Source: a virus (lineage: Duplodnaviria; Heunggongvirae; Uroviricota; Caudoviricetes). Taken from it: a stretch of DNA of 33,905 bases. The notes under the pieces are model-generated. The model had not been told where the DNA came from. It ran no database searches and saw only the letters and a program-made list of their open reading frames with translations. The translations under genes were made by a program, and so were the position numbers. Location of the stretch: IMG/VR virus record IMGVR_UViG_2541047807_000007. One strand, 5' to 3'. This document shows, in pieces, positions 1 through 33,905 of this stretch; the stretch's first letter is position 1, and every line of letters starts with the position of its first letter.

Positions 1-996
1 TTATGGACGCATTATGGACATTCCTGACACCGGGTTAAGAGTCACAGCATCTTGTAAGAAATCCGGTGCAAAGTGTGCGTAGGTCATAGTTTGCTGAATG
101 TTAGAATGACCCAGGATGCGCTGCAATGTGATTATGTTACCTCCATTCATTATAAAATGTGTGGCAAATGTATGCCTCAAAACATGCACTGCCTGTCCGT
201 CAGGTAAATCGGGTTTTACTTCCCTGAGAGCGTTGCGCACTTTGTAGTAACTGGCATTAAAAAGCCTGCCAGAATTTTTGGTTTTGATCCGTTTAATCAA
301 GTCCTGCGAAACGGGAATTGTCCTGCGCTTTCCGTTTTTGGTTTTCATAAACGTAACCATTTGGTTAATGATGTGTTCAGCTTTTAAATTAGACACTTCA
401 CTCCAGCGTCCACCAGTAGAAAGGCAGACCAGAGTCGTATTTAATTCATCACCATCAAGCATGGATAGCAGCCGCGTAATCTCTTCACTGGACAAAAAAG
501 CCATTTCCGTAACAGCTTCACGTAACCGCTTCACCTCACGGAACGGGTTGTGAGAGTGATATTCACCGGCGTCAATTAACTTGGTGAACATCCCGCTCAT
601 TATTGCCAGATGCCGATTTACGCTGGCTGGTTTTAGACCGTCGTTCATCATTACAACGCGATAATCAGTTATCGTTTTCTTTGTTAGCTGGTCCGCCCTG
701 GACACTCCCATCTCAGCAAATTTGGCAATTATTGTCGTCAAACGCCCCCGTTCAATATCTCCACGCTCATGTGATTTTCCGTGATATATCCACCATCTGC
801 CTAACAACTCTGTAAGAGTTCGGCGGTCGGCCGGCTTCTCCAACCACTCTTTGTTGTGGTAGTTAACCAGGACATGACGCTCGAATGCCTGGGCTTCACC
901 TTTAGTTTTAAATTTCCGCCTGATACGTTTTCCATCTGCACCCTGCGGCCTGACGTCCACTTCATAACGACCATCATCGAGCTTTTTAATAGACAT
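1..996 (-). CDS. int: Tyrosine recombinase, P2-type prophage integrase (331 aa)
   Basis: Full ORF with SD (GGAGGG) before the ATG; C-terminal R..H..RHT..Y-type integrase catalytic region (HVLRHTFATH, TYAHF); first gene at prophage edge, transcribed with the repressor as in P2. Confidence 0.9.
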   Translation of the reverse strand: MSIKKLDDGRYEVDVRPQGADGKRIRRKFKTKGEAQAFERHVLVNYHNKEWLEKPADRRTLTELLGRWWIYHGKSHERGDIERGRLTTIIAKFAEMGVSRADQLTKKTITDYRVVMMNDGLKPASVNRHLAIMSGMFTKLIDAGEYHSHNPFREVKRLREAVTEMAFLSSEEITRLLSMLDGDELNTTLVCLSTGGRWSEVSNLKAEHIINQMVTFMKTKNGKRRTIPVSQDLIKRIKTKNSGRLFNASYYKVRNALREVKPDLPDGQAVHVLRHTFATHFIMNGGNIITLQRILGHSNIQQTMTYAHFAPDFLQDAVTLNPVSGMSIMRP

Positions 997-1089
997 AAAG
1001 CCCTCCGATGACGCTGTTTACTTCTACTACTTGAAAATTAATGCAATTTTCTTTCGTACATTTACTGCACACATATGCTGAATAAATCG

Positions 1090-1389
1090 TCAGCCAGTCT
1101 TTTGGTCTGAGTGGTGCAAGGTTGTTGAGTCTTGCCCAATGTGTGCGAGCGCCGGGGCTATTTGTCCGGCAGCGGGATCTGTCTCATCAAACATGAACCA
1201 GTCACGGTATTTTCTGAACCTTTCTACTTTAAAAAACTTCTTAGCATTTTCTAGGGACATCATAGCCTTACCTGATTCATAACCTGCATATGTGGTGTAG
1301 TTGATGCCAGCTAGTTCAGCTACCTCCTTCATTTTCAGACGTTCAGACTCACGGATAAGCTTCAAACGTTCGCTAGTGTCAGTTGACAT
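1090..1389 (-). CDS. C: Immunity repressor C-like HTH protein (99 aa from internal ATG; track ORF extends to 1440)
   Basis: HTH segment LKMKEVAELAGINYTTYAGYESGK; divergent from the early operon; the internal Met gives a P2 C-sized protein with an SD-like GAGGT upstream, whereas the upstream ORF start has none. Confidence 0.7.
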   Translation of the reverse strand: MSTDTSERLKLIRESERLKMKEVAELAGINYTTYAGYESGKAMMSLENAKKFFKVERFRKYRDWFMFDETDPAAGQIAPALAHIGQDSTTLHHSDQKTG

Positions 1390-1447
1390 AAATTCTCTAA
1401 CCTCGTATTCTTTTGCATAGTTGATATGATTTATCAGCATCTAACGA

Positions 1448-1468
1448 CTCTAAATCGCTCTAGATCGC
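1448..1468. promoter_or_regulatory. Tandem direct repeats CTCTAAATCGC / CTCTAGATCGC (10-bp period) in the C-cox switch region; candidate repressor operator
   Basis: Seen directly in the 103-bp intergenic between divergent C and cox; P2-type repressors are known to bind direct repeats flanking the early promoter. Confidence 0.5.
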
Positions 1469-1492
1469 TGACATCAATGTGAGGATAGCAAA

Positions 1493-1849
1493 ATGAATGT
1501 CGGATCTGAAATTTGTGACGAGAAAAGACAAGAAGTTTCTGCTCTTAAAAAAAACAAGCGTGATTCCATTAAGTTGGCTGCGGATCCGTCAGATTTACTG
1601 TCGAAAGAGGGTTTTGCTCTTTACATCGGTAAGACTCCTCGTGCGGTGGCTGAAATGGCACGAGCTGGAAAGCTGCCAGCATTCTATATGACAGACCCGT
1701 TAAAGCCGGGCGGTCACGCTGAGTTATGGATTAATCGTCGTGAGTGGGACAAATATGCAGCTCAACTAGTCGATGAAGCTCCGACAGAATGGCATGACTG
1801 GAAGAACCGCATAAGTTACAGCAAATCCAGACATGGCCACGCGGCCTAA
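1493..1849 (+). CDS. cox: Cox/Apl-type excisionase-like HTH early regulator (118 aa)
   Basis: First gene of the rightward early operon, SD GAGGA before the ATG; HTH-like YIGKTPRAVAEMARAGKLP; assigned by position and fold type. It is longer than my recollection of P2 Cox, so the immunity region may be a variant type. Confidence 0.6.
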   Translation: MNVGSEICDEKRQEVSALKKNKRDSIKLAADPSDLLSKEGFALYIGKTPRAVAEMARAGKLPAFYMTDPLKPGGHAELWINRREWDKYAAQLVDEAPTEWHDWKNRISYSKSRHGHAA

Positions 1850-1858
1850 GGAGGAGCC

Positions 1859-2323
1859 ATGAGGCAAGATTTAAATAAAACATCGGTGACTATCATCAGA
1901 GGAAACCTTGAAGATGCATCACCATCTAACAGCCTGACTATTACGTATAGTGAGTTTGCTAATAGTACGAAAGAGTATAAATCAGCCGATGAATTGAGAA
2001 AACAAAATATCATTTTGGATAATGATGAACTTGTTTTTATTAGTTCAGATGGTGATGAAGAAATTCTACGGCTGAATTTGAAATCTTTATTTCATGACTC
2101 TTTTTTGCGCATTAAATATGAATGCGTTGGTATGACCGTTCAAGAGCGCATGGAACTCGCTAAGGCTCTTCGTGAAACGATAATTTCTAAATCAGGCGAT
2201 ATAAATAGTATTAAATGGTCAATAGGGCTTGATGACTGGAAAAGTATTTTTGACATGATGACGCATCCGTATAAACAGCATACGGATGCAAGATGCTATT
2301 TTAAAAATGATTTATATCAATAA
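1859..2323 (+). CDS. Hypothetical protein (154 aa), AT-rich cargo ORF translationally coupled to cox
   Basis: Strong SD GGAGG 4 nt before the ATG, 9 nt after the cox stop; much lower GC than flanking backbone; no motif I recognise. Confidence 0.6.
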   Translation: MRQDLNKTSVTIIRGNLEDASPSNSLTITYSEFANSTKEYKSADELRKQNIILDNDELVFISSDGDEEILRLNLKSLFHDSFLRIKYECVGMTVQERMELAKALRETIISKSGDINSIKWSIGLDDWKSIFDMMTHPYKQHTDARCYFKNDLYQ

Positions 2324-2495
2324 AGCCTTTGAGTTGGACTGGCTTTTTAGGGTGAATGATCTCTCTTAATTGAATAGTTAATTCATCCACTTTTTTAGCG
2401 TCCTCAAAATCTCCCATTGGAGTTGGTAGGGTATTTGCTAATGCAACCGCTTTTTCGAGAGTGGTTATAAGTTCGTCAATATTTTGATTATTCAT
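2301..2495 (-). CDS. Hypothetical small protein (64 aa), convergent with and overlapping the 3' end of the 154-aa ORF
   Basis: Good SD (GAGGT, about 6 nt spacing) before the ATG; protein-like acidic/helical composition; the orientation is antisense to the early operon, so its reality is uncertain. Confidence 0.4.
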   Translation of the reverse strand: MNNQNIDELITTLEKAVALANTLPTPMGDFEDAKKVDELTIQLREIIHPKKPVQLKGFIDINHF

Positions 2496-2595
2496 TTATT
2501 ACCTCGCTTGTGGTTGGTTGTTTTTGGCGATTCGATCTTACCACAAGACCATGTGCCGGACATGGCTAAAAACCGGCTCTGTTTCAGGAGGAGTT

Positions 2596-2766
2596 ATGCA
2601 GGAACCTCGTTGTATTGCTCAGTTATTGCGTAACGAAAGCCCTAGGGCGATTGACTTCACCATCACCCACGGGAAAGGACGCAAGGGAATCATTATCCGC
2701 ACCAAAAAACAGAGTTCGTTAAAGAAGGCTCTGACCTTTCTGAAAAGCCGGAGGGTCTGGAAATGA
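2596..2766 (+). CDS. Small basic early protein (56 aa from internal ATG; track ORF starts 2518)
   Basis: Strong SD AGGAGG 5 nt before the internal ATG; ATGA overlap with the next gene; position of the small ORF preceding B in P2. Confidence 0.55.
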   Translation: MQEPRCIAQLLRNESPRAIDFTITHGKGRKGIIIRTKKQSSLKKALTFLKSRRVWK

Positions 2767-3263
2767 CAGTGATGACGCTTAATCTCGTTGAAAAACAGCC
2801 AGCAGCTATGCGCCGGATAATTGGTAAGCATCTGGCCGTCCCTCGCTGGCAGGATACATGTGATTATTATAATCAGATGATGGAACGCGAACGGCTAACG
2901 GTTTGCTTTCATGCGCAGTTAAAACAGCGTCACGCAACGATGCGTTTTGAAGAAATGAACGACGTCGAACGTGAACGGCTGGTTTGTGCAATTGATGAAT
3001 TGCGCGGGGCATTCTCAAAACGCCGTCAGGTTGGCGCAAGTGAGTATGCATATATTAGTTTTTTAACAGTCAGTCAGCGTCGCACTTTATTTATGCACGC
3101 ACGACTGACAGAAAAAGAATTTAACCAGCCATACTGGCGAATTAATGAAGAGTCATGTTACTGGCGTGATGCTTTATTCCGTGCATTACGTGAATTATTC
3201 AGTCTGTTTGAGTATGCACCGACAATTCTGACGTCGGTAAAACCAGAGCAATATCTGCATTAA
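2763..3263 (+). CDS. B: Replication gene B-like early protein (166 aa)
   Basis: Same length and map position as P2 gpB (after cox, before A); translationally coupled to the upstream ORF. Assignment is by synteny and length only. Confidence 0.5.
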   Translation: MTVMTLNLVEKQPAAMRRIIGKHLAVPRWQDTCDYYNQMMERERLTVCFHAQLKQRHATMRFEEMNDVERERLVCAIDELRGAFSKRRQVGASEYAYISFLTVSQRRTLFMHARLTEKEFNQPYWRINEESCYWRDALFRALRELFSLFEYAPTILTSVKPEQYLH

Positions 3264-3284
3264 GTAATTAACCAAAGTTTTTAA

Positions 3285-3312
3285 CGCACTTAATCGTGCG
3301 GGGCTTCTTTTT
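3285..3312 (+). terminator. Weak hairpin (CGCAC-N6-GTGCG) plus T-tract after B; possible attenuator
   Basis: Short 5-bp stem followed by CTTCTTTTTG; seen in sequence only. Confidence 0.25.
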
Positions 3313-3326
3313 GCCTGGAGAAAGTC

Positions 3327-3539
3327 ATGCATACAGTTTCTGAAAATCAGTGCGGTAAATACGCATTAATGCTGCAACAGGCCAGAACCGAAGCACAGGC
3401 TGACGCAGCAACGCGCTTTTCGTCTCATCTTGATGCCATGATTCGCCACATCACAAAGGCGGAGTTATCCCGCGTGGAGATAGTCGAGTTGCTCAGTCAG
3501 GAGTCTGCCAAATTCCATAATCTAGGACTCAATAAATAA
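3327..3539 (+). CDS. Small early hypothetical protein (70 aa)
   Basis: ATG with GGAG SD; in the P2 orf80-83 block between B and A. Confidence 0.6.
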
Positions 3540-3553
3540 CAGGAAAGTTGGAA

Positions 3554-3799
3554 ATGACAAATACAAAATGGTTAAGGAAACGCTTAACAGATTATCAACT
3601 TTCATTACTTAAAAAATTAGATGACAAGACTCCACTACATCCTTCAAGCGATGTCTTCCGCTCTTGGCCTAGCCGTGTGGAAAAAACATTTATAGCAATG
3701 GGGAAATGGGGACTTGTGACCAAATCAAGAGAAGGTTTCTGTATTACCGATAATGGCCGGGAAATGATTGATTCTGCGGAGAGGGCATACAGCGAATGA
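3554..3799 (+). CDS. Small early hypothetical protein (81 aa from first ATG; track ORF starts at a TTG at 3548)
   Basis: AGGAAAG SD before the ATG; part of the early gene block. Confidence 0.6.
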   Translation: MTNTKWLRKRLTDYQLSLLKKLDDKTPLHPSSDVFRSWPSRVEKTFIAMGKWGLVTKSREGFCITDNGREMIDSAERAYSE

Positions 3800-4086
3800 A
3801 AAATATATTGCTTAATAACTGGCTGAAGATTTCAGTTATGAAAAACGGTGATTTGTCGCTAGCTGATATTAAACGCGATAAAAACACTGGGGATATGGTG
3901 GAATCAACTATAGCCATTTATGCGGATAAATTAAACCTCCTGTCTGATGTGGTCAATTTACTTGTTAAACGCGCTGTATTCCACAAGCAAATTTCCTCCG
4001 TGGATGAACTGACGAAATTAACGACAGAAATCGCCAGCTATTGCGCTGATGAATTTAAAAAACTGAACGACAAAAGGAACTGGTAA
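3796..4086 (+). CDS. Small early hypothetical protein (96 aa)
   Basis: ATGA start/stop overlap with the upstream gene (translational coupling). Confidence 0.6.
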   Translation: MKNILLNNWLKISVMKNGDLSLADIKRDKNTGDMVESTIAIYADKLNLLSDVVNLLVKRAVFHKQISSVDELTKLTTEIASYCADEFKKLNDKRNW

Positions 4087-4310
4087 TGCCGGACAACGTA
4101 GATTTTATTCAGGAACAACAGGCTGAATTACTGGAGCGCCAGATTAACGCGGCAAGGGTAAAACATTGCGGTGCTTCTGCGCTGGTTTGCGAAGAGTGTG
4201 ATGCGCCAATACCTGCTGCCCGTCGTGCGGCTTATCCGTCAGCCACGCGTTGTGTTTCCTGTCAGTCAGTCTTTGAAGCAAAAAACAAACATTACCGGAG
4301 AACGGCATGA
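4086..4310 (+). CDS. TraR/DksA-family C4 zinc-finger protein (74 aa)
   Basis: CxxC-N17-CxxC motif (CEECD...CVSCQ) in a 74-aa protein; a typical small P2-like early-region Zn-finger protein. Confidence 0.7.
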   Translation: MPDNVDFIQEQQAELLERQINAARVKHCGASALVCEECDAPIPAARRAAYPSATRCVSCQSVFEAKNKHYRRTA

Positions 4311-4582
4311 GTATTCGTATTGAAATTGGCGAACGTTATGTCGTTACCAGTGACAGCTTTCAGTTTATTCTCCACGAGAAAAAGAGAGCGGAAAGCGGTA
4401 AAAACGCCGGTCAGGAATGGCTGGCGGTGGTTGGTTATTACCCGAAATTAAGCCAGCTCGTTTCCGGCCTGATGCATCACGATATTCTGACCGGAAGCGC
4501 AAAGTCTTTTGCTGATTTAAACGCGCAGGTTGAGCAACTCAGCAAGCGTTGCTCAGAGGCTTTTGGCTCATATGGCCGTTAA
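4307..4582 (+). CDS. Small early hypothetical protein (91 aa)
   Basis: ATGA overlap with the upstream gene; 11-nt overlap with the A start. Confidence 0.55.
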   Translation: MSIRIEIGERYVVTSDSFQFILHEKKRAESGKNAGQEWLAVVGYYPKLSQLVSGLMHHDILTGSAKSFADLNAQVEQLSKRCSEAFGSYGR

Positions 4583-6848
4583 AGCCTCCGGGCGTTTTGT
4601 CCCTCCGTCAGCATTTGCCGCAGGCACCGGTAAGGCGTTTACCGGTGCTTATGCATGGAACGCGCCACGCGAGGCTGTCGGGCGCGAAAGACCCCTTACA
4701 CGTGACGAGATGCGTCAGGTGCAAGGTGTTTTATCCACGATTAACCGCCTGCCTTACTTTTTGCGCTCGCTGTTTACTTCACGCTATGACTACATCCGGC
4801 GCAATAAAAGCACGGTGCACGGGTTTTATTTCCTCACATCCACTTTTCAGCGTCGTTTATGGCCGCGCATTGAGCGTGTGAATCAGCGCCATGAAATGAA
4901 CACCGACGCGTCGTTGCTGTTTCTGGCAGAGCGTGACCACTATGCGCGCCTGCCGGGAATGAATGACAAGGAGCTGAAAAAGTTTGCCGCCCGTATCTCA
5001 TCGCAGCTTTTCATGATGTATGAGGAACTCAGCGATGCCTGGGTGGATGCGCATGGCGAAAAAGAATCGCTGTTTACGGATGAGGCGCAGGCTCACCTGT
5101 ATGGTCATGTTGCTGGCGCTGCACGTGCTTTCAATATTTCCCCGCTCTACTGGAAAAAATACTGTAAAGGACAGATGACCACGAGGCAGGCATATTCTGC
5201 CATTGCCCGCCTGTTTAACGATGAGTGGTGGACTCATCAGCTTAAAGGCCAGCGTATGCGCTGGCATGAGGCGTTACTGATTGCTGTAGGGGAGGTCAAT
5301 AAAGACCGTTCTCCTTATGCCAGTAAACACGCCATTCGTGATGTGCGTGCACGCCGCCAGGCAAATCTGGAATTTCTTAAATCGTGTGACCTCGAAAACA
5401 GGGAAACCGGCGAGCGCATCGACCTTATCAGTAAGGTGATGGGCAGTATTTCTAATCCTGAAATTCGTCGGATGGAGTTGATGAACACCATTGCCGGTAT
5501 TGAGCGTTACGCCGCCGCAGAGGGCGATGTGGGGATGTTTATCACGCTGACCGCGCCGTCAAAGTATCACCCGACACGTCAGGTCGGAAAAGGCGAAAGT
5601 AAAACCGTCCAGCTTAATCACGGCTGGAATGATGAGGCATTTAATCCAAAGGATGCGCAGCGATATCTCTGCCGTATCTGGAGCCTGATGCGCACGGCAT
5701 TCAAGGATAATGATTTACAGGCCTACGGTTTGCGTGTCGTTGAGCCACACCACGACGGAACGCCGCACTGGCATATGATGCTTTTTTGTAATCCACGCCA
5801 GCGTAACCAGATTATCGAAATCATGCGTCGCTATGCGCTTAAAGAGGATGGCGACGAAAGAGGAGCCGCGCGAAACCGTTTTCAGGCAAAACACCTTAAC
5901 CGGGGCGGTGCTGCGGGGTATATCGCGAAATACATCTCAAAAAACATCGACGGATATGCACTGGATGGTCAGCTCGATAACGATACCGGCAGGCCGCTGA
6001 AAGACACAGCAGCGGCTGTTACCGCATGGGCGTCAACGTGGCGTATCCCGCAATTTAAAACGGTTGGTCTGCCGACAATGGGGGCTTACCGTGAACTACG
6101 CAAATTGCCTCGTGGCGTCAGCATTGCTGATGAGTTTGACGAACGCGTCGAGGCTGCACGCGCCGCCGCAGACAGTGGTGATTTTGCGTTGTATATCAGC
6201 GCGCAGGGTGGGGCAAATGTCCCGCGCGATTGTCAGACTGTCAGGGTTGCCCGTAGCCCGTCGGATGACGTTAACGAGTATGAGGAAGAAGTCGAGAGAG
6301 TGGTCGGCATTTACGCGCCGCATCTCGGCGCGCGTCATATTCATATCACCAGAACCACGGACTGGCGCATTGTTCCGAAAGTTCCTGTCGTTGAGCCTTT
6401 GACTTTAAAAAGCGGCATCGCCGCGCCTCGGAGTCCTGTCAATAACTGTGGAAAGCTCACCGGTGGTGATACTTCGTTACCGGCTCCCACACCTTCTGAA
6501 CACGCCGCAGCAGTGCTTAATCTGGTTGATGACGGTGTTATCGAATGGAACGACACGGAGGTCGTGAGGGCGCTCAGGGGGGCATTAAAACACGACCTGA
6601 GAACACCAAATCGTCAGCAAAGAAACGGAAGCCCGTTAAAACCACATGAAATTGCACCATCGGCCAGACTGACCCGGTCGGAAAGAATGCAAATTACCCG
6701 TATCCGCGTTGACCTTGCTCAGAACGGTATCAGGCCGCAGCGATGGGAGCTTGAGGCGCTGGCGCGTGGCGCGACCGTAAATTATTACGGGAAATCTTTC
6801 AATTATCAGGTCGCTGATGAGTGGCCTGGATTTTTGTTACCCATTTGA
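4572..6848 (+). CDS. A: Replication initiation endonuclease gpA (rolling-circle HUH/Y initiator; 758 aa from first ATG, track ORF starts at a TTG at 4530)
   Basis: HUH metal-binding motif (PHWHMMLF) and catalytic tyrosine motif (GYIAKYISKN); size and position of P2 gpA. Confidence 0.9.
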   Translation: MAVKASGRFVPPSAFAAGTGKAFTGAYAWNAPREAVGRERPLTRDEMRQVQGVLSTINRLPYFLRSLFTSRYDYIRRNKSTVHGFYFLTSTFQRRLWPRIERVNQRHEMNTDASLLFLAERDHYARLPGMNDKELKKFAARISSQLFMMYEELSDAWVDAHGEKESLFTDEAQAHLYGHVAGAARAFNISPLYWKKYCKGQMTTRQAYSAIARLFNDEWWTHQLKGQRMRWHEALLIAVGEVNKDRSPYASKHAIRDVRARRQANLEFLKSCDLENRETGERIDLISKVMGSISNPEIRRMELMNTIAGIERYAAAEGDVGMFITLTAPSKYHPTRQVGKGESKTVQLNHGWNDEAFNPKDAQRYLCRIWSLMRTAFKDNDLQAYGLRVVEPHHDGTPHWHMMLFCNPRQRNQIIEIMRRYALKEDGDERGAARNRFQAKHLNRGGAAGYIAKYISKNIDGYALDGQLDNDTGRPLKDTAAAVTAWASTWRIPQFKTVGLPTMGAYRELRKLPRGVSIADEFDERVEAARAAADSGDFALYISAQGGANVPRDCQTVRVARSPSDDVNEYEEEVERVVGIYAPHLGARHIHITRTTDWRIVPKVPVVEPLTLKSGIAAPRSPVNNCGKLTGGDTSLPAPTPSEHAAAVLNLVDDGVIEWNDTEVVRALRGALKHDLRTPNRQQRNGSPLKPHEIAPSARLTRSERMQITRIRVDLAQNGIRPQRWELEALARGATVNYYGKSFNYQVADEWPGFLLPI

Positions 6849-7107
6849 GTAAAAATGCAGCGTGATTTTATATGCCTTTGAATGGATTATGCGAAGCGCC
6901 TCTAAGGCAGATGAGGAGCAATAGCATGCTGAAGTAGAAGGCTAAATTGTATTGAATCGCTAGCATGTAATTTAAGGCAGCTATTTGATTCGAGTCATAA
7001 AAGAGCATCTATTTCGGCTAATAAAACCATTGCGAGTGACCTTTTGTCGAAGCATAATTCATCTCGAGCGAAGTCTTGCTAGTCTTTCATCGGAATGATG
7101 ACAGGCG

Positions 7108-7139
7108 CAAAAAAACCACCCTGGCAGGTGGTTTTTTTG
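7108..7139. terminator. Bidirectional intrinsic terminator (A7 - ACCACC-CTGGCA-GGTGGT - T7)
   Basis: GC-containing stem flanked by an A-tract upstream and a T-tract downstream, about 260 bp after the A stop. Confidence 0.7.
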
Positions 7140-7836
7140 TTTGAAGCATACTAAAGAATAATACTTACATGGATATTACTGACGTTTACTGACAAACCAC
7201 TTGGACTACCATATGGATAGCCAAAGAGGGCCAGAACGAGAATGCAGTAATAGCACTTCTTCATATCTCCTCCTGTAAGCAGAGGGCAATTTCCGCCGAT
7301 ATATGCGCTTCTGAGGCGGAGTTACTATTTAGCGAAGTCTTGCCCTGAAATAATGCTCTGTTTAAACGCAAAGTGATCTGGCATATCACCGAACAGAGAG
7401 CCTGAACAACACAACATATAGTATGTCGTTGTTTCTGGTTGCATTTTATGTTGTGTAATACTGGTTTTGCATCAAGGATGTTTGAGCTTTTTTTGATATA
7501 GCTCAAAGTAAAAAGCAGGGACTACGGATGATAAGGTATTGAAAGCAATGTAAATTTTTTAAAGTTATTAGTGGCTAAAAAATGCACGGTTTCAATATGG
7601 CGGACTTAAATAAGCAATTAAAAAAGTCATAAATATCACTAAAATCATGGTGTTACGTTTTTTTTGTGGGAGCTGCGGTGACGCTTAAGTTGATTTGTCA
7701 TTAAATAAGCCGTGCATGCAACAAGTGAATGTTTTTGCATGCGTCGGGGATGCCCGTTCCAGCTGCTCGCGGTCAGAGCTGGTGCGGATCCATAGTATCT
7801 ATGCAACTGCATTAAAACCGCCACATGAAGCGGGCG

Positions 7837-7855
7837 GGCGAGGCGGGGAAAGCAC
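7837..7855. other. cos cohesive-end site, 19-nt GGCGAGGCGGGGAAAGCAC
   Basis: Exact match to the P2/P4 cohesive-end sequence as I recall it, inside a local GC-rich island in otherwise AT-rich DNA, in the expected A...cos...Q interval. Confidence 0.65.
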
Positions 7856-7961
7856 CGCGCGTAAGATAAACAGAAGAGCGAAGGATTATGGTTGAGTATT
7901 TGTGTTTTTGTACATATGATAAAAAGGTGTTTACGCTTAAAAACACATCAAAGGAGATGAT

Positions 7962-9263
7962 ATGGAAAATATAAAGATTGATAAGTTTCTCACTATTCAA
8001 AAAGTTGATATTCCTCTTAAGAAAGTGAATATATTTATTGGGCCTCAGGCACAGGGGAAAAGTGTCATTGCAAAGCTAATAAAATATTTTAAAGATTATC
8101 CTATGGATATACTACGAGCTTCAACAGAGGGTAAAACTAAAAGAGATATATTGAAGGAGCAAAAGAATAAGTTTAGTAAAATTTTCCCTCAGCAGTATTG
8201 GGCTGATGATGAGTTTTTTATTGAGTATAGTAATAAGCACTATTGGGTGCGGATTACTAATCGAAAAAATAGCAAAGGGTCATTGAAAATAGACCTTTCT
8301 GAGAATTTAACGAAGACGATTGCTAAACTTCGTTTGATTGTACGAAAGGATTTAGATGAAAATATTGAGAATTCACTTGCAGAAAGCGTTACGAGAAGAC
8401 GTAAACGCGGAATTGAACATGAATTGCGAGTATGTCTTTCTCTAGGATTGTTTTCAGAACCAGAAACAAAGCTTGAAAGTGTTTTTTATATCCCCGCAGG
8501 GCGCTCTTTTTTTGCTAATTTGCAAAAAAATGTGTTTTCATTTTTATCCAGTAGTATAGAAATTGACTACTTTTTGACAGAGTTTGGTTCTCTGTATGAA
8601 CAAACAAAAAAATTATTTAACCAAGATTACATGATTAGGATGCTTAGGGGGGCTGTGCCTCAACATGTTAATAAACTTGTGGAGGAGTTGATTTGCGGAA
8701 AATATATAACAGAAAAGGGTGAGGATTTTATTCGTCATGCTGCTAAGAAGACGAATCTTAACAACTCGAGCTCAGGGCAGCAAGAAGCGTTACCAATGGC
8801 TTTAATGTTATCCTCATGGCCGTATTTACAGTCTGTGACTAGTAAGAGTTTTATTATTGAGGAGCCGGAGGCTCATCTGTTTCCTTCTGCCCAAGCAAAA
8901 GTTGTATCTTTAATAGCCTCAGCGTATAACCAAGCAGAAAGCTATTGTAGCTATACAATAACAACACATAGTCCATATATTCTAAGTGCCTTCAATAATT
9001 TGATTCAAGCAGGTAATGCATTAAAGTGTATTAAGGGCAAGAATAATACCGATATCGAACGCTTATATAAGCTTGTTCCAGAGTCTCAAATTATTGATTT
9101 TGATGATGTGACAGCTTATATGGTTAATGCTGGGAAAGTGACGGAAATACTGGATTCCGAACTAAATATATTAGATGCGAATGAAATAGATAGGATTTCC
9201 TCTATTTTTTCAGAGACTTTTGATGCATTGATTGATATCGAATATTCGGCTACTGTGAATTAG
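7962..9263 (+). CDS. OLD-like / AAA_21-type ABC ATPase (433 aa), no fused nuclease domain; cargo
   Basis: Walker A GPQAQGKS near the N-terminus, Q-loop-like YIPAGR, ABC signature-like SSGQQ, Walker B FIIEEPEAHLFP, H-loop TTHSP; SD AAGGAG; very AT-rich. Confidence 0.8.
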   Translation: MENIKIDKFLTIQKVDIPLKKVNIFIGPQAQGKSVIAKLIKYFKDYPMDILRASTEGKTKRDILKEQKNKFSKIFPQQYWADDEFFIEYSNKHYWVRITNRKNSKGSLKIDLSENLTKTIAKLRLIVRKDLDENIENSLAESVTRRRKRGIEHELRVCLSLGLFSEPETKLESVFYIPAGRSFFANLQKNVFSFLSSSIEIDYFLTEFGSLYEQTKKLFNQDYMIRMLRGAVPQHVNKLVEELICGKYITEKGEDFIRHAAKKTNLNNSSSGQQEALPMALMLSSWPYLQSVTSKSFIIEEPEAHLFPSAQAKVVSLIASAYNQAESYCSYTITTHSPYILSAFNNLIQAGNALKCIKGKNNTDIERLYKLVPESQIIDFDDVTAYMVNAGKVTEILDSELNILDANEIDRISSIFSETFDALIDIEYSATVN

Positions 9264-9271
9264 GTGATTGA

Positions 9272-9709
9272 ATGTGTAAAAATTGCAAAGGAAAAACAAA
9301 AAATAAAATCATTGTGCTATCTGATAAAGGAACATCAACGCAATTGTCAGTCACAAATGATAATGAGTTGGAAGTTGAGCATAAGTTAATAGATGGTTGC
9401 GCTATTGTTGTTGGAGAGCGGTGTGATCATTATTTGAAGATTTATAACAATCAGGATGTTTCACATCTTTTTGTTGAACTTAAAGGAAGTGATGTTGAAA
9501 AAGCTGTTAAACAGATAGTGACAACTTTAAAGTCAGGTGTGATTAATGTAGGTGCTAAAGAAAAAAAACATGGTGCTATTGTTAGCACTAGGAATCCGCT
9601 AAACTCAACAGAAACCAATAGGTTAAAGAAGAAAATTCTTTTGAGTGACGGAGTGAATTTGCATTTCTATAAAATGAAGGCGCAGCAAAAAATAACTTCT
9701 TTTACATGA
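9272..9709 (+). CDS. Hypothetical 145-aa Cys-containing partner of the ATPase (candidate effector)
   Basis: Starts 8 nt after the ATPase stop with SD AGGTGA; N-terminal CxxC (MCKNCKGK), C43/C51-DH, VELKGSD and LLSDG acidic motifs; same AT-rich composition as the ATPase. Confidence 0.65.
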   Translation: MCKNCKGKTKNKIIVLSDKGTSTQLSVTNDNELEVEHKLIDGCAIVVGERCDHYLKIYNNQDVSHLFVELKGSDVEKAVKQIVTTLKSGVINVGAKEKKHGAIVSTRNPLNSTETNRLKKKILLSDGVNLHFYKMKAQQKITSFT

Positions 9710-9722
9710 AGTGTTCTCTTGT

Positions 9723-9746
9723 ACAGGCATGCATTTGCATGCCTGT
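9723..9746. terminator. Perfect 11-bp-arm palindrome ACAGGCATGCA-TT-TGCATGCCTGT between the cargo operon and Q; likely bidirectional terminator
   Basis: Seen in sequence between convergent genes; T-rich run downstream on the plus strand. Confidence 0.55.
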
Positions 9747-9812
9747 CGTGTAATCTTTTACACTATATTTGTGTTGGTTCTAATCTTGTTATGTGTTTGT
9801 TTCGGTGATGGG

Positions 9813-10832
9813 TCATAATGAATAAGTTCGAAAGCGAAATACATCTTCGCCAACCCAACAGTTAATTTCTTTACATCGCTCTTGGAGGAACGTTAGCTCG
9901 TTGCGTACAAAGACTTGTGCTGCTTTTGTTACATCTCCAAATCCTCCTGTGTTGTTGGGCATCATTCCTATCATTTGGGGAGGCACGCGATGAGCACTCA
10001 TTAGATCTTCAGCACTTGCTTTTTTGATATTAAAAAAATCGTCCTTCGTCGCCACTTCACTGAGCGGGATAATTTTAATGCCGTCGGCTTTCCCCTGTGG
10101 GGCATAGAGAAACAGATTTTTAAAATTGTTGCGGCCTTTCGACTTCACCATGTTTTCGCGAAGCATTTCGATATCGTTGCGGTCCTGCACGGCATCGGTG
10201 ACGTACATGATGTATCCGGCATGTGCGCCGTTTTCGTAATACTTGCGGCGGAACAGCGTGGCCGACTCATTCAGCCAGGCAGAATTAAGGGCGCTGAGAT
10301 ATTCCGGCAGACCGTACAGCTCCTGATTGATATCCGGCTCCAGCAGGTGAAACACGGAGCCGGGCGCGAAAGGTGTCGGCTCGTTAAAGGACGGCACCCA
10401 CCAGTAAACATCCTCTTCCACACCACGGCGGGTATATTTTGCCGGTGAGGTTTCCAGTCTGATGACCTTACCGGTGGTGCTGTAGCGCTTTTCCAGAAAC
10501 GCATTACCGAACACCAGAAAATCCAGCACAAAGCGGCTGAAATCCTGCTGGGAAAGCCACGGATGCGGGATAAATGTCGAGGCCAGAATATTGCGTTTGA
10601 CGTAAATCGGCGAGCTGTGATGCACGGCAGCACGCAGACTTTTTGCCAGGCCGGTAAAGCTGACCGGTGGCTCATACCATCTGCCGTTACTGATGCACTC
10701 GACGTAATCCAGAATGTCACGGCGGTCGAGTACCGGCACCGGCTCACCAAAGGTGAATGCCTCCATTTTCGGGGCGCTGGCGGTCATTTTTTTTGCCGCA
10801 GGTTGCGGTGTTTTCCCTTTTTTCTTACTCAT
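9813..10832 (-). CDS. Q: Portal (capsid) protein gpQ (339 aa)
   Basis: P2 order and size; ATGA overlap with the P stop; first gene inside cos on the leftward late operon. Confidence 0.9.
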   Translation of the reverse strand: MSKKKGKTPQPAAKKMTASAPKMEAFTFGEPVPVLDRRDILDYVECISNGRWYEPPVSFTGLAKSLRAAVHHSSPIYVKRNILASTFIPHPWLSQQDFSRFVLDFLVFGNAFLEKRYSTTGKVIRLETSPAKYTRRGVEEDVYWWVPSFNEPTPFAPGSVFHLLEPDINQELYGLPEYLSALNSAWLNESATLFRRKYYENGAHAGYIMYVTDAVQDRNDIEMLRENMVKSKGRNNFKNLFLYAPQGKADGIKIIPLSEVATKDDFFNIKKASAEDLMSAHRVPPQMIGMMPNNTGGFGDVTKAAQVFVRNELTFLQERCKEINCWVGEDVFRFRTYSL

Positions 10833-12604
10833 CAGTAAAACTCCAGAATGGTGGATGTCAGCGGGGTGCTGATACCGGCGGTGAGTGGCTCATTTAACAG
10901 AGCGTGCATGGTCGCCCAGGCGAGGTCGGCGTGGCTGGCTTCCTCGCTGCGGCTGGCCTCATAGGTGGCGCTGCGTCCGCTGCTGGTCATGGTCTTGCGG
11001 ATAGCCATAAACGAGCTGGTGATGTCGGTGGCGCTGACGTCATATTCCAGACAGCCACGGCGAATAACGTCTTTTGCCTTGAGCACCATTGCGGTTTTCA
11101 TTTCCGGCGTGTAGCGGATGTCGCGCGCGGCGGGATAGAACGAGCGCACGAGCTGGAACACGCCGACACCGAGGCCGGTGGCATCAATACCGATGTATTC
11201 GACGTTGTATTTTTCGGTGAGTTTGCGGATGGATTCCGCCTGAGTGGCAAAGTCCATGCCTTTCCACTGGTGACGCTCAAGTATTCTGAATTTGCCACCG
11301 GCCACCACCGGCGGTGCCAGCACCACGCATCCGGCGCTGTCGCCACGGTGTGACGGGTCGTAACCAATCCATACCGGGCGGGAGCCGAACGGATTCGCGG
11401 CAAACGGCGCATAGTCTTCCCATTCTTCCAGCGTGTCGACCATGCAGCGTTGCAGCTCCTCGAACGGGAACACCGACGCCTTGTCGTCAACAAATTCACA
11501 CATGAACAGGTTTTTAAAATCGTCGGCGCTGTTTTCACGTTTGAGCTGCTCAATGTCGAACAGCGTGCAGCCACCTTTCAGGGCGTCCTCAATGGTGACA
11601 ATCTGCCGCCACTGGCCGTCCGCACAGAGAAGCCCACCGGCAAGGGCGTTATGACTGACGTCGATTTCCACGCGTTCGGCGGCGCTGGCGCGTCCCCGGT
11701 TGAACAGTTCACCTGACCAGAACGGGTAGGCGTCGTGCGCCAGCGTGGACGGGGTGGAGAAATAGGTCGAACGCAGGTGACTCTGTGAGGCCATACCTGA
11801 TGCCACCTTACGCAGTACCTGAAAATTCGGGATCCAGAAAATCTCGTCGACGTACAGGTCGCCGTTATGGCTCTGTGCGGTGTTGGAGTTGGTGCCGAGA
11901 AAAATCAGTTTTGCGCCGTTATTGCCCAGGACAATCGGGTCACCGGTCAGGTCAACGTCAACCAGACGGGCAAAGGCGATGATGTATTCGCGGAACACAT
12001 ACGCCTGCGTTTTACTGGCCGACAGAAAAATCTGGTTATGACCGGTTTTCAGGGCGCGCAGCAGCGCCTCGCGGGAAAAATAAAACGTCGCGCCAATCTG
12101 GCGGGATTTCAGGATATCGCGGATGCGGTGCTCAAGCCCGGCGCGATACCAGTGCAACTGATAGTCGAAAGACTGCTCAAAGAAAATCTGCTCCAGCTTT
12201 TCGATGGCCTCGTCACTGAAAAAATTCTTTTTCGGTTTGCGACGCCCGCCTTTGTTGCGGTTAGCGACGTTCGGATTAAGGTCTGCCTCGTTGCCGGTCT
12301 GACTGTAGCGGTTTACCCGTGCCAGTCGTTCAATCTGGCGTCCCAGCAGGTCAATTTCCTTGAAGTCACCGCCGGTTTTCTGCGGTTTGATGATGAGCTG
12401 GGTCAGTCGCGCTTCCAGACTCATTTCGACACGGCTGATGGGGGCAACGCTGTCCCAGCCGTCGCGCTGTTTCCAGCTCTGCACCGTCGGGCGTTTCATC
12501 TGCAACATGGCGGCAATCTGCGGCACGGAAAACCCCTGCCAGTACAGCAGCGCCGCCTGACGACGCGGGTCGTGTAAAAGAGTGGTGTCTGTGGTGATGG
12601 TCAT
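10832..12604 (-). CDS. P: Terminase large subunit (ATPase) gpP (590 aa from internal ATG; track ORF extends to 12634)
   Basis: The internal Met gives the P2 gpP length of 590 aa with SD GAGGT; position upstream of Q. Confidence 0.9.
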   Translation of the reverse strand: MTITTDTTLLHDPRRQAALLYWQGFSVPQIAAMLQMKRPTVQSWKQRDGWDSVAPISRVEMSLEARLTQLIIKPQKTGGDFKEIDLLGRQIERLARVNRYSQTGNEADLNPNVANRNKGGRRKPKKNFFSDEAIEKLEQIFFEQSFDYQLHWYRAGLEHRIRDILKSRQIGATFYFSREALLRALKTGHNQIFLSASKTQAYVFREYIIAFARLVDVDLTGDPIVLGNNGAKLIFLGTNSNTAQSHNGDLYVDEIFWIPNFQVLRKVASGMASQSHLRSTYFSTPSTLAHDAYPFWSGELFNRGRASAAERVEIDVSHNALAGGLLCADGQWRQIVTIEDALKGGCTLFDIEQLKRENSADDFKNLFMCEFVDDKASVFPFEELQRCMVDTLEEWEDYAPFAANPFGSRPVWIGYDPSHRGDSAGCVVLAPPVVAGGKFRILERHQWKGMDFATQAESIRKLTEKYNVEYIGIDATGLGVGVFQLVRSFYPAARDIRYTPEMKTAMVLKAKDVIRRGCLEYDVSATDITSSFMAIRKTMTSSGRSATYEASRSEEASHADLAWATMHALLNEPLTAGISTPLTSTILEFY

Positions 12605-12670
12605 GAATACCTCGCCGTGATGAATACACGGCAAGGCTACTGAGTCGCGCCCCGCGATTCGCTAAGGTGC

Positions 12671-12691
12671 TGTTGTGTCAGTGATAAGCCA
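12671..12691. promoter_or_regulatory. Candidate Ogr-dependent late promoter element (TGTTGT-N12-CCA) in the divergent P/O intergenic
   Basis: TGTTGT-N12-C(A/C)A recurs upstream of O, V and FI; P2 late promoters are known to carry a TGT-N12-ACA-type activator site near -55. Exact boundaries uncertain. Confidence 0.35.
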
Positions 12692-12777
12692 TCCGGGACT
12701 GATGGCGGAGGATGCGCATCGTCGGGAAACTGATGCCGACATGTGACTCCTCTAATCACTATTCAGGACTCCTGACA

Positions 12778-13632
12778 ATGGCAAAAAAAGTCTCAAAATT
12801 CTTTCGTATCGGCGTTGAGGGTGACACCTGTGACGGGCGTGTCATCAGTGCGCAGGATATTCAGGAAATGGCCGAAACCTTTGACCCGCGTGTCTATGGT
12901 TGCCGCATTAACCTGGAACATCTGCGCGGCATCCTGCCTGACGGTATTTTTAAGCGTTATGGCGATGTGGTCGAACTGAAGGCCGAAAAGATTGACGATG
13001 ATTCGGCGCTGAAAGGCAAATGGGCGCTGTTTGCGAAAATCACCCCGACCGATGACCTTATCGCGATGAACAAGGCCGCGCAGAAGGTCTATACCTCAAT
13101 GGAAATTCAGCCGAACTTTGCCAATACCGGCAAATGTTATCTGGTGGGTCTGGCCGTCACCGATGACCCGGCAAGCCTCGGCACGGAATACCTGGAATTC
13201 TGCCGCACGGCAAAACACAACCCCCTGAACCGCTTCAAATTAAGCCCTGAAAACCTGTTTTCAGTGGCAACGCCTGTTGAGCTGGAATTTGAAGACCTGC
13301 CTGAAACCGTGTTCACCGCCCTGACCGAAAAGGTGAAATCCATTTTTGGCCGCAAACAGGCCAGCGATGACGCCCGTCTGAATGACGTGCATGAAGCGGT
13401 GACCGCTGTTGCTGAACATGTGCAGGAAAAACTGAGCGCCACTGAGCAGCGCCTCTCTGAGATGGAAACTGCCTTTTCCGCACTTAAGCAGGAGGTGACT
13501 GACAGGGCGGATGAAACCAGCCAGGCATTCACCCGCCTGAAAAACAGTCTCGACCACACCGAAAGTCTGACCCAGCAGCGCCGCAGCAAGGCCACCGGTG
13601 GTGGCGGTGACGCCCTGATGACGAACTGCTGA
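12778..13632 (+). CDS. O: Capsid scaffolding protein gpO (284 aa from internal ATG; track ORF starts 12712)
   Basis: The internal Met gives the P2 gpO length of 284 aa; coiled-coil rich C-terminus; precedes the major capsid gene. Confidence 0.9.
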   Translation: MAKKVSKFFRIGVEGDTCDGRVISAQDIQEMAETFDPRVYGCRINLEHLRGILPDGIFKRYGDVVELKAEKIDDDSALKGKWALFAKITPTDDLIAMNKAAQKVYTSMEIQPNFANTGKCYLVGLAVTDDPASLGTEYLEFCRTAKHNPLNRFKLSPENLFSVATPVELEFEDLPETVFTALTEKVKSIFGRKQASDDARLNDVHEAVTAVAEHVQEKLSATEQRLSEMETAFSALKQEVTDRADETSQAFTRLKNSLDHTESLTQQRRSKATGGGGDALMTNC

Positions 13633-13690
13633 CCGGCGTCAGTCAGTCCGGGAAAACCTTCACGATTAACCCTTAATTTCAGGAAAAACT

Positions 13691-14764
13691 ATGCGCCAGG
13701 AAACCCGCTTTAAATTTAATGCTTACCTGTCCCGTGTTGCCGAACTGAACGGCATCGACGCCGGTGATGTGTCGAAAAAATTCACCGTTGAACCGTCGGT
13801 CACCCAGACCCTGATGAACACCATGCAGGAGTCCTCTGACTTTCTGACCCGCATCAACATTGTGCCGGTCAGCGAAATGAAAGGGGAAAAAATTGGCATC
13901 GGTGTCACCGGCTCCATCGCCAGCACCACCGACACCGCCGGTGGCACCGAGCGTCAGCCGAAGGACTTCTCGAAGCTGGCGTCAAACAAGTACGAATGCG
14001 ACCAGATTAACTTCGATTTTTATATCCGCTACAAAACGCTGGACCTGTGGGCGCGTTATCAGGATTTCCAGCTCCGTGTCCGTAACGCCATTATCAAACG
14101 CCAGTCCCTTGATTTCATCATGGCCGGTTTTAACGGCGTGAGGCGTGCCGAAACCTCTGACCGCAGCAGTAACCAGATGCTGCAGGATGTGGCGGTCGGC
14201 TGGCTGCAGAAATACCGCAATGAAGCCCCGGCGCGCGTGATGAGCAAGGTTACTGACGAGGAAGGTCACACGACCTCTGAGGTCATCCGCGTGGGTAAGG
14301 GCGGTGATTATGCCAGCCTCGATGCACTGGTGATGGATGCGACCAACAACCTGATTGAGCCGTGGTATCAGGAAGACCCTGACCTTGTGGTGATTGTGGG
14401 GCGTCAGCTACTGGCGGACAAGTATTTCCCCATCGTCAACAGGGAGCAGGACAACAGCGAAATGCTGGCCGCTGACGTCATCATCAGCCAGAAACGCATC
14501 GGTAACCTGCCGGCAGTGCGCGTCCCGTACTTTCCGGCGGATGCGATGCTCATCACGAAGCTGGAAAACCTGTCCATCTACTACATGGATGACAGCCATC
14601 GCCGCGTGATTGTGGAAAACCCGAAACTCGACCGCGTGGAGAACTACGAGTCAATGAACATTGATTACGTGGTGGAAGACTACGCCGCCGGTTGTCTGGT
14701 GGAAAAAATTAAGGTCGGTGATTTCTCCACACCGGCTAAGGCGACCGCAGAGCCGGGAGCGTAA
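13691..14764 (+). CDS. N: Major capsid protein gpN (357 aa)
   Basis: Length and position identical to P2 gpN. Confidence 0.9.
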   Translation: MRQETRFKFNAYLSRVAELNGIDAGDVSKKFTVEPSVTQTLMNTMQESSDFLTRINIVPVSEMKGEKIGIGVTGSIASTTDTAGGTERQPKDFSKLASNKYECDQINFDFYIRYKTLDLWARYQDFQLRVRNAIIKRQSLDFIMAGFNGVRRAETSDRSSNQMLQDVAVGWLQKYRNEAPARVMSKVTDEEGHTTSEVIRVGKGGDYASLDALVMDATNNLIEPWYQEDPDLVVIVGRQLLADKYFPIVNREQDNSEMLAADVIISQKRIGNLPAVRVPYFPADAMLITKLENLSIYYMDDSHRRVIVENPKLDRVENYESMNIDYVVEDYAAGCLVEKIKVGDFSTPAKATAEPGA

Positions 14765-14767
14765 CCG

Positions 14768-15511
14768 ATGACGAGTCCCGCACAGCGCCACATGATGCGG
14801 GTCTCGGCAGCGATGACCGCGCAGCGGGAAGCCGCCCCGCTGCGACATGCAACTGTCTATGAGCAGATGCTGGTCAAGCTGGCCGCAGACCAGCGCACAC
14901 TGAAAGCGATTTATTCAAAAGAGCTGAAGGCCGCGAAAAAACGCGAACTGCTGCCGTTCTGGTTGCCGTGGGTGAACGGCGTGCTGGAGCAGGGCAAAGG
15001 TGCACAGGATGACATTCTGATGACGGTCATGCTGTGGCGTCTGGATACCGGCGATATTGCCGGTGCGCTGGAGATTGCCCGTTATGCCCTGAAGTACGGT
15101 CTGACCATGCCGGGTAAACACCGCCGCACCCCGCCGTACATGTTCACCGAGGAGGTGGCGCTCGCGGCCATGCGCGCCCACGCTGCCGGTGAGTCTGTGG
15201 ATCCCCGCCTGCTGACGGAGACCCTCGAACTGACCGCCACGGCTGACATGCCTGATGAAGTGCGCGCAAAGCTGCACAAAATCACCGGTCTGTTTCTGCG
15301 TGACGATGGTGATGCCGCCGGTGCGCTGGCGCACCTGCAACGTGCGACACAGCTCGACTGTCAGGCAGGCGTCAAAAAAGAGATTGAACGACTGGAGCGG
15401 GAGCTGAAACCGAAGCCGGAGCCGCAGCCAAAAGCGGCCACCCGTACCCCGCGTAAGACCCGGAGCGTGACACCGGCAAAACGTGGACGCCCGAAAAAGA
15501 AAGCCAGTTAA
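14768..15511 (+). CDS. M: Terminase small (endonuclease) subunit gpM (247 aa)
   Basis: Length and position of P2 gpM; basic C-terminal tail. Confidence 0.88.
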   Translation: MTSPAQRHMMRVSAAMTAQREAAPLRHATVYEQMLVKLAADQRTLKAIYSKELKAAKKRELLPFWLPWVNGVLEQGKGAQDDILMTVMLWRLDTGDIAGALEIARYALKYGLTMPGKHRRTPPYMFTEEVALAAMRAHAAGESVDPRLLTETLELTATADMPDEVRAKLHKITGLFLRDDGDAAGALAHLQRATQLDCQAGVKKEIERLERELKPKPEPQPKAATRTPRKTRSVTPAKRGRPKKKAS

Positions 15512-15610
15512 CAACCGAATGCGCCCCGCGCCAGGGCGGCACGCCGGTCAGTGAGAGTGAATCACCTGACACTGTACCGGCGTCCACCGCCCGACTTTTC
15601 AGAGGTAGTC

Positions 15611-16120
15611 ATGATGACGCTGATTATTCCGCGAAAGGAGGCTCCTGTATCCGGTGAGGGTACGGTGGTCATCCCGCAACCGGCAGGCGACGAGCCGGTG
15701 ATTAAAAACACGTTCTTTTTTCCCGATATCGACCCGAAGCGCGTTCGGGAACGTATGCGCCTTGAGCAGACCGTCGCCCCCGCCCGTCTGCGTGAGGCCA
15801 TCAAGTCAGGCATGGCTGAAACGAATGCGGAGCTGTACGAGTACCGCGAACAGAAAATTGCCGCCGGTTTTACGCGTCTGGCGGACGTTCCGGCGGACGA
15901 CATCGACGGTGAAAGTATCAAAGTTTTTTACTACGAGCGCGCCGTGTGTGCGATGGCGACCGCGTCGCTTTATGAGCGTTACCGCGGCGTGGATGCCAGT
16001 GCGAAAGGAGACAAGAAGGCCGACAGCATTGACAGCACCATTGATGAGCTATGGCGGGATATGTGCTGGGCAGTGGCGCGCATCCAGGACAAGCCGCGCT
16101 GCATTGTGAGTCAAATCTGA
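15611..16120 (+). CDS. L: Capsid completion protein gpL (169 aa from internal ATG; track ORF starts at a GTG at 15551)
   Basis: The internal ATG with SD AGAGGT gives the P2 gpL length of 169 aa. Confidence 0.85.
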   Translation: MMTLIIPRKEAPVSGEGTVVIPQPAGDEPVIKNTFFFPDIDPKRVRERMRLEQTVAPARLREAIKSGMAETNAELYEYREQKIAAGFTRLADVPADDIDGESIKVFYYERAVCAMATASLYERYRGVDASAKGDKKADSIDSTIDELWRDMCWAVARIQDKPRCIVSQI

Positions 16121-16323
16121 TGAAGACCTTTGCGCTACAGGGCGACACGCTCGACGCCATTTGTGTCCGGTATTACGGGCGCACTGAGGGCGTGGTTGAG
16201 ACCGTGCTCGCCGCAAATCCGGGACTGGCTGAACTGGGTGCGGTGCTGCCACACGGCACCGCCGTCGAACTGCCCGACGTTCAGACCGCGCCCGTGGCTG
16301 AAACTGTCAATCTGTGGGAGTAA
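16120..16323 (+). CDS. X: Tail protein gpX, LysM-like (67 aa from internal ATG; track ORF starts 16051)
   Basis: TGATG stop/start overlap with L; 67 aa as for P2 gpX. Confidence 0.85.
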   Translation: MKTFALQGDTLDAICVRYYGRTEGVVETVLAANPGLAELGAVLPHGTAVELPDVQTAPVAETVNLWE

Positions 16324-16326
16324 CGC

Positions 16327-16608
16327 ATGACAGCAGAAGAAAAAAGCGTCCTGTCGCTTTTCATGATTGGGGTGCTGATTGTTGTCGGCAAGGTGCTTGC
16401 CGGTGGTGAACCCATCACCCCGCGTCTGTTTATCGGGCGCATGTTGCTCGGTGGTTTTGTCTCGATGGTTGCCGGTGTTGTTCTGGTGCAGTTTCCTGAC
16501 CTGTCACTGCCTGCGGTGTGCGGCATCGGCTCCATGCTGGGTATCGCCGGTTATCAGGTGATTGAGATTGCCATTCAGCGCCGCTTTAAGGGCAGGGGGA
16601 AACCGTAA
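16327..16608 (+). CDS. Y: Holin gpY (93 aa)
   Basis: Small protein with hydrophobic TM segments and charged C-terminus, immediately before the endolysin. Confidence 0.88.
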   Translation: MTAEEKSVLSLFMIGVLIVVGKVLAGGEPITPRLFIGRMLLGGFVSMVAGVVLVQFPDLSLPAVCGIGSMLGIAGYQVIEIAIQRRFKGRGKP

Positions 16609-17105
16609 TGCCGGTAATTAACACGCATCAGAATATCGCCGCCTTTCTCGACATGCTGGCCGTGTCCGAAGGGACGGCGAATCACCCGCTGACGAAAAAC
16701 CGGGGCTATGACGTGATAGTCACCGGACTGGACGGAAAGCCGGAAATATTCACCGACTACAGTGACCACCCGTTTGCGCATGGCCGACCGGCGAAGGTGT
16801 TTAACCGTCGCGGTGAAAAATCCACGGCCTCCGGTCGCTATCAGCAGCTTTACCTGTTCTGGCCGCACTACCGCAAACAGCTTGCCCTGCCGGATTTCAG
16901 TCCGTTGTCACAGGACAGGCTCGCCATTCAGTTGATCCGCGAACGCGGTGCACTGGATGACATCCGGGCGGGACGCATTGAGCGCGCCATTTCACGCTGT
17001 CGCAATATCTGGGCGTCCCTGCCGGGTGCCGGTTACGGTCAGCGTGAGCATTCACTGGAAAAACTGGTCACCGTCTGGCGTACCGCTGGCGGCGTACCGG
17101 CTTAA
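16608..17105 (+). CDS. K: Endolysin gpK (165 aa)
   Basis: Position after the holin with overlapping start; size of P2 gpK; soluble, no TM segment. Confidence 0.88.
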   Translation: MPVINTHQNIAAFLDMLAVSEGTANHPLTKNRGYDVIVTGLDGKPEIFTDYSDHPFAHGRPAKVFNRRGEKSTASGRYQQLYLFWPHYRKQLALPDFSPLSQDRLAIQLIRERGALDDIRAGRIERAISRCRNIWASLPGAGYGQREHSLEKLVTVWRTAGGVPA

Positions 17106-17119
17106 ACGGAGTAAACACC

Positions 17120-17545
17120 ATGAAGAAATTATCCCTTTCACTGATGCTGAACGTGTCGCTGGCGCTGATGCTGGCACTGTCCCTGATTTACCCGCAGAGC
17201 GTGGCCGTCAGTTTTGTCGCCGCCTGGGCGATTCTGGCGACGGTTATCTGTGTGGTTGCCGGTGGTGTCGGCGTGTATGCCACAGAGTATGTACTGGAAC
17301 GCTACGGGCGGGAGCTGCCGCCGGAATCGCTGGCCGTGAAGATTGTCACGTCGCTGTTTTTGCAGCCGGTGTCGTGGCGCAGGCGGTCAGTGGCTCTGGT
17401 AGTGATGGTGGCGACGTTTATCTCGCTGGTCGCTGCCGGGTGGATTTTTACCGCGCTGATTTATCTCGTGGCATCGGTGTTCTTCCGGCTGATACGTACG
17501 GCCTGCCGTCAGCGTTTTGAGGGGCGGGAACCATGTCAAAGCTGA
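17120..17545 (+). CDS. lysA: Lysis timing membrane protein LysA (141 aa)
   Basis: Multi-TM hydrophobic protein at the P2 lysA position, 141 aa. Confidence 0.8.
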   Translation: MKKLSLSLMLNVSLALMLALSLIYPQSVAVSFVAAWAILATVICVVAGGVGVYATEYVLERYGRELPPESLAVKIVTSLFLQPVSWRRRSVALVVMVATFISLVAAGWIFTALIYLVASVFFRLIRTACRQRFEGREPCQS

Positions 17546-17958
17546 TGATTGTGCTGGTTGTGTTGTTATCACTGGCGGTGGCCGGTCTGTTTCTGGTGAA
17601 ACACAAAAATGCCAGCCTGCGCGCCTCGCTGGACAGGGCGAATAACGTCGCCAGTGAACAGCAGACGACCATCACCATGCTGAAAAATCAGCTTCATGTT
17701 GCCATCACCAGGGCAGACAAAAACGAGCTGGCGCAGGTGGCACTGCGTCAGGAACTGGAGAACGCGGCGAAGCGTGAAGCACAGCGCGAGAAAACCATCA
17801 CGAGGTTACTGAATGAAAACGAAGATTTTCGCCGCTGGTACGGCGCTGGCCTGCCTGATGCTGTGCGCCGGTTGCACCAGCGCCCGGCCTGCACCGACGC
17901 CAGTGATTGTCGCCAACGCCTGCCCGAAAGTGAGCCTTTGCCCGATGCCGGGCAGTGA
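17533..17958 (+). CDS. lysB: i-spanin (Rz-like) LysB (141 aa)
   Basis: N-terminal TM anchor followed by a charged coiled-coil periplasmic domain; carries the embedded lysC. Confidence 0.8.
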   Translation: MSKLMIVLVVLLSLAVAGLFLVKHKNASLRASLDRANNVASEQQTTITMLKNQLHVAITRADKNELAQVALRQELENAAKREAQREKTITRLLNENEDFRRWYGAGLPDAVRRLHQRPACTDASDCRQRLPESEPLPDAGQ

Positions 17959-18103
17959 CCCGGAGACGAACGGCGATTTAAGTGCCGATATCCGACAGCT
18001 TGAGAACGCGCTGGCACGCTGTGCCAGCCAGGTAAAAATGATTAAACACTGTCAGGACGAAAACGATGCTCAAACCCGACAGCCTGCGCAGAGCGCTGAC
18101 TGA
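17813..18103 (+). CDS. lysC: o-spanin (Rz1-like) lipoprotein LysC, starting in an alternative frame inside lysB (96 aa)
   Basis: Signal peptide with lipobox (LCAGC), Pro-rich mature region; classic embedded Rz1 arrangement. Confidence 0.75.
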   Translation: MKTKIFAAGTALACLMLCAGCTSARPAPTPVIVANACPKVSLCPMPGSDPETNGDLSADIRQLENALARCASQVKMIKHCQDENDAQTRQPAQSAD

Positions 18104-18533
18104 TGCCGTCACGGTACTGAAAACTAACCCCGATATGCTGCGGATATTCGTGGATAACGGGAGTATTGCCTCCACACTGGCGACGTCGCTGTCATTCGAA
18201 AAGCGTTACACGCTCAATGTCATTGTGACTGACTTTACCGGTGATTTTGACCTGCTCATCGTGCCGGTGCTGGCGTGGCTGCGGGAAAATCAGCCCGACA
18301 TCATGACCACCGACGAAGGCCAGAAAAAGGGCTTCACGTTTTATGCAGACATCAACAATGACAGCAGCTTTGATATCAGCATCAGCCTGATGCTGACCGA
18401 GCGCACGCTGGTCAGTGAGGTGGACGGCGCACTGCATGTGAAGAATATCCCGGAACCCCCGCCGCCGGAGCCGGTCACCCGCCCGATGGAGCTGTATATC
18501 AATGGCGAACTGGTGAGCAAGTGGGATGAATGA
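18066..18533 (+). CDS. R: Tail completion protein gpR (155 aa)
   Basis: Length and position of P2 gpR. Confidence 0.85.
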   Translation: MLKPDSLRRALTDAVTVLKTNPDMLRIFVDNGSIASTLATSLSFEKRYTLNVIVTDFTGDFDLLIVPVLAWLRENQPDIMTTDEGQKKGFTFYADINNDSSFDISISLMLTERTLVSEVDGALHVKNIPEPPPPEPVTRPMELYINGELVSKWDE

Positions 18534-18978
18534 GTTTAAGCGTTTTGAAGACCGGCTGACCGGACTGATTGAGTCGCTGTCACCGTCAGGGCGTCGGCGG
18601 CTGAGTGCAGAGCTGGCGAAGCGTCTGCGGCAGAGTCAGCAGCGTCGGGTGATGGCACAGAAAGCCCCGGACGGCACACCCTACGCGCCACGCCAGCAGC
18701 AGAGCGCCAGAAAAAAGACCGGTCGTGTTAAGCGAAAAATGTTTGCGAAACTTATCACCAGTCGTTTTTTGCATATCCGCGCCAGCCCGGAACAGGCATC
18801 AATGGAATTTTACGGCGGGAAGTCGCCGAAAATCGCCAGTGTGCATCAGTTCGGTCTGTCGGAAGAAACCCGGAAAGACGGTAAGAAAATTGATTATCCG
18901 GCGCGTCCTCTGCTCGGCTTTACCGGTGAGGATGTGCAGATGATTGAGGAGATTATCCTGGCTCACCTTGAGCGTTAG
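18526..18978 (+). CDS. S: Tail completion protein gpS (150 aa)
   Basis: Length and position of P2 gpS; overlaps the R stop. Confidence 0.85.
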   Translation: MNEFKRFEDRLTGLIESLSPSGRRRLSAELAKRLRQSQQRRVMAQKAPDGTPYAPRQQQSARKKTGRVKRKMFAKLITSRFLHIRASPEQASMEFYGGKSPKIASVHQFGLSEETRKDGKKIDYPARPLLGFTGEDVQMIEEIILAHLER

Positions 18979-19008
18979 TTTTATCCAGGCAGAGGCTGAT
19001 GCGCAATT

Positions 19009-19043
19009 AAACATTGAGCGGCCATGCTGGTCGCTCAATGTTT
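19009..19043. terminator. 12-bp-stem hairpin (AAACATTGAGCG-N11-CGCTCAATGTTT) between convergent S and the cargo membrane gene; bidirectional terminator
   Basis: Perfect inverted repeat with A/T runs at the outer ends, in the 71-bp gap between two stop codons. Confidence 0.5.
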
Positions 19044-19049
19044 AGAGGT

Positions 19050-19835
19050 TTATGAATGATTTTTATTTGATGCTTTGTATTCTAAAACCTTCTTATTGGC
19101 GTAAAAGAATTTTGTATATGACAGGAATATAACCAGACCTGAAGTGAAATAGACGAGGGATAGTATTAATAATGCTTTTTTGTGACTGTTATTATCTTTA
19201 ATCTCCTGGCTTAACCATTCGGAGTCCTCCTCGTTTAGCTGTAAGAGCTTATTGCAGGCGATTTCAGGAAGTGTGTCTTTTATAAATACGTTTTGCAGTC
19301 TCTTGCAATCGGCAAGGCTATAAGTTTTATTAAATTCAACTGCTTTATTTTTGAAGGATAAAAGAACTTTGTCACTATAAACATAGTACATCATATTTTT
19401 ATATGGTATGCCTATGGCATCTCTTACTATAGCGGATTGTTTGTTGTGTATATAACATGCGAAGAGAATATAAATAATACTGGCCAGAATTACAATTATT
19501 GTTTTAATTATGTGTGGTGGTTTTGTTATGTCACCCCAGAAGCGAGTAAGGAAAAAATACGATGTTTTTAGTTTTCCATCAATCAGCCCCTGCTGTATCA
19601 TTCTCACATCTTCGATGCCTGATACATTGATTCCGTTAATTATTTTAAATAGTTGAATGTCGCGCCATTTTTTGTCGAGCATTTTTAACTTTCTGTCTGA
19701 ATACTCAAGATTGAAATGATGTGCAATAAACCTCATAAGATTACTTTTACCAAAGGTAACAAATGTTAATGCTATTAATAAAAATAGATACAAAGAGATA
19801 AACCACCACGCATTAGTCACATTATCACTGAACAT
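19050..19835 (-). CDS. Cargo integral membrane protein (261 aa, about 3 TM helices), AT-rich, antisense to the late operon
   Basis: SD GAGGAG before the ATG; hydrophobic segments near residues 10-30, 118-140 and 233-253; codon composition unlike the backbone. Confidence 0.7.
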   Translation of the reverse strand: MFSDNVTNAWWFISLYLFLLIALTFVTFGKSNLMRFIAHHFNLEYSDRKLKMLDKKWRDIQLFKIINGINVSGIEDVRMIQQGLIDGKLKTSYFFLTRFWGDITKPPHIIKTIIVILASIIYILFACYIHNKQSAIVRDAIGIPYKNMMYYVYSDKVLLSFKNKAVEFNKTYSLADCKRLQNVFIKDTLPEIACNKLLQLNEEDSEWLSQEIKDNNSHKKALLILSLVYFTSGLVIFLSYTKFFYANKKVLEYKASNKNHS

Positions 19836-19850
19836 TACGCTCTCCTCGAA

Positions 19851-19871
19851 TGTTGTATGGTCGTTCTACAA
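19851..19871. promoter_or_regulatory. Candidate late-promoter element TGTTGT-N12-CAA upstream of V
   Basis: Same motif as upstream of O and FI, but only about 50 bp before the V ATG, so the spacing to a transcription start is doubtful. Confidence 0.25.
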
Positions 19872-19918
19872 ATGAATCCAGATAGCATAACTTTTATATA
19901 TTGTGCAATCTCACACGC

Positions 19919-20554
19919 ATGAACACTCTCGCAAATATTCAGGAACTCGCGCGCGCACTGCGCAACATGATTCGCACCGGCATTATCGTCGAAACCGACC
20001 TTAACGCCGGTCGCTGCCGCGTGCAGACCGGCGGCATGTGCACCGACTGGCTTCAGTGGCTGACCCATCGCGCAGGACGTTCGCGCACATGGTGGGCACC
20101 TTCCGTGGGGGAACAGGTGCTGATTCTGGCCGTGGGTGGTGAACTCGACACGGCGTTCGTTCTGCCGGGGATTTATTCCGGCGATAACCCCTCGCCGTCT
20201 GTGTCGGCGGATGCCCTGCATATCCGTTTCCCTGACGGGGCGGTGATTGAATATGAACCCGAAACCAGTGCACTCACGGTAAGCGGAATTAAAACGGCCA
20301 GCGTGACGGCTTCTGATTCTGTTACTGCCACGGTGCCGGTGGTCATGGTGAAAGCATCAACCCGCGTCACCCTGGACACCCCGGAGGTGGTCTGCACCAA
20401 CAGGCTGATTACCGGCACGCTGGAAGTGCAGAAGGGCGGGACGATGCGCGGCAACATTGAACACACCGGCGGTGAACTCTCATCAAACGGTAAGGTACTG
20501 CATACCCATAAACACCCCGGCGACAGCGGCGGCACAACCGGGAGTCCTCTATGA
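19919..20554 (+). CDS. V: Baseplate spike/assembly protein gpV (211 aa from first ATG; track ORF starts at a TTG at 19901)
   Basis: 211 aa as P2 gpV; ATGA overlap with W downstream. Confidence 0.85.
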   Translation: MNTLANIQELARALRNMIRTGIIVETDLNAGRCRVQTGGMCTDWLQWLTHRAGRSRTWWAPSVGEQVLILAVGGELDTAFVLPGIYSGDNPSPSVSADALHIRFPDGAVIEYEPETSALTVSGIKTASVTASDSVTATVPVVMVKASTRVTLDTPEVVCTNRLITGTLEVQKGGTMRGNIEHTGGELSSNGKVLHTHKHPGDSGGTTGSPL

Positions 20555-20898
20555 CAGCGCGTTATCTCGGAATGAATCGCAGTGATGGCCTGACGGTCAC
20601 TGACCTCGAGCATATCAGCCAGAGTATCGGCGATATCCTGCGCACACCAGTCGGCTCACGGGTGATGCGTCGTGATTACGGCTCGTTGCTGGCGTCAATG
20701 ATTGACCAGCTGCAGACCCCGGCGCTTGAGTTGCAGATTAAGGTCGCCTGTTACATGGCGGTGCTGAAATGGGAACCCCGCGTCACCCTGTCATCCGTCA
20801 CCACTGAGCGCAGTTTTGACGGGCGAATGACGGTCACGTTAACCGGCCAGCACAACGACACCGGCCAGCCACTTTCGTTAACCATCCCTGTGAGTTGA
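20551..20898 (+). CDS. W: Baseplate wedge protein gpW (115 aa)
   Basis: Length and position of P2 gpW. Confidence 0.88.
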   Translation: MTARYLGMNRSDGLTVTDLEHISQSIGDILRTPVGSRVMRRDYGSLLASMIDQLQTPALELQIKVACYMAVLKWEPRVTLSSVTTERSFDGRMTVTLTGQHNDTGQPLSLTIPVS

Positions 20899-20902
20899 AA
20901 CC

Positions 20903-21811
20903 ATGCCGATTATCGACCTGAACCAGCTACCCGCACCGGATGTGGTCGAGGAGCTGGACTTTGAAACCATTCTTGCCGAACGCAAGGCGACACTGATTTC
21001 CCTTTACCCGGAAGACCAGCAGGAGGCGGTCGCCCGTACCCTGACGCTGGAATCCGAGCCTCTCGTCAAACTGCTGGAGGAAAATGCGTATCGCGAGCTT
21101 ATCTGGCGTCAGCGTGTGAATGAGGCTGCACGGGCGGTGATGCTGGCCTGGGCAGCCGGTAATGACCTTGATGTGATTGGTGTCAATTACAACACCACGC
21201 GCCTGACTATCACCCCGGCAGATGATTCGACTATCCCGCCGACACCGGCAGTGATGGAGTCTGACACCGATTATCGTCTGCGTATTCAGCAGGCGTTTGA
21301 AGGCTTAAGCGTCGCCGGGTCGGTGGGAGCCTATCAGTATCATGGTCGCAGTGCCGACGGGCGTGTCGCGGATATCTCTGTCACCAGTCCGTCTCCGGCC
21401 TGTGTCACCATCTCTGTGCTGTCACGTGAAAATAACGGTGTGGCATCTGAAGACCTGCTGGCTGTGGTGCGCAACGCCCTGAATGGCGAGGACGTCAGAC
21501 CGGTGGCCGACCGTGTGACCGTGCAGTCTGCCGCCATCGTTGAATACCAGATAAATGCCACGCTTTACCTTTACCCTGGCCCCGAAAGCGAACCCATTCG
21601 CGCTGCCGCCGTGAAAAAACTGGAAGCGTACATCACGGCACAGCACCGGCTGGGGCGCGACATCCGTCTGTCTGCCATTTATGCCGCCTTGCATGTGGAA
21701 GGCGTGCAGCGTGTCGAACTGGCTGCACCACTGGCCGACATCGTGCTCAACAGTACGCAGGCGTCTTTCTGCACCGAATACCGCGTCGTGACCGGAGGCT
21801 CGGATGAGTGA
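20903..21811 (+). CDS. J: Baseplate protein gpJ (302 aa)
   Basis: Length and position of P2 gpJ. Confidence 0.88.
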   Translation: MPIIDLNQLPAPDVVEELDFETILAERKATLISLYPEDQQEAVARTLTLESEPLVKLLEENAYRELIWRQRVNEAARAVMLAWAAGNDLDVIGVNYNTTRLTITPADDSTIPPTPAVMESDTDYRLRIQQAFEGLSVAGSVGAYQYHGRSADGRVADISVTSPSPACVTISVLSRENNGVASEDLLAVVRNALNGEDVRPVADRVTVQSAAIVEYQINATLYLYPGPESEPIRAAAVKKLEAYITAQHRLGRDIRLSAIYAALHVEGVQRVELAAPLADIVLNSTQASFCTEYRVVTGGSDE

Positions 21812-22334
21812 TTCGCGCCTGCTGCCGACCGGCTCATCACCGCTTGAAGTCGCTGCCGCGAAAGCCTGTGCGGAAATTGAAAAAACGCCGGTCAGTATTC
21901 GTGAGCTGTGGAACCCGGACACCTGCCCGGCAAATCTGCTGCCGTGGCTGGCGTGGGCGTTTTCGGTCGACAGGTGGGATGAAAAGTGGCCGGAAGCGAC
22001 AAAACGCGTCGTTATCCGCGATGCCTATTTCATCCACTGTCATAAGGGCACGATAGGTGCAATCCGACGTGTGGTGGAGCCGCTCGGCTATCTCATCAAC
22101 GTGACGGAGTGGTGGGAAAACAGTGACCCGCCCGGCACCTTCCGGCTTGATATTGGTGTACTGGAAAGCGGTATCACAGAGGCAATGTATCAGGAAATGG
22201 AACGGCTGATTGCTGATGCCAAACCTGCAAGCCGTCACCTTATTGGTCTGAACATTACCCGGGACATTCCCGGCTATCTGTTCGCCGGTGGTGTGGCTTA
22301 CGACGGCGATGTAATTACGGTTTACCCCGGATAA
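21804..22334 (+). CDS. I: Baseplate protein gpI (176 aa)
   Basis: Length and position of P2 gpI; overlaps the J stop. Confidence 0.88.
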   Translation: MSDSRLLPTGSSPLEVAAAKACAEIEKTPVSIRELWNPDTCPANLLPWLAWAFSVDRWDEKWPEATKRVVIRDAYFIHCHKGTIGAIRRVVEPLGYLINVTEWWENSDPPGTFRLDIGVLESGITEAMYQEMERLIADAKPASRHLIGLNITRDIPGYLFAGGVAYDGDVITVYPG

Positions 22335-22344
22335 GTGAGGAATA

Positions 22345-24594
22345 ATGAGCACAAAATTCAAAACCGTTATCACTACTGCCGGTGCAGCAAAGCTGGCAGC
22401 GGCAACCGCGCCGGGAGGGCGGAAGGTCAACATTACCACGATGGCCGTCGGGGATGGCGGTGGTAAATTGCCTGTCCCGGATGCCGGACAGACCGGGCTT
22501 ATCCACGAAGTCTGGCGACATGCGCTGAACAAAATCAGTCAGGACAAACGAAACAGTAATTATATTATCGCAGAGCTGGTTATTCCGCCGGAGGTGGGCG
22601 GTTTCTGGATGCGTGAGCTTGGCCTGTACGATGATGCGGGAACATTAATTGCCGTGGCGAACATGGCCGAAAGTTATAAACCCGCTCTTGCCGAAGGCTC
22701 AGGGCGTTCGCAGACCTGCCGCATGGTCATCATCGTCAGCAGTGTGGCCTCAGTGGCGCTGACCATTGACACCACAACGGTGATGGCGACGCAGGATTAC
22801 GTTGATGACAAAATTGCAGAACACGAACAGTCACGACGCCACCCGGACGCCTCACTGACTGCAAAAGGTTTTACTCAGTTAAGCAGCGCGACCAATAGTG
22901 AATCTGAAACGCTGGCTGCAACGCCGAAAGCGGTTAAGGCAGCGTATGACCTTGCTAACGGAAAATATACCGCTCAGGACGCCAGCACGGGGCGAAAAGG
23001 TCTTGTTCAGCTAAGTAGTGCCATCAACAGCGAATCTGAGACGCTCGCAGCAACGCCGAAGGCAGTTAAGACAGCATATGACCTTGCTAATGGCAAATAC
23101 ACCGCGCAGGACGCCACCACCGCGCGAAAAGGCCTTGTTCAGCTCAGTAGTGCCACCAACAGCGATTCTGAAACGCTGGCCGCAACGCCAAAGGCGGTTA
23201 AGACAGCGTATGACCTTGCTAACGGGAAATACACTGCACAGGATGCCACCACAGCGCGAAAAGGTCTTGTCCAGCTAAGTAGCGCCACCAACAGTGATTC
23301 TGAAACGCTGGCCGCAACACCAAAAGCGGTGAAGTCTGCCAATGACAATGCTGAAAAACGTCTTCAGAAAGATAAGAACGGTGCGGATATTCCTGATAAA
23401 GAACGCTTCCTGAGTAACATTAATGTTTACAGCAAAGGTGAAGTGGATAAGAAAAAGGGAATGCGAAAGTATTCGTTTGCAGCCCCTGCAAATGTCGTTG
23501 CCGGGAAGTGGTATCCCGTTATCTTTCGCCGTGCTGCCAGCCTTTCAGGAGAAATGGCATCCCGCGTCGTTATTTCCACTGGTTGTTATAACGGCGATTA
23601 TGTAATGAATAACTGCGAGTTTAATGGCATGGTTATGCCCGGAGGATGGACTGATCGCGGTTCATATGCGGCAGGCTATTTCTGGACGTATCAGACCAAT
23701 GAGCGTTCAATTCATTCCATTGTTACAAGCCTGAAAGATGATGATGTATGTAGTGTTTTTTATGTTGAAGCCAGAGCTTTCCCTGTGCAAATTCTTGCAG
23801 AGGAAGGGCTAACGGTTATTGTTCCGACAGAGGATTATGTCGTCGGTCAGACGACATATAAGTGGGGGGCAACTAATCCTGCCACAGAAAGCACGAATGC
23901 ACAGGCTATTCTGGATTTTAAAAATGGGCGCGGTTATTACTGCTCACATCCATTTATTTCCAGCCTTTCAGGAAATGCTGCAACAGCAACAAAGTTAGCG
24001 AACGCAAGAAATATTAATGGTGTCAGATTTGATGGCTCTGCCGATATAAATATTAATACACTGGTATCCAGAAACCGTGTTACTGCATTAGGTGGGAGCG
24101 CAAAGGGTACACCAGGTATTCAGATGTATGAGGCATACAACAATGGCTACCCAACAGCCTATGGTAATGTGCTTCATCTCACTGGCGTAACCGCAGTAGG
24201 AGAGGGTGAGTTACTTATTGGCTGGAGTGGAACCAGCGGTGCTCATGCTCCGGCATATATTCGCTCCCGACGAGATACCACAGATGCTAACTGGTCTGGA
24301 TGGGCGCAACTATATACAACTGCTCATAAACCCTCAGCGGGAGATGTTGGTGCATACACCAAAGCTGAGTCAGATTCACGTTATGTGAGAGACATGCGGC
24401 TGGGCGGTGCATCTACATATAAACCAGCAAATAATGGTATTACATGGACGCATCAGGCTCCGTCAGGTTGCGTATATACCGGCATTATTGTTCAGGATAC
24501 CGGCTCAAACTCTGCCGATAACATTGGTGGCGTATATTACAGACCGGTGCAGAAATACATTAACGGGACATGGTATAACGTGGCGCAGGTATAA
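22345..24594 (+). CDS. H: Tail fibre protein gpH (749 aa) with internal tandem repeats and a distinct distal domain
   Basis: Conserved N-terminal baseplate-attachment region, then repeats of the KGLVQLSSATNS-SETLAATPKAVK-AYDLANGKYTAQDA motif, then a distal domain. Confidence 0.88.
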   Translation: MSTKFKTVITTAGAAKLAAATAPGGRKVNITTMAVGDGGGKLPVPDAGQTGLIHEVWRHALNKISQDKRNSNYIIAELVIPPEVGGFWMRELGLYDDAGTLIAVANMAESYKPALAEGSGRSQTCRMVIIVSSVASVALTIDTTTVMATQDYVDDKIAEHEQSRRHPDASLTAKGFTQLSSATNSESETLAATPKAVKAAYDLANGKYTAQDASTGRKGLVQLSSAINSESETLAATPKAVKTAYDLANGKYTAQDATTARKGLVQLSSATNSDSETLAATPKAVKTAYDLANGKYTAQDATTARKGLVQLSSATNSDSETLAATPKAVKSANDNAEKRLQKDKNGADIPDKERFLSNINVYSKGEVDKKKGMRKYSFAAPANVVAGKWYPVIFRRAASLSGEMASRVVISTGCYNGDYVMNNCEFNGMVMPGGWTDRGSYAAGYFWTYQTNERSIHSIVTSLKDDDVCSVFYVEARAFPVQILAEEGLTVIVPTEDYVVGQTTYKWGATNPATESTNAQAILDFKNGRGYYCSHPFISSLSGNAATATKLANARNINGVRFDGSADININTLVSRNRVTALGGSAKGTPGIQMYEAYNNGYPTAYGNVLHLTGVTAVGEGELLIGWSGTSGAHAPAYIRSRRDTTDANWSGWAQLYTTAHKPSAGDVGAYTKAESDSRYVRDMRLGGASTYKPANNGITWTHQAPSGCVYTGIIVQDTGSNSADNIGGVYYRPVQKYINGTWYNVAQV
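22864..23334 (+). repeat. In-frame tandem repeat inside H: 3 full plus 1 partial copies of a 132-bp (44-aa) unit
   Basis: Repeat units begin at residues K174, K218, K262 and K306; nearly identical at protein level but with many synonymous DNA differences. Confidence 0.8.
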
Positions 24595-24597
24595 TTT

Positions 24598-25125
24598 ATG
24601 CAGCATTTAAAAAATATTACGGCGGGTAATCCAAAAACGGTTGAACAATATCAATTGACAAAGGACTTTGATGTTGTCTGGTTTTTTTCAGAAGATGGTA
24701 AGAACTGGTACGAAGAACAAAAGTATTTTGCTGATGACACGATAAAAATAGCGTACGACAAAGATAATATCATCCGCTATGTGGAAAAGGATGTGACAGC
24801 TATCAGACCGGATGGATTAAGTGTTGTTGAAGTGGCGGATATTACTGCTAACCGACGGGCGGACATTTCAGGGAACTGGATGTTTAAGGACGGCAAAGTG
24901 ATTAAACGCATTTATACGGCAGAGGAATTACAGCAGCAGGCAGAAATTCAGAAAGCCAGACTTCTTGCAGATGCTGAATCCGTGATTTTGCCGCTGGAGC
25001 GCGCGGTCAGACTGAACATGGCAACAGATGAGGAGCGCACACGGCTGGAGGCTTGGGAACGTTACAGCGTTGTGGTCAGTCGTGTGGATCCTACAAATCC
25101 TGAATGGCCGGAAATGCCGCAATAA
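24598..25125 (+). CDS. G: Tail fibre assembly chaperone gpG (175 aa)
   Basis: Length and position of P2 gpG, immediately after H. Confidence 0.85.
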
Positions 25126-25158
25126 GTTGTATGAGCTCTGGTGGGAGCTTACATATCT

Positions 25159-25202
25159 ATGGCACAGAGTAAAGCCTAATCTGACAGTCCGCTCTGTGCC
25201 AT
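25159..25202. other. 11-bp perfect inverted repeat ATGGCACAGAG-N22-CTCTGTGCCAT downstream of G
   Basis: Seen in sequence 34 bp after the G stop; no flanking T-tract; possible end of the late operon or a protein-binding site. Confidence 0.35.
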
Positions 25203-25318
25203 TACCGGACATACTGAGCAGAAGGCTAAAAAGGACGCTTTCAGGACATATAGCAAGGGAGCAAGGATGAAAGAATTAACCCAGTATATTTAATGTTTCA
25301 ATCATGATAGTTTCTGAA

Positions 25319-25347
25319 TTAAAGGGGGGGGTACCCACCCCCTTTAA
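25319..25347. terminator. G/C-rich hairpin (TTAAAGGGGGGGG-TAC-CCACCCCCTTTAA) immediately after the stop of the minus-strand 92-aa gene
   Basis: Near-perfect inverted repeat abutting the stop codon, with AT-rich flanks on both strands. Confidence 0.55.
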
Positions 25348-25626
25348 TTACTTGTTCCACTCAGTCAGAATTTGGTTACTAACTTCATCTGAGAGATTGT
25401 ACCAATAAGCTGAGTTATTGGTTGCATCTACAACAATAAGCTTATCATCACTATCCATGACCGCCCTCACAATTTTGGCTGCATCCTCGGCAGAGTAACT
25501 ACAGTTAACATACCAGTTCGATTCAGTTGTTAAAGCCCAATTTCCTAAAGATTTAATTGCATCATACACAGCCGCATAATCTTTCGTTTTAATGAGGTCG
25601 TAAGTAATAAATAAATTATTAGCCAT
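25348..25626 (-). CDS. Hypothetical 92-aa protein (cargo), downstream of the DUF3606-like gene
   Basis: SD GGGAG before the ATG; aromatic-rich small globular-looking protein; AT-rich; no family I can name. Confidence 0.6.
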   Translation of the reverse strand: MANNLFITYDLIKTKDYAAVYDAIKSLGNWALTTESNWYVNCSYSAEDAAKIVRAVMDSDDKLIVVDATNNSAYWYNLSDEVSNQILTEWNK

Positions 25627-25645
25627 AAATCATCTCCCAAAGGAC

Positions 25646-25672
25646 AAAGAAAAAAGCGCCTAGAAAGGCGCT
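25646..25672 (-). terminator. Intrinsic terminator (AGCGCC-TTTCTA-GGCGCT + T6) between the DUF3606-like gene and the 92-aa gene
   Basis: On the minus strand a GC stem is followed directly by TTTTTTCTTT; lies between two co-oriented genes, suggesting attenuation or independent expression. Confidence 0.6.
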
Positions 25673-25678
25673 CATATA

Positions 25679-25858
25679 TTAATGGTCTTTAAGCCATGCC
25701 TGTACTTTCTTAGCCGAATGACCTACAGCCTGTACGGCTTGAACAAGTTTGGCCTCGCTAACTCCAAACTTTTCAGCCCAATCACGTCTCTCGTAATCCT
25801 GTTTGATACTTATTAAATCATTGTCAGGGGTACCGATTTTGGTCTTATCATCAGCCAT
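25679..25858 (-). CDS. DUF3606-like small protein (59 aa from internal ATG; track ORF extends to 25897)
   Basis: Motif W.EKFGVSEAKL..AV.AVG.S...V..WL is typical of the DUF3606 family as I recall it; SD GAGGA before the internal Met. Confidence 0.55.
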   Translation of the reverse strand: MADDKTKIGTPDNDLISIKQDYERRDWAEKFGVSEAKLVQAVQAVGHSAKKVQAWLKDH

Positions 25859-26349
25859 TTTACTGATTCCTCGTGATACAGGCTTATACCTGCCCATTAG
25901 TTATATGGCTCCCGTGCTGCTTCGTAAACGTTCAATAATCAAACAATTGACACTGATCATAAAACCAGTTAGAGGATTTGACTCTAGCTTGGATATATGA
26001 TGATGCCACCCCCTTTATATTGTTGTCGGTAACTCACAGACATTGAACTCATGCTGGTGAGTGAAAGGCTACATAAACGCCCAACATTTAAACTGCCCTC
26101 AGCAGTGTTCGCGGAGCAATATACAGGCTTCGTATTCAATCCTTGCCCTACGAGAAACCCTAGCCGTTGCCTCGTTTTCAAGTGTCAGGAAGTTCTTTGT
26201 CAGACCTCATACAGTCTTGGGCTGGGTGAGGTGCATGGGGGAAGTTGAAGCCTTAACTGTTGAGGTAAATCGAACTATAAGTGTGCAATTTTTCAAGCTC
26301 GGCGCTATTTTAGTATTGAAAACAATTAGTACGCCCCCAAGGACAACTC

Positions 26350-27042
26350 ATGATCGAATTTATCGCAGAGCATATAAACACAGTAAGTACACTTATCTCC
26401 GCTTTGGCAGCATTGCTAACAGCAGTTGCTACATTTTTCTTGTGGAGAGTAACAAGGCTATTAGCAGACGAGACAAAAAGGATGGTTGACGCATCAGTTC
26501 AACCTCATGTCGTTGTGACTCTTGAACCAAATTCTTGGGCTGCTTTTTATTTTGATATCAATATTGCTAATACCGGAAATGCCCCAGCCTATGATATTGA
26601 AGTCGGATTTAATCCCCCACTGGTTAATGCAGAACATAGAAAAAATAAAGGTATACCATTTAGCAAGGTTAGCGTATTGAAAAACGGCCATTCCCTCAAC
26701 AGCAGTCTTTGTAAGTATGACCAGATTAAAGATCAAGTTTATTCTGTTAGTATTAGCTGGTCTAAACAGCCGGGCTCAACTGAAAGAGAGCGGAATGAGT
26801 ATTCTTATGATATGGCTTCTTTCGAGGGGGTTAGCTACTTAGGTGCAAGGAGTCCAATGACACAGATAGCTGAGCAGATGAAAAAGATTAGAGAAGACTG
26901 GAGGCCGATTTCCCAGGGAAGCAAAAAAATTAAAACAGACAACTATAATTCAAGTGACAGAGCCGAGGAACAACGAGCACGTGAAGAGTGGTATCAGACC
27001 ACTGCAAAGAAATGGGATAAAGAAAAGCAAAAAGATAACTAA
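26350..27042 (+). CDS. Cargo membrane-anchored protein (230 aa): N-terminal TM helix, central domain, highly charged K/E-rich C-terminal tail
   Basis: SD AAGGA; hydrophobic segment at residues 12-32 followed by RVTRLL (positive-inside); occupies the P2 Z/fun position between G and FI. Confidence 0.7.
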   Translation: MIEFIAEHINTVSTLISALAALLTAVATFFLWRVTRLLADETKRMVDASVQPHVVVTLEPNSWAAFYFDINIANTGNAPAYDIEVGFNPPLVNAEHRKNKGIPFSKVSVLKNGHSLNSSLCKYDQIKDQVYSVSISWSKQPGSTERERNEYSYDMASFEGVSYLGARSPMTQIAEQMKKIREDWRPISQGSKKIKTDNYNSSDRAEEQRAREEWYQTTAKKWDKEKQKDN

Positions 27043-27209
27043 TACAATTGACCTGCTCCCCATAAATTAGCATACCACAATCTCAGGTCCGCTCTTCGCT
27101 CAAAACAGGCTGTCAGATTTGACAGAATTTTGGTTACGTAATTTGTCAGTTGGAAACAGAGAGAGTACAAATCAAGGCAGGCAAGCTGATTGCCCGCCTT
27201 TTCTTTATC

Positions 27210-27230
27210 TGTTGTTTCATCCACTGACCA
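27210..27230. promoter_or_regulatory. Candidate Ogr-dependent late promoter element (TGTTGT-N12-CCA) upstream of FI
   Basis: Motif shared with the P/O and V upstream regions; centred about 80 bp before the FI ATG, compatible with a -55 activator site. Confidence 0.35.
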
Positions 27231-27302
27231 GCCAGGTCAAATAGCGTCTCATGCACTGCCCAACAGAAAATAGTTGCACCCATTAACCACGGAGTTAAAC
27301 GG

Positions 27303-28493
27303 ATGAGTGACTATCATCATGGCGTGCAGGTGCTGGAGATTAACGACGGCACCCGCGTCATTTCCACCGTATCCACGGCCATTGTCGGCATGGTCTGCAC
27401 GGCCAGCGATGCGGATGCGGAAACCTTCCCCCTCAATAAACCTGTGCTGATTACCAATGTGCAGAGCGCAATTGCAAAGGCCGGTAAAAAAGGCACGCTG
27501 GCGGCATCGTTGCAGGCCATCGCTGACCAGTCAAAACCGGTCACCGTTGTCGTGCGCGTGGAAGACGGCACCGGTGATGACGAGGAAACGAAACTCGCGC
27601 AGACCGTTTCCAATATCATCGGCACCACCGACGAAAACGGTCAGTACACCGGACTAAAAGCCCTGCTGGCGGCGGAGTCGGTAACCGGTGTTAAACCGCG
27701 TATTCTCGGTGTGCCGGGACTGGATACCAAAGAGGTGGCTGTTGCACTGGCATCCGTCTGTCAGAAGCTGCGCGCTTTCGGATATATCAGCGCATGGGGC
27801 TGTAAAACCATTTCCGAGGTGAAAGCTTACCGCCAGAATTTCAGCCAGCGTGAGCTGATGGTCATCTGGCCGGATTTCCTCGCATGGGATACGGTCACCA
27901 GTACCACCGCCACCGCGTATGCCACCGCCCGTGCGCTGGGTCTGCGCGCTAAAATCGACCAGGAGCAGGGCTGGCATAAAACGCTGTCCAATGTCGGGGT
28001 GAACGGTGTTACCGGCATCAGCGCCTCTGTATTCTGGGATTTGCAGGAGTCCGGCACCGATGCTGACCTGCTTAACGACTCAGGCGTTACTACGCTGATT
28101 CGCCGCGACGGTTTCCGCTTCTGGGGTAACCGTACCTGCTCTGATGACCCGCTGTTCCTCTTTGAAAACTACACCCGCACCGCGCAGGTGCTGGCCGACA
28201 CGATGGCTGAGGCGCACATGTGGGCGGTGGACAAGCCCATCACCGCAACGCTGATTCGCGACATCGTTGACGGCATCAATGCCAAATTCCGTGAGCTGAA
28301 AACAAACGGCTATATCGTGGATGCGACCTGCTGGTTCAGCGAAGAATCCAACGATGCGGAAACCCTTAAGGCCGGAAAACTGTATATCGACTACGACTAT
28401 ACCCCGGTGCCTCCTCTTGAAAACCTGACCCTGCGCCAGCGTATTACCGATAAATACCTGGCAAATCTGGTCACCTCGGTTAACAGCAATTAA
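27303..28493 (+). CDS. FI: Contractile tail sheath protein gpFI (396 aa)
   Basis: Length and position of P2 FI. Confidence 0.9.
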   Translation: MSDYHHGVQVLEINDGTRVISTVSTAIVGMVCTASDADAETFPLNKPVLITNVQSAIAKAGKKGTLAASLQAIADQSKPVTVVVRVEDGTGDDEETKLAQTVSNIIGTTDENGQYTGLKALLAAESVTGVKPRILGVPGLDTKEVAVALASVCQKLRAFGYISAWGCKTISEVKAYRQNFSQRELMVIWPDFLAWDTVTSTTATAYATARALGLRAKIDQEQGWHKTLSNVGVNGVTGISASVFWDLQESGTDADLLNDSGVTTLIRRDGFRFWGNRTCSDDPLFLFENYTRTAQVLADTMAEAHMWAVDKPITATLIRDIVDGINAKFRELKTNGYIVDATCWFSEESNDAETLKAGKLYIDYDYTPVPPLENLTLRQRITDKYLANLVTSVNSN

Positions 28494-28505
28494 GGAGCCT
28501 GACCG

Positions 28506-29024
28506 ATGGCAATGCCGCGCAAACTCAAGTTAATGAACGTCTTTCTGAACGGCTACAGCTATCAGGGCGTTGCAAAGTCCGTCACGCTGCCAAAACTGAC
28601 CCGTAAGCTCGAAAACTATCGCGGTGCGGGGATGAACGGCAGCGCACCGGTAGACCTCGGCCTTGATGACGATGCGCTGTCAATGGAGTGGTCGCTCGGG
28701 GGCTTCCCGGATTCGGTTATCTGGGAGCTTTACGCCGCAACCGGTGTGGATGCCGTACCGATTCGTTTTGCAGGCTCTTACCAGCGCGACGATACCGGCG
28801 AAACGGTGGCCGTCGAGGTGGTCATGCGTGGCCGTCAGAAAGAAATCGACACCGGCGAGGGTAAACAGGGAGAAGACACCGAGTCGAAAATCTCCGTGGT
28901 CTGCACCTATTTCCGGCTGACGATGGACGGTAAGGAGCTGGTCGAAATCGACACCATCAACATGATTGAGAAGGTGAACGGCGTCGACCGGCTGGAGCAA
29001 CACCGCCGTAATATCGGCCTGTGA
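28506..29024 (+). CDS. FII: Tail tube protein gpFII (172 aa)
   Basis: Length and position of P2 FII. Confidence 0.9.
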   Translation: MAMPRKLKLMNVFLNGYSYQGVAKSVTLPKLTRKLENYRGAGMNGSAPVDLGLDDDALSMEWSLGGFPDSVIWELYAATGVDAVPIRFAGSYQRDDTGETVAVEVVMRGRQKEIDTGEGKQGEDTESKISVVCTYFRLTMDGKELVEIDTINMIEKVNGVDRLEQHRRNIGL

Positions 29025-29032
29025 TTTTCATA

Positions 29033-29051
29033 CGGTCAGCCAGGCTGACCG
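29033..29051. other. 19-bp palindrome CGGTCAGCC-A-GGCTGACCG between FII and E
   Basis: Seen in sequence; possible attenuator hairpin or binding site; no T-tract. Confidence 0.3.
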
Positions 29052-29080
29052 GTTAACCCCGATTCAGAAGTGAGAAAACC

Positions 29081-29356
29081 ATGAACAAAGAAAATGTGAT
29101 TACCCTGGACAATCCGGTCAAGCGTGGTGAGCAGGTTATCGAACAGGTCACGCTGATGAAACCTAATGCCGGGACGCTGCGCGGTGTCAGTCTGGCTGCG
29201 GTCGCAAACTCCGAAGTCGATGCACTGATTAAGGTGCTGCCGCGCATGACGGCACCGATGCTGACCGAGCAGGAGGTCGCCGCGCTGGAACTGCCTGACC
29301 TTGTGGCGCTGGCCGGTAAGGTGGTCGGTTTTTTGTCTCCGAACTCGGTGCAGTGA
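29081..29356 (+). CDS. E: Tail assembly chaperone gpE (91 aa)
   Basis: Length and position of P2 gpE, immediately upstream of the tape-measure gene. Confidence 0.88.
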   Translation: MNKENVITLDNPVKRGEQVIEQVTLMKPNAGTLRGVSLAAVANSEVDALIKVLPRMTAPMLTEQEVAALELPDLVALAGKVVGFLSPNSVQ

Positions 29357-29508
29357 CGTTTCCGAAAAATCTGTCGGTCGATGACCTGATGGCAGATGTG
29401 GCAGTGATATTTCACTGGCCGCCATCAGAACTGTATCCCATGAGCCTGACCGAACTCATCACATGGCGCGAAAAGGCGCTCCGGCGAAGCGGAAACACGA
29501 ATGAGTAA
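29081..29508 (+). CDS. gpE+E' extended chaperone made by programmed -1 ribosomal frameshift at the slippery heptamer T_TTT_TTG (29329-29335)
   Basis: The slippery sequence lies in the E frame at codons G83-F84-L85; the -1 frame stays open for 59 codons to a TAA that overlaps the T start. This is the conserved tail-chaperone frameshift. Confidence 0.7.
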
Positions 29509-31948
29509 CAATGTAAAATTACAGGTATTGCTCAGGGCTGTTGACCAGGCATCCCGCCCGTTTAAATCCATCCGCACAGCGAGTAAGTCGCTGTCGGGGG
29601 ATATCCGGGAAACACAAAAATCACTGCGCGAGCTGAACGGTCAGGCATCCCGTATTGAGGGATTTCGCAAGACCAGTGCACAGCTCGCCGTGACTGGTCA
29701 TGCACTTGAAAAGGCTCGGCAGGAAGCCGAAGCCCTTGCCACACAGTTTAAAAACACCGAACGTCCGACCCGTGCTCAGGCGAAAGTGCTGGAATCCGCA
29801 AAGCGTGCGGCGGAGGACTTACAGGCGAAATATAACCGCCTGACGGATTCCGTTAAACGCCAGCAACGGGAACTGGCCGCTGTGGGAATTAATACCCGCA
29901 ATCTTGCACATGATGAGCAGGGACTGAAAAACCGTATCAGTGAAACCACCGCACAGCTTAACCGGCAGCGCGACGCGCTGGCGCGTGTCAGTGCGCAACA
30001 GGCAAAACTTAACGCAGTCAAACAGCGTTATCAGGCCGGAAAGGAACTGGCCGGAAATATGGCCTCAGTAGGCGCTGCCGGTGTGGGGATTGCGGCGGCG
30101 GGAACGATGACCGGAGTTAAGTTGCTGATGCCCGGTTATGAGTTTGCGCAGAAAAACTCAGAATTGCAGGCCGTGCTCGGAGTGGCAAAAGACTCCGCCG
30201 AAATGACCGCACTACGCAAACAGGCGCGCCAGCTCGGCGACAATACCGCCGCCTCGGCGGATGATGCGGCCGGTGCACAGATAATCATCGCGAAAGCGGG
30301 TGGAGATGCTGCGGCTATTCAGGCGGCAACGCCGGTCACGCTGAATATGGCACTGGCGAATCAGCGGTCGATGGAAGAAAACGCGCAACTGTTGCTGGGG
30401 ACTAAGGCATCCTTTCAACTGTCAAATGATGATGTCAGCCATGTGGGCGACGTGTTGTCGGCAACGATGAATAAGTCGGCGGCTGATTTTCAGGGGCTCA
30501 GTGATGCACTGACTTACCTCGGGCCGGTTGCGAGGACGGCGGGTGTAAGTCTTGAGCAGGCAGCGGCCATGACAGGTGTGCTGCATGACAATAACATCAG
30601 GGGGTCAATGGCGGGTACTGGTAGTAGTGCCGTTGTCACCCGATTACAGGCTCCGACAGGGAAAGCATGGGAAGCACTCAAAGAGCTTGGCGTTAAAACC
30701 TCGGACAAAAAGGGAAATATGCGTCCGTTGTTCACCATTCTGAAAGAGATTCAGGCCAGCTTTGATAAACACAAGCTGGGAACGTCTCAGAAGGGGGAAT
30801 ACCTTAAAACCATTTTTGGTGAGGAAGCCCTGAAATCAGCGAACGTTTTACTGGCAGCGGCTGCAAGCGGAAAACTGGATAAGCTGACCGCCACGCTGAA
30901 AGCCTCGGACGGTAAAACGGAAGAGCTGGTTAAAATCATGCAGGATAACCTCGGCGGTGACTTTAAGGAGTTTCAGTCTGCTTATGAGGCGGTGGGGACT
31001 GACCTGTTTGACCAACAGGAAGGCGCACTGCGTAATCTCACGCAGACGGCCACAAAGTATGTGTTAAAACTCGACGGCTGGATCCAGAAAAACAAATCAC
31101 TGGCGTCAACCATCGGCCTTATTGTCGGTGGCGCACTGGCGCTTATTGGCATCATCGGTGCAATTGGTCTTGTAGCCTGGCCGGTTATCACCGGCATTAA
31201 TGCCATCATCGCGGCAGCAGGCGCAATGGGGGCAATCTTCACGACGGTTGGCAGTGCTGTTATGACGGCCATCGGGGCGATTAGCTGGCCGATTGTGGCT
31301 GTGGTGGCCGCCATTGTCGCCGGGGCGTTGCTTATCCGTAAATACTGGGAGCCTGTCAGCGCATTCTTTGGTGGTGTGGTTGAAGGGCTGAAAGCAGCAT
31401 TTGCGCCGGTGGGGGAGCTGTTCTCGCCACTGAAACCGGTGTTTGACTGGCTGGGCGAAAAGTTACAGGCCGCGTGGCAGTGGTTTAAAAACCTGATTGC
31501 CCCGGTCAAAGCCACCCAGGACACCCTGAACCGTTGCCGTGATACTGGCGTCATGTTCGGGCAGGCACTGGCTGACGCGCTGATGCTGCCGCTTAATGCG
31601 TTCAACAAACTGCGCAGCGGTATTGACTGGGTACTGGAAAAACTCGGCGTCATCAACAAAGAGTCTGACGCACTTGACCAGACTGCCGCCAGAACTCATG
31701 CCGCCACGTATGGCACAGGTGGTTATATTCCGGCGACCAGCTCTTATGCAGGCTATCAGGCTTACCAGCCGGTCACGGCACCGGCTGGTCGCTCTTATGT
31801 GGACCAGAGTAAAAACGAATATCACATCAACCTGACGGGCGGTACTGCGCCGGGGACACAGCTTGACCGCCAGTTACAGGATGCGCTCGAAAAATACGAG
31901 CGGGATAAACGTGCGCGCGCCCGTGCCAGCATGATGCATGACGGTTAA
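29501..31948 (+). CDS. T: Tail tape measure protein gpT (815 aa)
   Basis: Long coiled-coil-rich protein with Gly/Ala-rich hydrophobic segments; 815 aa as P2 gpT. Confidence 0.9.
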   Translation: MSNNVKLQVLLRAVDQASRPFKSIRTASKSLSGDIRETQKSLRELNGQASRIEGFRKTSAQLAVTGHALEKARQEAEALATQFKNTERPTRAQAKVLESAKRAAEDLQAKYNRLTDSVKRQQRELAAVGINTRNLAHDEQGLKNRISETTAQLNRQRDALARVSAQQAKLNAVKQRYQAGKELAGNMASVGAAGVGIAAAGTMTGVKLLMPGYEFAQKNSELQAVLGVAKDSAEMTALRKQARQLGDNTAASADDAAGAQIIIAKAGGDAAAIQAATPVTLNMALANQRSMEENAQLLLGTKASFQLSNDDVSHVGDVLSATMNKSAADFQGLSDALTYLGPVARTAGVSLEQAAAMTGVLHDNNIRGSMAGTGSSAVVTRLQAPTGKAWEALKELGVKTSDKKGNMRPLFTILKEIQASFDKHKLGTSQKGEYLKTIFGEEALKSANVLLAAAASGKLDKLTATLKASDGKTEELVKIMQDNLGGDFKEFQSAYEAVGTDLFDQQEGALRNLTQTATKYVLKLDGWIQKNKSLASTIGLIVGGALALIGIIGAIGLVAWPVITGINAIIAAAGAMGAIFTTVGSAVMTAIGAISWPIVAVVAAIVAGALLIRKYWEPVSAFFGGVVEGLKAAFAPVGELFSPLKPVFDWLGEKLQAAWQWFKNLIAPVKATQDTLNRCRDTGVMFGQALADALMLPLNAFNKLRSGIDWVLEKLGVINKESDALDQTAARTHAATYGTGGYIPATSSYAGYQAYQPVTAPAGRSYVDQSKNEYHINLTGGTAPGTQLDRQLQDALEKYERDKRARARASMMHDG

Positions 31949-31962
31949 GGAGGTAACGAAAA

Positions 31963-32442
31963 ATGATGCTCGCGTTAGGTATGTTTGTTTTTATGCGCCA
32001 GACGCTGCCACACCAGACCATGCAGCGTGAATCAGATTATCGCTGGCCGTCAAATTCCCGTATCGGCAAACGGGATGCCTTTCAGTTTCTCGGTGCGGGT
32101 GAGGAAAACATCACGCTTGCCGGTGTGCTTTATCCTGAACTGACCGGCGGAAAGCTGACGATGACCACGCTCAGACTGATGGCAGAGGAAGGCCGGGCGT
32201 GGCCGTTGCTGGATGGCACCGGCATGATTTACGGCATGTATGTCATCAGCAAGGTGAGTGAAACAGGGAGTATTTTCTTTGCAGACGGCACACCCCGGAA
32301 AATTGATTTTACGCTGTCGCTCACCCGCGTTGATGAATCACTGGCCGCGCTTTATGGCGATATCGGTAAACAGGCGGAATCGCTCATCGGTAAGGCTGGC
32401 AGTATGGCGACTAAATTCACGGATATGACGGGGGCGGGATAA
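31963..32442 (+). CDS. U: Tail protein gpU (159 aa)
   Basis: Length and position of P2 gpU. Confidence 0.88.
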   Translation: MMLALGMFVFMRQTLPHQTMQRESDYRWPSNSRIGKRDAFQFLGAGEENITLAGVLYPELTGGKLTMTTLRLMAEEGRAWPLLDGTGMIYGMYVISKVSETGSIFFADGTPRKIDFTLSLTRVDESLAALYGDIGKQAESLIGKAGSMATKFTDMTGAG

Positions 32443-33605
32443 TGCTGGATGCACTGACATTTGATGCAGGCAGTACGCTGACGCCGGATTACATGCTGAT
32501 GCTCGACAGTAGGGATATTACCGGCAATATCAGCGACCGTCTGATGAGTATGACCCTGACGGATAACCGGGGCTTTGAGGCTGACCAGCTTGATATTGAA
32601 CTGAACGATGCCGACGGGCAGGTCGGGCTGCCGGTTCGTGGCGCTGTCCTGACGGTGTATATCGGCTGGAAAGGTTTTGCCCTGGTATGCAAAGGGAAAT
32701 TTACCGTTGATGAGGTTGAACACCGGGGCGCACCGGATGTGGTCACCATCCGCGCCCGGAGTGCAGATTTTCGCGGGACGCTCAATTCCCGCCGGGAAGG
32801 CTCCTGGCATGACACCACGCTCGGTGCGATTGTTGAGGCGATAGCCACCCGTAACAGGCTGGAAGCCAGTGTCGCTCCGTCACTGGCCGGAATTAAAATC
32901 CCGCACATCGACCAGTCGCAGGAGTCCGATGTGAAATTCCTGACCCGTCTTGCTGAACGCAACGGCGGCGAGGTGTCGGTAAAAATGGGAAAACTGCTGT
33001 TTCTCAAAGCGGGGCAGGGGGTGACGGCCAGCGGTAAAAAAATCCCGCAGATCACCATCACCCGCAGCGACGGTGACCGTCATCATTTTGCGATTGCTGA
33101 CCGTGGAGCCTATACCGGCGTAACGGCAAAGTGGCTTCACACCAAAGACCCGAAGCCGCAAAAGCAGAAGGTAAAACTGAAACGCAAAAAGAAAGAGAAA
33201 CACCTGCGCGCACTGGAGCACCCGAAAGCGAAACCAGTCACGCAGAAGAAAGCGCCAAAAGTACCGGAAGCGCGCGAAGGTGAATACATGGCCGGTGAGG
33301 CTGACAACGTTTTTGCCCTGACCACGGTATATGCCACGAAAGCGCAGGCCATGCGCGCCGCTCAGGCGAAGTGGGATAAGCTGCAACGGGGCGTGGCGGA
33401 GTTCTCCATCAGCCTGGCTACCGGTCGGGCAGATATTTACACGGAAACACCGGTCAAAGTGTCAGGCTTTAAGCGCGTCATAGACGAGCAGGACTGGACA
33501 ATCACTAAGGTGACACATTTTCTGAATAATAGCGGCTTCACGACGTCCTTAGAGCTTGAGGTCAGGCTTTCTGATGTGGAGTACGAAACAGAAGATGATG
33601 AGTGA
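32442..33605 (+). CDS. D: Tail protein gpD (387 aa)
   Basis: Length and position of P2 gpD; overlaps the U stop. Confidence 0.88.
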   Translation: MLDALTFDAGSTLTPDYMLMLDSRDITGNISDRLMSMTLTDNRGFEADQLDIELNDADGQVGLPVRGAVLTVYIGWKGFALVCKGKFTVDEVEHRGAPDVVTIRARSADFRGTLNSRREGSWHDTTLGAIVEAIATRNRLEASVAPSLAGIKIPHIDQSQESDVKFLTRLAERNGGEVSVKMGKLLFLKAGQGVTASGKKIPQITITRSDGDRHHFAIADRGAYTGVTAKWLHTKDPKPQKQKVKLKRKKKEKHLRALEHPKAKPVTQKKAPKVPEAREGEYMAGEADNVFALTTVYATKAQAMRAAQAKWDKLQRGVAEFSISLATGRADIYTETPVKVSGFKRVIDEQDWTITKVTHFLNNSGFTTSLELEVRLSDVEYETEDDE

Positions 33606-33686
33606 TGTTTTTATTTTATCTATTTGTTTTATAAGGATAAATTAACTAGAATGGCACCATCAACAAAACCGGAAGAGGTGCTCGCG

Positions 33687-33905
33687 ATGTTTCATTGTCC
33701 TTTATGCCAGCATGCCGCACATGCGCGTACAAGCCGCTATATCACTGACACGACAAAAGAGCGTTATCACCAGTGTCAGAACGTGAATTGCAGCGCCACG
33801 TTCATCACTTATGAGTCGGTACAGCGATACATCGTGAAACCGGGAGAAGTCCACGCCGTAAGGCCGCACCCGTTGCCGTCAGGGCAGCAAATTATGTGGA
33901 TGTAA
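33687..33905 (+). CDS. ogr: Late transcription activator Ogr, zinc-finger protein (72 aa from internal ATG; track ORF starts 33624)
   Basis: CPLC...CQNVNC four-Cys zinc-finger pattern; SD GAGGTG before the internal ATG; last gene before the prophage end, as in P2. Confidence 0.9.
   Translation: MFHCPLCQHAAHARTSRYITDTTKERYHQCQNVNCSATFITYESVQRYIVKPGEVHAVRPHPLPSGQQIMWM

Follow-up and report, generated by a model that had tools for sequence, protein, structure and literature searches.

Results

Gene content of the locus

The window analyzed here is a 33,905-nucleotide stretch of caudoviricete DNA from a P2-like prophage, in which ORF1 encodes a 230-residue protein and is preceded by its own ribosome-binding site (Table 1). 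The gene lies between a tail-fibre assembly gene of the Caudo_TAP family and the tail sheath gene, reproducing the P2 order G - fun(Z) - FI. Among P2-like phages, Z/fun is known as a second hotspot for defence genes (PMC9519451). The 5' side of ORF1 is occupied by two minus-strand genes that diverge from it, one a DUF3606 gene and the other a 92-aa ORF. At 40.1% GC, ORF1 falls below both the window as a whole (50.4%) and the adjoining tail genes (55-58%), and is AT-rich DNA of foreign origin. The original prediction, made from the letters of the sequence, had described an AT-rich 230-aa ORF at exactly these coordinates (from ATG to stop codon, inclusive), placed in the slot of P2 Z/fun and divergently oriented to a DUF3606 pair, and each of these descriptions proved accurate.

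Table 1. Features of the ORF1 locus, in window coordinates.
Feature	Position	Strand	Description
Caudo_TAP tail-fibre assembly gene	24598..25125		Upstream of ORF1
1.9-kb cassette	25187..27102		1,916 bp; holds the 92-aa ORF, the DUF3606 gene and ORF1
Direct repeat (9 bp), left copy	25187..25195	+	GTCCGCTCT; inside left inverted-repeat arm 25178-25210
Terminator-like hairpin	25324-25345		After the 92-aa ORF
92-aa ORF, second gene of DS-46	25348..25626	-	WP_000002748.1; PHROG 1090
DUF3606 gene, first gene of DS-46	25679..25858	-	59 aa in RefSeq, WP_001406733.1; longest ORF reaches 25897
Upstream leader, 138 nt	26212..26349	+	Travels with ORF1 where the DS-46 pair is absent (Kosakonia L015)
Ribosome-binding site	26339..26343	+	AAGGA, 6 nt 5' of the ORF1 ATG
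ORF1	26350..27042	+	ATG start, 230 aa, stop included; RefSeq WP_000569052.1 (hypothetical protein), GenBank homologue CAD54906, PHROG 11802
Single transmembrane helix	26383..26445	+	Codons 12-32; predicted N-out, C-in
Nearly invariant helix face	26419..26487	+	Codons 24-46; T24/A25-T28-L31-T35-L38/A39-T42-M45/A46
Seven-stranded Ig-like (CARDB-like) beta-sandwich	26509..26811	+	Codons 54-154; motif N74-T-G76-N-A; predicted cytoplasmic
Conserved helix	26854..26916	+	Codons 169-189; P169, A174, K178, R181, E182, W184
K/E-rich terminal helix	26950..27039	+	Codons 201-230
Direct repeat (9 bp), right copy	27087..27095	+	GTCCGCTCT; inside right inverted-repeat arm 27087-27119
Bidirectional terminator-like hairpin with T-runs	27174..27205		In conserved P2 backbone; ORF1 on one side, promoter region of the late F operon on the other
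Tail sheath gene	27303..28493		Downstream of ORF1

ORF1 is a real gene under purifying selection, as opposed to a chance ORF, because (i) its dN/dS ratio is low (0.13 against the Kosakonia copy and 0.19 against the Pantoea copy), (ii) it has 234 homologues at E <= 1e-3 in one database, and (iii) an exhaustive search at the same threshold returned 616 cluster representatives at 50% identity, 236 of them at E <= 1e-10. Against the Biostraticola copy, for which dS is saturated, the ratio is 0.04. The PHROG 11802 profile, of unknown function, is matched end to end (residues 1-230 vs. profile positions 1-230 of 230; E = 3.2e-147), and the PHROGs scan returned no annotated exclusion family. Scans of the protein against Pfam, NCBIfam and PADLOC matched no model (for PADLOC, at E <= 1).

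A curated label exists for the gene in GenBank record AJ512682, the proviral Z-region of P2-EC53, where it is named ORF1, where its product (CAD54906) is called a "putative lysogenic conversion protein" and where flanking inverted repeats are annotated. The whole 2.1-kb region is 97.8-98.2% identical at the DNA level to AJ512682 and to phage R18C (hypothetical protein QDP43518); in both, gene and slot are the same as here, with no difference of substance, and no function is assigned. The DUF3606 gene is missing from AJ512682 because of single-base gaps, which look like sequencing errors. Among complete E. coli genomes, ORF1 is carried by 105 of 5,426 (~2%), with a chromosomal location in every case. 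A search of the full-text literature found nothing on P2-EC53 or WP_000569052, and no experimental phenotype for ORF1.

ORF1 and Fun(Z) of P2

Kinship with P2 Z/fun, which the original prediction had left open, was examined by direct alignment. Fun(Z) (AAD03288) is a 528-aa protein whose gene fills the same intergenic slot, between G and FI, on the strand opposite to that of ORF1. This gene is dispensable and forms a lysogenic-conversion/exclusion locus which, according to the annotation of the P2 record, blocks T5 growth and confers FUdR sensitivity. Two-sequence BLASTP between the two proteins gave a best E-value of 1.8 over 25 residues, and a Pfam scan of Fun(Z) detected no domain, hence none common to both. 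We accordingly reject ORF1 as a Fun(Z) relative; judged by sequence, the two genes appear to have a slot in common but not an ancestry.

A mobile cassette with fixed ends

Together with the DUF3606 gene and the 92-aa ORF, ORF1 forms a 1.9-kb cassette, near each end of which a copy of the direct repeat GTCCGCTCT lies within an arm of an imperfect inverted repeat (Table 1). In other P2-like phages, homology to the window ends at ~25202 and resumes at 27087. The ends of the cassette are identical in P2-like prophages, lambdoid prophages, the Pantoea leporis chromosome and two divergent P2-like contigs; in five lambdoid prophage contigs, it is inserted between the DUF977 and DUF968/antiterminator Q genes. 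The Pantoea-type cassette has an extra 315 bp, and the 155-aa minus-strand ORF therein has no significant Pfam match.

Kosakonia shares with the window only positions 26212..27048, i.e., ORF1 and its 138-nt leader, with no DUF3606 pair. This leader is presumed to contain the gene's own promoter and 5' untranslated region; as a promoter region it is more plausible than the -10 element marked in AJ512682, which maps to ~26016 of the window. A strict sigma-70 consensus scan of positions 25100-27320 detected no promoter, and an Rfam scan of the whole window, including the 491-nt leader region that separates ORF1 from the divergent pair, matched no family.

A validated defence system beside ORF1

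The DUF3606 and 92-aa proteins of the window are identical to those of DS-46 (WP_001406733.1 and WP_000002748.1), a 511-nt unit scored as defensive (defensive = TRUE) in the supplementary tables of DeWeirdt et al. (Science 2026, PMC13092281), where it was the sole protector among 24 low-scoring control units. Since the pair is a validated system, it is the pair and not ORF1 that accounts for the cassette's known defence activity; moreover, DS-46 can explain the retention of the cassette in hotspots with no role for ORF1. The DS-46 genes share the cassette and the 491-nt divergent control region with ORF1, are unrelated to it in sequence, and were scored as defensive in its absence.

The same study lists a protein that corresponds to ORF1 (PMC13092281). 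WP_042002648.1 is encoded by a 693-nt gene (230 aa) situated divergently on the same contig as the DS-46 pair, at a distance of 491 nt; in Table S5 it is a "Predicted novel defense gene" with a mean DefensePredictor log-odds of 6.99 (min 3.49, max 8.64), and in Table S10 its cluster mate has a log-odds of 8.24 (PMC13092281). The entries of Tables S5/S10 that match ORF1 in length and position are WP_042002648.1 / WP_032223676.1, and for both of these listed proteins the best HHblits match was drt1b, at 16% coverage and a probability of 91-92 (PMC13092281). Because length, position and neighbours agree, these proteins are taken to belong to the ORF1 family and are probably near-identical to ORF1. 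The 230-aa predicted defence protein is not among the 118 units that were cloned (PMC13092281); what has been published for the ORF1 family is therefore a machine-learning prediction of defence only. As a measure of such predictions, 42 of the 94 high-scoring DefensePredictor units that were cloned did defend (DeWeirdt et al., PMC13092281).

Distribution and genomic contexts of the ORF1 family

A scan of species-representative genomes yielded 54 ORF1-family loci across Alpha-, Beta- and Gammaproteobacteria. Members from Alpha- and Gammaproteobacteria are ~45-50% identical, which is slow evolution for a protein engaged in an arms race and counts against a reading as defence. Clustering of all neighbours within 10 kb of the 54 loci revealed no conserved partner gene: the largest clusters, LysR regulators and tyrosine integrases, were each present at 8 loci and at variable distances, followed in order by ABC transporters, resolvases and tgt-yajC-secD genes. 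Family members are thus stand-alone single genes, mostly in cargo positions of mobile elements. Such settings include an integrase islet with IS elements (Xanthomonas), an ICE with TraI/TraG (Pectobacterium), an islet with two integrases (Klebsiella) and an island with a resolvase (Yokenella); elsewhere, a sphingomonad relative is flanked by rib genes on one side and rodA on the other, in surroundings where no mobile element is visible, and a Pseudomonas relative is located near tgt-yajC-secD.

Defence genes were also encountered nearby. PADLOC searches of the three nearest neighbours at 52 loci identified components of Gabija and of MADS at two loci each and, at single loci, PDC-M04A (a DUF3800 gene directly 3' of ORF1 in Kosakonia), PD-T4-2, MzaA, PDC-S35 and others, all being raw counts without a matched background. 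A second E. coli allele, ~70% identical to ORF1, occupies the hotspot of a P4-like satellite, where it adjoins an AbiJ_NTD4/PDC-S32 gene and the P4 primase; the membrane helix of this allele has been lost to an IS3-family insertion.

The DS-46 pair is absent from 53 of the 54 loci, the sole exception carrying the identical cassette, and is likewise absent from more distant viral ORF1 loci; among complete E. coli genomes, the pair is found in 102, vs. 105 for ORF1. Because the DS-46 unit excludes ORF1, because relatives lack the pair, and because ORF1 and its leader occur by themselves in Kosakonia, we treat ORF1 as an independent module packaged with DS-46.

Topology, fold and conservation of the ORF1 protein

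The only hydrophobic segment of the protein spans residues ~12-32, with a Kyte-Doolittle peak of 2.05 over 19 residues. The 11 residues ahead of it include two acidic and zero basic side chains, and it is followed by R33, R36, K43 and R44. In the 131 family members whose helix could be identified, the mean number of K/R in the 15-residue flanks is 3.3 after the helix vs. 0.27 before it, with more K/R after than before in 127 of the 131. In four distant members, an added N-terminal segment that resembles a signal peptide and an acidic, Pro-rich linker come ahead of the helix. From this K/R bias and these extra N-termini, we place the globular part in the cytoplasm and the N-terminus on the outer side of the membrane. 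A signal peptide or periplasmic domain was considered for ORF1 and rejected, given the charge bias and the overlong hydrophobic stretch.

An AlphaFold2 model, built from a 30-sequence alignment (mean pLDDT 81), contains a continuous helix at residues 2-49, a seven-stranded sandwich at 54-154 and helices at 169-189 and 201-229, with residues 160-166 modelled at low confidence. The single N-terminal membrane helix with a positive-inside signal, the central domain and the charged tail of the original prediction are confirmed, the central domain now as an Ig-like sandwich, and the tail with the sequence as quoted there (8 K/R and 8 D/E among the 31 residues from 200 to 230). Foldseek searches of the PDB with the model returned nothing at E <= 1e-3; the best matches were to other proteins made of a membrane helix and an Ig domain, with query TM-scores of <= 0.30, and a BFVD search found similarly built phage proteins, likewise uncharacterised. 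When PDB sequences were searched with a profile, the only matches had E > 0.2 and were to coiled helices of TFAM. Weak matches to CARDB/DUF7507 agree with the fold class; otherwise, Pfam, NCBIfam and PADLOC scans of 101 diverse relatives gave scattered single matches at chance level.

Conservation was assessed in the same 101 relatives, which are 25-43% identical to ORF1. Within the N-terminal helix, T28 (93/97), L31 (96/97), T35 (96/98), L38 (95/98) and T42 (94/97) are all conserved at >=94%, the membrane helix therefore being under as much constraint as the soluble domain, in which N74, G76, A80, P89, L110, W137 and Y151 are among the conserved positions. Conservation across residues 18-48 is periodic, with a peak at 3.5-3.6 residues; together with T24/A25, A39 and M45/A46, the five positions make up one helical face that spans the membrane helix in its inner half and continues along the juxtamembrane helix. 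This pattern points to a specific helix-helix interface, be it for self-association or for a conserved membrane partner, and not to a passive anchor. The K/E-rich tail is conserved only at D203, R204 and E207, the remainder varying in sequence and length, and the Pantoea copy of ORF1 stops at codon 201.

Discussion

ORF1 is best explained as an autonomous, horizontally mobile single-gene cargo, the product of which is a single-pass inner-membrane protein. We lean slightly towards a role in defence of some kind. A more specific proposal, namely a stand-alone inner-membrane defence protein that would bind its trigger via the Ig-like domain and act via the conserved helix face, has somewhat less than an even chance in our estimation, and to a membrane-effector mechanism as such we give distinctly less than even weight. 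The candidacy as an exclusion or abortive-infection factor that had been raised for the gene thus stays plausible, on account of the Z/fun hotspot, the foreign AT-rich composition with an upstream region of its own and a terminator on the 3' side, the DefensePredictor listing and the relatives located by defence genes and mobile elements; the activity demonstrated for the cassette is that of DS-46.

Proposed defence by a membrane sensor-effector: In such a model, the ~11 N-terminal residues would face the periplasm, with the stalk helix, Ig-like sandwich, two helices and charged tail in the cytoplasm. The cytoplasmic sandwich and helices would bind a phage-derived or infection-altered component, an Ig-like sandwich being a typical binding module. 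The membrane helix would then enter into helix-helix association via its invariant Thr/Ala/Leu face, leading either to a homo-oligomer that would render the membrane leaky (i.e., abortive infection) or to the engagement of a conserved membrane partner. The analysis shows a real gene under purifying selection, its fold class, its mobility, its lack of a constant partner and its hotspot settings, along with a membrane helix whose orientation is predicted uniformly across the family; we infer the defence role, the sensing, the oligomerization and the membrane damage, and for oligomerization and pore formation, it is the conservation pattern by itself from which we reason. PADLOC detected no homology of ORF1 to characterised defence proteins. 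In its boldest form, which we regard as rather unlikely, ORF1 would be the founding member of a widespread proteobacterial family (hundreds of clusters at 50% identity) of one-protein immune sensor-effectors, in which the Ig-like domain would sense phage and the Thr-Leu stripe would form a polar-lined pore that collapses the membrane potential, an architecture outside the catalogued systems that would move among P2, P4 and lambdoid prophages, ICEs and chromosomes.

Possible non-defence cargo: ORF1 may instead be a lysogenic-conversion or membrane-homeostasis factor (acting on envelope stress, on a host membrane complex or to the benefit of the carrier element) that hitch-hikes with DS-46. The label in AJ512682, which is the sole curated one, speaks for this reading, as do the fact that DS-46 alone explains what defence the cassette has so far been shown to provide, the occurrence of several relatives among housekeeping genes with no visible mobile-element or defence neighbours, the high sequence conservation, and the failure of about half of the high-scoring DefensePredictor units to defend (PMC13092281). 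However, the family recurs in the defence hotspots of two unrelated elements (P2 Z/fun and P4) and beside defence genes elsewhere, the Kosakonia gene moves in the absence of DS-46 and adjoins a candidate defence gene, and the published DefensePredictor score is positive (PMC13092281). We consider a non-defence function to be fairly improbable.

Possible superinfection exclusion: The ORF1 protein could lodge in the lysogen's inner membrane, where it would block the entry of incoming phage genomes, with infected cells surviving; such a block might arise, for example, by occupying or altering a membrane component used by phages. ORF1 is prophage cargo in a lysogenic-conversion slot, and its product lacks an enzymatic domain and could contact a membrane protein of the host through its conserved intramembrane face. 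The prophage exclusion proteins HK97 gp15, P22 SieA and T4 Imm are likewise small inner-membrane proteins. Yet only ~11 residues of ORF1 are predicted to be periplasmic, the conserved bulk being cytoplasmic, and a family spread over three proteobacterial classes and over chromosomal and ICE contexts is a poor fit to phage-specific exclusion factors, so that we hold this mode of action to be quite unlikely.

Possible DS-46 accessory: As a third component of DS-46, ORF1 would be its regulator or its membrane effector/modulator. The three genes do travel as one cassette, the ends of which do not change between P2-like prophages, lambdoid prophages and Pantoea, they have the 491-nt divergent control region in common, and their numbers among complete E. 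coli genomes nearly coincide. Against this, the defensive unit on record comprises two genes only, the single ORF1-relative locus that holds the pair does so within the same cassette, and both Kosakonia (ORF1 plus leader) and the distant viral copies manage with no pair at all; we deem a partnership of this kind very unlikely. Finally, descent of ORF1 from the T5-blocking gene fun(Z), as its orthologue or an analogue by descent, is suggested by the identical genomic slot and can be dismissed at the level of sequence homology in view of the protein length, strand, alignment and domain content reported above.

With respect to novelty, it is the protein family of ORF1 that is new; the kind is known, i.e., prophage hotspot cargo that is a candidate for single-gene defence and was flagged computationally by others beforehand. 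Should ORF1 defend alone, it would represent a new compact immune family of 230-residue, enzyme-free, membrane-anchored proteins missed by current catalogues, and the cassette would constitute a two-system "defence cartridge" swapped with fixed ends between unrelated prophages, with a bearing on how hotspots are reloaded. Should it not defend, it would be an instructive counter-example for machine-learning and guilt-by-location predictions, given that the neighbouring validated DS-46 explains the context.

Comparison with characterised membrane systems helps to delimit the protein further. Cap15-type CBASS effectors (a transmembrane part plus a beta-barrel) have an architecture that we take to be similar to that of ORF1, and these effectors and Drt1b, the small membrane partner in DRT type 1, resemble ORF1 in general build, in that an N-terminal membrane helix is joined to a small beta-rich soluble domain; ORF1 differs from them in having one membrane helix, not two, and in lacking a PADLOC match. 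Fold searches with the ORF1 model yield nothing more specific than generic Ig-like sandwiches. Neither in the cassette or the slot nor recurrently across the 54 loci does a cyclase, a reverse transcriptase or another gene for signal production accompany ORF1. Assignment as Drt1b (DRT type 1) was rejected, given no match in PADLOC at E <= 1, no Drt1b at E <= 0.1 among the 101 relatives and no adjacent reverse transcriptase-nitrilase gene; that ORF1 is a stand-alone gene with no cyclase operon speaks against a Cap15-like effector activated by cyclic nucleotides. The combination of a membrane helix and an Ig-like domain is also that of the KirBac cytoplasmic domain, TRAP beta/delta and archaeal type IV pilins. 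A type IV pilin-like protein was the top Foldseek match, and was discarded as an identity for ORF1, since such proteins have a positively charged leader ahead of the helix and an extracellular globular domain, and the K/R means on either side of the family's helix specify the opposite orientation.

Cassette boundaries and genomic settings

ORF1, the gene under study, belongs to a three-gene cassette of 1.9 kb whose ends do not differ between P2-like prophages, lambdoid prophages, and one Pantoea chromosome; these boundaries carry an imperfect inverted repeat as well as a direct repeat of 9 bp (GTCCGCTCT). No recombinase gene lies inside the cassette. At the lambdoid-prophage site, it is bordered by DUF977 on one side and by DUF968/antiterminator Q on the other. 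The DUF3606 gene and 92-aa ORF beside ORF1 encode products identical to WP_001406733.1 and WP_000002748.1, i.e., the validated two-gene anti-phage system DS-46 (DeWeirdt et al. 2026), with a terminator-like hairpin between the two genes. In the 2002-era record of the P2-EC53 Z-region (GenBank AJ512682), the DUF3606 region displays six single-base gaps versus the window. These are probably sequencing errors, and such gaps would explain why only ORF1 is annotated there.

Pantoea-type cassettes, as well as those of two divergent P2-like contigs (L092 and L093), contain an extra 315 bp in the divergent intergenic region (at window ~26124). With this GC-rich extra segment, whose length is a multiple of three, an ORF on the minus strand reaches 155 aa; a 65-aa remnant of it persists in the window. 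The longer product, for which no significant Pfam match was obtained, may represent a third gene that has been lost, or else a fragment of a gene.

Coordinates of the cassette, its variants, and other probable cargo
Feature	Location	Strand	Remark
Cassette	window 25187..27102		
Cassette	L085-L089 4843..6753		lambdoid prophage contigs
Cassette	L016 8536..10755		Pantoea leporis chromosome
Cassette	L092, L093		divergent P2-like contigs
DUF3606 gene + 92-aa ORF	window 25348..25858	-	DS-46
Terminator-like hairpin	window 25654-25673	-	
65-aa remnant	window 25984..26181	-	
155-aa ORF	L016 9321..9788	-	
Frame upstream of ORF1	window 26061..26349		out of phase with ORF1
ORF1 stop at codon 201	L016 10601..10603		
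ORF1 allele, ~70% identical	L070-L072 5001..5573		P4-like satellite hotspot
Single-base gaps	AJ512682 530..847		
433-aa AAA_15 ATPase + 145-aa ORF	window 7962..9709	+	old/tin position, other P2 hotspot; AT-rich
261-aa ORF	window 19050..19835	-	AT-rich, GC 0.34-0.37

Start codon and variant copies of ORF1

In some ORF1 alleles (relatives P0005 and P0131), a 2-nt difference immediately 5' of the ATG places the upstream frame in phase with ORF1, which is why gene callers report products of 268-275 aa. In the window, the ORF1 start is the ATG at 26350, with its own ribosome-binding site.

The P4-satellite allele adjoins an AbiJ_NTD4/PDC-S32 gene and the P4 primase; its 5' end is cut off by an IS3-family element, and the membrane helix is therefore missing. 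Among E. coli sequences this helix-less form is frequent, its clusters numbering 225 and 169 members. At the opposite end of the protein, the premature stop in Pantoea leporis removes the charged tail, including conserved D203/R204; this is either a decaying copy or a sign that the tail is dispensable.

Other probable cargo in the window

The AriA-like ATPase at the old/tin position matches PADLOC PDC-M29A (E = 2e-31) and the accompanying 145-aa ORF matches PDC-M29B (E = 1.6e-4), making the pair a candidate two-gene defence system. The 261-aa ORF, for which neither Pfam nor PADLOC returned a match, is probably a further cargo gene; it interrupts the GC-rich late-gene block between tail-completion and baseplate genes.
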